Below are positions 1 through 46,447 of a stretch of DNA of 46,447 nt, piece by piece. The position numbers and the translations under genes are program-made. The notes beneath the pieces are model-generated. The model did no database searches, was not told the DNA's origin, and saw only the letters and a list, made by a program, of their open reading frames with translations. Origin of the DNA: Promethearchaeota archaeon (GTDB lineage: Archaea > Asgardarchaeota > Lokiarchaeia > Sigyniarchaeales > SOKP01); assembly GCA_048938895.1 (NCBI GenBank), contig JBHLLU010000032.1, positions 1 to 46,447 of the forward strand. The letters are read 5' to 3'. Numbering within the stretch: the first letter of the stretch is position 1; every line of letters starts with the position of its first letter.

Positions 1-40
1 TTTTTCTAGATTAGCAATTAATAAAAAAGGTGAATAACTG

Positions 41-763
41 ATTCCCTATTTTGAATATTCTGGAAAAAAAATATATTTTCAAGTTAGAAATAGTAATTCT
101 TCACGAGCAATCATATTTGTTCATGGTTCAGGGGGAAATTCTGATATTTGGAAAGCGCAATTAAATTTGAAGGTAAATTATAACCTTTATGCCCTGGATT
201 TACCATCTCACAATAAGTCTGATGAGTTTTCAGAACACACACTTGAATTATATGTAGATGTTCTTAGGAAATTCATTGAATATTTAGACTTAAAAGATGT
301 AATTCTTGCCGGACATTCCCTAGGAGGGGCGGTGATACAATCTTACTATTTTACATATCCCAATGAAGTTTCTGCGTTATTTTTAATAGGAACAGGAGGA
401 AGATTACGAGTTTTGCCTTCAATCTTGGAAACGGTGAAAAATGACTACTCAAAGTTTATTGAGGATATGGATGAGAGTCTTAAAAAGGAATTTTTGAAGA
501 CGGCTTCAAGGGTTTGCTATGATGATTTTAATATTTGTGATAAATTTGATACACTTGATAAGACCGATACTATTAAAATTCCTTGCTTAATTTTAGTTGG
601 CAAGGATGATATCATGACTCCAATTAAGTATTCAGAGTTCTTTCATAGAAAAATTGAAAATTCAGAGCTCGTAATAATTGATAATGCAGGACATTTAGTT
701 ATGATGGAACAACCAAATAAATTAAATGGAGCAATAGAAAGTTATATTAATAATTGTCTTTGA
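41..763 (+). CDS. Alpha/beta-fold hydrolase
   Basis: GHSLGG nucleophile elbow, DLPSHNKS, GKDD acid and AGH histidine. The frame stays open upstream of the ORF-track start (167) and encodes IPYFEYSGKKIYFQ...AIIFVHGSGG (oxyanion motif). In-frame TAA at 35-37, so the start is probably ATT at 41 (SD AGGTGA at 28-33). Confidence 0.9.
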   Translation: MPYFEYSGKKIYFQVRNSNSSRAIIFVHGSGGNSDIWKAQLNLKVNYNLYALDLPSHNKSDEFSEHTLELYVDVLRKFIEYLDLKDVILAGHSLGGAVIQSYYFTYPNEVSALFLIGTGGRLRVLPSILETVKNDYSKFIEDMDESLKKEFLKTASRVCYDDFNICDKFDTLDKTDTIKIPCLILVGKDDIMTPIKYSEFFHRKIENSELVIIDNAGHLVMMEQPNKLNGAIESYINNCL

Positions 764-1575
764 CCAAAGAGATAATGCCGAGAATATACACTTATGGCCC
801 TTTTCAATCGAGGAGATTGGGGCTTTCATTAGGTATTAATGTGTTACCCAATTATAAGTTATGTAGTTTCAACTGTGTGTACTGTGAAATCGGTATTACA
901 GAAAAGGATAACCTTGTATCTCCTGATTTCAGAATCAAGTTACTCCCTTTACCTAGTTTTAGAAATGAGTTAATTTCAATTTTAACTCATGTTCCTCATT
1001 TAGAGTCCATTACTTTTGGTTATAATGGAGAACCAACATTGAATGAAAATTTATTGGATTTCTTACAAATTGCTACAGAAGTTAGGAATAAGATAGATTG
1101 GAGTAATCAAAAACCAAATCTTACACTTTTTACCAATTCTAGTACAGCACATCATAAAATAATAAGAGAAAAGATCAGTAAATTTGAGGTGGTGTTAGCT
1201 AAATTAGACGCTGCAACAATTGAAGATTTTAAGCGTACAAATCGTCCACACGTAAATACTCCTAATATTGGGATAATTATTGATTCTTTAGCTAAATTGA
1301 AGAAATTAATGCCCAAAAATCATAAATTAACCATTCAAACATTACTTTATAATTCATATAAAGAAGATTTTACCCCGAATATTAACAAGAAAAATATCAA
1401 GGAATTGGCTAATGCAATTAAAAAAATCAAACCAGATAATGTGCAAATTTATTCAACCGCAAGAATTCCTGCAGAATATTTTGTGTATAGTATTGATAAT
1501 ATCAAAAAGCAAGAAATAGTCAAATTTATAGAAGATGTTGTAGATGACAAGAATGTTCATATTAATTTCTATTAA
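754..1575 (+). CDS. Radical SAM protein (COG0731/Tyw1-like Fe-S oxidoreductase)
   Basis: YGPFQSRRLGLSLGIN, CSFNCVYC (CxxxCxxC), GEPTL, KLDAA. Overlaps the upstream stop. Alternative ATG at 775. Confidence 0.88.
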   Translation: MSLTKEIMPRIYTYGPFQSRRLGLSLGINVLPNYKLCSFNCVYCEIGITEKDNLVSPDFRIKLLPLPSFRNELISILTHVPHLESITFGYNGEPTLNENLLDFLQIATEVRNKIDWSNQKPNLTLFTNSSTAHHKIIREKISKFEVVLAKLDAATIEDFKRTNRPHVNTPNIGIIIDSLAKLKKLMPKNHKLTIQTLLYNSYKEDFTPNINKKNIKELANAIKKIKPDNVQIYSTARIPAEYFVYSIDNIKKQEIVKFIEDVVDDKNVHINFY

Positions 1576-1649
1576 CTATTTTACAAATATTTTAATATAG
1601 TATAGATAAAACCTTATTAATATCATCTAATATTTTAAATTTCTATGAT

Positions 1650-2663
1650 GTGAGAGAAATGAAAGAGGAGTATATTGCAGGCGTTGATATTGGGGGCACA
1701 TGGATTCGAGTTGCAATATGTACAAAAGATTTAAAAGAAGATAATATTAAAAAGAAAACAACTAAAACATTGAAGGAAACAAATTTATCAATTAGCAATT
1801 CGGTTTGTGAAATTTTATCAGAATTATTAGAAGAAAATCAAATTGAAAGGGAACAGCTCTTAGGTATAGGAATTGCTTCAGCTGGACCTCTAAATATACA
1901 ATCCGGTGTAATTTTTAATAATGCAAATCTTGGATTCAGAGTTATTCCCTTAAAAAAGCCAATTGAACAAAATCTTCCAGGAATACCCTTATTTTTCATT
2001 AATGACGGTAGCGGGGCAGTACTGGGGGTATATCATTTCGAAGCTGATGAAGAGGAAAGAGAAAACCTAGTCTATATTACTATTTCAACGGGAATAGGAG
2101 GGGGTGCGATTTGTAATGGTCATTTATTAATAGGGAAGGAAGGAAACGCAGTGGAAATTGGCCATGGAAAAGTTGAACCTCGAAGTAAGGTGAAATGTAA
2201 ATGTGGCGCGTATGGATGTTGGGAGGCGTATAGTTCTGGAACAGGAGTAGTATCAAGGACTATGGATGCATTAGAAAAGAATGAGATTAAGGCAGATAGA
2301 CTATTAGAAATCGTAGGAAGAGATCTATCTAAAATTACCGCAAAAGAAATATTCCAAGCTGCACGTGAAGGGGATCACCTGTCAAAAATAATTGTAGATG
2401 AATGTGTATTTTATTCTAAAGTCGGGATAGGATTAATTAATACGTATTATGATTGTTCATCGATATATATAGGTGGAGCGATGATAAGAGATAAGGATCA
2501 AATTATTCCTCCCATAATTAAACAATTTGAAGATGATTCTTTATCCTTTACTATAAATCATCCTCCCAAAATAAAAACAACAAGATATCAGGATGAAATT
2601 GGGCTAATGGGTGCTTTGACATATGCAAAATATAGTCTAGAAGGAAATAGAATAATTATTTAA
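1650..2663 (+). CDS. ROK family sugar kinase (glucokinase-like)
   Basis: GVDIGGT, ISTGIGGG, EIGH, CKCGAYGCWEAYSSG Zn motif; no N-terminal HTH. Alternative ATG at 1659. Confidence 0.92.
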   Translation: MREMKEEYIAGVDIGGTWIRVAICTKDLKEDNIKKKTTKTLKETNLSISNSVCEILSELLEENQIEREQLLGIGIASAGPLNIQSGVIFNNANLGFRVIPLKKPIEQNLPGIPLFFINDGSGAVLGVYHFEADEEERENLVYITISTGIGGGAICNGHLLIGKEGNAVEIGHGKVEPRSKVKCKCGAYGCWEAYSSGTGVVSRTMDALEKNEIKADRLLEIVGRDLSKITAKEIFQAAREGDHLSKIIVDECVFYSKVGIGLINTYYDCSSIYIGGAMIRDKDQIIPPIIKQFEDDSLSFTINHPPKIKTTRYQDEIGLMGALTYAKYSLEGNRIII

Positions 2664-2680
2664 TAATAATAAGCCATTGA

Positions 2681-4129
2681 ATGGGGATTATGGAAAAATT
2701 GAATTTACTCTTTACTCCCAGTGGGATTCGAGGGAAAATTGAAAAAGATCTTAATCCTCAGATTGTTAAAAAGATTGTAATTGCATTTAGTACTAGTCTT
2801 AAAACCAGTGATAGAAGAATAATTATCGGAAGAGATACCAGACCAAGTGGGAAAGACTTTGAAAAAGAAGTTATTGAAGGATTAATTGAAAATAATTTTA
2901 AGATAATAAATGTAGGTGTATGTCCAACTCCTGTTATAATTCATGCGAAAAATACACTTAACATTCCAAGCGGTATTATAATTACTGGATCTCATAACTC
3001 TGAAGAATGGAATGGTTTAAAATTGATCTCTTCAGAAACGTTTTTAGACGCAACTGAAATGGAAAAAATCAAAAATAGGTTAAGCAAAGTTAAACTAAAG
3101 TCTCTTTCTCGTAAAAAAGTAAAAGTTCATAATTCAATAGAATATTTGAATCCTATTATGCATTATACTCAAGATCTTTTCAAGCATATTGATCTTGAAG
3201 CTACTATATCCCGAAATGCTCTTAAAGTAGTTATTGATTCGGGTGCGGGAACTGGTAAGCTATTGACCCCTCAAATATTAACTAAGATGGGGTGCAAAGT
3301 TAGATCGATAAATGATGAATTAATTATTAAAAGTTCATTTCCTCGTGGAATTGAGCCAAAAGAAACTAATCTAAGAGATTTAAAAATGGAAGTATGGCAA
3401 GGTAAGTACGATCTAGGATTTGCTCATGACTCAGATGCGGATAGACTATCCATTATTGGGGATGATGGCGTTTTCTATTCAGGAGATATTGCTCTATCAT
3501 TAATTGTAGAAGATTATTTAAAAAATTTTCATAACTCAAGTAAAGAAATTAGAATAATTACAAATGTAGCTAGCTCATTGCGATTTGAAGTTTTAGCAGA
3601 AAAATATAATGCAAGAGTAATTCGAACATCAATTGGAGAGAGATATTTAATTACAAAGATAAATGAATTGATAAGAGAAGGAAGTAGGAATATTGAGAGC
3701 TTGTTAGTTTTGGGTGGAGAAGGTTCAGGTGGTGGTTTCATATTTCCGTATTTCAATAACACTAGAGATGGAATCTTTGCTGCAGCAAAAATTGTAGAAA
3801 TTCTTGTAAGAACAGGACAGAAAATATCAGATTTAGCATCAAGTCTCCCTAGGTATTATTCCCACAGAGAAATAATCGAAATTAGAAATGTTAATGTTAG
3901 GATCTTGATTGATCATATAAAAAAAGAGCTAATCGAAGAAGGTGAGGATGTATTGCAAATTGACCTTGATCTAAGATTCGGAATGGGTAAAGAATGGTTT
4001 GTATTGATTCATCCTTCTAATACAGAGCCGGTTATTAGAGTTATCACTGAAGCTAAAAGAGAATCGCTAGCAAGGGTATATTGTGAAACTACAACTGAAC
4101 TTATAAAGTTAATTATTTCAAGGATATAA
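2681..4129 (+). CDS. Phosphomannomutase/phosphoglucomutase family (alpha-D-phosphohexomutase)
   Basis: SGIRG, GRDTR, TGSHN phosphoserine loop, DSDADR metal loop, GGEGSGG, PSNTEP. Confidence 0.93.
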   Translation: MGIMEKLNLLFTPSGIRGKIEKDLNPQIVKKIVIAFSTSLKTSDRRIIIGRDTRPSGKDFEKEVIEGLIENNFKIINVGVCPTPVIIHAKNTLNIPSGIIITGSHNSEEWNGLKLISSETFLDATEMEKIKNRLSKVKLKSLSRKKVKVHNSIEYLNPIMHYTQDLFKHIDLEATISRNALKVVIDSGAGTGKLLTPQILTKMGCKVRSINDELIIKSSFPRGIEPKETNLRDLKMEVWQGKYDLGFAHDSDADRLSIIGDDGVFYSGDIALSLIVEDYLKNFHNSSKEIRIITNVASSLRFEVLAEKYNARVIRTSIGERYLITKINELIREGSRNIESLLVLGGEGSGGGFIFPYFNNTRDGIFAAAKIVEILVRTGQKISDLASSLPRYYSHREIIEIRNVNVRILIDHIKKELIEEGEDVLQIDLDLRFGMGKEWFVLIHPSNTEPVIRVITEAKRESLARVYCETTTELIKLIISRI

Positions 4130-4230
4130 TTTTTCATACTCTATTAGTTAAGAATTACTTAATTTTTTCCCATCACATTCCCACTTATCTCAATAGAGCT
4201 AAAACCACCGTTAGATTTAAATATGAAACT

Positions 4231-4530
4231 TTACTCTTTATTCTTTAAACATATTTGTTGAATGATCATGGTGACAAAAGATAGATTATGGATCGGATTG
4301 GAACGTGGAAATGTACTAATCCATACTCCGTCTGGTTGTAGTTCATTTGCCATGACATTAATGTATGTTCTGGTAATGTAACCTAGTTTACATGCATTAT
4401 CCTTAGAAACGTGCAATATCAACAAACCATTGAGACTTTTCCTCATACTTTTATAGTCGTAAATTCACAGCAACATAAGAGTTTGATTTAAGCTTCTATA
4501 TCTTACACTTCTTCCACTCAATAATAGCAT
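4231..4530 (-). pseudogene. Possible degraded ORF remnant
   Basis: The frame of ORF 4231..4446 continues upstream through one TGA (MLLLSGRSVRYRSLNQTLMLL*IYDYKS-MRKS...). No recognisable family. Confidence 0.2.
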
Positions 4531-4622
4531 TTATATCATACTACTTCACGATAGGATAAATAAATATGATTTTTAATTAAAAAGTAAAACTAATAAAAAA
4601 TGTAAATTGTAAAAAAAAAGAG

Positions 4623-4841
4623 GTGAAAAAATTGTTAGAATTAAAGGAATGGGCAGAAGCAAAGGAATTTGCTCAGGTAAAGAGAATTCCAGAAATTCAT
4701 AAAGGAAAAAAACTAAATCGAAAAATGCGAGAGCTTCATGTACGTATACTCTATAATCCTAAATACTGTGATGAGAAAGAAAAATACGTGATCAATCTAA
4801 ATGCCCTGAAAGCAAATTACAATCTTGGATGTTTAATCTAA
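4623..4841 (+). CDS. Small basic hypothetical protein or gene fragment
   Basis: 72-aa ORF directly upstream of the MFS gene; no recognised motif. Confidence 0.3.
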   Translation: MKKLLELKEWAEAKEFAQVKRIPEIHKGKKLNRKMRELHVRILYNPKYCDEKEKYVINLNALKANYNLGCLI

Positions 4842-4872
4842 TGAATTCAATGCTAAATTAGAGGAAATAAGT

Positions 4873-6132
4873 ATGTCAGCAGATTATTTCAGGAAAGAAG
4901 AGAATTTAGTCGATTTCAAGAGAATAACATATCCTATCAACAACAATGAAAAGGAATATCGTCTATGGAACGCAAATATTCGAAAATCGTATTTATTTCA
5001 TTTATTCATGGGGTTTCATTTAATTTCAGGTGTATTGTTACCATTTTTTCTATCGTGGGGAAAATTGACCTTCGTTGAGATTATGTTCCTTCAAAGTTAC
5101 TTTACAATGATGGTTTTACTGTTTGAGATACCATGTGGAGCAATAGCGGATTATTTTAATCGTAAATTTTCTTTAATGCTTGGAGCATCGATAACAGCAC
5201 TGGCAGCATTGATATATGGTAGTTATTCAAGTATTGTTATATTTATAATCGGTGAAACATTATGGGCTTTTGCTGGAGCATTGACATCTGGGACAGATCA
5301 AGCATTCATTTACGATACATTAAAAAAACTTGACAGAGAAGAGGATATATCCAAAGTAACAGCTAGAACTAGAAGTTTTATGCTCTTTGGGTTAGCTATT
5401 TCAGCACCAATTGGTTCATTAATAGGTGCATATTTGAGTTTAAACTTGGTAATGAGTTTGATGTTTTTTCCATTCATAATTGCTACGATAATATCTCTAA
5501 CACTAAAAGAGCCGAATCATGAATTAGAGAAAAAGAAAACTGAAAAATATTTAACTGTTATTAGATCGGGATTTAAAGAACTTAAGTCAAATAAGGTACT
5601 AAGAATAATTGCTTTTGAAAGTGTAACAGTTGAAGGTCTTGTATTTTTCTTAATATGGACTTATCAGGTATATCTAGAAGCATTAAATTTACAAATAGTG
5701 TTCTTTGGATTAGTTAGTACATCGATGACCCTAATACAGATCGTTTTTAATAATCTTGTGCCAAAACTCGAAAATAACGTTAACAATAAGAAAAGATTTC
5801 TACAGGTCTATACTTTAATTCCAGGAATAGGATTTATTCTCATAGCATTGATTTACTTTCTACCACTAAGCATACCTTTAATTCTAATAATAATAGGATT
5901 CGGTTTTTCCCGTAGAATAATATTCGTCAAAGGTATAAATAAACAGATTGAAACACAGTACAGAGCTACTGTTTTAAGCACAATAAACATGATAAACAGT
6001 CTCATTAGAAGTGTACTTTACCCATTTATAGCTTATATTGTAATGTGGCATTTAAGCATAACATTTATTTTACTAGGAATAGCAATAATTGTCTTTGCAC
6101 TACTTTCGAATATAAAAAGTGAATATTTATAA
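4873..6132 (+). CDS. MFS transporter
   Basis: About 12 hydrophobic segments; FEIPCGAIADYFNRK (MFS motif A), SGTDQAFIYDTL, RATVLS. Confidence 0.9.
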   Translation: MSADYFRKEENLVDFKRITYPINNNEKEYRLWNANIRKSYLFHLFMGFHLISGVLLPFFLSWGKLTFVEIMFLQSYFTMMVLLFEIPCGAIADYFNRKFSLMLGASITALAALIYGSYSSIVIFIIGETLWAFAGALTSGTDQAFIYDTLKKLDREEDISKVTARTRSFMLFGLAISAPIGSLIGAYLSLNLVMSLMFFPFIIATIISLTLKEPNHELEKKKTEKYLTVIRSGFKELKSNKVLRIIAFESVTVEGLVFFLIWTYQVYLEALNLQIVFFGLVSTSMTLIQIVFNNLVPKLENNVNNKKRFLQVYTLIPGIGFILIALIYFLPLSIPLILIIIGFGFSRRIIFVKGINKQIETQYRATVLSTINMINSLIRSVLYPFIAYIVMWHLSITFILLGIAIIVFALLSNIKSEYL

Positions 6133-6155
6133 CATTTTTTTTTTACTATAAGAAA

Positions 6156-7979
6156 TTAATTTAATTCTTCTAAAATTTTAAGAGCTAATTTTTTACTCAC
6201 AATCTGAGATAATTCCTCAATTGAAGCTTTTTTAATATTTGTAACACTCCCAAAATGGTTAAGCAATTTATTTCGTGTAATTGGTCCTACTCCTTCAATA
6301 TCATCTAGAATAGAACCTACTAGACGTTTTTTCCTTTGCTTCTTGTGAAGTCTTACAGCGAAACGGTGAGCCTCGTCTCTAACCCTTTGGAATAATTTTA
6401 AAAGAGGTGAATTCTTTGGAAGCACAACCGGTTCTTTTTGGCCAAGAATAAAGATCTCTTCATATTTCTTTGCTAACCCTATTATTGGTATTTCAAGGCC
6501 TAATTCTCGTAAAATTGAAACCCCCGCATTTAATTGTCCTTTCCCTCCATCAACTATAATTAAATCGGGAAGCTCTAAATTTCTCTTCAAGAGCATACTA
6601 TACCTTCTCCTTAGTATTTCTTTCATCATAGCAACATCATCGGGTGTTTTTTTATCTTTTACTGTAAAATGTCGATAATATTTATTATATGGTTTTCCAT
6701 CTAAAAAATAGACCATTGAACCTGTAGCATCTTTGCCTTCAATATTGGAAATATCAAAACCCTCAATAATCCTTGGTTCTTTGGAAAGATTTAAAATTTT
6801 TTTTGCCTCATTTAATACTTTTTCTCTGAAATCAGTATCATCCATTTTAATGAGATCCATCTGTTCCCTTTGTTGAACAATAACTCTAGCGTTCTTTTCT
6901 GCAATTCTAATTAAACTTGTTTCATAATCATCATTCGGGGTTCTAATCTTCAAATCCTTTTTAATGTCATTCAGGAAATTTATGAGAATACTTAATTGTT
7001 CATTAAATTCAGGCACAATTATAGCTTCAGGTAATTGTGCTTTGAAATCTTGATAATATTGCTCTAAGATGGAGGAAAAAATTTCAGATTTACGAACTAA
7101 TTTTTCTCTTAAATCAAAGTCAAAAGAACTTTTATTTATTATTCTCCCTTCTCTGATGTGGATTATAACCATTGCCATGAAGTATCCTTTGTTATAATAT
7201 CCAATTATATCCTTATTAGATACATAATCCAGAAAAACATGTTGATCATCTGTCGCATGATCAATATCTTCTAATTTATCTCTCCAAATTGCTGCTATTT
7301 CAAATTCTTGATTTTTTGCAGCAATTTGCATTTTTTCCTCAATTTGTTTTTTTAATTCACTAGTTTCTCCATTTAAAAATAATTCAATTTTTTTGATATT
7401 ATCTCGATACTCTTCTTTAGTAATTTCATTGAAACAGGGGCCAGGGCAGAGTTTTAATTGAAAATATAAACAAGGTCTTTTATTTATTTGAACAGGCTTT
7501 TTACATGAACAATAAGGAAAAATTTTTCTCAAATCTCTTAGTATTCTAATAATCTCCTTTTTATCTGTATAGGGTCCTATAAAAACACTATCTTGAGAAA
7601 ATTTTTCAGGATTTCTTATTACTCTTATCCGAGGAAAATCTTCTCCATAAAAAATTGCAACCCAGGGATAGGATTTAGAATCCCTCATTATTACATTATA
7701 CCGGGGTAGATGCTTTTTTATCTGAATGTGTTCTAAAAGAAGTGCTTCTTTTTCATTTTCAGTTACAATATATTCAATTGAGTTAATTTTACTAACTAAT
7801 TCTTTAATCTTCTCTTCATAATAAGGATCATTATATTTAGCCTTGAGGAAATATTGATTTACCCTTTTTCTCAAATTTATTGCTTTTCCAATATAAATAA
7901 TATTTGCATCATTGTCTGCAAAAAGGTAAACTCCCGGTTCATTTGGTAAACTTTTTCTTTGAAGTTCTAAATCCTTCAT
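6156..7979 (-). CDS. uvrC: Excinuclease ABC subunit C
   Basis: GIY-YIG domain (PGVYLF...YIGKAINLRKRV), Cys cluster, UVR domain, IEGFDISN, PDLIIVDGGKGQ, RDEAHRFA, C-terminal HhH. Confidence 0.97.
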   Translation of the reverse strand: MKDLELQRKSLPNEPGVYLFADNDANIIYIGKAINLRKRVNQYFLKAKYNDPYYEEKIKELVSKINSIEYIVTENEKEALLLEHIQIKKHLPRYNVIMRDSKSYPWVAIFYGEDFPRIRVIRNPEKFSQDSVFIGPYTDKKEIIRILRDLRKIFPYCSCKKPVQINKRPCLYFQLKLCPGPCFNEITKEEYRDNIKKIELFLNGETSELKKQIEEKMQIAAKNQEFEIAAIWRDKLEDIDHATDDQHVFLDYVSNKDIIGYYNKGYFMAMVIIHIREGRIINKSSFDFDLREKLVRKSEIFSSILEQYYQDFKAQLPEAIIVPEFNEQLSILINFLNDIKKDLKIRTPNDDYETSLIRIAEKNARVIVQQREQMDLIKMDDTDFREKVLNEAKKILNLSKEPRIIEGFDISNIEGKDATGSMVYFLDGKPYNKYYRHFTVKDKKTPDDVAMMKEILRRRYSMLLKRNLELPDLIIVDGGKGQLNAGVSILRELGLEIPIIGLAKKYEEIFILGQKEPVVLPKNSPLLKLFQRVRDEAHRFAVRLHKKQRKKRLVGSILDDIEGVGPITRNKLLNHFGSVTNIKKASIEELSQIVSKKLALKILEELN

Positions 7980-8127
7980 ATACGAGATATTTTTAAGCTA
8001 ATTCTTTGGAGATCCATTTTAGTATTATATTTAATCCTTACAAGAAATAGGAATCACTGCTATTAAATAATAAGGGAGGATAAATTTAATTTATTATTAT
8101 AAAATTTAAGAATATTAAACTACCTAT

Positions 8128-9057
8128 TTATTCCCAATAACGATTTATCTCAGTTAATAGGCTCCCATTGATAAGTTTTCTATTATATTTATCACAATAA
8201 TAAGTAATATCAGAGAGAAAATCTTCGATTGCATATAAATGGGAATAAATTTTCATTTGTTTTTCATTTATTGTCTCATTATTACAGATAAAAGCTATAG
8301 CATCAAAGTTGGTTTTAATATATTTAAGATCTTTATAACTCAATTGAAGGTAATATTTATTATACCTTTTTATTTTAATAAGTGCCCATATAAGATACAT
8401 TAAAATTATTCCTAAATTAAATTCTATTAATGAATTAAGAATCATTAGACCTATATTCCATGTACCTTGTTCTTGACGTATACCAGAAAGAGCTAGTGTG
8501 AGTTCTAAGGCAAATTCAACCAAAGTTCCTACCAAAAACAGATAAATAACATCTTCTAAACGTATTTTCTTTTTAAGATAAAAAGTCATAGCAATTAATA
8601 GATTAACAAACACCATCATAGTCATATTAAATCTTTGGTTTTCTATATTCATATTGCGAGACACTCTGATAACCGTATCGTCAATGGGGAGTAATTGGGA
8701 TCCTATTGAGACGGCTATCCATCCAATATAGAAAATTAGTGTAAATAGTAATAAATCATGACTATTTCTCTTTTCAAACATTAAAATGACATACGAGAAT
8801 TGGACAAATCCGGGTGAAAAACAAAACCACATAAAGAAGAGAAATGTATTTAATGGTCCAGTATATTGTCGAGTCCCTGTAATCAAATACCATAGAATAT
8901 AATCGGTAAATATATACGCAAACCATCCCAATAGTCCCCAGCTGATAGGGATCCAATATTTCTTCTTTACCAAGAAAAAAATCCAGATACTTAGAAATAT
9001 AATATCTAGGTAAATGTAATCCAATCCAAACGTTCTAGATACCACTACATCTGTCAA
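8128..9057 (-). CDS. Hypothetical multi-pass membrane protein
   Basis: 309 aa with ~7 hydrophobic segments and a soluble C-terminus; TTG start. Confidence 0.75.
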   Translation of the reverse strand: MTDVVVSRTFGLDYIYLDIIFLSIWIFFLVKKKYWIPISWGLLGWFAYIFTDYILWYLITGTRQYTGPLNTFLFFMWFCFSPGFVQFSYVILMFEKRNSHDLLLFTLIFYIGWIAVSIGSQLLPIDDTVIRVSRNMNIENQRFNMTMMVFVNLLIAMTFYLKKKIRLEDVIYLFLVGTLVEFALELTLALSGIRQEQGTWNIGLMILNSLIEFNLGIILMYLIWALIKIKRYNKYYLQLSYKDLKYIKTNFDAIAFICNNETINEKQMKIYSHLYAIEDFLSDITYYCDKYNRKLINGSLLTEINRYWE

Positions 9058-9151
9058 GATATTAATTCTCTTCTAATTAAATTTTAAATAAATATAATTA
9101 TGCTTAATATCTATTTTTTCTTAAGAATACAAAATTAATTCCATAAAAATT

Positions 9152-9346
9152 ATGGTAAATATTCGAATATGTCCAAAATGTAAGGAGCCAACGCTAAGAA
9201 GTGCAATTAATGTATCGGGTTGGGCTGCTCCAAATTTATTGGAGTGCACTAAATGTGGTTACACTGGCTATTTTTACATTGAAATAGATCCTGAGGATTA
9301 CAAGCTGGATCCAGATGAAAATTTAAATGATAAGGAAGAATTTTAA
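9152..9346 (+). CDS. Small zinc-ribbon protein
   Basis: CPKC...CTKCGY and an acidic tail. Confidence 0.75.
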   Translation: MVNIRICPKCKEPTLRSAINVSGWAAPNLLECTKCGYTGYFYIEIDPEDYKLDPDENLNDKEEF

Positions 9347-9411
9347 GAAGATTACATTTATTAACTCATTCTTTCTATAATCCTTCAAGAGTAAATTTTG
9401 TGTGCTTAATA

Positions 9412-10344
9412 ATGGACCAGTTATTAAAAGATGCTGATAAAATAAAATCATTAGAAATTCAAGGAGCAACAAATATAGCGATCAATGCTATTCAATTCTT
9501 AAGTAATTATTCTACTAGAATGAAATCTAACACCATTGATTCATGTTTTGAACAATTATACAAAGCAGTAGAAGTTTTAATTAATACTAGGCCAACCGAA
9601 CCAGCTATGAAAAATGGTTTGAAGTTTATCATGAATAAGTTAGAAAAGGATAAAGACAGTTGTTATGCAGAATTTATATCTGACGTCATAGAAAAATATA
9701 AAAATCAGTATTATGATATGCTTCAATCGGCAAAAAGGAGAATTGCTGTAATCGGTGCTCGACGAATACCTTCAGTAGACAAAAAATTTAATATTATGAC
9801 TCATTGTCATTCAAGTTTAGTTACTGCTATTCTATTAGAAGCGAAAAGTCAAAATAAGAATTTTAAAGTTATTAACACAGAAACGCAACCAAGATTACAA
9901 GGAAGGAAAACAGCGAAAAAGTTAGCGGGTGCGGGAATAGAGGTTATTCATGTTGTTGATAGTGCAATGAGATGGGCAGTAAGGCATTTTGAAGTAAATT
10001 TGATTATAATTGGGGCAGATAGTATCACAAGTGAGGGAACTATAATTAATAAAATAGGATCAAGATTGTTAGCTTTAGTAGCTCATGAAGAACATGTACC
10101 ATTTTATGTAGCATCTCCCTTATTAAAATATAATCCTGAAACTAATCTTGGGATTTTGGAGACAATAGAAATGCGGGATCCAAGGGAAGTTTGGGAAAAC
10201 CCTTCAAAAGGAATTGAGATTTTGAATCCTGCTTTTGAGACTGTTTCGCGGCGTTACATTGACGGATTAATTACTGAAGCAGGAATTTTTGCATCAAGTC
10301 ATGTTTCAAACTACTTTGAGAAATTATATCCTGAAATGGTATAA
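9412..10344 (+). CDS. Ribose-1,5-bisphosphate isomerase (eIF-2B alpha/beta/delta family)
   Basis: EIQGA, TRPTE, THCHSS (catalytic Cys), GADSIT (catalytic Asp), NKIGS, NPAFE; adjacent to form III RuBisCO. ATG 9412 preferred over GTG 9400. Confidence 0.88.
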   Translation: MDQLLKDADKIKSLEIQGATNIAINAIQFLSNYSTRMKSNTIDSCFEQLYKAVEVLINTRPTEPAMKNGLKFIMNKLEKDKDSCYAEFISDVIEKYKNQYYDMLQSAKRRIAVIGARRIPSVDKKFNIMTHCHSSLVTAILLEAKSQNKNFKVINTETQPRLQGRKTAKKLAGAGIEVIHVVDSAMRWAVRHFEVNLIIIGADSITSEGTIINKIGSRLLALVAHEEHVPFYVASPLLKYNPETNLGILETIEMRDPREVWENPSKGIEILNPAFETVSRRYIDGLITEAGIFASSHVSNYFEKLYPEMV

Positions 10345-10350
10345 AAATGA

Positions 10351-11625
10351 TTAACCCCATTTTTCGAATGCCATGGCTAATTCATTATGATTCTTAGCAT
10401 ATTCTTTTAATTCGTATCCCTCTAACACAGAAGCAATTGCTTGCCTTATCGCACGAGCACCTGCTTCAGTTCCATTTGGGTGTCCATGACAACCCCCACC
10501 AAATTGATATACTGCATTTAAACCTATAATATCCATTAATTCTGGAACATGTAGAGGACTTAGACCTCCAGAAGCAACTGGAAGTGTGGGTTTAATGTTG
10601 TACCACTCTTGATCAAGTGTTGTTAAATTATTTCCCTTTATTTTCTGATCTGTAATTATTTTATTAATTTCAATTACTTCCTTTTTATCTCCCTCCATTT
10701 TTCCGACGACAGTTCCAGTGTGTAATTGATCCATACCAATTAATCTCATAAGCTTAGCAATTGCTAGCATAGTCATTCCATGTTTTTTATTTCGAGTAAT
10801 TGCAGCATGCATGGCTCTATGAGCATGAATCACCACATTTTTATCCTCTAAATAATCTCTGATTTCCTGTAGAGCAGAAAAACCAACAGTTAATATGTCT
10901 AGCATAACATATTCACCACCTTTATCAATTACATAGTCTGCTCTTTTTTTCATTGTAGTTAATGGTGCGGTTATATTTGGCATATATATCTTTTTTTCTC
11001 CCGTTTCGACTTCTACTTTATCCCGTACCTTAAGCGTTTCTTCAATTCTCTTTTCGAAATTATTAAAGGACATACTAGTTAAATTTTCATCATCTTTAAC
11101 TATATCTAATCCACCCTTCCATGCTTGTCCACAGACATTTGCATGTTCTACTTCATTTAAACCAACTTTTGGCTTTACTATTGTACCCAATAAAGGTCTG
11201 TTGTAAACTTTTGTTAATTTTCTTATTCCTTCTATTCCAAATTTTGGACCTTTATATGCAGAGACAATACCTTGAGGAAAGCTTATATCTAATAATCTTA
11301 GGTGCTCCAATACTTTCATCCCAAAGATATTCCCCGCAATTGCACTTAAAATTTGAGGTAAGTTTCCTGCTTCAAATAATTCTTTAGTATAGGCTATTTT
11401 GACAATATTATTATTAGGATCAATATAAAACACGGATGGTTTTAGTTTTTCAGCAATATCTGCTGATAGAGTAACAATTTCAGTCCAGGTGCCAATTGAA
11501 CTTTCTTTTGCGATTTCTTCACATGCTTGGTTCAAATCTTTGCATTCAGAAGATCGTTCTACAAAATACATAGCAATAAGATCATTACCATCTGGTTTAT
11601 AATTTAAGTTTACATAATGAACCAA
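10351..11625 (-). CDS. rbcL: Form III RuBisCO large subunit
   Basis: ESSIGTW, GNIFGMK, KPKVGL, GLDIVKDDE (carbamylated Lys), HAHRAMHAA, loop 6 HTGTVVGKMEG, SGGL, GGGCHGHP. Confidence 0.97.
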   Translation of the reverse strand: MVHYVNLNYKPDGNDLIAMYFVERSSECKDLNQACEEIAKESSIGTWTEIVTLSADIAEKLKPSVFYIDPNNNIVKIAYTKELFEAGNLPQILSAIAGNIFGMKVLEHLRLLDISFPQGIVSAYKGPKFGIEGIRKLTKVYNRPLLGTIVKPKVGLNEVEHANVCGQAWKGGLDIVKDDENLTSMSFNNFEKRIEETLKVRDKVEVETGEKKIYMPNITAPLTTMKKRADYVIDKGGEYVMLDILTVGFSALQEIRDYLEDKNVVIHAHRAMHAAITRNKKHGMTMLAIAKLMRLIGMDQLHTGTVVGKMEGDKKEVIEINKIITDQKIKGNNLTTLDQEWYNIKPTLPVASGGLSPLHVPELMDIIGLNAVYQFGGGCHGHPNGTEAGARAIRQAIASVLEGYELKEYAKNHNELAMAFEKWG

Positions 11626-11748
11626 TTTATAGCACCATAATCCGAGTTTATTATGAAAATTCTCTAAAAGAAATTAGTTAATGAAATATATAAATAAGAC
11701 CATAAAAAATTAATAATATTCTTAATTATAATACAAAGTGGTTTAATA

Positions 11749-12060
11749 ATGTCTGAAGGAAAAACGAAAGAACTTACGCTTAATATTAGGGATCTGAGTT
11801 TTAAGAGTGATCAACATGTGGAAGATTTAGTAAGGTTTTTAGCGGAAATGTTACCTCAAATCGATATCGACCGTGATGGAAACGAAATATCCGTTGTAAT
11901 GCCAGCAGCCTTATCTAAAAGGGCTTTAAAACTGAGAATTAAGAAATTTCTATTTAAAAAGGGATTAAATAAAGATTTCAGACCTATCTCCCTAAAAACA
12001 AGTGAAAAAGAAGGATATACAATAAAAGAAAAGAAAATTATTGAACTAAATTATTACTAA
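11749..12060 (+). CDS. rpl22e: Ribosomal protein eL22 (L22e) homolog
   Basis: 103 aa; LSKRALKLRIKKFLFKKGL matches the eL22 SKRYLKYLTKKYLKK motif. Confidence 0.8.
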   Translation: MSEGKTKELTLNIRDLSFKSDQHVEDLVRFLAEMLPQIDIDRDGNEISVVMPAALSKRALKLRIKKFLFKKGLNKDFRPISLKTSEKEGYTIKEKKIIELNYY

Positions 12061-12105
12061 TCCTTTCCTAAATATTCTTATATAAAATAACTATTATATC
12101 TAATT

Positions 12106-13074
12106 GTGTCTGTAAAAGAGACCAATTTATTTTTGTCCATCAAATCAATAGATGATCTGATGAGATGTATTAATTTAGCAAGTCTATTGGAGTTAGCAGG
12201 ATGGCCTAAACCAGGAAATGTACATCGTACTAAGGATTTTGAAACTACTCGATTTGAACATTTTTTAGGGGGTATAGTCGCAATACAACCAACTTTCCAT
12301 AAATTTTGTGAAAAAATATTCCAATCCCCTGAAAAGATTGATTATGCATCCATTGAACTAGGTAACTTTTTTAAAGATGCTGTAGAGGAGATGATGAGAT
12401 GGCAAAGTGGGGGAAATGTGTTGCTCGGACATATTTTGATATTAGCACCTCTTACTACCGCTGTAACTCTATGTTTGAAGTTTGAGAGATATAGCATAGC
12501 AGATTTTCAAAATTATTTAAACAAAATCATTGAAGAGGCTACAGTAGAAGACACAATAAATCTCTATAGGGCTATAAGAGTATCTAATCCTGGTGGTCTA
12601 GGAAAGATCGATAAATATGATGTATTTGATAAGAATGTCTTAGAAGATATTCGCAAAGATAACGTAACGTTAAAAAAAATATTTATTCTATCAAAAGAAT
12701 ATGATTTAATAAGTTCAGAATATGCAACAGGATTCAATATTATACTAAATGAAGGATTACCTTACATATTAGAGGTTTATAATCAATTTAAGGATCCCAA
12801 TATAGCAATTGTAAACACTTTCTTAAAGTTACTTGGTTCTCATCCCGATACCCTTATAATAAGAAAGTCAGGGATAAATGCTGCTAAGAAGGTATCGGAT
12901 TCTGCCCTTAATATATTGTACGAGGGGGGTATATCATCTCAAAAAGGTTTAAAACTAACTTTTGAATTTGATGAAAAATTACACGAACAAGAAGGGAAGT
13001 TGAATCCGGGAACCACAGCAGATCTAATTGCTGGAGTTATCTTTTGCGCTTTAATTTTTGGTTTGAGAATATAA
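12106..13074 (+). CDS. citG: Triphosphoribosyl-dephospho-CoA synthase (CitG) family, archaeal type
   Basis: LELAGWPKPGNVHR, GGNVLLG, PDTLIIRK, LNPGTTADL. Confidence 0.88.
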   Translation: MSVKETNLFLSIKSIDDLMRCINLASLLELAGWPKPGNVHRTKDFETTRFEHFLGGIVAIQPTFHKFCEKIFQSPEKIDYASIELGNFFKDAVEEMMRWQSGGNVLLGHILILAPLTTAVTLCLKFERYSIADFQNYLNKIIEEATVEDTINLYRAIRVSNPGGLGKIDKYDVFDKNVLEDIRKDNVTLKKIFILSKEYDLISSEYATGFNIILNEGLPYILEVYNQFKDPNIAIVNTFLKLLGSHPDTLIIRKSGINAAKKVSDSALNILYEGGISSQKGLKLTFEFDEKLHEQEGKLNPGTTADLIAGVIFCALIFGLRI

Positions 13075-13142
13075 GATTCATAAAAATTATTTGGTAGAAA
13101 TAATTTATTTTACTTAACCCTGTACTAATTAAAAGATATATT

Positions 13143-13493
13143 ATGGAATTTTGTGATGAATGCGGGAGCATGATGCTTCCTTCTTCTGTTGAAGGCAAAA
13201 AAGTTTTTAAGTGTAGATGTGGAGCGATAAAAGATTTTTCAGCTGACAAATCAGACGCGTATAGATTAACGACTAAAATTGAGCATTCTATTAGAAATGA
13301 AGTAACTAACCTAGAAGAAGTTATAAAATGGAAAGAAGAAAATTTACGAAGCACAATAAAAAATTTCAAATGTCCTAGTTGCGGATATAATAAAGCCCAT
13401 CTGGAGACAAGGCAAACACGGAGGGCTGATGAAGGAATGACTCATTTTATCACTTGTTTAAAATGTGGGCGTCATATAAAAATAGGTAGTTAA
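13143..13493 (+). CDS. tfs: Transcription factor S (RpoM/TFIIS family)
   Basis: N-terminal FCDECGSMM ribbon; C-terminal CPSC...QTRRADEG...CLKC ribbon. Confidence 0.93.
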   Translation: MEFCDECGSMMLPSSVEGKKVFKCRCGAIKDFSADKSDAYRLTTKIEHSIRNEVTNLEEVIKWKEENLRSTIKNFKCPSCGYNKAHLETRQTRRADEGMTHFITCLKCGRHIKIGS

Positions 13494-13777
13494 CTCAATA
13501 ATCTGCTAAGTAATGCTTTATCTCCTTCTTCTTCCAAAAATTCTATCTGAATCACCTTATTTTTACTCTTCTCTCCAGAAATTATCTTAATCTGATTTAA
13601 GGCAATCTTAAGTTTATTTCTTAGTAAATAAACTATTTCTTTATTAGCTTTGTTTTTTACCGGTTTGGATTTAACAAAAATAGTAAAGGTTTCATTATCA
13701 TATAGAATTTCTTGTTTTTTAGAATTTGTCTTAACATTGATGTGTAGAATTATTTTACTCTTCTCTATTTTTTCCAT
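13490..13777 (-). CDS. DUF167/YggU family protein
   Basis: VKTNSK...PVKNKANKE...IISGEKSKNK pattern. Confidence 0.85.
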   Translation of the reverse strand: MEKIEKSKIILHINVKTNSKKQEILYDNETFTIFVKSKPVKNKANKEIVYLLRNKLKIALNQIKIISGEKSKNKVIQIEFLEEEGDKALLSRLLS

Positions 13778-13806
13778 TATGATTTAAGTGAAAATTTGTT
13801 TTAAAA

Positions 13807-15186
13807 TTAAATAAACTCATCAATTTTATCTTTTAACCGATTATAAGAGGGTTTTGATAATCTTAATCCCCCCGCAAGTTTATGGCCTCCCCCTACACCA
13901 CCGAGTTCACTTTTTATCTTAGAAATAAGTATGTTCACACCATTTCCGTTATTATTTTCAAGATATTTCCTTGAACAGCGAATACTTAATTTGATTGTCC
14001 CTGATTTCATTTCTAAACCACCCAGAAATATTATTTTATCAGTGTTAAAAAGTTCGTTAACAGCACTAAAACTAGCTGTATCTGACCAATTACTGGGTGG
14101 AATCTTTCCTTTTACTTCTAAAAACACAGCTTTTTCTGTTTCATGAGAGGGAATTTCACTAGAAATCGTTTTTAAATTAATCACAAGATTTTTAATATAC
14201 TCAGAATAAAGATTTTTGGCATAACGAGTTATTGATTTCATTTGTGTAATTGAAATTGCTGCACTAATGTTTTTAAAACATAATACATTCAACAAGAGAG
14301 CGTGTTCAAAAGCAAATTGTAACAATCCTAATTTGTTTGGGATTATTGCATAATGACCATATAAATCACATTTCAATTTTTGCTGAATTCTTTCAATTTG
14401 GTCTGAGTTTAAATCAACTGTTTTCATTGTGGGATTAATTTGGACTGAGTCTAAAAAGGCATTAATTTTATTATCAGATTCACCTCCAAGCCCATTTATA
14501 TAGGGTAAAATACCGTATTTTAAACTGTTTTTGACTGTATCATGCATATTTCCAAATATTGTGAGCCCTTTTTTATCCTCAATAAGTTCTTCACTAATTA
14601 ATTCATCATAAATTTCACGATTAAATGATTGTAATTTATCCATCGATTTTAACGAGTCGCCAGCAATTCCTATTATCGTAAGCCATCCCTGTTTGATTAC
14701 GATAGGTTTTATTTGCTTTGCAAACATATAAGCAAGAGTAGCTCCTGAAATGTGATCAAGACCATCATAGCCATGAATAGTAGGATTTACGAAAAACATG
14801 TTTTCAGGCATAACTCGTATGGAAATACCATCCTCTACTTCATGATGGTCAAGAATGTAAAAATATTCCTTTCTATTTTGAATAATTGGGATTAATTCTG
14901 CTAGATTAGAACCTAGATCTGTAAATATGAAAGCAGTCTTTTCACTTTGCCTTTTTGATAATATACCTTTTAAGTAATTGTTCCAAGAAACGGATCTATT
15001 ATAAATAAAATAATCAAAATCAATTTTTAGGTGATATAGTAAATTTTGAATAATATGTAAACTACTTATACCGTCGGCATCATTATGGGATATTATCATA
15101 ATCCGAGAATAGGAATGATCAATGAAATGATCTACGGCATTGTTAAAATCTTCTAAGAATTTTCTTTTATCTGGGTTCTTAGTCAT
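13807..15186 (-). CDS. DHH family phosphoesterase, RecJ/GAN (Cdc45-related) type
   Basis: HNDADG, TDLG, LDHH, SGAT, IAGD motifs and C-terminal DHHA1 GGGHKLAGG. Confidence 0.88.
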   Translation of the reverse strand: MTKNPDKRKFLEDFNNAVDHFIDHSYSRIMIISHNDADGISSLHIIQNLLYHLKIDFDYFIYNRSVSWNNYLKGILSKRQSEKTAFIFTDLGSNLAELIPIIQNRKEYFYILDHHEVEDGISIRVMPENMFFVNPTIHGYDGLDHISGATLAYMFAKQIKPIVIKQGWLTIIGIAGDSLKSMDKLQSFNREIYDELISEELIEDKKGLTIFGNMHDTVKNSLKYGILPYINGLGGESDNKINAFLDSVQINPTMKTVDLNSDQIERIQQKLKCDLYGHYAIIPNKLGLLQFAFEHALLLNVLCFKNISAAISITQMKSITRYAKNLYSEYIKNLVINLKTISSEIPSHETEKAVFLEVKGKIPPSNWSDTASFSAVNELFNTDKIIFLGGLEMKSGTIKLSIRCSRKYLENNNGNGVNILISKIKSELGGVGGGHKLAGGLRLSKPSYNRLKDKIDEFI

Positions 15187-15403
15187 TTATATCAATTATT
15201 AATTAAAATACAAGAATTTTTTGAAAAGTTGCTTATCATCAAGTAATTATTAGATAGATAATTAAATTCTGATAAATGTCAAATACATCCTATAATTATA
15301 AATATTCCGATTTAATTTTGGCTTACATGAAGAAATCGAGGTAAAAATTAAAAACTAAAGATAAATTTTTTAATTTATTTTAAATTTCAGTCTTTAAGAT
15401 TTC

Positions 15404-17113
15404 ATGTTAAAAAGCCCTATCATGCAAAATACAGTCGGGAATATGTTTAAATTAGCTAATAGATCCAGCAAGCAAATATTACTATTTTCTGTAATAGTGA
15501 TTTCCTTTGTGCTAGTTAATTTTAATATTAACCCAAATAATAATGCGAATCAAGATAATTCAATTCTTGACATCAATGCCTTTAATAAAGAAAATTATAC
15601 GGAAATATTAACTACTACAAGATATGGATTAGGAAATATAACTATAGATGATATCAGATATAATTTTGTTGTCCCTGGAATAGTTAATCAAAATGTTTAT
15701 CATCCCCTTGTTTCTGAAGATTTAATCTCAGGTAAACTATCCATAAATACAACAAAAATAGAGTTTATAGAAAGTACAAGTCCCGCTATAATAGATAATT
15801 TAGATAAAAAAATTGAGGATAGAAATTATGCTAAATATAAATACAATGAGACACTAAAAGTGAAATACGATAAAACAGAAGCAAGATATTTAGTTTATCA
15901 TTCCCGTTTTGTAAATGCAGAGCTCCTAGAAATTAGGGTAGATAATGGAACGATAATTTCTGAGTTAGTAGAAGATGTTGATTATACCATTGATAATCAA
16001 GGTTTTATTGTATTTTATTATGAGGATTATTTTGATGAAGGGCGCATTTCAAATTTTTCTATGTACCTCACATGGGAAAACCTACTAGCATTTGGAAATT
16101 GGAAAATCGAACAATTAGAAAATCAAATTCTAGAAATAGATCAAATAGAACAAGATCTTTCCGTTGACTTCCAATATCAATTCCGTCTAGTCGCAAGGGC
16201 CTATAGTTCTAATTTAGTGGATGTAATAGATATTAATTTTTGGGATGTTGCTTTAACTGTTAATCCATTTGAAATGGAGCAACTTACGAATCATAAATTA
16301 AAGTTGAATGGTATTGAGGCTGATATTGGCAATCACCTGAATCCAGATAAATCAATAAAAATAAAATTATCTGATCTTTTTACTCCCGAATCAAGCAGGT
16401 TTTCACTTAATTTTACTACTACCTTTACTTTAAGATTTGATAATCGATTGGGTAAATTTTGGGCAATAGATAGACTTGTAGACCTACGATCTGTTCGAGA
16501 AAGGATTTATCTTTGTCATCTAATCTCAGGACCCAAACATTATTATCTAAAAAATGTATTCTTTAATGAATCATCCATCTATTTTGAGGAAGTGCTAGAT
16601 TCATATTCATTGTTTGACAGATATGTTTCAGTTTCAGAACTCAACATAAATTTAACAGGTTATTTAGGCATGAAGGTGCATCTTCCATTTATGTATGTTG
16701 GTGAAACATGCCCTGTACTAGTTAAGTATCTTACTTCTGAGAAATTGAAGATTGTTATAACAGATGAAATTAAAATGCCGTTAGTTGGGGCAAAGATTGA
16801 AGTTTCACTTTTTGGAGCCCCTTATGGCACATACATATCAAATATCACAAGTCAACCAATTATTCCAAGAAGATCAGACGAAAATGGTCAAATAATACTA
16901 AATAATGTTCCTCGTGGGAACTATACAATACGGATATATTATGAAAGGCGTTTTATTAAAGAAGCACAAGTTACTACTTTCAAGAATCCAAATTATATTT
17001 ATACTAATGTTCCTCATTCACCTTTATGGATAATAACTTTTGCCATAGTAACTGGTAGTATTCTCATTATTGGAGCTATATTGTATTTAAAGTATAAAAC
17101 GTTGCGAAGTTAG
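15404..17113 (+). CDS. Membrane-anchored extracellular protein with C-terminal carboxypeptidase-regulatory-like beta-sandwich
   Basis: N-terminal hydrophobic segment; PLVGAKIEV...SDENGQIILNNVPRGNYTIRI; C-terminal TM helix and basic tail. Confidence 0.7.
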   Translation: MLKSPIMQNTVGNMFKLANRSSKQILLFSVIVISFVLVNFNINPNNNANQDNSILDINAFNKENYTEILTTTRYGLGNITIDDIRYNFVVPGIVNQNVYHPLVSEDLISGKLSINTTKIEFIESTSPAIIDNLDKKIEDRNYAKYKYNETLKVKYDKTEARYLVYHSRFVNAELLEIRVDNGTIISELVEDVDYTIDNQGFIVFYYEDYFDEGRISNFSMYLTWENLLAFGNWKIEQLENQILEIDQIEQDLSVDFQYQFRLVARAYSSNLVDVIDINFWDVALTVNPFEMEQLTNHKLKLNGIEADIGNHLNPDKSIKIKLSDLFTPESSRFSLNFTTTFTLRFDNRLGKFWAIDRLVDLRSVRERIYLCHLISGPKHYYLKNVFFNESSIYFEEVLDSYSLFDRYVSVSELNINLTGYLGMKVHLPFMYVGETCPVLVKYLTSEKLKIVITDEIKMPLVGAKIEVSLFGAPYGTYISNITSQPIIPRRSDENGQIILNNVPRGNYTIRIYYERRFIKEAQVTTFKNPNYIYTNVPHSPLWIITFAIVTGSILIIGAILYLKYKTLRS

Positions 17114-17115
17114 AC

Positions 17116-17439
17116 TTGATCGTAATTTTTTGTGATAATATTGACGATTTTGTTGTATTTTTGGAAAAACGCGTAATGAATGAAATCTTTTATGAATTTA
17201 AGGAGATCACAAGCAACACTCTAGACAGTAAAATTAATATTGAAATTGTAATTCATTTTCTAGCTAAAATTGATAGTACAATGATATTGTATGAAACAAA
17301 ACAAAATATTACGAGATCAACAAGTTCTAATATTGATACAGAAGTGGTGAATACATTACAGAATATATTTCGTGGTGTTGATGCTTCATTAAAATTAATA
17401 AAGGGAAAAATACGCGAAATATACTTAGCATATTCTTAA
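17116..17439 (+). CDS. Hypothetical protein
   Basis: 107-aa ORF starting 2 nt after the upstream stop (TTG start). Confidence 0.7.
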   Translation: MIVIFCDNIDDFVVFLEKRVMNEIFYEFKEITSNTLDSKINIEIVIHFLAKIDSTMILYETKQNITRSTSSNIDTEVVNTLQNIFRGVDASLKLIKGKIREIYLAYS

Positions 17440-17480
17440 TAGATTAGAACATTATTTTATCATTAATTACTAATGTTAAT

Positions 17481-19043
17481 CTATTTATGATTTACTTCCT
17501 CACCATATCCTATTAATCGGTAACGTCTATTAATGATACGTGAAATTGCGTAAATAAAATCTTCTGGAGGACATATAGGTGGAGTAAGTTTTATTACAGT
17601 GCTATTTTTTAAAATTTTAGTTACAGTTCCACCTGTTTTTTCAGTTCCAACAACTAATAGTAACCTTTCACCGTGCTTAAGTGGTTGTACTTTCATTTGT
17701 ACTTCAGAACCGATTACTTTTTCTAAGAGGTTAACTTTTAATTCGACTTCTGTTATTACTTCTGGTAAGGTGCCAGGGTTTCCAACTAAGTGCCCTATTA
17801 GGTGATCGCCCTTAGTTAGCGCAGGATCTAACTTAGTACCTAAGCCAATTAAACCCCCAGGCTTCGCCGTCTGCAGAGAATTATTTCCTTGACTAATACT
17901 TACAACAGTTGATTTGATTGGTATGTATTCATCCTTTACTCGAATTCCTGGTTTAATTTCGATTTGATTACCCAATTCAATTTCTCCTTTTAATACTGAT
18001 CCGCCTATTACTCCTCCCCTTAAGTCAGTAATTTCTTTTCCTGGTCGATTGATATCAAATGATCTAGCAATTAAAAACTGAAATGAATCTGATTCTTTAT
18101 ATTCAGGAGTAGGTATTATTTCCTCAAAAGCACGCACAACAAGATGCATGTTAGCTCTGAAAACTGCTGAAATCGGTATAATTGGGGCATTTTCAGCCAC
18201 CGTGCCTTTAACAAATTCTTTTATTTGTTGATAATTCTCTAAAGCTTGTTCTTTCGAGACAGCATCAATTTTATTTTGTAGGATTATAATATTAGTAATC
18301 CCTGCGATGTTTAAAGCGGCTAGATGCTCTCTTGTTTGTGGTTGAGGGCATTGTTCATCTGCAGCGATTAGAAGGCATGCCCCATCCATTAGAGACGCAC
18401 CACTTAACATTGTAGCCATTAAAATTTCGTGTCCCGGTGCATCTACAAATGAGATATTGCGTATAAATTCTAAATTTCCTTTACAGTCTGAGCAGACAAA
18501 TCGGGGTTGTCCTTTAATACGATTTATTTCATTAAGGTGAGCAGTAGTATATTGTTCACAGGAAGGACAATAAAGGATTGTAGCATTTGAATAACCTAAT
18601 TTTATTGATATTCCTCTTTCTTGCTCCTCAGAATGTCTATCTGTCCAATCTCCTGTTAATGATTTTACGAGAGTGGTCTTACCATGATCGACATGACCAA
18701 CTAGACCTATATTACATTCTGCTTGTTGTTTAATTAATTCTTTCAGCTTTGTTCCCTTTTCTTTAGAAGATGGTTTTGACACAGGTTTTGGTTTAGCTTT
18801 TGATTCCTTACTTTCCTTTTCTTTTGATATGGGTTTCACTTCTTCACCCGCGTCTTGTAAGACTTTTTTAGCATTTGCAAGTATTTTTACTGCAGTTGCT
18901 TTACCTACACCTTTTATTTTTAATTTCACCAGATCTTCAGGATCAACAGCAACTAGTTTTTCAATTGTATCAATCCCTGCCGCTTTCATTTTTTCTGCAG
19001 TAGATTTTCCGATCCCCGAAATATCTTCTAATTCATCAGTCAT
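17481..19043 (-). CDS. eif2g: Translation initiation factor aIF2 gamma subunit with N-terminal HhH domain
   Basis: NIGLVGHVDHGKTT, RGISIKLGY, CPSC/CSDC knuckle, DAPGHE, QNKID, RSFDINRPG, RYRLIGYG; ~105-aa N-terminal extension. Confidence 0.96.
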   Translation of the reverse strand: MTDELEDISGIGKSTAEKMKAAGIDTIEKLVAVDPEDLVKLKIKGVGKATAVKILANAKKVLQDAGEEVKPISKEKESKESKAKPKPVSKPSSKEKGTKLKELIKQQAECNIGLVGHVDHGKTTLVKSLTGDWTDRHSEEQERGISIKLGYSNATILYCPSCEQYTTAHLNEINRIKGQPRFVCSDCKGNLEFIRNISFVDAPGHEILMATMLSGASLMDGACLLIAADEQCPQPQTREHLAALNIAGITNIIILQNKIDAVSKEQALENYQQIKEFVKGTVAENAPIIPISAVFRANMHLVVRAFEEIIPTPEYKESDSFQFLIARSFDINRPGKEITDLRGGVIGGSVLKGEIELGNQIEIKPGIRVKDEYIPIKSTVVSISQGNNSLQTAKPGGLIGLGTKLDPALTKGDHLIGHLVGNPGTLPEVITEVELKVNLLEKVIGSEVQMKVQPLKHGERLLLVVGTEKTGGTVTKILKNSTVIKLTPPICPPEDFIYAISRIINRRYRLIGYGEEVNHK

Positions 19044-19168
19044 ATTAGTATAAAATTTAGGTGTTATTAGTCTGGTATAAATCTTTCTCTATAAAACATT
19101 AAGAATAGACTTTTTATTAAATTAATCAATAAACCAATTTCATTTTAAAAAAGTTGCTAAAAAATCTA

Positions 19169-19387
19169 TTACTCAGTAAGAATCGTTGTTATACCACCTA
19201 ATTTTTTGTCTAGCTCTATATATGAAATCCTTAAAAGACTGTCAACATAGAAAGTAGAAAGTTTTTTACAAAATTTGCAAATGATATAGACTGGGGCAGG
19301 ATATTGAGTTGTATCAATATCCTTTGTCTCAATCTTAAACACAATTTTTTCAGAACAGTGCGGACAAAAATTAAACCGAAGAGGCAT
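19169..19387 (-). CDS. Small Cys-rich (zinc-ribbon) protein
   Basis: CPHC...CKFC. Confidence 0.7.
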   Translation of the reverse strand: MPLRFNFCPHCSEKIVFKIETKDIDTTQYPAPVYIICKFCKKLSTFYVDSLLRISYIELDKKLGGITTILTE

Positions 19388-19495
19388 TATACAAATATTC
19401 CAACAATTTACTTTTATAATAAATAGATTCTTATTTCTATAATATTATTTCTAAAATTAAATATAATAGTAATGACATTTAATTATTGATATTTC

Positions 19496-21631
19496 ATGTC
19501 ACAGGTTTACCTTAAGAAAACTATTTTATCTTGTATTATTCTTCTTATACTTTTACCAATAACAGGCTTATCCTTTAACTTTCTATCTACTAGATTTGAA
19601 ATATCAAAGTCTATGGAATTGAATGCATCTGCCAATGGATATACTAATGTTGATTTATCAATCATTCCTGAAATTGATTATGATACTTTGAATGATACGT
19701 GGTATAACGCCAAAATAGAAATGTTAATTATTACCCCAAATGACATTAATTATATTGACGCTGTAAAACCCCTGATGGAATGGAAAAATGAAAAAGGAGT
19801 AAAAACCATAACTTTAAGCAATTTTACATTATATGATGGCATAGATGATGCCGAGCGTATAAGAACAATGATAAAATCATACTATGAAAAGGAGAATATT
19901 CAATGGGTTTTATTAGCAGGGGATGCACAAAATGATATTCTCCCTATTAGAAACGTATATAATCCTGATGTAGTACGATGGGGTGGTGGAAGAACTGAAA
20001 CGGTTGGCGGTGAGTATTACAAACCTACAGATTTTTATTACGCAGATCTTACAAGCACTTGGGATAATGATGGTGTTGGAAATAATGGTGACGGAAAGTG
20101 GGGGGAAGCTCCAAAAGATACAGACCATGGATTAGATGAAATTTCATGGATTCCCGAAGTGTATGTGGGAAGGCTACCTGCTAATAATGCTAATGAGCTT
20201 GAGAGTATGATAAATAAGACTTTAATGTATGAAACCAACCCAAGTGAAGGAGATTGGATGAATCGAATGTTGTTAGCGGGGGGTGTATCAAGTTATAGCG
20301 TTTCTGGGGATGATACAGGAGAATATGAAAGCGATCTTACAAATTATATAATCCAGAACTATGCAAAGTCAGTCATTAATTATACCCATCTTATAAAAGA
20401 AACAGGAAATCTTTCTCATTCTACTCTTAATACGAATTTCAATAGCGGATATTCAGCTGTTATTATGGCGGGTCATGGAGCTCCAACACGATTTTATATA
20501 GATCCTTCTACTATAGGCTATACAGATGTAGATGCTACTTCCTCCTCTAATTCTTATATGCCCTCATTAGTATATCTTGATGCTTGTACTATGTCAAGTT
20601 TTGACATAAACGATGGAAGTATCGGTGAGTTATTGATTAAAAATCAAAATGCGGGTGCAATAGGGGTAATTGGTGCCATAAGAGTTAGTTGGTATTTCGA
20701 AGATGATAATAATCTTGAGAAATTAAATCGGGGGAATGCAAAGCTCTTTTGGAAGGAATTTTATGAAAATAGAAAATTTCAACAAGGAAGAGCTTTATAC
20801 GATTCTAAAGTATCCTATATCAATAGTGATTATTACACTAAAGGTCCAGGGTCGACAAATTATGATTTTGAGCGTAAAAACCTATTAACCTATAATCTTT
20901 TAGGAGATCCAGAAGTTGATATTTATACTAATATACCAAAAAAGGCATCAGACCCTTTTACTGAAATGAATTATGAAGGAGGTTTTGTTACTGTAACCAT
21001 CAAGGATAATAAAGATTCAATAATCCCATATGCTAGAGTCCATTTCCGAACTTCTGATGGCAAATATTTTACTACATATGCAGATATTAATGGTGTGGTT
21101 AAATTCAGATTACCCAAACAAACAAATGAGTTTTATAATGTGACTATTACGGGTCATAATTTAAAACCATCCCACTTTAATTTCACAACTGAACCAGATA
21201 CCATTAAACCAGAATTAAAAAAAGTTTCTTGTTCACCTCGGAATCCTGCAACCTCAGATATAATAGGTTTCAATGTTGACCTTGAAGATGATCGTTCAGG
21301 AATTGAAAGTATATACCTCTTTATTTCGGATAATAATTTCAAGAATTATACATATTTTACTGCATCAAACGATTATTTAGAAAATGATAGTAGCTTCATA
21401 TTTAATATTGATCGCAATCTTCCTGGAAAGTATTCATATTTTCTTGTAGCGAGAGATTATGCAAATAACACTAACATTTTTTATGAACAAAATTTCAAGT
21501 TTACTATTTCAGAGCCTATTGCTAATTATATCTTTCCAATATCTCTAATTGCCGTTGTAGCTCTTGTTGGTGTTTCCATCCTATTTATTTACAGAAATAT
21601 TCAGAGATATTCACGAATGAATATCAAATAA
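19496..21631 (+). CDS. Peptidase C25 (gingipain-like) family, secreted and C-terminally anchored
   Basis: N-terminal hydrophobic signal; WVLLAGD, TDFYYADL, VGRLP, AGHG (His), LDAC (Cys), YNLLGDP; C-terminal TM helix. Confidence 0.9.
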   Translation: MSQVYLKKTILSCIILLILLPITGLSFNFLSTRFEISKSMELNASANGYTNVDLSIIPEIDYDTLNDTWYNAKIEMLIITPNDINYIDAVKPLMEWKNEKGVKTITLSNFTLYDGIDDAERIRTMIKSYYEKENIQWVLLAGDAQNDILPIRNVYNPDVVRWGGGRTETVGGEYYKPTDFYYADLTSTWDNDGVGNNGDGKWGEAPKDTDHGLDEISWIPEVYVGRLPANNANELESMINKTLMYETNPSEGDWMNRMLLAGGVSSYSVSGDDTGEYESDLTNYIIQNYAKSVINYTHLIKETGNLSHSTLNTNFNSGYSAVIMAGHGAPTRFYIDPSTIGYTDVDATSSSNSYMPSLVYLDACTMSSFDINDGSIGELLIKNQNAGAIGVIGAIRVSWYFEDDNNLEKLNRGNAKLFWKEFYENRKFQQGRALYDSKVSYINSDYYTKGPGSTNYDFERKNLLTYNLLGDPEVDIYTNIPKKASDPFTEMNYEGGFVTVTIKDNKDSIIPYARVHFRTSDGKYFTTYADINGVVKFRLPKQTNEFYNVTITGHNLKPSHFNFTTEPDTIKPELKKVSCSPRNPATSDIIGFNVDLEDDRSGIESIYLFISDNNFKNYTYFTASNDYLENDSSFIFNIDRNLPGKYSYFLVARDYANNTNIFYEQNFKFTISEPIANYIFPISLIAVVALVGVSILFIYRNIQRYSRMNIK

Positions 21632-21638
21632 ATTAGAA

Positions 21639-22211
21639 TTATTCACCATTTTTTGAATTTTCTTTTTGAGATACTTTAGGCTTTCTTAAATGAAGGAGAT
21701 AGGAAATTGAGCTTATGGTACTAAAGATTCCCTGTACTATAAGCGCAAAACATATTAGAAACACAGCAAGCAAATCGTTATAAATAAATAAAAATATGAT
21801 AATAAAAACTCCTGCCAGAGTAAATTTTATTATATAGGAAAGTTCACTGAATAAAATTTTCCCGATAGTTGAACTTTTTGCTCTAGATTGTAATTCATTA
21901 TAATATTGGACCTCTCCAGCTTCCTTTATATACCAACTCCCTTCAATATTATTAGCAAAAAGTAAGATACTCCACCAAAAAATAAAAAAACTAAAATAGA
22001 AATCTAAAGCACCTAAAACTATGAGAGGTGTTTGCATCAAAATCATCCCTTTCCACCTAATTCGTCTAGCCAATCTATTAGTCTCTAACCTTAATTGTTT
22101 CGAAACAAATCTCGTACTTATTAAATCGAGAGATCTCCCCATTACAGTTATAAGAGCATTTATCAGAAATTGATACCACTGAACTTCTTGAGTGATTAAT
22201 TGAAATATCAT
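21639..22211 (-). CDS. Hypothetical membrane protein
   Basis: Several hydrophobic segments; DLIST...ETN pattern. Confidence 0.7.
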   Translation of the reverse strand: MIFQLITQEVQWYQFLINALITVMGRSLDLISTRFVSKQLRLETNRLARRIRWKGMILMQTPLIVLGALDFYFSFFIFWWSILLFANNIEGSWYIKEAGEVQYYNELQSRAKSSTIGKILFSELSYIIKFTLAGVFIIIFLFIYNDLLAVFLICFALIVQGIFSTISSISYLLHLRKPKVSQKENSKNGE

Positions 22212-22330
22212 GTTCTAGGGCATATCTTAGTTTACACCTTTTAAATTTTGCCTTTTTCTATGATAAAGTTTAATTACTAGTCTTTATTATTTCTACTTAC
22301 TCTTTACCTAATAAGAAGGTATTTACATAG

Positions 22331-22350
22331 GAAATAACCGTACTTATTAA
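22331..22350 (+). promoter_or_regulatory. Candidate BRE/TATA promoter for the 5S-like RNA
   Basis: TTATTAA at 22344-22350, about 25 nt upstream of the start of the terminal stem (22370). Confidence 0.45.
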
Positions 22351-22369
22351 AAGGTAAACTAGTGGTCTG

Positions 22370-22579
22370 ATAACCACATAAATCCGTAGCATCTCGCTAC
22401 AGCGCTGGAACCATCCGAACCCGGAAGTTAAACTGGTTGGTGTTATAGAGAGTACTGCAATTGCTAGTTACAACTCCTTCCGTGTTGTAAGTGAAATTTG
22501 TGGGAAACTATAAACTGTAAGCTAGCTTACGGTCATGGCCTACAAGGATAATACCCGGTCTCGCTATTTATGTGGTTAT
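22370..22579. repeat. Perfect 14-bp inverted repeat enclosing the 5S-like RNA
   Basis: ATAACCACATAAAT (22370-22383) is the exact reverse complement of ATTTATGTGGTTAT (22566-22579). Confidence 0.9.
22405..22563 (+). rRNA. rrf: 5S rRNA, circularly permuted (3' part 22413-22522 precedes 5' part 22525-22563)
   Basis: 5S signatures CCGAACCCGGAAGTTAA, AGTA/GGGAAA loop E, helix V TTATAG/CTATAA, 3' end CTGTAAGC, followed by the canonical 5' end GCTTACGGTCAT...ACCCGGTCTCG. Confidence 0.85.
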
Positions 22580-22672
22580 AAGTCATAATTTCTTTTACAG
22601 ATTCTTAAAATTAACTTTTTATATCTTCCATTATAACTTATATCTATATTAAAAGGAAATGATTCGATAAAT

Positions 22673-23215
22673 ATGCCAAAAAAGTATATTGTATTTTTCA
22701 AAAGCATTGGACGAAGATGGTTCTTAATACTTGTGATCATAATTATTATTGTTGCCATTTTTAATCCAATTGCGGCGATTTGGATGGCAGGAATAACATT
22801 AGGATTATTTTTACTCTCATTTATTCCAAGACTCTTTTTCAAAAATAAACTTGAAAAATTTATGAAGAAGTTTTATAAGATTGAAGATGAGTTAATTGCT
22901 AAAAAATTAAAAAGACCTCTTAAGAAAATTAGAGAAGAGATGTTCGATTTGTCTCAAAATCAAGAGAAAAAGAAATGGTTAATTGTATTCTTAAATAAAC
23001 AGTATATTCGATACCATCAAGACACAATTGAAGCTTTTAAAGAGGTATATAATAAAGGGTATAGTGAAAAAGAGATGCTGGACGAGTTAAAAGAATTTAA
23101 GATTACAACAAGAGCTGAAATCAAGGTGATTCAAGATACTCTAATTAAACTTAAGAAGTTAAATGAGAGAGAGATATCTGTAAAGGAACACAAAGACAAA
23201 CAAAAATACGGCTAA
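22673..23215 (+). CDS. Hypothetical protein, two N-terminal TM helices and basic cytoplasmic domain
   Basis: 180-aa ORF with ATG start and a hydrophobic hairpin. Confidence 0.75.
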   Translation: MPKKYIVFFKSIGRRWFLILVIIIIIVAIFNPIAAIWMAGITLGLFLLSFIPRLFFKNKLEKFMKKFYKIEDELIAKKLKRPLKKIREEMFDLSQNQEKKKWLIVFLNKQYIRYHQDTIEAFKEVYNKGYSEKEMLDELKEFKITTRAEIKVIQDTLIKLKKLNEREISVKEHKDKQKYG

Positions 23216-23238
23216 TATATATAATTAATTATTTAATA

Positions 23239-23709
23239 TCATCGTCTTCTTCCCCTTTTTACAGCTGAAAATTCAAGGATTATTCCTAATAGATTCTCTG
23301 TGTCCATATATGCATATTTTAAACCAACAATTTTGCCAGTTTGTAATACACCTATCCCTTCTTCTTCAAATTTATCGATTACAGACTGAAGATCATTCAC
23401 ATCACAACGAATATGGTGTAACCCCTCTCTTCCCTGGTCTAAGAATTCCTTGTGGATACATTCGCCTTCTTCGAATTGTATTAACTCAAACTCAACATTG
23501 TTAAAAAGCCGACTAAATCCCCCATAAGCAGTCCATTTTGTCTGCTTCCCACGATAGACGATTTCCATTTCAATAGGTCCTAAAATATTGAATTTTGGGA
23601 TTCCGAAAAATTGCTCCATTATTTGTGCTTGTTTTGTAATATCTCTATAAACAAATCCTAATTGTTCCACTTTGTAATTACTCAAATCGTCAAGTAGATT
23701 ATTTTCCAT
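23239..23709 (-). CDS. VOC/glyoxalase family protein (methylmalonyl-CoA epimerase-like)
   Basis: QLGFVYRD, VEFELIQ, FLDQGREGLHHI, YAYMDT...GIILE; ATG 23709 preferred. Confidence 0.87.
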   Translation of the reverse strand: MENNLLDDLSNYKVEQLGFVYRDITKQAQIMEQFFGIPKFNILGPIEMEIVYRGKQTKWTAYGGFSRLFNNVEFELIQFEEGECIHKEFLDQGREGLHHIRCDVNDLQSVIDKFEEEGIGVLQTGKIVGLKYAYMDTENLLGIILEFSAVKRGRRR

Positions 23710-23829
23710 TTTAGTTCTTCTCAATTATTTATTTGTTATACTTATTGGTACTCAAAGCTATTTATAGATTTTCTCTTACCAATTGAAAGATAAAAAATTG
23801 AAATTTAATAAAAAAAAGTTGATTTGAAG

Positions 23830-24123
23830 CTAATCTATTGCCCCAAATTCCAAATCAAAACTAAAATATTTTCTTACTGGTTTCTTAACATCCCAGACGC
23901 ATTTTAATCCTTTTTCAAATTGTACAAGATCTCCTTTTTTAAACTCGATTTTCTCTCCTGAGATGGGATCCCTTACTTCCACCTCACCATCTAGTATGTA
24001 GCATGTTTCAGTATCACCATAAGACCAATCAAATTCACTCACTTCCTTGCTCCACGTACCCCATGACTCCACATCTAATCGCTTTAAATCATCTTCACTG
24101 GGAATCTTTTTTTTCATTTTCAT
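23830..24123 (-). CDS. Cupin-domain protein (DUF861/Cupin_3)
   Basis: WGTWSKEVSEFDWSY..ETCYILDGEV, GDLVQFEKG..CVWDV; ATG at 24123 with SD GAGGTGA 7 nt upstream. Confidence 0.9.
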   Translation of the reverse strand: MKMKKKIPSEDDLKRLDVESWGTWSKEVSEFDWSYGDTETCYILDGEVEVRDPISGEKIEFKKGDLVQFEKGLKCVWDVKKPVRKYFSFDLEFGAID

Positions 24124-24406
24124 ATTTAAATCACCTCTTTCAGTGAGACTTGTAGAAATTATTATTCCTAGATTAATAAAATTTATTTTGAAATTGTTTA
24201 TTAATGAATTATATTTGGAAAAAAGAATAAAAATCAAAAATAAAATAATATTATTAAATAAAACCTAAAATCAAAGTATCGTTTGAAAAAAGAATATTAA
24301 TTCGTATTAAGATTATATTTATAACTTCATTATTAATCTGAATAGGATTCTCGAAAGATTAATATTTTAATATTATTCGTCCAATAAGGAAAAAGGGATT
24401 ATAAGA

Positions 24407-24928
24407 ATGCCACAGAAATTTATACTTAAAATCTTGACTGCAGGAGAGGGAGGTGTTGGAAAAACCACACTCTTACATAGATACGTGGAAGGGAAGTTCT
24501 CAGCAGAAACTCGTATGACTATTGGTGTTGAATTCTTCCTAAAGGAGACGGAAATTGACGGAAAACAATGTACACTGCAGCTCTGGGATTTTGGAGGTCA
24601 AGAGCGTTTCCGTTTTTTACTTGAAAGTTATGTGCTTGGAGCAAAAGGTGCATTGCTGATGTTTGACCTTACACGGATGATGACATTAGAAAATCTTGAA
24701 CAATGGCTCAATATTGTTCGAAAGGGAGACCCTAATCTTCCCGTTCTTTTTTTGGGTACAAAATTGGACTTGATAGATGAAATCCAAGTAGATGATGACT
24801 ATGCGAGAACATTTCTCGAGGAATTTAATCTTATTGATTTTCTTAAAATTTCATCCAAAACGGGCGAAAATGTAGGAAATGCTTTTGATATACTCACAAA
24901 AAAAATATTAGAGCGACAGACTTATTGA
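24407..24928 (+). CDS. Rab/Ras-like small GTPase
   Basis: GEGGVGKT, TIGVEF, WDFGGQERF, GTKLD, SSK. Confidence 0.95.
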   Translation: MPQKFILKILTAGEGGVGKTTLLHRYVEGKFSAETRMTIGVEFFLKETEIDGKQCTLQLWDFGGQERFRFLLESYVLGAKGALLMFDLTRMMTLENLEQWLNIVRKGDPNLPVLFLGTKLDLIDEIQVDDDYARTFLEEFNLIDFLKISSKTGENVGNAFDILTKKILERQTY

Positions 24929-25368
24929 AGTCTAATATAACCCTAATAGTACTTGACTCAAATTTCATTTTACTTCCTTTTCAATTTAAAATCGATTATT
25001 TAAATGAAATTAGGAACAATTTGGAAGGAAAATTAAGATTTATCATATTTCAACAAGTTTTAAATGAGCTTAAGGCTAAGAGAAATAGAGAGATTAGATC
25101 CACAAAATTTAAGAGATTGCTTGATGCGGGATTGATGTATTTAGAAAAGAATAAAGGAAAGTTTGAGATTGATTTTATGGAGGATATCAAAGATGAAAAT
25201 GAATCAACGGATGATTTTCTATTTAGAAAGACAATGGAACAAAAGGATAAATCTCACATGATTTTTCTTGCTACTAATGATTCTGATTTACGCAGAAGGG
25301 CAAGATTGGCGAAATTAAACACTATATATCTCCGACAAAAAAAATTTTTGGTCATAGAGAGAACTTAA
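24925..25368 (+). CDS. PIN-domain protein (COG1412, Fcf1/Utp23-like)
   Basis: LDSNF, VLNEL, TDD, LATNDSDLRRR, YLRQKK; start overlaps the GTPase stop. Confidence 0.88.
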   Translation: MKSNITLIVLDSNFILLPFQFKIDYLNEIRNNLEGKLRFIIFQQVLNELKAKRNREIRSTKFKRLLDAGLMYLEKNKGKFEIDFMEDIKDENESTDDFLFRKTMEQKDKSHMIFLATNDSDLRRRARLAKLNTIYLRQKKFLVIERT

Positions 25369-25454
25369 ATAAAGAGTCAAGAAAAAATACTACATATAAA
25401 TTTTAATCTAAATTTCTTTTATATTAATAATATAAATTTTAATATTAGTATAGA

Positions 25455-25964
25455 ATGGCTAAACTTCTTAAAGTAATAACGGCGGGAGACGGTGGAGTAG
25501 GAAAGACTACACTTCTTTACAGATATGTGGAAGGGAAATTCCTAGCAGATACAAAGATGACTCTTGGTGTGGAATTCTTTTTGAAAGAAATCAATATTAA
25601 AGGAGAAATAGTTAACCTGCAGGTCTGGGATTTTGGAGGGCAAGATCATTTCCGACCTTTATTAGAAAATTACTCTGTAGGGGCAAGAGGAGCTCTTTTA
25701 TTATTTGATCTTACGCGTCCCTCAAGTTTAGAAAATATTGAACAGTGGGTGAATATATGCCGAGGAAAAAATCCAGGAATTCCAATAATTTTCCTGGGAA
25801 CAAAGTTAGATTTAACGGAATCACTAACTGTGGATGATAGATTTGCCCGAACTTTTCCAAAAAGGTATGATTTCTTTAAATACCTGAAAATTTCATCTAA
25901 AACAGGCCAAAATGTGAATCTAGCTTTTAAATTACTTACGAAAGAAATCATCAAGAATCTTTAA
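25455..25964 (+). CDS. Rab/Ras-like small GTPase
   Basis: GDGGVGKT, TLGVEF, WDFGGQ, GTKLD, SSK; paralog of 24407..24928. Confidence 0.95.
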   Translation: MAKLLKVITAGDGGVGKTTLLYRYVEGKFLADTKMTLGVEFFLKEINIKGEIVNLQVWDFGGQDHFRPLLENYSVGARGALLLFDLTRPSSLENIEQWVNICRGKNPGIPIIFLGTKLDLTESLTVDDRFARTFPKRYDFFKYLKISSKTGQNVNLAFKLLTKEIIKNL

Positions 25965-25978
25965 TCTAAATTTTCAAT

Positions 25979-27166
25979 TTATAAGCGGTTTAGTATAATA
26001 GTCTTAATATCATCCTTATTTAATTCAATTGGATTACTCTTTAATCCTGTTTTTTCAAGAAGTAATTCCAAATCTCCAGCTTTTATTCCATAATTTCCTA
26101 ATCGTTCTAAATTCAATTTATTTATCCAAGTATCAAGAGTTTTTACTAATATTGAGCAATTTTCGTAAATTTTGTCTCTTTTCAATGATTTTATACCTGA
26201 AAATAGAGAGCCTATATCTGCATATTTTTTTAGACTTTCAATTCCTTTAGATCCTTGTTCTTTTAATTTGCTTATATTTTTCTTAGTGGCTTCAGCTAAG
26301 AGTGTACCACATATAACTCCATGAGGAATATCAAACATACCTCCAATTGAACTAGCTAATCCATGAACAATACCAAGTCCCGCATTTGCTAGAGTTATTC
26401 CTGAAACAAGAGAAGCATAAGCTACAGAAGCACGAACTTCGGTCTTTGATGCACCACTTGAACAAGCAGGAATTAGATTTTGGCTTATAAGCTTCATACC
26501 GCTAAAGGCTAAAGCATCTGTCATGGGATTTGCTTGAGATGAAACATATGCTTCAATTAACTGGGTAAAGGCATCCATCCCACATGAAGCTGAAATTAAT
26601 GGAGGACATGAAATCATAAGTTCAGGATCAATTAAAGCAACTTCAGGGATAAATTTATTATGGCGTAATGATTTCTTAAACCCATTTGGTCCAATTTCGC
26701 TAATAACTGCGTTTTTGGTTGCTTCACTTCCAGTTCCAGAAGTAGTAGGAATAGCTATAAATGGAATTTTATTTCCATCATGAGTTTTGGTACCAACACC
26801 TTCTAAATAGTTCTTTATTGAATCTTGTTTTGTAATCATTGCTGAAATGGCTTTCCCTGCGTCGGTAACGCTTCCGCCCCCAATACTAACTACCAGATCA
26901 ATATTTTTATTCCGAAATTTCGCTACAGCATCGTCAATGAGAGTAGGAGATGGTTCACTTGAAATTGAGATTTCTTGATAATTCAATGATTTATTCTCTA
27001 ATGCAGTGGTTATTTCATCCCATTTACCTGAATTCTTGAGTGATTTCTTACCAATAACAAAAAGGATATTAGTTCCGAATTTTGGTATGATATCATAAAG
27101 TTCTTTTATTTTTCCTGCCCCAAAAATAATATGTGGGATTCTGGCAAAATTAAATGAGGGTATCAT
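25979..27166 (-). CDS. Iron-containing alcohol dehydrogenase
   Basis: GGGSVTDAGK, PTTSGTGSEAT, DAFTQLIE, GLGIVHG, PHG. Confidence 0.93.
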   Translation of the reverse strand: MIPSFNFARIPHIIFGAGKIKELYDIIPKFGTNILFVIGKKSLKNSGKWDEITTALENKSLNYQEISISSEPSPTLIDDAVAKFRNKNIDLVVSIGGGSVTDAGKAISAMITKQDSIKNYLEGVGTKTHDGNKIPFIAIPTTSGTGSEATKNAVISEIGPNGFKKSLRHNKFIPEVALIDPELMISCPPLISASCGMDAFTQLIEAYVSSQANPMTDALAFSGMKLISQNLIPACSSGASKTEVRASVAYASLVSGITLANAGLGIVHGLASSIGGMFDIPHGVICGTLLAEATKKNISKLKEQGSKGIESLKKYADIGSLFSGIKSLKRDKIYENCSILVKTLDTWINKLNLERLGNYGIKAGDLELLLEKTGLKSNPIELNKDDIKTIILNRL

Positions 27167-27302
27167 AATCTTTATGAGAGATCTTTTTTCAAAATCGTTA
27201 TATTTATTATAATAAACTATGAATCTCTTTATAATGGGTAAGATTTATAATTTACTCTAGATAATTTGATTTATAACATAATTGCACCTTTGGTGATCTA
27301 CA

Positions 27303-27638
27303 ATTAAAAAAGTTCATGAAAGGGATTTTGAATATAGAGGTGGGACATCGGGAGTTAAATATTTAATGCGAGGTCCATCTATAGATTGGGGCGTTATTTT
27401 ACTTAAACCTGGAGAAATGATGGCTGAAGTAGCACATGGACATAATATTATTGATGAAACATTTTATTTCGTAGAGGGTGATGGAATCATGATAGTGGAT
27501 AACAAGGAGCACCCAGCACCTGAGGGAACTGTGTTTTTAGTGGAACCGAAGGAGATGCATAATATTAGAAACGATTCAGACAAAAAAATCAAAATTATCT
27601 TCATTAAGGGTGAATATAAACCGGAAGATAAAATTTGA
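27303..27638 (+). CDS. Cupin-domain protein
   Basis: HGH...ETFYFVEG...EMH. Frame open upstream of ATG 27366 (IKKVHERDFEYRGGTSGVKYL) to in-frame TGA at 27294; probable ATT start at 27303. Confidence 0.85.
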   Translation: MKKVHERDFEYRGGTSGVKYLMRGPSIDWGVILLKPGEMMAEVAHGHNIIDETFYFVEGDGIMIVDNKEHPAPEGTVFLVEPKEMHNIRNDSDKKIKIIFIKGEYKPEDKI

Positions 27639-27669
27639 ATTCGAAATACCCAATTATTAGTGAATTATT

Positions 27670-28047
27670 ATGGCAAAAAAAAAAGGTAAACAAGGAAGAA
27701 AAGGTAGTGGACATGAAGAACCTGTAATTACAAGGGTTAAATATCCGAGTAAGAAATTAGGTGAAATGTTTGCAATTGTAGTCGATATCCTAGGAGGTGA
27801 TAGGATGAGAGTTTTCTGTGAAGATGGGAAACATAGAATCGGAAGAATACGCGGTAAAATTAAAAAAAGAGTTTGGATTCGTCGTGGGGATCTAGTGATT
27901 GTAAATCCATGGGAATGGGCTACAGAATCTCAAGATAAATTAAGTAAATGTGAAATCTCATGGAGATACACAAGAGCTGAAATTTCATGGTTAGAACGTA
28001 ACAATAAAATTCCAGAAATTTTAGATATTAATAATATATCATTTTAG
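27670..28047 (+). CDS. eif1a: Translation initiation factor aIF1A
   Basis: LGGDRMRVFCEDGKHRIGRIRGKIKKRVWIRRGDLVIVNPW...WRYT. Confidence 0.96.
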   Translation: MAKKKGKQGRKGSGHEEPVITRVKYPSKKLGEMFAIVVDILGGDRMRVFCEDGKHRIGRIRGKIKKRVWIRRGDLVIVNPWEWATESQDKLSKCEISWRYTRAEISWLERNNKIPEILDINNISF

Positions 28048-28221
28048 TTTCAATTACTTCTATAAAATGTGAATTTAATACCTTGATTAAGGGATGCTCT
28101 CTATAAATTAACTACTTTTTAAAAAGCAAAATTTTATAATTTAATAATTACATATTAGTATAGACTATTTTTCTTTATGATTTATTAAAAACCTAAATTC
28201 AAATGAGATTCGTGAAAAAAG

Positions 28222-28980
28222 ATGGCTGATCAAGAAGAAGAATTGGAAGAAAAGGTAAGTAAAGATCTCAGAACAGATCAGAGCTATTTGAGTGATTTAT
28301 TTGATGAAAGAGAGGAATTGACAACCCTTTTTGCGGTTAGAACCACAATCAATCAAGAAAGCAATATTCTAAAACAGATATTCTATCGTTTCAAGATTTT
28401 GGATGTGATTCCAGATATTAGAGCTATGCTTGTAAGCCCATTGCTACCGGGATACATTTTTTTTGAAGCACCGCAGAAAAGGGATGTCCAAATAGCTGTG
28501 CAAGGGATTCCCCATATAAAAGGGAGGATTGTGCAGAATATTAAGCTAACTGAACTTAAACATGTGTTATTACCACGAAGTGTTACAGAGTATCTTGAAG
28601 AGGGAGATACAGTTGAAATCATTAGTGGAGTTTTTGAAGGAGCAAGAGCTCTTGTTATGCGTATGCCTCACGACACAAGTTCAAGTGAAGAGGTAGTTGT
28701 TAGATTACTTCAAGAAGAGACTCCAATAACAATCAAAATTCACGGAGATTATCTAAAACTAGTAGAAAAGAAGAAAGCTGTTGAAGAAGTGCCTGAAGAA
28801 ATAAAAGTTTCAGCTGAAATCATTACAGATATTGAAAGCGCAATTACTTTCGAAGAAGGTCTTGAAGATTTTGAAGAAGAATTACCTGAGAGTATTAAAA
28901 GCGAGGAGGTCGTGGAATACTCTGATGATGAAGGAGAAGAAGAGGAAGATGACGAATGGGCTAAGTTTGATGGATTCTAA
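28222..28980 (+). CDS. spt5: Transcription elongation factor Spt5 (NusG family) with acidic extensions
   Basis: NGN domain (FAVRTTINQE, PGYIFFEA, IPHIKG) and KOW domain (EGDTVEIISGVFEG). Confidence 0.9.
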   Translation: MADQEEELEEKVSKDLRTDQSYLSDLFDEREELTTLFAVRTTINQESNILKQIFYRFKILDVIPDIRAMLVSPLLPGYIFFEAPQKRDVQIAVQGIPHIKGRIVQNIKLTELKHVLLPRSVTEYLEEGDTVEIISGVFEGARALVMRMPHDTSSSEEVVVRLLQEETPITIKIHGDYLKLVEKKKAVEEVPEEIKVSAEIITDIESAITFEEGLEDFEEELPESIKSEEVVEYSDDEGEEEEDDEWAKFDGF

Positions 28981-29204
28981 TATAAGAAGCTACTAAAATT
29001 GTGAATAGCTGTCAAAAAGGTTAAGAGTTTTAAATAAAAGTTAGATGTAAGGATAGATCTTCCTTTTTTTCTTAGTAATTATTTTGCTGTTTTATAAATG
29101 TGTGTTGCGTATACCTTAAGAAATCGATTAATAAAAGGATTTTTATATTTAAACTTTTATTAGAAAAGTATTAAGGGTACTTTTTTTATTTATCATCGAA
29201 TCTT

Positions 29205-29966
29205 TTGAGTAAAATGATCAAGAATATCTTCATAATGAAGGGGAACACTGGTGAATTAATCTTCTATAAGGCTTATGAAGATGTTTTTAATGTGAAACTG
29301 ACAAGTAGCTTCCTAAGTGCTATTTTTTCATTTGTAAAACAGACGTTAAAAACAGAGGAATTATCTGAAATTGAAGTAGGACTTTTCCGATTCATTTTCG
29401 AAATTGAAAAAATAAAACAGGATGAATTACTTTTTGCCTTGTTTAGCGACAGAACTGATAATTTAGTAGAACTGAGAAATCAGTTAAGGGAAATTAAAAC
29501 ACAATTCCTAAACAGATTCGATTTGGATTTACTAACAGATAATTACGATGGAGAGATCTCAAAATTCCTTGATTTTGAGAATAATATCGACAACATCATG
29601 GAAAACGGTAATCAACTCGTTTCAGATGATATTAAGAATGATCTACTAAATATATTTAATGAATTACATACATTTTCTTCTTTTGTAGTATCTTCTGCAT
29701 TACTTACCCAAACCGGAAGAGTAATTGTATCTAATTTAGAACAAGATATACTTCAAGAAATTGTAAGACTCCTAGAAGGTAGATTTCTTTCAGGAAATTA
29801 TAGAGTAAACGAACTGGTCTCTTTAGAAAAATTCGGGGTTCTCTCTTTAACAGGTATCAACAAACACTTTATTTCAGTTATTTTATTTAAAAGTAATTGT
29901 CCTTTTGAAACTGCTCTTATTATCTCGAAAAGGTTCTCAAATAGATTAAAGAAATTAATCTGTTAG
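29205..29966 (+). CDS. Longin-like plus roadblock/LC7-like two-domain protein
   Basis: N-terminal IFIMKGNTGELIFYK...SSFLSAIFSF (longin pattern); C-terminal SSALLTQTGRVIVS (roadblock pattern). Confidence 0.7.
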   Translation: MSKMIKNIFIMKGNTGELIFYKAYEDVFNVKLTSSFLSAIFSFVKQTLKTEELSEIEVGLFRFIFEIEKIKQDELLFALFSDRTDNLVELRNQLREIKTQFLNRFDLDLLTDNYDGEISKFLDFENNIDNIMENGNQLVSDDIKNDLLNIFNELHTFSSFVVSSALLTQTGRVIVSNLEQDILQEIVRLLEGRFLSGNYRVNELVSLEKFGVLSLTGINKHFISVILFKSNCPFETALIISKRFSNRLKKLIC

Positions 29967-30029
29967 TTGAGTAGTCAATCTATTTTAGATTTTATTCACC
30001 ACAAAATTATATATATAAATCAGAAAAAC

Positions 30030-30080
30030 ATAAACAAACATTTTATTTCAGTAATTTTTAGACAAAAGCTAATCTGTTGA
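30030..30080 (+). pseudogene. Short remnant duplicating the 3' end of the longin/roadblock gene
   Basis: Reads INKHFISVIF-RQKLIC* versus the gene's INKHFISVIL...KKLIC*. Confidence 0.6.
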
Positions 30081-30255
30081 ATAACTAATGGTTTTGTGTT
30101 CGAAAATCATCTATTATTATTGATTTCATAAATTTTATTACAAAAATTAATAAGTCATTTTACTTTTTGCACTAGTAAAGTAATTATTTCATCAATAAAA
30201 TTACTCTTTATAAAAATTAATGTTTCTTAATTTAATTAATTGGGGGTTTTAATTT

Positions 30256-31539
30256 ATGTCTAAATATGTAGACCAAGTCATTAATGACGAAATTCTAGAA
30301 AAACTTAGTCTTAAGAACCGATATAATTTCTTAAACAACAATTTAATGGCTATTTTATCGACTGAACAATTTTCATTTCTAAAACAAGTCCAAAAATTTT
30401 GCTTGAGATTTGAAAAAAAGAATAATATTACTCATGGACCAGAGGAAGATGTTTATGATTGGATTCCCGCATTTGGTGCTGAAGGATATATAACAAGAGC
30501 CCATAATTTTGAGATGATAGATGTAAATTATGATTATCATGGCGCAGTAGCCGATTTTCTCAGATATTTAGCAGTCGATATGTTTGATACACAATTTGCT
30601 ATGGGGAGTGGAGCAACAGTTTTAGCTATAAATCCTATTTATGAACACCATAAAAATATTCCAGAGAGACTTGAGGCATTAAAAGATTTAGTAACTGGTC
30701 AGGCTTCTGGATGTATATGTATTACTGAACCAGAAAGAGGCTCAGATGCAGTACATCAATTAACTGTATGTGAAGAACAAGATGATGGTAGTTTTATACT
30801 TAATGGTGAAAAAGTGTATAATACTAATGCACCTAAAGCTAAATGGGCTGTAGCATATGCAACAGCAGAACAAAACAATGGAAATCTTATGGGACAGTTT
30901 TTAATCAACACAAATTGGAGCGGATGGAAATGTGAGCGAGTAAATATACCTTGGGTCCCCAAACTTTATTTAGGACATGAAAAGTTTGAAAATCTGAGAG
31001 TCCCTAAGGAATATATCTTAGGAAGTATCGGAAAAGGTCGCGAACATCTTTTTGAGGGATTAGTTCCTGAAAGAATAGGAATAGCCTGTGGAGCAATATC
31101 ACAATGCTGGGGTGCGGTATCTCATGCCGCAATTTATGCAAATATGAGAAAGCAATTTGATCAAGAGATTTTGAAATTTCAAGGTGTTGGTTTCTTATTA
31201 ACAGATATGTGGGCAAAAACTACTAATTTGACATTAGGTATCTTAAAGTTCTGTGAGGAATATGATAAAAAGATGGAAAAATTCGGTGGGGAAATTCCAG
31301 GAAACATTTCAAGAGCGATGGTAGCAAGTGCTTCTCAATTTAAATATCATTGTACCAATCTATCTAAAGAAATTTGTTATGAAGCAGCAAATTTAATGGG
31401 TGGAGCAGGACTAAGTGACAACACGATGATGCATGACTATTTAAACGTTTCAAGGATACAAGAAATCGTTGGCGGTTCAAGGCAAATTCAAAGTTACATT
31501 ATGAGCATGGCGTTACGTCAACTTTTTAAGATGCTCTAA
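30256..31539 (+). CDS. Acyl-CoA dehydrogenase family
   Basis: ITEPERGSD, LNGEKVYNTN, ERIG, RKQF...FQGV, MGGAG, EIVGGS. Confidence 0.93.
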   Translation: MSKYVDQVINDEILEKLSLKNRYNFLNNNLMAILSTEQFSFLKQVQKFCLRFEKKNNITHGPEEDVYDWIPAFGAEGYITRAHNFEMIDVNYDYHGAVADFLRYLAVDMFDTQFAMGSGATVLAINPIYEHHKNIPERLEALKDLVTGQASGCICITEPERGSDAVHQLTVCEEQDDGSFILNGEKVYNTNAPKAKWAVAYATAEQNNGNLMGQFLINTNWSGWKCERVNIPWVPKLYLGHEKFENLRVPKEYILGSIGKGREHLFEGLVPERIGIACGAISQCWGAVSHAAIYANMRKQFDQEILKFQGVGFLLTDMWAKTTNLTLGILKFCEEYDKKMEKFGGEIPGNISRAMVASASQFKYHCTNLSKEICYEAANLMGGAGLSDNTMMHDYLNVSRIQEIVGGSRQIQSYIMSMALRQLFKML

Positions 31540-31547
31540 CCTGTGAC

Positions 31548-31568
31548 TTCTTTTTTATTTCTTTTTTT
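31548..31568 (+). terminator. Oligo-T tract, candidate archaeal terminator
   Basis: TTCTTTTTTATTTCTTTTTTT directly after the acyl-CoA dehydrogenase stop. Confidence 0.4.
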
Positions 31569-31734
31569 AAATCTCTTTTTTCTTCTATAAACGTTACCCA
31601 TACTTTGTAATTAAATATGGAATCCTCTCTCTAAGTACTATTTCAATTTTAATTAAATTTAAAACTATATTTAGCTTATTTCAGTAATTGTATTTAAAAT
31701 ATTATAATCCAATTTTTTTAGAAATAAAAAATTT

Positions 31735-33699
31735 ATGACTTATATTGAACCTACGGGATTAATTCTAGCAAGGCAACTCATTGATGAAGGTAAACTAGAT
31801 GAAGCTTTCACACTTTTGAATAATTACCAGCAGAAAGAAGGACTTGACCATCAAGATAAAACATCCTGTCATTTACTTCAATGTCAAATTCTTTTTTGGC
31901 AAGGAAAGCTAAAAGAGCTTATTAAACGTACAGAAGATATGTATAAAGAAAGTAAAGACAATGAAATTAATCTCTCTAATGTCGATAATTTACTTATAAT
32001 GACACATGCCTTAGTGAGAATAGATAGGTTTGATAAGGCTTCGGATTTGATTAAGCAAGGAGAAGAACTATTGAATCAGATTCCACAAAAACTAACAAAA
32101 GCCTACAAGCAAAGAGAAGCTTACTTAGCTTTTATAAAAGGATATTATTACAATTGGAAAAGAAACCCAGATGACGCAGATCTAGCTTTAAAATATTTGG
32201 GGAACAGTTTGGTAATACGAGAAGAATTGGGGATTCAACAAGAAATTTCCGAATCTCTAAAACAGATTGCATGGAATCTACTGATTTTTAAAGGTGAAAT
32301 GGATCGTGCTTTAAAATATGCCAAACAAAGTTTATCTCTAGCTAAAGAAAGTCGCAAAAAGTATTATATCGCATCTAGTTTTCATGTTTTAGGACTTATA
32401 TATGCTTCTTTGGGGGACTATGATAGTTGTATAGAAGTAAATGAGAAAGGTTTAGAACTTTTCAAGGAACTCAACAATAACTACGGTATGACTCTTATTC
32501 TTAACAACTTATCTTCTGATTATAAAATGAAAGGAGATATGGATCACGCTTTAGATTGTATAGAACAAGCAATGAGGTTAAATCGTGATTTAGGTGCTTT
32601 AAGAACTCTAGTCGTAAACCACGACTTTCTTATTCAAATATTAATTGAAAAAGGAGATCTAGAGCGCGCACAGCAATCTCTTAATGATTTTAAACGATTA
32701 AACACCCAATTAAAAAGTAAATCGCTGGGTTTATGGTATCTTATTGATAAAGCTTTATTATTAAAAGCAAGTTTTAATACTCACGATCGAAGAAAAGCTG
32801 AAGAAATTTTTGTCCAACTCCTTGAAACCGGAGATTTAACTCACGATGCTAGCTATACAGTATTAATTAATTTATGTGAATTACTCCTAAATGAGTTACG
32901 TACAACTAATGAGTTAAGTGTATTGGATAAACTTAACCAGTTCCTTGGCCAATTATTAATGCTTGCTGAAGAATCGCATTCGTATTGGATTATGGGAGAA
33001 ACTTATCTTCTACTAGCCAAATTGGCTTTGTTGTCATTGGATTTGAAAGAAGCCCGAAGATTATTGACTCAAGGGCAACAGATTGCTGAAAAATATGGTA
33101 TTAAGTTGTTAGCTATGAAAATTTCAAATGAACATGATGATCTTCTTAAACAATTAAAAATGTGGGAAAACCTAAAAGAATCGTCTTCATCCTTAAAGGA
33201 ACGTATGGATTTTGCGCAGTTAAATGAACAAATGGAAAATATAGTCAGAAGGCGTGCCTTAAAAGCTCAAACTCCTTCAGAGGAAGAACCTATCTTTCTT
33301 TTGATTGTATCAGAGGGAGGAAAACCGATTTTCTCTCAATCATTTGGAGACGATCAATCTTTCCAAGATTATATCTATGGAGGGTTTTTTACTGCTATTA
33401 ACTCATTTATTATTGAAAAATTCTCTGAAGGTCTTGATCGTGCTACATTCGGTGACCATACACTCCTGATGAATTCAGTTTCACCATTTTTGATGTGTTA
33501 TGTATATAAGGGTCAATCTTATGCGGCAGAGCAAAGAATTAGATATTTTATTGAGGAATTACAGGATGATAAGGATATTTGGCAGACCTTTAAAGATTTT
33601 TACCGTTTGAATAAAGAGATTCAAATAGAGGATATCCCCTCCCTTGAGCTATTGATCTCCAACATCTTTATAGATAAAAGTGTCCCGCAAATTGTATAA
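31735..33699 (+). CDS. TPR-repeat protein with C-terminal longin-like domain
   Basis: Repeats such as GEMDRALKYAKQSLSL, GDYDSCIEVNEKGLEL and GDMDHALDCIEQAMRL; C-terminal LLIVSEGGKPIFS...GGFFTAINSF. Confidence 0.85.
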   Translation: MTYIEPTGLILARQLIDEGKLDEAFTLLNNYQQKEGLDHQDKTSCHLLQCQILFWQGKLKELIKRTEDMYKESKDNEINLSNVDNLLIMTHALVRIDRFDKASDLIKQGEELLNQIPQKLTKAYKQREAYLAFIKGYYYNWKRNPDDADLALKYLGNSLVIREELGIQQEISESLKQIAWNLLIFKGEMDRALKYAKQSLSLAKESRKKYYIASSFHVLGLIYASLGDYDSCIEVNEKGLELFKELNNNYGMTLILNNLSSDYKMKGDMDHALDCIEQAMRLNRDLGALRTLVVNHDFLIQILIEKGDLERAQQSLNDFKRLNTQLKSKSLGLWYLIDKALLLKASFNTHDRRKAEEIFVQLLETGDLTHDASYTVLINLCELLLNELRTTNELSVLDKLNQFLGQLLMLAEESHSYWIMGETYLLLAKLALLSLDLKEARRLLTQGQQIAEKYGIKLLAMKISNEHDDLLKQLKMWENLKESSSSLKERMDFAQLNEQMENIVRRRALKAQTPSEEEPIFLLIVSEGGKPIFSQSFGDDQSFQDYIYGGFFTAINSFIIEKFSEGLDRATFGDHTLLMNSVSPFLMCYVYKGQSYAAEQRIRYFIEELQDDKDIWQTFKDFYRLNKEIQIEDIPSLELLISNIFIDKSVPQIV

Positions 33700-33711
33700 A
33701 TTCATCTTAAT

Positions 33712-34008
33712 TTGTTAACCATTCTACAAGATCTTATTTTTAAATGGAATTCTTATCTTTTCTTTAAATTCTCCCTTAAAAGGAAGAGAATTCCAAGATT
33801 ACCGATAAATTTTAGTTCATTATGGGTTGAGGCTATTAAAATTGGTCAAGAATTTCTTTCTAATATCTCTAAACTAAAGGATGAGCAGAGAGATATGTTA
33901 TTAAAACCTGTGAATGATGCAATATATCTATTTATGGAAGGGAAATATCTTATTGCTTTGGAAAATTTGAAAAAGGCTAATGAGGCTATTAAGCAAAAAA
34001 TCTCCTAA
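33712..34008 (+). CDS. Hypothetical small helical protein
   Basis: 98-aa ORF with TTG start and a TPR-like C-terminal helix pair; start uncertain. Confidence 0.4.
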   Translation: MLTILQDLIFKWNSYLFFKFSLKRKRIPRLPINFSSLWVEAIKIGQEFLSNISKLKDEQRDMLLKPVNDAIYLFMEGKYLIALENLKKANEAIKQKIS

Positions 34009-34115
34009 TTTATTTCTTATTTCTCTCTTTATGTAAAATGATTAAAAGAAGTAAAAATTTATAAAGTAATTGTGTTATTATTTATGAAAAAACACAAAAA
34101 AAGCGCGTATTTTTT

Positions 34116-34976
34116 ATGTTTCAAGCAGGTTCAATGTCTTCTGAAATGATTTTTGTGATAATTATTATTGTAATTGCGAGTGTGTTAGTTACATTTCAAA
34201 GAAAATTCAAATTAAAAAGAAATTCGATTGGCTTCAAAATTTTAATCCATATTTTGTTATCCACAACAATTTCGATTGCATGTACCGCATTTGCCTATAG
34301 AATATTTACTGAATCAATCCCTCGGGTGATATTTATCTTGAGTGCGTTTACTTACGTTGTCTTTGCAATATATTATTTGTTAAGTTTATTCCAGAAGCAA
34401 GATTTAAGGATATCTACTCTATTAAAAGAGAGTTCAGATGCGTCTATACATGTTGCAAATATAGCTACAGAATTAGCTGCAAGTGCTAGTGAAGTGAATG
34501 CTGCTGCAGAAGAAATTGCCACATCTACTCAGTTAATAACAAAAGAGACCCAAGGTGCTATTGATGCTACAAGCAATATAAGCAAAGTAATAAGCTTAAT
34601 TACAAACATTGCAGATCAAACAAACCTATTAGCGTTAAATGCAAGCATTGAGGCAGGTAGAGCAGGAGAACAAGGCAGAGGATTTGCTGTTGTTGCAGAC
34701 GAGGTCCGGAAATTAGCAGAAGAATCAAAATCAGCAGTACTTGCAACGAATCAAGATATAATTGAAGTTGTGAATAAAATTAAGGCTTCATTTAATTCTG
34801 TAGAAGGAATAAACACATCAGCAGAACAACAAACAGCATCTATGGAAGAGATATCATCAACGGCCAATAAGCTTGGTAACTTAGCTGAAGACCTAAAAAA
34901 TAAGTTAACAAGTAATACGATGAAAAACTCATCCCAAAGAAAAAGTTCCTTTTTCAAAAAAAGTATTACAAAATAA
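34116..34976 (+). CDS. Methyl-accepting chemotaxis-like protein (short)
   Basis: Hairpin tip [40 protein letters not shown]; three N-terminal TM segments. Confidence 0.92.
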
Positions 34977-35091
34977 TTTTCCAAAATCCTTTTTTTTCCG
35001 TATATTTCCTTTATGATTATTTGAATTTCCTTTTAACTAATAAATTATTAATATTTAGTAATTTAGGTTTTTTTAGAATTAGTGTATAAAA

Positions 35092-37335
35092 ATGGAAGAA
35101 TTACTTAATGTTGCGAAAAATGCCTTTCCTCAATTATCTGGTACAGAAAAAATAGACGGAATTCAAGAGGACATTGAAATTTTATGGGATAAGTGGGGTA
35201 TCCCTCACATTTATGCCAATTCAGTTGAAGATGCATATTTTGCTCAAGGTTATATTCATGCAAGTCTTAGATTGTGGCAATTAGAAACTTTTAGGAGACT
35301 TACTTCAGGAACTTTATCAGAAATCGTAGGAGAAGGAATGTTAGATCAAGATAAGCATTATAGAATTATTGGCTTACATCGAATTGCTAAAAGTTGCGTA
35401 GAAAGATTAAGAAAAGATCCAAAGAGTGAAATATTGGGTGGTTTGGAATCATATACAGCTGGAGTGAATGCTGGTATTAAAAAATCTATGGAAAATCTAC
35501 CAATTGAATTTGCGATTCTAAATATAGAACCTAATGAGTGGAGATTGGAAGATTCTCTTAGAATCATGAGTGTCATAGAGTGGGGTTTAGGAGGTTGGAG
35601 TCATACTTTAGAAATACTACGTGAATATCTGATCAAGAGATTGGGTTCTGAGATGGCCAATAAGATTATTCCTCTGTATTCTGGGGCAAATGTAGAAAAG
35701 GCTATAGGAAGTAATGGTTGGGTCGTAAGTCCTCATAAATCAGAATCAGAAGCAGTATTGTTTGCAAATGATCCTCATTTAAATTTAACTCTACCTGCTA
35801 TTTGGATTCTGATGCATTTGAGTTGCCCTGGTCTGAATGTAATGGGTTCATCTTTCCCAGGAGTACCTAGTATTGTTTTAGGACATAATAATAATATAGC
35901 ATGGGGCGCAACAACAGTTACATCTGACAATGTGGATTTATTTAAGTTAGAAATAAATCCTGAAAATGAAAATCAATATAAATACAACGGGAAGTGGGTA
36001 GATTTTGAGCTTATTAAAGAGTCAATAAAAGTTCAATATAGGAAACAGCCTATTGATTTTAAAGTAAAAATTTCGAAATTTGGACCGGTTGTAGAATTTA
36101 TTGAACTTCAGACAAACGTCCGAAAGATTGATCTTCCGGATACTTACGCCTTACATTGGACAAGTTATGATGTAAATTTGGAAGACACTATAGAAGGATT
36201 CAGAGCGGTTAATTTTGCTTCTAATTGGGATGAATTTCGTGGAGCTTTAAGTAAAATGACAATTACACCTCAGAATTTTTTGTATGGTGATATAAAAGGA
36301 AATATAGGTCATCAACATGGAGGAAAGCTACCTATTCGATCATACGGAGATGGAGCAACAGTAACTCCTGGGACCGAAGAGAAATTTAAATGGAGCGGAT
36401 TAGTACCATTTGAAAAAATGTTTTCAATATTTAATCCCGAACAGGGATTTGTATATACCGCCAATTATAATGAGGATAAAGCTCCCAATGGCGTTTTAAT
36501 AGCTCAAGATAGGACTAAACCTTATCGTCAAATGAGAATTAAAAGTCTACTTCAATCTAAAGAAGTTTTTACAATTGAAGATTTCAAAAACTACCAACTT
36601 GATCTTTATACTTTGGAAGCAGAAAAGTTTTTACCATTGTTAGTCAAATATATAAAACCTTTAGCAAACACAGAGCTTGAGAAAGAAATTTTAACCATAC
36701 TCGAAAATTGGGATCATTTTTTAACTAAAAATAGTGTTGCTGGTGCATTCTATAAAATTTGGTATCAAGAAACCTTAAGAGCAGTGTTAGTACCCATGAT
36801 TGGGGCAGAACTTTTTGAGATTTACTTAACAGATAATCCGTTTGACCTTGAAATTCTTTTAAAACTATATGATGAAAAGGAAGATGAATTAAAAAGTACA
36901 ATATTTAATGCTTTTGAGAGAACCATTGAATTCTTAACAGACAAAATTTCTACAGATATTACTAAATGGAAATGGGGAAACTTACATAAAGTAGTTTTAA
37001 CTCATCCTTTCTCTCAAGTGAATGAAGACGCTAAGATTCTAAATATTGGTCCTTTCAAAATTGGTGGGGATGGAAACACATTATGGAATGGATATTATGA
37101 TCCGTTGAATAACTATGAAGTGATAGTAGGTCCTTCATTTCGTCAGATCCACGATTTATCGGATTGGGATAAATCAATTGGAGTTATCCCGGGAGGTCAA
37201 GCGGGATTACCATTTCATAAGCATTACAATGATTTAATGAAATTGTGGGTAAAAGGAAAGTATGTTCCTTTATTGTTTACGAGAAAGGAAATCCAAAAGA
37301 ACGTAGAAGGTAATTTTAAATTAGTTCCAAAATAA
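35092..37335 (+). CDS. Penicillin acylase family (Ntn hydrolase, S45)
   Basis: DKWGIPHIYA, AQGY.HA..RLWQ, G|SNGWVV autoproteolysis site, ANDPHL, GHN, TAN, WGNLH, PGGQ. Confidence 0.93.
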   Translation: MEELLNVAKNAFPQLSGTEKIDGIQEDIEILWDKWGIPHIYANSVEDAYFAQGYIHASLRLWQLETFRRLTSGTLSEIVGEGMLDQDKHYRIIGLHRIAKSCVERLRKDPKSEILGGLESYTAGVNAGIKKSMENLPIEFAILNIEPNEWRLEDSLRIMSVIEWGLGGWSHTLEILREYLIKRLGSEMANKIIPLYSGANVEKAIGSNGWVVSPHKSESEAVLFANDPHLNLTLPAIWILMHLSCPGLNVMGSSFPGVPSIVLGHNNNIAWGATTVTSDNVDLFKLEINPENENQYKYNGKWVDFELIKESIKVQYRKQPIDFKVKISKFGPVVEFIELQTNVRKIDLPDTYALHWTSYDVNLEDTIEGFRAVNFASNWDEFRGALSKMTITPQNFLYGDIKGNIGHQHGGKLPIRSYGDGATVTPGTEEKFKWSGLVPFEKMFSIFNPEQGFVYTANYNEDKAPNGVLIAQDRTKPYRQMRIKSLLQSKEVFTIEDFKNYQLDLYTLEAEKFLPLLVKYIKPLANTELEKEILTILENWDHFLTKNSVAGAFYKIWYQETLRAVLVPMIGAELFEIYLTDNPFDLEILLKLYDEKEDELKSTIFNAFERTIEFLTDKISTDITKWKWGNLHKVVLTHPFSQVNEDAKILNIGPFKIGGDGNTLWNGYYDPLNNYEVIVGPSFRQIHDLSDWDKSIGVIPGGQAGLPFHKHYNDLMKLWVKGKYVPLLFTRKEIQKNVEGNFKLVPK

Positions 37336-37392
37336 GAAATAAATAATTTAAGTTAACATTAACAAAAATAAAACTTTAAAATTTTGATTGAA

Positions 37393-38685
37393 ATGATTGA
37401 AAACAGACGATTTAAAACTCAAGTAATAAATGACGAGATTTTAGAAAAATTAAGTCTTGAAAATAGATATAACTTTGTAAAGGATAACCTAAGAGTAATT
37501 TTATCAGATCAGCAATTTCAGTTTCTTGAGCAAGTTCAAAATTTCTGTCTGGAATATGAAACTAGGAATAAAATAACACATGGACCTGATGAGGATATTT
37601 ATGATTGGGTACCTGATTTTGGAAAAGAAGGATATATTACCCGTCAAACTCCATATTCATGTATTGATTTAAATTATGAAGAATATGGTATGGCAATCGA
37701 ATTTATGCGAATTCTTGGTTTGGATAATTTTGATCCTCAATTTGCAATGAGTACTGGTGCAACTGTTATATGTCTAAATCCGATCTATGCCCATCATGAA
37801 AATGTACCAGTGAGGTTAGAAGCATTGAAAGATCTTGTGACCGGTAAAGAAGTTGGTTGTCTTTTAATAACTGAACCAGAGCGAGGATCTGATGCTGTTC
37901 ACCAGTTGACCACATGTACACAACAAGATGATGGTTCCTTCCTTCTTAATGGAACTAAAATTTTTAATACTAATGCACCCAAGTCGAAGTGGGCTGTTTC
38001 CTACGCGACAGCAGAACAAAATCAAGGAAACGTAATGGGACAGTTCTTAATTGATACCTCTTGGGCCGGATGGTCATGTGAGCGGGTAAATATCCCCTGG
38101 ACACCAAAATTGTTTATCGGAAAAGAAACTCTAAAAGATCTTAAAATTCCAAAAGAATATGTGCTAGGAGGAATAGGGAAAGGAAGAGAACATCTTTTTG
38201 AGGGTTTGATTCCTGAAAGAATTGCAATCGCAGTAAGATGTATAAGTGCTTGTTGGGGAGCATTAACTCATGCTGTCATCTATGCTAACATGAGAAGACA
38301 ATTTGATAAAGAAATACTCCTTTTTCAAGGGGTTGGGTTTTCACTGGCAGATCTTTGGGCAAGAACAACAGGAATGACCCATGGGGTTCTTAAATTTGCT
38401 GAAACATATGATGAGAAAAATGAAAAATACAAAGGGCAATTACCCGATCATGTATCTCAATCAATGGTCTCTTCAGCAAGTCAGTATAAATATAACTGTG
38501 CGGCTTTGGCTAAGGAAGTATGCTTTGAAACTGCTAATTTGATGGGTGGAGCAGGAGTTTGTGATAATACTCTGATGCATGATTATGTTGGCGTATCACG
38601 GATTTTAGAGGTTGTAGGGGGCACAAAACAAGTACAACAACTGATCATGTCAAGAGGTTTAAGGAGATTATTCAAAAACCTCTAA
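37393..38685 (+). CDS. Acyl-CoA dehydrogenase family (paralog of 30256..31539)
   Basis: ITEPERGSD, RRQF, MGGAG, EVVGGT; ATG 37393 preferred over TTG 37384. Confidence 0.93.
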   Translation: MIENRRFKTQVINDEILEKLSLENRYNFVKDNLRVILSDQQFQFLEQVQNFCLEYETRNKITHGPDEDIYDWVPDFGKEGYITRQTPYSCIDLNYEEYGMAIEFMRILGLDNFDPQFAMSTGATVICLNPIYAHHENVPVRLEALKDLVTGKEVGCLLITEPERGSDAVHQLTTCTQQDDGSFLLNGTKIFNTNAPKSKWAVSYATAEQNQGNVMGQFLIDTSWAGWSCERVNIPWTPKLFIGKETLKDLKIPKEYVLGGIGKGREHLFEGLIPERIAIAVRCISACWGALTHAVIYANMRRQFDKEILLFQGVGFSLADLWARTTGMTHGVLKFAETYDEKNEKYKGQLPDHVSQSMVSSASQYKYNCAALAKEVCFETANLMGGAGVCDNTLMHDYVGVSRILEVVGGTKQVQQLIMSRGLRRLFKNL

Positions 38686-38761
38686 AAATACTATTTTTTT
38701 ATAAAAAGAAGTAATAAATAAAAAAAGAAATTTCATTTTTTCTTTACTTAATCATTTACTA

Positions 38762-38971
38762 TTAGTCTTCGTAATCTTCTTCCATTAACTTTTCGATTTT
38801 CTCTTCTAATTCCTCTACTTTCGCCGAAAGCGCCTCTATCTTCTTGTATGACTCACATCTCTCACAGCCGTCATCTTCTTCGCATATAGGCAAGGTATCA
38901 CATTTCTCTTCAAGAGCATCTATTTCTTCTAGTAATTTATCAACTTGGTCTTCGAGATCGTCAATACTCAT
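38762..38971 (-). CDS. Small acidic coiled-coil protein with central 4-Cys cluster
   Basis: Heptad arms flanking C-x5-C-x5-C-x2-C; ATG with an upstream GGTG SD-like motif. Confidence 0.75.
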   Translation of the reverse strand: MSIDDLEDQVDKLLEEIDALEEKCDTLPICEEDDGCERCESYKKIEALSAKVEELEEKIEKLMEEDYED

Positions 38972-39130
38972 AATTCACACCTAATTTGTTAAATTAATTA
39001 AAGATGTCCTAATTTAATTCTTTTTTGCTTTATATTTTTGATTTTACCGAACTAATTAAATTATGATAATTTAAAGAATTTGCATATTTATTTATATCAA
39101 TCAATAAATAATTCCCTATTATAATTTTTA

Positions 39131-39811
39131 TTATTCCATTCCTGAGATTTCAGGTGTATCTGGAATTTGATCTTCCAATTTACGGATTATTTTAATATTT
39201 CTTTTATAAAACTTAACAGAATCTTTAATTAACACAATTGCTTCTTTAGGGATATCTTCCTCATCTATTTCAATATCTGTGATCATGAAATCTAACCCTA
39301 CTGTTAATTTATATGATTCTTCAAATTCTTTATTTACAAATATATCAATTAAAGAGGATTTTCCTACAGCTGCAGCACCTACAAGTAAAATTTTAAAACG
39401 AAAGTGATCAGATTCAATAACTTCCCCCAACCGTGGTTTAAAATCTAATAATGCGGTTAAAGACAATCGATAAAATAATTTCTCAACATTAATATTTTCT
39501 AATGCTGAAGTTTCAATATATTCAAACAGATTATGTTGATTTACCATTTGCGTTATCCTTTCACGAGGAATAGTTTCTCCAATATCTTTTTTCAAATCAC
39601 ATTTATTTCCTGCTAAGATAATTGGAATATTTCCAGAACGTTCTCTTATATCATCAAAAGATTCATCTATAGATTCAAAAGTATCAGGTCGAGACAAATC
39701 GAAAACTAACCCTACCGCTGCAACACCTTTAAAAAAATCCGTTTTAAAGAACTCAAACCGTTCTTGACCCGCTATATCCCACAGACTGAGAGTTAATTTC
39801 AAAGGCAACAA
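39131..39811 (-). CDS. Circularly permuted Rab-like GTPase (G3-G4-G5-G1-G2)
   Basis: WDIAGQERF (aa 11-19), NKCD (69-72), ETSA (100-103), then GAAAVGKS (145-152) and TVGLDF (170-175). Confidence 0.88.
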   Translation of the reverse strand: MLPLKLTLSLWDIAGQERFEFFKTDFFKGVAAVGLVFDLSRPDTFESIDESFDDIRERSGNIPIILAGNKCDLKKDIGETIPRERITQMVNQHNLFEYIETSALENINVEKLFYRLSLTALLDFKPRLGEVIESDHFRFKILLVGAAAVGKSSLIDIFVNKEFEESYKLTVGLDFMITDIEIDEEDIPKEAIVLIKDSVKFYKRNIKIIRKLEDQIPDTPEISGME

Positions 39812-39855
39812 CCATAGTTTCTATTAATAATATAAATTACCATTGACTTTTTAGT

Positions 39856-40596
39856 TTAATTATTTGAAGAATTTTCTAAAGAATGCGGAATTGATGATTC
39901 CCAGATACCAATATATTCGTCTAATAAACGATAATTATGGTTAAATCCCATAGTTTTAAAAAATTCTTTTAAACCCATTAAATCAAAACCCCATTTACTT
40001 CTTTTGTGATAAGGATTGATTCCATCATTGTCCAGGAAAAAAAAATCAATAATTTTGTAAATTGGTAATGGAAGAAATTTTCCAAAATAAACAATTAGTT
40101 TGAATAATTTATCTCGAGGGTTGATGTCCGTTGGTTTTACAGCATAAGGTTCACAAACGATAATTTTCTGAGTATAATTTTTCGCCAGATTAATTAGTTC
40201 TACGTGTTTTGGAAAAATATGATGTAAAATGTCTGAAATTACAATTACATCAAACATCTTCCCGTTATAATCTTTGAAATCGAATATGTCTCTGTGCTTC
40301 AAGGTAATTTTTTCGAGTTTAATATTCCTCTTCTTTAATTCCTTTTTTCTAATGTGTTTCAAAAACCGTTGATTTAGATCAATTCCTTCATATTCAATAA
40401 AGGGATGTAAGAAGCGCATTAAATATCCGGTACCACAAGGCAAGTCTAAAATTTTCTGTGGTCCTTTACCAATCAGATGTGCGATAGTAAGGAACTTTTT
40501 ATCTTGATCATAAAGTCTTCTTGTAATTGCATTATAAAGCCATCCGCTTCTATACATTAAACTTTTGAAACTGTGTAGAGTAGAATTTATTACCAT
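39856..40596 (-). CDS. Class I SAM-dependent methyltransferase
   Basis: ILDLPCGTG, GIDLN, FDVIVISDILHH. Confidence 0.88.
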   Translation of the reverse strand: MVINSTLHSFKSLMYRSGWLYNAITRRLYDQDKKFLTIAHLIGKGPQKILDLPCGTGYLMRFLHPFIEYEGIDLNQRFLKHIRKKELKKRNIKLEKITLKHRDIFDFKDYNGKMFDVIVISDILHHIFPKHVELINLAKNYTQKIIVCEPYAVKPTDINPRDKLFKLIVYFGKFLPLPIYKIIDFFFLDNDGINPYHKRSKWGFDLMGLKEFFKTMGFNHNYRLLDEYIGIWESSIPHSLENSSNN

Positions 40597-40654
40597 ATTT
40601 AAAACAAAGAGATTAATCTTAGCACTAGTATAAAATAGTTTATTTTAAAATTTA

Positions 40655-41158
40655 TCATTTGATATTTCTTTCTAGGATTTCAAGCAAATCTTCTTCAAGG
40701 GTGGATTTTGGATTTTCTACAATAGTGCCAATGAGGTTACCATTATTCTTAAAGAAGTAAAATGTTGGTATTTTCTTTAGAGCAAATTTGGGGTTAAAAG
40801 CTTCAGGTGGAGAGCGCTTTTTATGCCAAGTAACTTCATCTTTTTTATGAAGAGCGTCAACCATTATTCCATAGAGTATTTTCAAATCTATATCATCAGA
40901 TTCCATCGATTTGATTATTTTAATCATTCTTGGCATGTTTTTATTGCAGTCTGGACACCAATCTGCTCCTAATGATACTATTTTTAACTTCTCATTCCTG
41001 TTTTTCAAAAGACTTTTAATTTTTCCTAAAGCATCTTGATTAGGTTCGTACGATTTATAATTAGATTCTATTTTATCTCCATATTTTTGTAAATAGTCAT
41101 CAGGACTCATTGTAGGAGATATAAGATCCTTCCATTTTAATTCTGATTTAACATTCAT
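40655..41158 (-). CDS. Thioredoxin-fold protein (WCPDC)
   Basis: GADWCPDC, KIPTFYF, GTIVENP; ATG 41158 preferred over the longer ORF-track start. Confidence 0.85.
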   Translation of the reverse strand: MNVKSELKWKDLISPTMSPDDYLQKYGDKIESNYKSYEPNQDALGKIKSLLKNRNEKLKIVSLGADWCPDCNKNMPRMIKIIKSMESDDIDLKILYGIMVDALHKKDEVTWHKKRSPPEAFNPKFALKKIPTFYFFKNNGNLIGTIVENPKSTLEEDLLEILERNIK

Positions 41159-41315
41159 ATCTACTAGAAAAATCTGTTTTCTTAAAAGAATTGCCTTATT
41201 GCACCATAATCCCTCATTAGAGCACAATAAATTAATAAAAATAAAGGGATAAAATGATAAATAAATCATGAATCAAAATTATAGATTAAAAAAAAAAATT
41301 AATTGGTGAATTAAA

Positions 41316-43157
41316 ATCATCTTTGCTTTCACAGGGAAATTATTAAATATTAATCTCACTACTAAAGAGATCTCAATCGAACCACTAAACGAAAACATAG
41401 CTAAAAACTTTTTAGGGGGTGCTGGTTATGCATGCCGTTATTTATATGATAAATTGGATAGAAATACCGACCCTCTTTCCCCTGAAAATATAATAATGAT
41501 AATGACCGGTCCATTAATGGGTACTTTCGCTCCGAATACTGGTAGATGGGTTGTATGTTCAAAATCTCCTTACACAGGAATATGGGGTGAATCCAATTGT
41601 GGTAGTTGGTTTGGAGCAGAAATAAAAAAGGCAGGCTATGATGGAATAATTATTTCTGGTTCTTCAGCTACTCCAGTATACGTTGAAATCAAAGATAATA
41701 AGGTAGAGATTAAGGATGCGGAATTTTTATGGGGAAAAGGAACCTATTATACGACAAAGAAACTCAAAGAGAGGTTTGGGAACAAAAAGGTAAGAGTTGC
41801 ATGTATTGGACCAGCTGGTGAGAATCTGGTTAAATTTGCTAATATTATTTCTGAAGAAAGAGCCGCTGGAAGAACTGGAATGGGAGCAATATTTGGGGCA
41901 AAAAAATTGAAAGCAATCATCGTAATGGGTAGTAATATAAAAGTAGAAGTAGCTGAGGAAGAAAATCTACAACTAGCCATAAAAAGTTCAAGAGAAAAGG
42001 TAAAATCTGCATTAAGTACTGAAGTTCTGAAAGCATTTGGTACCTCTAGTGGATTAGATATGTATAATGCTACAGGAGAACTGGATATTAAATATTTCAC
42101 TCAGTCTAATTGGGATAAAGCATCAAACATTTCAGGGGTCACAATGGCAGAGAAAATTTTAGTAAGCAATAGATTTTGTCATTCGTGTGTTATAGGATGT
42201 GGAAGAAGAGTAGCAATCAAGAACGGTGAATATAGGACTGAGGAGATTGAAGGACCTGAATATGAAACATTGGTAAGTTATGGGAGCCTTCTTTTGAATG
42301 ATAACTTAGAATCGATAGTGCACATTAATAAGAAATGTTTTGATTATGGAATTGATACAATAAGCTCTGGAGGAGTTATTGCTTGCTTAACTTATCATTT
42401 CAGTTTAGGAAATATAAAAACCGAGGATATTGATGAAATTAAACCAGAATGGGGAAATATTAGAACTGCAGAAAAAATATTGGAGAAAATTGTTTATAGA
42501 AAAGGAATAGGGGATATTCTTGCAGAAGGATCAAATACGTTTGCAGCAAAATTTAATATATCTCAAAATGAAATTGCTACGGTAAATGGATTAGAAGTTA
42601 CATATCATGATTTAAGATCAAATTTTGGAATGGCGATTGCTTATGGAATGGGGGGCGCTCATAAAGGACCTTCACATAATCTTTGCGATATGTATTATGT
42701 TTTAATGGGGGTCCCATTGGAGGAAATTGATGCTGCTACAACTACTTTAGATATTTATGTAGATAATGAAGAAATGGTAAAAACGTGTTCAAATGTAATG
42801 GATTACAGAGCGCTCTACAGCTCAATAATTATGTGCTCTTTTTGTAATCCTTTACCTTCTCAAGTTGCTGCTTTAATCCAGTATGCTACAGGATTAAAAT
42901 TCAGTATTAGTGAGGTTAAATTATATGGAGAGCGAATATTAAATATGAAACGTTTATTCAATATTAAGATGGGATTAAGAGCTAAAGATGATACACTACC
43001 TCAAATTTTATTAAAACCTTTTTCGGAGGGTGGTTCTAAAGGAAAAAGCCCTAATTTTGAAGAAATGAAGAGAATTTTTTATAAGATTCGAGATTGGGAT
43101 TTAGTTTCAGGAAAACCAAATGAGAATAAACTTAAAGCCTTAAATATCTATCCCTAA
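41316..43157 (+). CDS. aor: Aldehyde:ferredoxin oxidoreductase family (W/Mo-pterin)
   Basis: KSPYTG, GPAGEN, GRTGMGA..G.KKLKAI, CHSCVIGC, GPEYET, GIDTIS, SHN. The conserved N-terminus (FAFTGKLLNINL...FLGGAG) lies upstream of the ORF-track start and is bounded by TGA 41307. Confidence 0.93.
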   Translation: MIFAFTGKLLNINLTTKEISIEPLNENIAKNFLGGAGYACRYLYDKLDRNTDPLSPENIIMIMTGPLMGTFAPNTGRWVVCSKSPYTGIWGESNCGSWFGAEIKKAGYDGIIISGSSATPVYVEIKDNKVEIKDAEFLWGKGTYYTTKKLKERFGNKKVRVACIGPAGENLVKFANIISEERAAGRTGMGAIFGAKKLKAIIVMGSNIKVEVAEEENLQLAIKSSREKVKSALSTEVLKAFGTSSGLDMYNATGELDIKYFTQSNWDKASNISGVTMAEKILVSNRFCHSCVIGCGRRVAIKNGEYRTEEIEGPEYETLVSYGSLLLNDNLESIVHINKKCFDYGIDTISSGGVIACLTYHFSLGNIKTEDIDEIKPEWGNIRTAEKILEKIVYRKGIGDILAEGSNTFAAKFNISQNEIATVNGLEVTYHDLRSNFGMAIAYGMGGAHKGPSHNLCDMYYVLMGVPLEEIDAATTTLDIYVDNEEMVKTCSNVMDYRALYSSIIMCSFCNPLPSQVAALIQYATGLKFSISEVKLYGERILNMKRLFNIKMGLRAKDDTLPQILLKPFSEGGSKGKSPNFEEMKRIFYKIRDWDLVSGKPNENKLKALNIYP

Positions 43158-43215
43158 TAGATATTCATTTTTGAGGAAGAGTGTTCGCATAAATTCTTGA
43201 ATGCCTTGTTTTTGC

Positions 43216-43233
43216 AATTCGAAGCTTCGAATT
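43216..43233. repeat. Perfect 18-bp palindrome
   Basis: AATTCGAAGCTTCGAATT between the convergent aor and GTPase genes. Confidence 0.8.
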
Positions 43234-43768
43234 AAAAAACTTCTAAAACCTTATTCTTGTAGATAAGTCTTGTTAGAAGATCAAATATTTTTTGGACATT
43301 TTCTCCTGTTCTGGAGCTACACTCGACAAAGCCATCAGCTTTTTTCATATTTGCAATTTCCATTGCTTTTCTTGTTGATATTTCTTTAAGATGGATTAAA
43401 TCCGTCTTTCCGCCAACAAAAATAATAGGTAACTCATAATCAATCTCTTTTTCAACAATTTCAAACCACTCATCTACGTGAGCAAGTGAACCATAATTTG
43501 TAATATCATACATAAAAATGGCTCCATTAGCACCCCTGATGTAAGAAGGGAATAAGAATCTAAATCTTTCTTCTCCAGCAAAATCCCATATTTGGAGCTT
43601 TATATGATCTCCTTTCATTTCAACTGTTTTAAGCATAAAATCAACTCCTAGCGTCATTTGAATATCCTCTTTAAAAAGGTTGGTTAAATATCTGTGAGTA
43701 AGAGTAGTCTTTCCTGTTTGCGAATCTCCAAAAATAACTATTTTAAACGTGAAATCTGTTTCCGACAA
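43232..43768 (-). CDS. Rab/Ras-like small GTPase
   Basis: GDSQTGKT, TLGVDF, WDFAGEERF, GGKTD, CSS; TTG 43768 chosen by alignment to the neighbouring paralog. Confidence 0.93.
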   Translation of the reverse strand: MSETDFTFKIVIFGDSQTGKTTLTHRYLTNLFKEDIQMTLGVDFMLKTVEMKGDHIKLQIWDFAGEERFRFLFPSYIRGANGAIFMYDITNYGSLAHVDEWFEIVEKEIDYELPIIFVGGKTDLIHLKEISTRKAMEIANMKKADGFVECSSRTGENVQKIFDLLTRLIYKNKVLEVF

Positions 43769-43918
43769 CCCAAATACCTGATTCAAAATGGTTTTAGATC
43801 TAAATTAGCAAATTATGGTACGATAATGCTAATGTTAAATATAATATTGTTTTTACTCTTTAAAAAATTAACATTACATTACATCCATTCCTTAACAATT
43901 AATGGAATTTCCTTGAGA

Positions 43919-44461
43919 TTAACCTTGGGACCCTTTTAAACCTTTGTTTCTAAAAATAAGTTCAGCTAATTGTTCAAAAATGATTTGAATATTTTCTCCA
44001 GTTTTAGAACTACACTCCACAAAAAGATTAGCCTTTTTTGATTTTGCAATCTTTTTTGCTTTTCTTGTTGAAATTTCTTTAAGATGCCTTAAATCCGTCT
44101 TTCCCCCAACGAAGATTATAGGTAATTCATAAGGAATTTCATTTTTAACAATTTTAAACCAATCATCTACATGGGAAAGAGAGTTATAATTAGTAACATC
44201 ATACATGAATATGCCACCATTAGCTCCTTTAATATAAGAAGGTAAAAGATATCTAAATCTTTCTTCTCCTGCAAAATCCCAGATTTGGAGTTTTATATTC
44301 TCGCCTTGTACATTAACAGTTTTTAGTAAAAAATCAACACCTATAGTCATTTGAAAATCATCCTTGAAGATGTTAGTCATAAATCTATGTGCAAGTGTGG
44401 TTTTCCCTGTTTTTGCATCTCCAAAAATGACTATCTTAAAGGTATAATCGGAATCTGACAA
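43919..44461 (-). CDS. Rab/Ras-like small GTPase
   Basis: GDAKTGKT, TIGVDF, WDFAGEERF, GGKTD, CSSK; tandem paralog of the preceding gene. Confidence 0.93.
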   Translation of the reverse strand: MSDSDYTFKIVIFGDAKTGKTTLAHRFMTNIFKDDFQMTIGVDFLLKTVNVQGENIKLQIWDFAGEERFRYLLPSYIKGANGGIFMYDVTNYNSLSHVDDWFKIVKNEIPYELPIIFVGGKTDLRHLKEISTRKAKKIAKSKKANLFVECSSKTGENIQIIFEQLAELIFRNKGLKGSQG

Positions 44462-44614
44462 TTTATGACTTTTTAGCTGATTTTTGATTTCTATTAGATA
44501 ATTACTAAATAGAAGGGTGAAAGTTAATATTAAATATTACATAAAAATTACTCCTTAAAAATTTAACATTGTGGTCAACCATCTTAATAAAGAAAATTCA
44601 ATGAAATCTTTAAT

Positions 44615-46447
44615 TTAATCTTGAATCTCACCAATAAGCTTATTCAATAGAAATAAAGCCCCTGCTTTATTCAAAGGTTCATTGGAATTTCCACACTTTG
44701 GTGACATGATGCAGGCAGGACATCCGTTTTCAGTATTGCAGCTACATGTTTTAATTAACTTATATGCTGTTTTCATCAACTCATTTAGGTTAAAATAGAG
44801 CATTTCTGATATTCCAATACCTCCCCTATAAGCATCATAAATATAAATAATCGGTTGTTGTTTAATAGGATCGAAATCTATCGAAACACCTCCTAAATCC
44901 CATCTTGAAATTTGAGCAAAAGCTGGTGACATCGCAATCATGGCATGTTCAATCGCATGAACAGTCCCTCCAAGATCATACCCAGTAAGCTCCAACTCTT
45001 TTTGAAATTCAAATGGGATAGTGAACCATAAAGCCATTGACTCAAATGAAATGATTGGGATATTTTCTAATGGATGCCTTGAACGTATCTCTTGAGTTAG
45101 TGTATCAACTACCTTATAAGAATAATATTCGTGCTCGACTTTTACTTTTCCAAAGTAAATATCTAATGTGTTATTTAATCCTCCCTTACCTTGGTAAATA
45201 ACATCAAGTGCTGTAATGTCTGTATGCTTTAAGGATTGGGTATAGAAATCAACATTAGATTTCGTAAGGAATACCATTCTTTCTTCTAAATTGAGCTCTT
45301 CTACTATATAACTTTCCGCTTCATAAAGATAAACTGCCCCAGGATGCAAATCTCTAAAAACGAAGCTTTCATCTTCTACTGTTAAAAGTTCCTCTTTTGA
45401 TCCTGATCTTAGTATCACCTTATAAACTCTGGTTGAAAGATCATTTAAACCAAATTTTTCATTTGGAAAGAAATCACTATTCCAAAAATATCGTTCTCCT
45501 CTTTTCAAGAGTAATTTCTCTGAAACCAATTCTTCCAGATAATCTTTAAATAATTCTCTTTCTTGAATCCCAAACTCCATGTAATCTTCAAGTTTTATTG
45601 GTATTTCTTTAGCTCCACAGCATAAATGGTTTTTAATAATATATTTGTTATTCAGAGTAATGAGAATTTCTTCCTGTATAGGTCCAAATAACTGATTTGG
45701 GTTATGGATATAAAATAAATCTAACGGATCGGGCATTGGAATTAGTGTTGAAATAGAAAGAGCAGTTCCTCTTCCAGAACGTCCAATTTGTTGCTTAAAA
45801 CTTGATATGGTCCCAGGAAATCCCGAACTTATTGTAGCATCTAAAGAGCCGATATCTATTCCTAATTCAAGAGCATTAGTAGAACTTATCCCTAAAATCT
45901 GTTTATTCTTAAAATTTTGTTCTATTTCTCTTCTTCTTGATTTACTTATACCTGCGCGGTAACTATAAATTTTTTCTTTTAACTTAGGTATCTCTTCTCG
46001 AGCCCAAATGGCCTGTAATTCAGCCATTTTTCTTGATAGAGTAAATGTTAATGTCTGTATGCCCTGTTCGAATTTTAAATGGGTAATAAAAAGATTTTTA
46101 GTTTCTTGATGCGGAGAACGATACTTCTTTAAGAGATTATCATAAGGTAAGTCCCATAATATTACTTTTTTCGCTCCTGATGGAGAATCATCTCTATTCA
46201 CAACCTCAAATTGTTCTCCCACCAATGTTTCAGCAAATTTTTTGGGATTACAAATTGTTGCACTAGATAAAATCCATTGAGGTTTTACATCATAGGTCTC
46301 AAGCATTCTTTTCAATCTTCTCAAAAGAAAAGCAAAGTTTGATCCAAAGATTCCTCGATAAGTATGAATCTCGTCTAATACAATATATTTTAGATTTTGA
46401 CAAATTCTTCTCCATTTTTGCTTAAACCAAGGTAGATAAAAATGAAG
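44615..46447 (-). CDS. DEAD/DEAH-box helicase with DUF1998 (MrfA/Hrq1/SftH family), 5' end outside the window
   Basis: Frame open to the window edge with VLDEIHTYRGIFGS; SATI, TNALELGIDIG, QQIGRSGR, HAIEHA, YDAYRGGIG, CSC...GCPAC...C. Confidence 0.93.
   Translation of the reverse strand, partial: LHFYLPWFKQKWRRICQNLKYIVLDEIHTYRGIFGSNFAFLLRRLKRMLETYDVKPQWILSSATICNPKKFAETLVGEQFEVVNRDDSPSGAKKVILWDLPYDNLLKKYRSPHQETKNLFITHLKFEQGIQTLTFTLSRKMAELQAIWAREEIPKLKEKIYSYRAGISKSRRREIEQNFKNKQILGISSTNALELGIDIGSLDATISSGFPGTISSFKQQIGRSGRGTALSISTLIPMPDPLDLFYIHNPNQLFGPIQEEILITLNNKYIIKNHLCCGAKEIPIKLEDYMEFGIQERELFKDYLEELVSEKLLLKRGERYFWNSDFFPNEKFGLNDLSTRVYKVILRSGSKEELLTVEDESFVFRDLHPGAVYLYEAESYIVEELNLEERMVFLTKSNVDFYTQSLKHTDITALDVIYQGKGGLNNTLDIYFGKVKVEHEYYSYKVVDTLTQEIRSRHPLENIPIISFESMALWFTIPFEFQKELELTGYDLGGTVHAIEHAMIAMSPAFAQISRWDLGGVSIDFDPIKQQPIIYIYDAYRGGIGISEMLYFNLNELMKTAYKLIKTCSCNTENGCPACIMSPKCGNSNEPLNKAGALFLLNKLIGEIQD

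What the first reader, a model, noticed from the sequence alone, without database searches (positions are those of the whole stretch)
22370..22579. Circularly permuted 5S rRNA gene enclosed in a perfect 14-bp stem
Seen: the 3' two-thirds of a 5S rRNA (ATCCGAACCCGGAAGTTAA...AGTA...GGGAAACTATAAACTGTAAGC, 22413-22522) comes first. After a 2-nt linker (TA) comes the canonical 5' third (GCTTACGGTCATGGCC...ACCCGGTCTCG, 22525-22563). CTGTAAGC pairs fully with GCTTACGG (one G-U), so helix I, which normally carries the free ends, becomes a closed hairpin. Joining 22563 to 22413 gives CCCGGTCTCG|ATCCGAACCCGG, a normal-length helix III/loop C. The new ends are held by AGCG/CGCT (22401-04/22562-65), a side hairpin (22386-22400) and the 14-bp stem 22370-83/22566-79, with a TATA-like box upstream. 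Inference: the precursor yields either a permuted linear 5S or, after cutting and ligation in loop C, a circular 5S, by analogy with permuted tRNA genes and circular archaeal pre-rRNAs. I know of no described genomically permuted 5S gene, and standard scanners would probably call only a partial hit. I cannot see a clean bulge-helix-bulge, so the processing enzyme is unknown.
Basis: partly seen in the sequence, partly recalled or inferred. Interest (0 to 1): 0.95.

Follow-up and report, generated by a model that had tools for sequence, protein, structure and literature searches.

The report
Permuted, intron-bearing 5S rRNA gene
This Asgard archaeon's only 5S ribosomal RNA gene is written back to front and interrupted, and its flanks form the cutting signal of the tRNA-splicing enzyme, so the finished 5S RNA is most likely a closed circle, an arrangement shared by most Asgard lineages sampled.

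Summary
Window 22370-22579 holds the genome's only 5S-like gene, in the order 3' two-thirds, closed helix I, 5' third.

- outer AGCG/CGCU
- central CUGG/CCGG
- 3-nt bulges AAC and UCU

Cutting after the second bulge base joins 22560 to 22411. This restores loop C exactly as it stands uninterrupted in relatives whose genes break elsewhere. A second, strict BHB marks a 30-nt intron in loop D (22467-22496), so the predicted product is a 120-nt circle.

A sequence profile of ordinary 5S genes scores 21 bits on the native order, 36 re-ordered and 47 re-ordered and spliced.

In one 151-genome sample of the phylum, 87 genomes (18 families) carry the permuted core and 48 (6 families) a canonical 5S. 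At least four break points occur, and the outer helices differ between lineages while still pairing.

The genome encodes two EndA subunits and RtcB.

No RNA data could be examined, so circularity is inferred. Five full-text searches found no report of a BHB-processed permuted 5S gene. The closest precedent is the circular permuted SRP RNA of Thermoproteus.

The parts
22344..22355 (+). TATA-like box (CTTATTAAAAGG) about 25 nt upstream of the processing stem; probable archaeal promoter
   Evidence: Read. A CTTATATAA-type box sits at the same distance in same-genus loci. Promoter function is inferred.
22370..22383 (+). 5' arm of the 14-bp outer processing stem (leader)
   Evidence: Perfect complement of 22566-22579. 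Predicted in the leader+trailer cofold and in the native fold.
22386..22400 (+). Side hairpin in the discarded leader (stem GUAGC/GCUAC)
   Evidence: Conserved in nearly all family f1 loci. A hairpin at the same place occurs in families f10 and f18. Role unknown.
22401..22404 (+). Outer helix of the terminal BHB, 5' strand (AGCG), pairs with 22562-22565
22405..22408 (+). Central 4-bp helix of the terminal BHB, 5' strand (CUGG), pairs with 22555-22558; discarded with the leader
   Evidence: Covaries with its partner across loci: U-G 19, C-G 12 and U-A 11 of the 43 cleanly anchored rows, and no C-A.
22409..22411 (+). 3-nt bulge AAC; predicted EndA cut between 22410 and 22411
   Evidence: Geometry. 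The cut rule was calibrated on the genome's own tRNA-Ser(GGA) intron.
22411..22560 (+). Predicted excised and end-joined RNA (150 nt before intron removal): permuted 5S rRNA
   Evidence: Re-ordered, it matches the canonical 5S profile full length (35.8 bits).
22412..22519 (+). 3' two-thirds of 5S (loop C 3' half, helix III 3' strand, helix II 3' strand, helices V/IV, loop E)
   Evidence: nhmmer profile positions 36-114. Covariation of helices II, IV and V.
22467..22496 (+). 30-nt BHB intron in loop D. Outer helix 22455-60/22498-503, central UUGC 22461-64 / GUGA 22491-94, bulges UAG 22465-67 and AAU 22495-97, inner helix 22468-74/22484-90.
   Evidence: Strict hBHBh' found by script. Removing it gives the loop D length of intron-less relatives and raises the profile score to 47.4 bits.
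22515..22532 (+). Helix I closed into a hairpin: 7 bp (22515-21/22526-32) capped by tetraloop CUAG (22522-25)
   Evidence: pairs with compensatory changes; loop census.
22527..22560 (+). 5' third of 5S (helix I 5' strand, helix II 5' strand, loop B, helix III 5' strand, first bases of loop C)
   Evidence: nhmmer profile positions 3-29 at 22527-22555. The extension to 22560 follows from the BHB cut.
22555..22558 (+). Central helix of the terminal BHB, 3' strand (CCGG); also the 5' strand of helix III in the mature RNA
22559..22561 (+). 3-nt bulge UCU; predicted EndA cut between 22560 and 22561
22562..22565 (+). Outer helix of the terminal BHB, 3' strand (CGCU)
22566..22579 (+). 3' arm of the 14-bp outer processing stem (trailer)
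22590..22596 (+). T-rich run (TTCTTTT), possible transcription stop
   Evidence: Read; inferred only.

Best explanation
Window 22370-22579 is the organism's single functional 5S rRNA gene, encoded as a circular permutation and interrupted by an intron.

Proposed pathway:
1. The primary transcript runs from about 22372 to about 22596.
2. Its leader and trailer pair into a long stem that ends in a bulge-helix-bulge motif.
3. The heterotetrameric tRNA splicing endonuclease (two EndA subunits are encoded in the genome) cuts after the second base of each 3-nt bulge, at 22410|22411 and 22560|22561.
4. RtcB joins the new ends. This closes loop C and yields a covalently closed 5S RNA in which helix I is capped by a tetraloop.
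5. The same enzymes remove a 30-nt intron from loop D (22467-22496), leaving a 120-nt circle that enters the ribosome.

What is shown:
- the gene order and the BHB geometry
- covariation of the BHB helices
- restoration of canonical sequence across several break points
- the lack of any other 5S gene
- the presence of the enzymes' genes

What is inferred: transcription, cleavage, ligation, and that the circle is the final form.
For: 1. **Sole 5S gene.** RF00001 finds nothing over its cut-off in the 98.7%-complete genome. Both permuted-core models hit once.

2. **Permutation.** The canonical-5S profile scores:
   - native order: 21.2 and -1.0 bits, the two pieces in reversed order
   - re-ordered: 35.8 bits
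   - re-ordered and spliced: 47.4 bits, full length

3. **BHB.**
   - The leader+trailer cofold gives exactly stem, AGCG/CGCU, 3-nt bulge, CUGG/CCGG.
   - At the register fixed by homology alone, a strict motif (4-bp central helix, at least 3 abutting outer bp) is present in 47 of 56 loci. Three of the nine misses were script mis-anchorings that passed.
   - The same test at displaced registers passes 150 of 144256 times.
   - A further 9 of 14 loci from 12 more families pass.

4. **Cut rule.** The genome's own tRNA-Ser(GGA) intron gives a 7-nt anticodon loop only if each bulge is cut after its second base.

5. **Several break points, one product.**
   - Variant A breaks in loop C (22 loci); variant B breaks after helix III (24 loci).
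   - In the 20 same-genus loci, the predicted junction of each variant reproduces the stretch that is contiguous in the other in 18 of 20.
   - A third break in loop B (family f3) restores the Rfam consensus spacing.
   - f8-type lineages break one base away from variant B.

6. **Covariation.**
   - Outer helices differ completely between families yet stay paired for 8-15 bp.
   - 20 of 28 core pairs show compensatory changes in native order.

7. **Controls.** 10 canonical 5S genes of family f2 have no conserved processing stem or BHB.

8. **Enzymes.**
   - Two EndA paralogues of 202 and 200 aa, 30% identical, plus RtcB. That the second paralogue lacks the catalytic His is my reading of the alignment against a recalled catalytic triad, not a test.
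   - Asgard EndA is reported as the broad-specificity (alpha-beta)2 type (PMC5829648, passages).

9. **Closed helix I is tolerated.** An engineered E. coli 5S with its native ends joined by a 4-nt connector works (PMC7283268, passages).

10. **Helix I cap.** The cap is UUCG in 20 of the 40 loci whose 4-5-nt cap the script resolved (56 examined). It is also UUCG in deep lineages, while the stem below it covaries.

11. **Precedent.** The permuted SRP RNA of Thermoproteus is circularised at a leader-trailer BHB (PMC4731332, passages).
Against:
- The unconstrained MFE of the full precursor does not contain the BHB pairs: -67.2 kcal/mol against -64.4 with them enforced.
- The circular MFE of the 150-nt product is not the textbook 5S fold and is no better than shuffles, z = -0.95.
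- The inner (product-side) helix of the terminal BHB is absent, so the motif is the relaxed hBH form.
- Strict geometry fails in some loci:
  - a central-helix mismatch in L049, L196, L197 and L199
  - only 2 abutting outer bp in L057
  - no abutting outer helix in f4 (L096, L097)
  - 2 unpaired bases and odd bulges in f6 (L098, L099)
  - a side hairpin between outer stem and central helix in f10 and f18
- RF00001 could not be run on the re-ordered sequence, because the tool takes stored sequence only. nhmmer was used instead.
- Related genomes are not independent samples.
Confidence: 0.78

Rival explanations
1. The BHB is cut and the ends ligated, but the circle is only an intermediate. A second nuclease opens the helix I cap and the ribosome receives a linear, canonical-order 5S rRNA, as happens with permuted tRNA genes.
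For: - Permuted tRNA genes mature through a circular intermediate that is then re-opened (cited in PMC4267664).
- Archaeal 16S and 23S circles were long thought to be re-linearised (PMC12918454, passages).
- One relative carries a 31-nt insertion in the helix I cap (L051), which could be a spacer.
Against: - The cap is a 4-nt loop, mostly UUCG, UUAG or UUUG, directly closing a 7-bp covarying stem.
- No BHB, tRNA-like element or spacer is present there.
- Hyperstable UNCG-type caps (property recalled) look like structural caps, not processing sites.
- A 4-nt connector across the native ends is functional in E. coli.
Confidence: 0.12
2. The transcript is trimmed but never ligated. The ribosome holds a linear permuted 5S whose ends lie in loop C, as in brown-algal mitochondrial 5S rRNA.
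For: - Linear permuted 5S exists in stramenopile mitochondria (PMC4267664).
- E. coli tolerated 5S opened at loop C or D when tethered to 23S.
Against: - Break points fall at different conserved sites (loop C, after helix III, loop B). Each time the BHB-predicted cuts restore the uninterrupted canonical sequence to the base. Selection for trimming alone does not explain that.
- The flanks form the specific substrate of an enzyme whose products RtcB ligates (passages).
- The algal case moves the ends to the three-way junction and has no such flanks.
Confidence: 0.06
3. The locus is a pseudogene or an assembly artefact (collapsed tandem copies), and the real 5S gene is missing from the assembly.
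For: The genome is a 174-contig draft. rRNA genes are often unassembled in such bins.
Against: - The same layout is the only 5S-like locus in closed single-contig relatives: G006 and G023 in the same genus, G158 and G168.
- In the class sample, 113 of 126 family genomes match the permuted-core model at 81-110 bits.
- Stems show compensatory changes, which pseudogenes do not maintain.
- The only two 'canonical' hits in the family (G076, G094) have a GUGAAA-type motif instead of GUUAAG and lie in stretches of 37% G+C, against 28-31% for typical family loci. That GUGAAA marks bacterial 5S is recalled.
Confidence: 0.02

Closest known systems
Circular, genomically permuted SRP RNA of Thermoproteus (Plagens et al. 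2015, eLife; PMC4731332, passages read)
   Same: - A universal structured ncRNA gene encoded 3' part first.
- Leader and trailer fold into a BHB.
- A heterotetrameric, relaxed-specificity EndA cuts it and RtcB is proposed to ligate.
- The circle is the functional form.
- The host has very many tRNA introns; here ARAGORN calls an intron in 13 of 24 tRNAs found.
   Different: - A different RNA: 5S rRNA, a ribosome component.
- Found across 21 families of a phylum rather than one genus.
- Several break points and additional BHB introns inside the gene.
- Circularity was shown experimentally there and is only inferred here.
Circularly permuted tRNA genes (Soma et al. 2007, as cited in PMC4267664; archaeal cases recalled, not read)
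   Same: The 3' half is upstream of the 5' half. Termini are processed at a BHB to a circular RNA.
   Different: tRNA circles are re-opened at the acceptor ends by RNase P and tRNase Z. Here no such signal is visible at the helix I cap.
Circular or permuted 23S rRNA in archaeal ribosomes (PMC12918454, passages; Pyrococcus furiosus PMC7758197 and Thermococcus preprint, listing and abstract, plus passages)
   Same: A BHB in a processing stem, EndA/RtcB circularisation, and a circular rRNA retained in ribosomes.
   Different: Those genes are in normal order, and the circle joins the natural ends. PMC12918454 states that 5S rRNA processing does not involve circularisation in the cultures studied.
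Permuted mitochondrial 5S rRNA of brown algae and other stramenopiles (Valach et al. 2014, PMC4267664, passages)
   Same: The 5S helix I is replaced by a closed hairpin, and the gene is missed or under-scored by standard models.
   Different: - The ends move only to the three-way junction.
- The product is linear and permuted.
- There is no BHB, no ligation and no splicing endonuclease.
- Organellar, not archaeal.
Low-abundance circular forms of ordinary 5S rRNA in Sulfolobus and Halobacterium (PMC3326292; PMC12558985)
   Same: Covalently closed 5S-derived RNAs exist in archaea.
   Different: They come from normal-order genes, have heterogeneous junctions and no BHB, and their authors interpret them as processing or degradation intermediates.
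Engineered circularly permuted 5S (23S-cp5S) in E. coli (Huang et al. 2020, PMC7283268, passages)
   Same: Native ends are joined by a 4-nt connector, with new ends in loop C or D. This shows that a capped helix I is compatible with function.
   Different: Synthetic, tethered into 23S rRNA, and not circular.

Membership tests
5S rRNA (Rfam RF00001) | Score at or above the curated gathering threshold (38 bits) on the gene as encoded | tested here: not met
   18.4 bits, E 0.39, forced through a 37-nt insertion. This is expected for a permuted gene.
5S rRNA (Rfam RF00001) | Full-length colinear similarity to canonical 5S after in-silico processing | tested here: met
   nhmmer with a profile of 9 canonical sister-family genes: 47.4 bits over profile positions 3-116 after re-ordering and intron removal, against 21.2 bits native. 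cmscan on the processed sequence could not be run.
5S rRNA (Rfam RF00001) | Helices I, II, IV and V around a three-way junction, supported by covariation | tested here: met
   RNAalifold on 45 native-order cores predicts helices II, V, IV and a helix I hairpin. 20 of 28 pairs have compensatory changes.
5S rRNA (Rfam RF00001) | It is the cell's 5S (no other copy) | tested here: met
   - No other match in the own genome.
- None over the cut-off in 10 other genomes with permuted loci, one of them a single closed contig, nor in 5 further genomes including closed G168.
Substrates of the archaeal tRNA splicing endonuclease (BHB motif) | Central helix of exactly 4 bp | tested here: met
   CUGG 22405-08 with CCGG 22555-58 (one G-U). 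Covaries across loci.
Substrates of the archaeal tRNA splicing endonuclease (BHB motif) | Two 3-nt bulges on opposite strands, each 3' of the central helix strand | tested here: inconclusive
   The trailer-side UCU is a true 3-nt bulge between two helices. The leader-side AAC is followed by no inner helix, so the motif is the relaxed hBH (bulge-helix-loop) form. The internal intron has both bulges closed, a strict hBHBh'.
Substrates of the archaeal tRNA splicing endonuclease (BHB motif) | Flanking helix of at least 2 Watson-Crick bp on the discarded side | tested here: met
   AGCG/CGCU, followed by the side hairpin and the 14-bp stem. Definition from PMC7714728, passages.
Substrates of the archaeal tRNA splicing endonuclease (BHB motif) | Actual cleavage by EndA and ligation by RtcB | not testable with these tools
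   Only the genes were found: EndA alpha-like and beta-like subunits and RtcB.
Permuted ncRNA genes matured through circularisation (tRNA, SRP RNA) | 3' part encoded upstream of the 5' part, with the natural ends linked | tested here: met
   Helix I is capped by CUAG.
Permuted ncRNA genes matured through circularisation (tRNA, SRP RNA) | Predicted cuts restore the uninterrupted RNA | tested here: met
   The junction equals the contiguous sequence in relatives with another break point, 18 of 20 in the genus. The same holds for the loop B break and the f8-type break.
Permuted ncRNA genes matured through circularisation (tRNA, SRP RNA) | Circular RNA detected (junction reads, RNase R resistance) | not testable with these tools
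Permuted mitochondrial 5S (mtPerm-5S type) | Ends at the junction of the alpha and gamma domains; linear permuted product; no flanking processing stem | tested here: not met
   Here the ends lie in the beta domain (loop C) and are flanked by a stem plus BHB. Description of the algal type from PMC4267664.

The most novel reading that the evidence does not exclude
The ribosomes of most Asgard archaea contain a covalently closed circular 5S rRNA made by the tRNA-splicing machinery. The permuted gene is old, present in the ancestor of a large part of the phylum.

Because the product is a circle, gene order became free to drift. That would explain the several break points and the BHB introns in loops C and D. 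The canonical genes of the cultured family and a few other families would then be retentions or reversions.
Probability: 0.5. Interest if true: 0.95.

Novelty: new variant of a known kind. Interest (0 to 1): 0.9.

Why it matters
- **A third circular ribosomal RNA, and a required one.** 5S rRNA is regarded as a linear, autonomous molecule in all cellular ribosomes. A circular 5S that can only be made by EndA and RtcB would be the first case where gene order makes circularisation obligatory for a ribosomal RNA.
- **Missing 5S calls in Asgard genomes.** Standard annotation finds no 5S gene in most Asgard genomes sampled here (103 of 151). If permuted genes explain this, annotation pipelines and completeness checks that count 5S genes would need a permuted model.
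- **Why it went unseen.** The family f2, which has canonical 5S genes, contains closed genomes whose sizes fit the cultured Asgard strains as I recall them. This identification was not verified. If right, it explains why experiments have not met the permuted form.
- **Directly testable.** Existing metatranscriptomes, or recombinant enzymes with a synthetic substrate, would settle it.

Tried and rejected
This could not be run, because search_rna_families accepts only the window or stored loci. I used nhmmer with a profile of 9 canonical sister-family genes instead.
- **Thermodynamic folding.** It was of little use. The full precursor MFE lacks the BHB pairs by 2.8 kcal/mol. The circular MFE of the product is not the 5S fold, z = -0.95.
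- **Unrestricted BHB search.** In AT-rich flanks it gives about 10 chance candidates per locus. I therefore tested only the register fixed by homology and measured the background at displaced registers.
  - One search found nothing because of a too-narrow regex. Searches were similar. They were corrected.
  - mis-anchored L047, L055, L058 and L096.
  - resolved the local helix I cap in only 40 of 56 loci. The rest were read by eye.
- **BHB flanks on canonical genes.** I considered whether the canonical 5S genes of family f2 also carry BHB flanks, which would make circular 5S general. They do not: 10 loci gave only inconsistent AT-rich chance matches.
- **Canonical hits inside the family.** I considered whether G076 and G094 disprove the pattern. 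They look like bacterial contaminant contigs.
- **Literature.**
  - 'permuted 5S' / 'circular 5S' / 'circularly permuted 5S': 3 papers, only Valach 2014 relevant.
  - 5S rRNA + BHB + circular + Asgard: 46 papers.
  - 5S rRNA + permuted + splicing endonuclease + archaea: 14 papers.
  - 5S + Odin/Loki + permut: 32 papers.
  - A six-term search: 18 papers.
  - '5S rRNA intron' phrases: 0 papers.
  - None describes a BHB-processed permuted 5S gene or a 5S intron. Subscription journals and supplements are outside these searches.
Full report
**1. The observation**

- a perfect 14-bp stem (22370-83 with 22566-79)
- a small hairpin (22386-22400)
- AGCG/CGCU (22401-04 with 22562-65)
- between them, 5S-like sequence in the order 3' part, hairpin, 5' part

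Rfam RF00001 finds nothing over threshold in the window. With relaxed thresholds it forces a full-length alignment over 22376-22523 at 18.4 bits (cut-off 38) with a 37-nt insertion. This is the only 5S-like place in the whole 4.65-Mb, 98.7%-complete genome.

I built a DNA profile from 9 canonical 5S genes of a sister family (f2). It places profile positions 36-114 at 22412-22519 and positions 3-29 at 22527-22555, which is reversed order. The permutation is therefore real.

**2. Corrections to the observation**

- Helix I is a 7-bp hairpin (22515-21 with 22526-32) capped by the tetraloop CUAG. A 2-nt loop is not sterically possible.
  - outer helix AGCG/CGCU
  - central 4-bp helix CUGG (22405-08) with CCGG (22555-58)
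  - a 3-nt bulge UCU (22559-61) on the trailer strand
  - AAC (22409-11) on the leader strand

A cofold of leader and trailer alone returns exactly this structure. The unconstrained fold of the whole precursor prefers other pairs by 2.8 kcal/mol, and I count that against the reading.

To fix the cut positions I used the genome's own tRNA-Ser(GGA) intron. Only cutting after the second base of each bulge gives a 7-nt anticodon loop. Applied here, the cuts fall at 22410|22411 and 22560|22561, and ligation joins 22560 to 22411.

**3. An intron inside the gene**

The 37-nt 'insertion' in the Rfam alignment contains a strict hBHBh' motif:
- outer helix 22455-60 with 22498-503
- central UUGC with GUGA
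- bulges UAG and AAU
- inner 7-bp helix

It defines a 30-nt intron, 22467-22496, in loop D. Removing it gives the loop D of intron-less relatives.

Profile scores rise step by step:

| Form | Bits |
|---|---|
| Native order | 21.2 |
| Re-ordered | 35.8 |
| Re-ordered and spliced | 47.4 (profile 3-116) |

The predicted final RNA is a 120-nt circle.

**4. Relatives in the same genus and family**

RF00001 results:
- None of 24 same-genus genomes reaches the cut-off (best 32 bits), while 9 of 11 genomes of family f2 score 53-69 bits.
- In an order-wide draw of 151 genomes, 12 of 14 f2 genomes but only 2 of 131 f1 genomes pass.
- Those two (G076, G094) carry a GUGAAA-type 5S on stretches of 37% G+C, against 28-31% for typical family loci. 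I take them as contaminant contigs; that this motif marks bacterial 5S is recalled.

All f1 loci that I extracted show the same permuted layout. They come in two versions:
- Variant A, which includes the window, breaks in loop C.
- Variant B breaks just after helix III.

In both versions the flanks form GCG, a 4-nt central strand and a 3-nt bulge. In 18 of 20 same-genus loci the predicted ligation product carries the identical stretch across helix III and loop C. In other words, the junction of one variant is contiguous DNA in the other.

A high-G+C relative (family f3) breaks in loop B, again with a BHB whose product matches the Rfam consensus spacing.

**5. Statistics and covariation**

The test register was fixed by homology alone. 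A strict motif means a 4-bp central helix with at least 3 abutting outer base pairs.
- The strict motif is present in 47 of 56 loci.
- Three of the nine misses (L047, L055, L058) were mis-anchored by that script and had passed.
- The same criterion at displaced registers passes 150 of 144256 times, or 0.1%.
- Loci are related, so the count overstates independence.

The sequence solutions, however, differ between lineages:
- Central pairs change as U-G, C-G and U-A, never C-A.
- Outer helices of 8-15 bp have unrelated sequences in different families.

In native order, RNAalifold on 45 cores predicts helices II, V, IV and the helix I hairpin. 20 of 28 pairs show compensatory changes.

**6. Distribution across the phylum**

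I built two covariance models of the permuted core: helix II 3' strand, helices V and IV, closed helix I, helix II 5' strand.

| Search | Sample | Result |
|---|---|---|
| R1, class | 151 genomes | 113 of 126 f1 genomes at 81-110 bits; also hits in f3, f4, f6 |
| RF00001, phylum | 151 genomes | 48 pass, in 6 families (f2, f12, f15, f17, f21, f31) |
| R2, phylum | 151 genomes (same sampling settings; the rows listed in both outputs coincide) | 89 hit; 2 are weak cross-matches on canonical genes of f21; 87 remain, in 18 families |

The two sets do not overlap otherwise.

I read loci from 21 families. All have the 3' part, a capped helix I and the 5' part.

Of 14 loci from 12 further families, the script found a strict junction-restoring BHB in 9. 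The other five have one central mismatch (L196, L197, L199) or a side hairpin between outer stem and central helix (L194, L206). Families f4 and f6 have relaxed motifs.

Ten genomes with permuted loci have no RF00001 match over the cut-off; one of them is a closed single contig of 1.42 Mb. The same holds for five further genomes, including the closed genome G168.

Ten canonical f2 genes show a TATA-like box close upstream and a T-run directly downstream, with no conserved stem or BHB.

**7. Machinery**

The genome encodes two EndA paralogues of 202 and 200 aa, both with N- and C-terminal EndA domains and 30% identical. In the alignment the second lacks the His that I recall as catalytic. It also encodes one RtcB.

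Passages of PMC5829648 state that Asgard archaea have the (alpha-beta)2 EndA with the L1 insert associated with broad substrate specificity. This suits a BHB that lacks the inner helix.

ARAGORN finds only 24 tRNAs in the genome, 13 with introns. That fits heavily interrupted tRNA genes.

Relatives found with the EndA protein are titled Promethearchaeota or Promethearchaeia, including 'Loki' bins.

**8. Circle or not**

Ligation is inferred from three things:
- Several break points each restore the canonical sequence.
- The flanks are the specific substrate of an enzyme whose products RtcB joins.
- There is a precedent: the Thermoproteus SRP RNA is a permuted gene with a leader-trailer BHB, cleaved by recombinant EndA, with circles seen by RNA-seq and northern blot (PMC4731332, passages).

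That the circle is final, and not re-opened, rests on the helix I cap:
- It is a 4-nt loop, UUCG in 20 of the 40 loci the script resolved, with UUAG and UUUG next.
- It is UUCG again in distant families, while the stem beneath it covaries.
- No processing motif sits there.

An E. coli 5S with its native ends joined by a 4-nt connector functions (PMC7283268, passages). I give 0.78 to BHB processing with a circular end product, 0.12 to re-linearisation and 0.06 to an unligated linear form.

**9. Comparison with what is known**

- Permuted 5S exists in brown-algal mitochondria, but there the ends move to the three-way junction and the product is linear (PMC4267664).
- Low-level circles of ordinary 5S are reported in Sulfolobus and Halobacterium. 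Their authors regard them as intermediates or decay products.
- Circular 23S rRNA within archaeal ribosomes has been reported, and the same paper states that 5S processing does not involve circularisation in the cultures studied (PMC12918454).
- Five full-text searches found no description of a BHB-flanked permuted 5S gene. One search found none of a 5S intron.
- Supplements were closed and subscription journals are not in the library, so 'not in print' is limited to those searches.

**10. Limits**

- Earlier scan notes were unavailable.
- Family and genus labels are anonymous handles.
- I did not build a species tree. Statements about ancestry are hypotheses.

Noticed in passing
L058, L086, L091, L100, L102, L105, L109, L111 (family f1) and L205 (family f27): A 30-nt insertion at one fixed place in loop C of the permuted 5S gene. 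By eye it has a BHB: central UCCG/CGGG, bulges AAA (or AAU, AAG) and AAC, and an inner helix that covaries between loci. Its removal restores canonical loop C. This would be a second intron site in 5S genes, present in two distant families.
   Followed up: partly
L051 (G062, family f1): A 31-nt insertion with its own GC-rich hairpin sits in the helix I cap. It may be an expansion or a third intron site. No BHB was established.
   Followed up: no
window 22386-22400; the same place in f1 loci; L187/L206 (f18); L189/L194 (f10): A small hairpin in the discarded leader, between the outer stem and the BHB, is conserved across distant families. In f18 it is flanked by a duplicated 7-nt motif, which gives two alternative BHB registers. 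Role unknown.
   Followed up: no
f1 loci: Break-point variants A and B are mixed within genera: g1, g14 and g17 hold both. All other families read have a B-like break. How a break point moves about 17 nt between close relatives is unexplained.
   Followed up: no
L100 985-1126 (G115:C109:5234-5375): A second, degenerate variant-A-like copy lies 0.7 kb downstream of a variant-B copy, with a large insertion and a decayed 5' region (34 bits with R1). It may be a pseudogene, or a trace of how break points switch.
   Followed up: no
own genome G000: ARAGORN finds only 24 tRNA genes, 13 with introns, plus an implausible 'tRNA-Pyl' with an 1828-nt intron. Many tRNA genes are probably too disrupted for the program.
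   Followed up: no
window 22603-22623 and the same place in same-genus loci: A conserved AT-rich motif (TCTAAAATTAAGTTTTTA type) lies about 40 nt downstream of the 5S stem. It is probably the promoter of the next gene (ORF 22673-23215, no Pfam match).
   Followed up: no
window 19496-21631 (+): A 711-aa protein with a Peptidase_C25 (gingipain-type) domain and a weak Ig-like domain lies upstream. The neighbours 21639-22211 (-) and 22673-23215 (+) have no Pfam family. The 5S gene is not in an rRNA operon.
   Followed up: partly
G076:C68:17163-17272 and G094:C263:6954-7076: The only canonical 5S hits in family f1 carry a GUGAAA-type motif (recalled as bacterial) and lie in stretches of higher G+C (37%). 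They are likely contaminant contigs in these bins.
   Followed up: partly
L115 (G159:C1, about 43150-43300): In family f9 the permuted 5S gene lies directly downstream of a tRNA gene; the tRNA's 3' end, with an encoded CCA, is visible in the flank.
   Followed up: no
L004 (G032), L005 (G039), L036 (G055): Canonical 5S genes of family f2 occur as tandem copies about 370 nt apart. Tandem duplication is one route by which normal and permuted orders could interconvert.
   Followed up: no

What the first reader, a model, noticed from the sequence alone, without database searches (positions are those of the whole stretch)
39131..39811. Rab-like GTPase with permuted motif order G3-G4-G5-G1-G2
Seen: the protein starts at strand beta3 (LKLTLSLWDIAGQERF), continues through NKCD and ETSA, and passes a ~15-aa linker into beta1/P-loop (FKILLVGAAAVGKSS) and switch I (TVGLDF), ending in a ~45-aa tail. 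All motifs are intact and are the most Rab-canonical in the window. An in-frame TAG at 39821-23 and a 44-nt gap to the upstream gene leave no room for an N-terminal G1. Established: known permuted GTPases (YlqF/YawG family, RsgA, cpRAS) have the order G4-G5-G1-G2-G3. Inference: a different permutation, opened at the beta2-beta3 interswitch turn, probably arising from fusion and trimming of tandem paralogs like the pairs in this window.
Basis: partly seen in the sequence, partly recalled or inferred. Interest (0 to 1): 0.85.

Follow-up and report, generated by a model that had tools for sequence, protein, structure and literature searches.

The report
Circularly permuted Rab-like GTPase, Asgard family
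This gene encodes an intact small Rab-like GTPase whose chain starts in the middle of the usual fold and ends with its usual beginning; the rearrangement is conserved in many related archaea, and the same motif order is already known from the eukaryotic cpRAS domain.

Summary
Window 39131-39811 (- strand; likely start TTG at 39802, 223 aa) encodes a Ras-superfamily G domain in the order G3-G4-G5-G1-G2. It is cut exactly at the beta2/beta3 turn: residues 3-118 match Rab7 57-174 and residues 136-182 match Rab7 9-55.

It is neither a lone truncation nor a mis-assembly.
- All 120 listed relatives (70-100% identity) have the same order and no N-terminal P-loop.
- 67 of 400 sampled genomes of the phylum carry it, 49 of 53 in the window's own genus.
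- dN/dS is about 0.06-0.2 in both halves.
- An AlphaFold2 model (pLDDT 74, pTM 0.75) superposes on Rho/Rab over beta3-alpha5. It also superposes on solved YlqF/RsgA-type permuted GTPases across the alpha5-beta1 junction, so the model is one closed G domain.

Eukaryotic cpRAS (Elias and Novotny 2008) has this same order and break point. The archaeal family nevertheless differs from cpRAS: it is Rab-like rather than RAS-like, stands alone rather than inside VWA or macroglobulin-type giants, is often anchored by a C-terminal transmembrane helix, and was found in one archaeal order only. My searches found no description of it in print.

Verdict: a real, probably independent new variant of a known kind. 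Interest is moderate.

The parts
39131..39811 (-). ORF of the circularly permuted Rab-like GTPase: 226 aa from the first TTG, stop codon TAA at 39131-39133
39800..39802 (-). Likely true start codon TTG, giving MKLTLSLWD... (223 aa)
   Evidence: Relatives start at this position. By my start-picking rule, 24 of 42 orthologue starts are TTG. P0001 (223 aa), the 100%-identity row, has that length; the Atlas record starts at residue 4.
39821..39823 (-). In-frame TAG upstream of the ORF. With the 44-nt gap 39812-39855 it excludes an N-terminal extension.
   Evidence: read directly
39764..39778 (-). G3 motif DIAGQ (residues 12-16) at the end of strand beta3. D12, G15 and Q16 are invariant.
39596..39607 (-). 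G4 motif NKCD (residues 69-72). N69, K70 and D72 are invariant.
39503..39514 (-). G5 motif ETSA (residues 100-103). T101 and S102 are invariant.
39401..39445 (-). Conserved linker joining helix alpha5 to strand beta1 (residues 123-137, DFKPRLGEVIESDHF). D123, R127, G129 and E130 are invariant. The model places a short extra strand at 130-133.
39356..39379 (-). G1 / P-loop GAAAVGKS (residues 145-152)
39287..39304 (-). G2 / switch I threonine and start of beta2, TVGLDF (residues 170-175). T170 and D174 are invariant.
39134..39256 (-). C-terminal tail (residues 186-226). It includes a basic amphipathic helix, IKDSVKFYKRNIKIIRKL, at 39176-39229. This copy has no transmembrane anchor.
   Evidence: helix 189-214; hydrophobic moment 0.69, net charge +6
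38762..38971 (-). Conserved downstream neighbour on the same strand: a 69-aa acidic coiled-coil protein with four invariant Cys. Whether it belongs functionally to the GTPase is not shown.
39856..40596 (-). Upstream neighbour on the same strand, a SAM-methyltransferase-like gene. Synteny only.

Best explanation
The gene encodes a functional, circularly permuted Rab-like small GTPase. It belongs to a vertically inherited, mostly single-copy family found in one order of Asgard (Loki-type) archaea.

The chain begins at strand beta3 (G3) and runs through G4, G5 and helix alpha5. A conserved linker of about 15 residues then leads into beta1/P-loop (G1), alpha1, switch I (G2) and beta2. A tail follows. 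The two segments fold into one ordinary G domain. The protein should therefore bind guanine nucleotide and hydrolyse GTP like a Rab-type switch, because the catalytic Gln, the P-loop Lys/Ser, the switch I Thr and NKxD are all kept.

The permutation moves the C-terminus, and with it the membrane tether, from alpha5 to the end of beta2. Most other genera carry a C-terminal transmembrane helix there. This copy has lost it and keeps only a basic amphipathic helix.

Shown here: sequence topology, conservation, purifying selection, and predicted fold closure.

Inferred, not shown:
- GTPase activity.
- Membrane association.
- That a tether hanging from the interswitch couples nucleotide state to the tail, as the interswitch does in Arf (Arf behaviour is recalled knowledge, not from a call).
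- That the family arose by fusion of tandem paralogs followed by loss of both outer ends.
For: Topology.
- Pfam Ras matches in two stretches at E 2.8e-37.
- The Rab7 alignment maps residues 136-182 to Rab7 9-55 and residues 3-118 to Rab7 57-174.

It is not a one-off.
- 344 proteins scored E<=1e-3 among 8000 candidates. The best 120 are 70-100% identical and 207-277 aa long.
- 120 of 120 have G3<G4<G5<G1<G2, and 0 of 120 have a P-loop in the first 60 residues.
- In the 19-sequence alignment, all G-motif residues and the linker residues D123, R127, G129 and E130 are invariant.

Distribution.
- 67 of 400 sampled genomes of the phylum match at E<=1e-30: genus g1 49 of 53, family f1 63 of 134, family f3 3 of 14, all other families 0.
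- A profile search adds three long forms in genus g13 of f1. Everywhere else it finds only canonical partial matches or tandem gene pairs interrupted by stops.
- The window's own genome has one copy among 106 GTPase matches.

Selection, Nei-Gojobori method.
- Window against L011: dN 0.058, dS 0.737, ratio 0.078. Against L012: ratio 0.120.
- 126 of 666 pairs have dS<1.5. The 40 lowest-dS pairs give 0.059-0.196 overall.
- The C part gives 0.023-0.244 where it could be computed (one pair gave no value).
- The N part gives 0.061-0.198, apart from one outlier of 0.765 in a near-identical pair.

Fold.
- The AlphaFold2 model has pLDDT 74.2 and pTM 0.75, with strands and helices in the expected order.
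- VIA-align puts model 3..122 on Rho/Rab 50..180 at Z 10-12, rmsd 1.9-2.5, 115-124 residues aligned.
- It also puts model about 15..181 on solved G4-G5-G1-G2-G3 GTPases, across the alpha5-to-beta1 junction: YlqF 1puj_A Z 9.7 with 139 aligned at rmsd 3.3; YjeQ 2yv5_A Z 10.1 with 127 aligned; 8pv1_Cd 149 aligned. The C-terminal beta1-alpha1-beta2 therefore sits in its canonical place in the model.

Assembly. Logan contigs bridge both the start region and the linker, and no joints are reported. The arrangement also recurs in about 70 separate genomes.

Tether.
- 8 of 8 complete orthologues from other genera of family f1 end in a transmembrane-like segment, against 6 of 29 loci from genus g1.
- The tail helix of the window copy has hydrophobic moment 0.69 and charge +6.

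Origin. Among 3865 ORFs of the window's genome, the same canonical paralog (C16_10049_10573) is the best hit of both halves. The tandem pair on C60 ranks 3 and 5 for the N part and 3 and 4 for the C part.
Against: - There is no biochemical, structural or expression evidence. No RNA run was available.
- The model is of moderate confidence, and both switch regions fall below pLDDT 50 (residues 16-21 and 164-173). I had no coordinates, so closure rests on two overlapping superpositions and on pTM.
- Trees of the two short parts do not resolve the permuted proteins as one clean bipartition. There are two pure clades of 14 and 11 tips, with one canonical sequence falling between them. Single origin and the identity of the parent paralog are therefore not settled.
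- The family is patchy within its own taxonomic family. With the single-protein query it was found in 1 of 42 genomes of genus g12 and in 0 of 10 genomes of g5 and g6 together.
- Some members depart from the consensus G3 region. The genus g2 orthologues read LEIGGQ where others have WDxxGQ, and P0122 reads IIDLGGQ.
- The proposed coupling of the tail to nucleotide state is pure inference.
Confidence: 0.85

Rival explanations
1. The family shares ancestry with the eukaryotic cpRAS domain through a single permutation event. It would then be an archaeal relative, or even the source, of a gene thought to go back to the last eukaryotic common ancestor.
For: The motif order and break point are identical. 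A 2026 paper lists CPRas as potentially present in the last eukaryotic common ancestor (PMC13393502, passage seen). [quoted passage not shown]
Against: - cpRAS is described as a RAS-family domain with a 'TIE' G2 motif, sitting inside proteins of 840-3933 aa with VWA or macroglobulin-like domains.
- This family has TVGLDF at G2, and all 60 shown PDB sequence hits are Rab-type.
- It stands alone, and its long forms show no VWA domain in Pfam.
- Collinear matches were found only in two families of one order among 400 sampled genomes of the phylum. This points to a late, lineage-specific origin.
- No cpRAS sequence could be obtained with the tools, so the two were never compared directly.
Confidence: 0.05
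2. The two segments do not close within one chain. The protein works as an obligate domain-swapped dimer or oligomer, with beta1-alpha1-beta2 of one chain completing the G domain of another.
For: Nothing direct. Conservation of all five motifs fits either arrangement. The new termini lie in a hairpin at the edge of the sheet. The long C-terminal helix (189-214) could mediate self-association.
Against: The single-chain AlphaFold2 model has pTM 0.75. Its C-terminal part superposes in the canonical position relative to beta4-beta6 of the same chain. The conserved linker is long enough to span from alpha5 to beta1 within one chain. No dimer prediction was run.
Confidence: 0.07
3. It is a decaying remnant of a fused double-GTPase gene, or an assembly artefact, with no function of its own.
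For: Tandem GTPase genes are common in this genome. One search shows one tandem pair, and one search shows long open frames with several GTPase matches. Tandem pairs in relatives also give collinear matches interrupted by stops.
Against: 120 of 120 relatives share the same ends and motif order. dN/dS is about 0.06-0.2 in both halves. Start position, linker and tail are conserved. The arrangement occurs in 67 of 400 genomes and in independent contigs.
Confidence: 0.02

Closest known systems
cpRAS domain of eukaryotic CPRas proteins (Elias and Novotny 2008, PMC2430557)
   Same: Both are Ras-superfamily G domains with the order G3-G4-G5-G1-G2. Both are opened between strands beta2 and beta3, with alpha5 joined directly to beta1. 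Both keep all G motifs.
   Different: cpRAS is RAS-family, with a 'TIE' G2 motif. It is found only in eukaryotes and is embedded in proteins of 840-3933 aa with VWA/Sec23-trunk or macroglobulin-like domains. The family here is Rab-like (TVGLDF; best PDB hits Rab7, Rab32, Rab10, Rab11). It is archaeal and is a stand-alone protein of 207-290 aa, often with a C-terminal transmembrane helix. A minority carry an unrelated membrane domain. The two were not compared directly by sequence.
YlqF/YawG (YRG) and RsgA/YjeQ/YqeH circularly permuted GTPases
   Same: Both are circularly permuted P-loop GTPases. The shared sub-order G4-G5-G1-G2 lets the model superpose on their solved structures across the alpha5-beta1 junction, at Z 9.7-10.1 with 121-149 residues aligned.
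   Different: Their order is G4-G5-G1-G2-G3, cut between beta3 and alpha2 according to PMC2430557. They are ribosome-assembly factors with extra RNA-binding domains (function recalled, not from a call) and are not Ras-like. NCBIfam YqeH scores 24 bits against a cut-off of 297.
Canonical Asgard Rab-like small GTPases, for example Thorarchaeota Rab (PDB 7ezb) and the paralogs in this genome
   Same: The G-domain sequence type is the same. Identity to the best canonical paralogs of the same genome is 44-48%, and 7ezb scores E 8.3e-23. Four canonical copies lie in the same window.
   Different: Those have the canonical G1-to-G5 order. The family here has permuted termini, a conserved alpha5-beta1 linker, and a tail or transmembrane anchor attached after beta2 instead of after alpha5.
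Arf/Sar GTPases (functional analogy only; behaviour recalled, not tested here)
   Same: In Arf the beta2-beta3 interswitch relays the nucleotide state to a membrane-binding amphipathic helix. Here a basic amphipathic helix or transmembrane tether hangs directly from the end of beta2.
   Different: The family here is not Arf-like. The Pfam Arf match is far weaker than the Ras match (33 against 128 bits). The helix is C-terminal rather than N-terminal. No register-shift evidence exists.

Membership tests
Ras superfamily small GTPase (Pfam PF00071 Ras; Rab-like) | All five G motifs present: GxxxxGK[ST], switch I Thr, DxxGQ, NKxD, [ET]SA | tested here: met
   Read directly from the sequence. The residues are invariant in 19 of 19 aligned sequences. 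A motif scan passes in 120 of 120 relatives. Pfam Ras scores 128 bits against a cut-off of 21.6.
Ras superfamily small GTPase (Pfam PF00071 Ras; Rab-like) | Canonical linear order G1-G2-G3-G4-G5 | tested here: not met
   The order is G3-G4-G5-G1-G2. Pfam matches in two stretches, and the Rab7 alignment is split 9-55 / 57-174.
Ras superfamily small GTPase (Pfam PF00071 Ras; Rab-like) | Closest sequence relatives are Rab rather than Ras, Rho or Arf | tested here: met
   All 60 shown PDB sequence hits are Rab-type (Rab7 best, E 3.6e-26; the list includes Sec4 and Thorarchaeota Rab). Structure searches rank Rho and Rab as tied.
Ras superfamily small GTPase (Pfam PF00071 Ras; Rab-like) | C-terminal Cys prenylation motif as membrane anchor (eukaryotic Rab; feature recalled) | tested here: not met
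   The protein ends ...PEISGME, with no C-terminal Cys. Relatives use a transmembrane helix or no anchor.
cpRAS (Elias and Novotny 2008) | Order G3-G4-G5-G1-G2 with the chain opened between strands 2 and 3 | tested here: met
   The definition comes from PMC2430557.
cpRAS (Elias and Novotny 2008) | RAS-family affiliation, including the 'TIE' G2 motif | tested here: not met
   The G2 region is KLTVGLDF. No RAS-family protein is among the 60 shown PDB sequence hits.
cpRAS (Elias and Novotny 2008) | Domain embedded in large proteins with a VWA/Sec23-trunk or macroglobulin-like region | tested here: not met
   The window protein is a stand-alone 223-226 aa. In ten relatives of 243-755 aa, Pfam finds only GTPase/P-loop (NTPase) families.
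cpRAS (Elias and Novotny 2008) | Monophyly with eukaryotic cpRAS domains in a Ras-family tree | not testable with these tools
   No eukaryotic cpRAS sequence could be obtained. The search for longer relatives returned three unrelated proteins, and the genome collections hold prokaryotes only.
YlqF/YawG/RsgA-type circularly permuted GTPases | Order G4-G5-G1-G2-G3, with G3 last | tested here: not met
   G3 is the first motif, at residues 12-16.
YlqF/YawG/RsgA-type circularly permuted GTPases | Sequence membership by curated model | tested here: not met
   NCBIfam GTPase_YqeH scores 24.1 bits against a cut-off of 297.4. Pfam RsgA_GTPase is not among the 7 Pfam families listed for the window protein and stays below its cut-off in relatives.

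The most novel reading that the evidence does not exclude
The permutation is adaptive rewiring rather than a neutral accident. Attaching the membrane tether (an ancestral transmembrane helix, here a basic amphipathic helix) to the end of beta2 would turn a Rab-like switch into one whose interswitch movement is passed mechanically to its membrane anchor. That would be an Arf-like coupling of nucleotide state to membrane, evolved independently in Asgard archaea. It would also mean the beta2/beta3 turn was opened at least twice in evolution, here and in eukaryotic cpRAS. A still bolder variant, that this family and cpRAS share one origin, I put at about 0.05.
Probability: 0.2. Interest if true: 0.75.

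Novelty: new variant of a known kind. Interest (0 to 1): 0.55.

Why it matters
An earlier survey had argued that a GTPase opened at the beta2/beta3 hairpin should not fold (Anand and colleagues, as quoted in PMC2430557). cpRAS showed that such sequences exist. As far as my searches of solved structures show, no structure of this topology came up, and CPRas proteins are 840-3933 aa multidomain eukaryotic proteins, which I judge less tractable than a small stand-alone protein.

This archaeal family offers a small (about 220 aa), strongly conserved, stand-alone protein of the same topology. It is a practical object for testing by structure and biochemistry how a Ras-like switch tolerates, or exploits, this cut.

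It also adds an undescribed architecture to the small-GTPase repertoire of Asgard archaea: permuted, and anchored by a tail transmembrane helix. That repertoire is central to ideas on the origin of eukaryotic membrane trafficking. If the family arose independently of cpRAS, it is a clear case of convergent circular permutation at the same site.

Tried and rejected
- Complex prediction of the GTPase (alignment A1) with the conserved 69-aa downstream neighbour (alignment A2). Result: no answer, score 0.00 against a mark of 0.32, and the controls were not run. I draw nothing from it.
- Rosetta-stone idea. The conserved C-terminal membrane domain of the long forms (last 235 residues of P0127, P0132, P0133, P0143, P0142) has no stand-alone homolog in the window's genome. 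The best hmmsearch E-value was 0.055 and the best tblastn E-value 0.036.
- Folding a long form (P0142 with a 5-row alignment). Result: pLDDT 39.7 and pTM 0.27, unusable. I ran no fold search on it.
- Search for longer relatives, to reach fused forms and eukaryotic CPRas. It returned only 3 unrelated proteins. A direct comparison with cpRAS could therefore not be made.
- Trees of the N part and the C part against all GTPase segments of the genome (94 and 87 tips). They are too short to resolve. The permuted proteins form two pure clades, with one canonical sequence inside their common clade: C43 in the N tree, probably a long branch, and C16 in the C tree.
- The fused tandem di-GTPases from the representative search (P0147, P0151 and others) mostly look like unrelated, probably eukaryotic, Rab11- or Rab1-type repeats. 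They are not direct intermediates, and I rejected them as evidence for the origin.
- Expression. No RNA holder was listed.
- ESM Atlas. The nearest clusters are ordinary archaeal Ras/Arf clusters, and no structure search was possible.
- Literature. Searches found no paper describing a permuted small GTPase in Asgard or other archaea. 'G3-G4-G5-G1-G2' occurs in one paper only, the cpRAS paper. I read parts 1 and 2 of 4 of PMC2430557. Of 10.64898/2026.10.28.762692 and PMC13393502 I saw only matching passages. Everything else I saw only as search listings. Supplementary tables are closed. Tables of Asgard orthologous groups or GTPase classifications may already list this group, and I could not check. 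The library also lacks most subscription journals.
Full report
**What is in the sequence.**

On the - strand, 39131-39811 is an open frame of 226 aa. An in-frame TAG sits at 39821-39823. Only 44 nt separate the frame from the stop of the upstream methyltransferase-like gene at 39856-40596. Nothing upstream can supply a P-loop.

Read directly, the protein has these motifs:
- DIAGQ at residues 12-16
- NKCD at 69-72
- ETSA at 100-103
- GAAAVGKS at 145-152
- TVGLDF at 170-175
- a 44-residue tail

Pfam Ras matches in two stretches at E 2.8e-37. Residues 6-117 lie on profile positions 48-157 of 162. phmmer against PDB sequences (223-aa numbering) aligns residues 136-182 to Rab7 9-55 and residues 3-118 to Rab7 57-174. 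The chain is therefore opened exactly at the beta2/beta3 hairpin turn, and helix alpha5 is joined to strand beta1.

The likely true start is the TTG at 39802 (MKLTLSLWD, 223 aa). Relatives begin there, and P0001 (223 aa), the 100%-identity row, has that length.

**It is a conserved family, not an accident.**

The near-length search gave 344 proteins at E<=1e-3 among 8000 scored candidates. The 120 listed are 70-100% identical and 207-277 aa long. Their sources label them Lokiarchaeota, Promethearchaeota, Thorarchaeota or Hermodarchaeota metagenome-assembled genomes.

All 120 have the order G3<G4<G5<G1<G2, and none has a P-loop in its first 60 residues. In a 19-sequence alignment the G-motif residues, four linker residues (D123, R127, G129, E130) and the 'P..E' just after beta2 are invariant.

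A profile search of 1.84 billion cluster representatives found further, more divergent single-stretch full-length members (P0121, P0122, P0125, P0129, P0135, P0136). It also found long forms of 376-755 aa with the permuted domain at the N-terminus.

Among 400 sampled genomes of the phylum, 67 match at E<=1e-30:
- 49 of 53 in the window's genus
- 63 of 134 in its family
- 3 of 14 in a second family of the same order
- 0 elsewhere

A profile of diverse members adds three long forms in one more genus of the same family. Outside those two families it returns only canonical partial matches (profile positions 5-116) or tandem gene pairs interrupted by stops. The window's genome has a single copy among 106 GTPase matches.

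**Selection and assembly.**

I dropped five rows before counting: L015 (an ORF I had mis-extended), L050 and L051 (cut by contig ends), and L048 and L049 (long forms). Nei-Gojobori estimates over the core then give 0.078 (dN 0.058, dS 0.737) against L011 and 0.120 against L012.

126 of 666 pairs have dS<1.5. The 40 least diverged pairs give 0.059-0.196. The C-terminal G1-G2 part is as constrained as the N-terminal part: 0.023-0.244, with one pair giving no value. The N part gives 0.061-0.198 plus one outlier of 0.765 in a near-identical pair.

Independent short-read contigs bridge both the gene start (X1 record 5, 39613-40700; X2 record 11; X3 record 20) and the alpha5-beta1 linker (X1 record 1, 38700-49492 minus nothing: 38700-39492), and no joints are reported. 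X1 may be the source sample and is not independent support.

**Fold.**

AlphaFold2 with the 19-row alignment gives pLDDT 74.2 and pTM 0.75. The secondary structure runs in this order: beta3, alpha2, beta4, alpha3, beta5, alpha4, beta6, alpha5, a short extra strand (130-133), beta1, alpha1, beta2, and a long C-terminal helix (189-214). The two switch regions are below pLDDT 50.

Order-dependent aligners can cover only part of a permutant at a time. Foldseek aligns 101-135 columns (mostly 108-122) to RhoA, Rab7, Rab8 and Rab11.

The wide VIA-align search is more telling. Model 3..122 lies on Rho/Rab 50..180 at Z 10-12, rmsd 1.9-2.5. Separately, model about 15..181 lies on the solved G4-G5-G1-G2-G3 GTPases: YlqF (1puj_A, Z 9.7, 139 aligned, rmsd 3.3), YjeQ (2yv5_A, Z 10.1), YqeH, RsgA, YloQ and ribosome-bound relatives (up to 151 aligned).

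Those proteins share the sub-order G4-G5-G1-G2. The match therefore runs across the alpha5-beta1 junction and shows that in the model the C-terminal beta1-alpha1-beta2 occupies its canonical place.

**What is already known.**

That is wrong. Elias and Novotny (2008) describe cpRAS as conforming to G3-G4-G5-G1-G2 and lacking the connection between strands 2 and 3. They correct an earlier claim that such a permutant should not fold (PMC2430557; I read parts 1 and 2 of 4). The topology itself is therefore not new.

cpRAS is described as:
- a RAS-family domain with a 'TIE' G2 motif
- specific to eukaryotes
- embedded in proteins of 840-970 aa with a VWA/Sec23-trunk domain, or in a 3933-aa macroglobulin-like protein

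A 2026 paper lists CPRas as potentially present in the last eukaryotic common ancestor (PMC13393502, passage only).

The family here fails three of these features:
- G2 is TVGLDF, and all 60 shown PDB sequence hits are Rab-type.
- The protein stands alone, and ten relatives of 243-755 aa show only GTPase/P-loop (NTPase) families in Pfam.
- It is archaeal and narrowly distributed.

I could not obtain a cpRAS sequence, so common ancestry was not tested directly. On the features available, an independent second opening of the same hairpin is much the more likely reading.

NCBIfam has only the generic small_GTP domain for this protein. Seven literature searches found no description of a permuted small GTPase in archaea. 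Supplementary tables and subscription journals were out of reach.

**Tail and tether.**

The new C-terminus follows beta2. In 8 of 8 complete orthologues from other genera of the family, and in 6 of 29 loci from the window's genus, the chain continues through a basic segment and a variable spacer to a C-terminal hydrophobic helix. That is a tail anchor. Only 6 of the 120 closest database relatives have it.

The window's copy stops before the anchor. It keeps a basic amphipathic helix, IKDSVKFYKRNIKIIRKL, with hydrophobic moment 0.69 and net charge +6.

More distant members carry a long disordered spacer, a conserved domain that no Pfam family matches (KRKTTVFY...PLDARKDSD...TPTKVVKQT), and hydrophobic helices. 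An anchored ancestor with secondary loss in part of the window's genus is the simplest reading.

In canonical Ras-like proteins the N-terminus, the end of alpha5 and the beta2/beta3 turn lie on the same face. This is established structural knowledge that I recall, not a result from a call. It explains why a short linker suffices and why the tether still leaves from the usual membrane-facing side.

What changes is that the tether now hangs from the interswitch. I propose, as inference only, that this couples nucleotide-dependent movement of switch I and beta2 to the tail, as the interswitch does for the amphipathic helix of Arf.

**Origin.**

Among 3865 ORFs of the window's genome, the N part hits 68 other ORFs and the C part 57. 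One canonical 174-aa paralog (C16_10049_10573) is the best hit of both parts. A tandem pair of paralogs on contig C60 ranks 3 and 5 for the N part and 3 and 4 for the C part. This fits fusion of tandem copies of one paralog type followed by loss of both outer ends.

Trees of the short parts do not resolve the matter. The fused di-GTPases in the big database are mostly unrelated repeats. The linker motif (PRLGE) and the 'LP.E' after beta2 are shared by short and long forms, which favours a single origin within the order.

**Neighbourhood.**

The order thioredoxin-like gene, methyltransferase, permuted GTPase and a 69-aa acidic Cys4 coiled-coil protein, all on one strand and followed by an acyl-CoA dehydrogenase gene (on the opposite strand in the window), is largely kept.
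- The 69-aa gene is present in 28 of 29 loci of the genus and in 5 of 12 loci from other genera.
- The methyltransferase is present in 23 of 29 and in 3 of 12.

This may be inheritance only. A complex prediction of the GTPase with the 69-aa protein gave no answer (see Tried and rejected).

**Verdict.**

The gene is a real, selected, circularly permuted Rab-like GTPase, and it represents a sizeable family that I could not find described in print.

The claim of an unprecedented motif order is not correct, because eukaryotic cpRAS has the same order. I rate it a new variant of a known kind, with moderate interest (0.55). It is surprising enough for specialists in GTPase evolution and Asgard cell biology, and useful as a small model for this topology. 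It is not categorically new, and its function remains inferred.

Noticed in passing
window 38762-38971 (- strand): This is a 69-aa, very acidic helix-loop-helix protein with four invariant Cys (C24, C30, C36, C39; CDTLPxCxxxDGCxxCE). It lies downstream of the permuted GTPase on the same strand in 28 of 29 loci of the genus and in 5 of 12 loci of other genera. It matches no Pfam or NCBIfam family above cut-off.
   Followed up: partly
P0127, P0132, P0133, P0143, P0142 (database relatives); L048, L049: These long forms of the family carry the permuted G domain, then a disordered Pro/Glu/Lys-rich spacer, then a conserved C-terminal domain of about 150 aa (KRKTTVFY..NKLSV..FPGC..PLDARKDSD..TPTKVVKQT) followed by hydrophobic helices. 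No Pfam family matches that domain. The window's genome has no stand-alone homolog of it, and the fold prediction failed (pLDDT 39.7).
   Followed up: partly
P0213 (243 aa, representative library): This is a separate permuted protein with the same G3-G4-G5-G1-G2 order but a Rab7-like sequence (Pfam Ras 183 bits) and an Asn-rich tail. It may be eukaryotic, or a gene-model artefact from tandem Rab genes.
   Followed up: no
window 24407-24928, 25455-25964, 43232-43786, 43919-44461: The same window holds four canonical small GTPase genes in two pairs. The first pair flanks a PIN-domain gene at 24925-25368. The genome as a whole gives 106 matches to the GTPase query.
   Followed up: partly
L040, L041 (genus g2 orthologues); P0122: Some orthologues depart from the WDxxGQ consensus at G3. 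The genus g2 copies read LEIGGQ, with Glu at the Asp position. P0122 reads IIDLGGQ, without the Trp. The rest of the motifs are kept.
   Followed up: no
window 39800-39802 and orthologous loci: By my start-picking rule, the start codon at the conserved MK.TLSLWD position is TTG in 24 of 42 orthologues, including the window. The 69-aa neighbour also often starts with TTG. An A/T-rich TTTATATT lies about 27-34 nt upstream of the window's TTG; by eye this looks TATA-like, but I did not test it.
   Followed up: no
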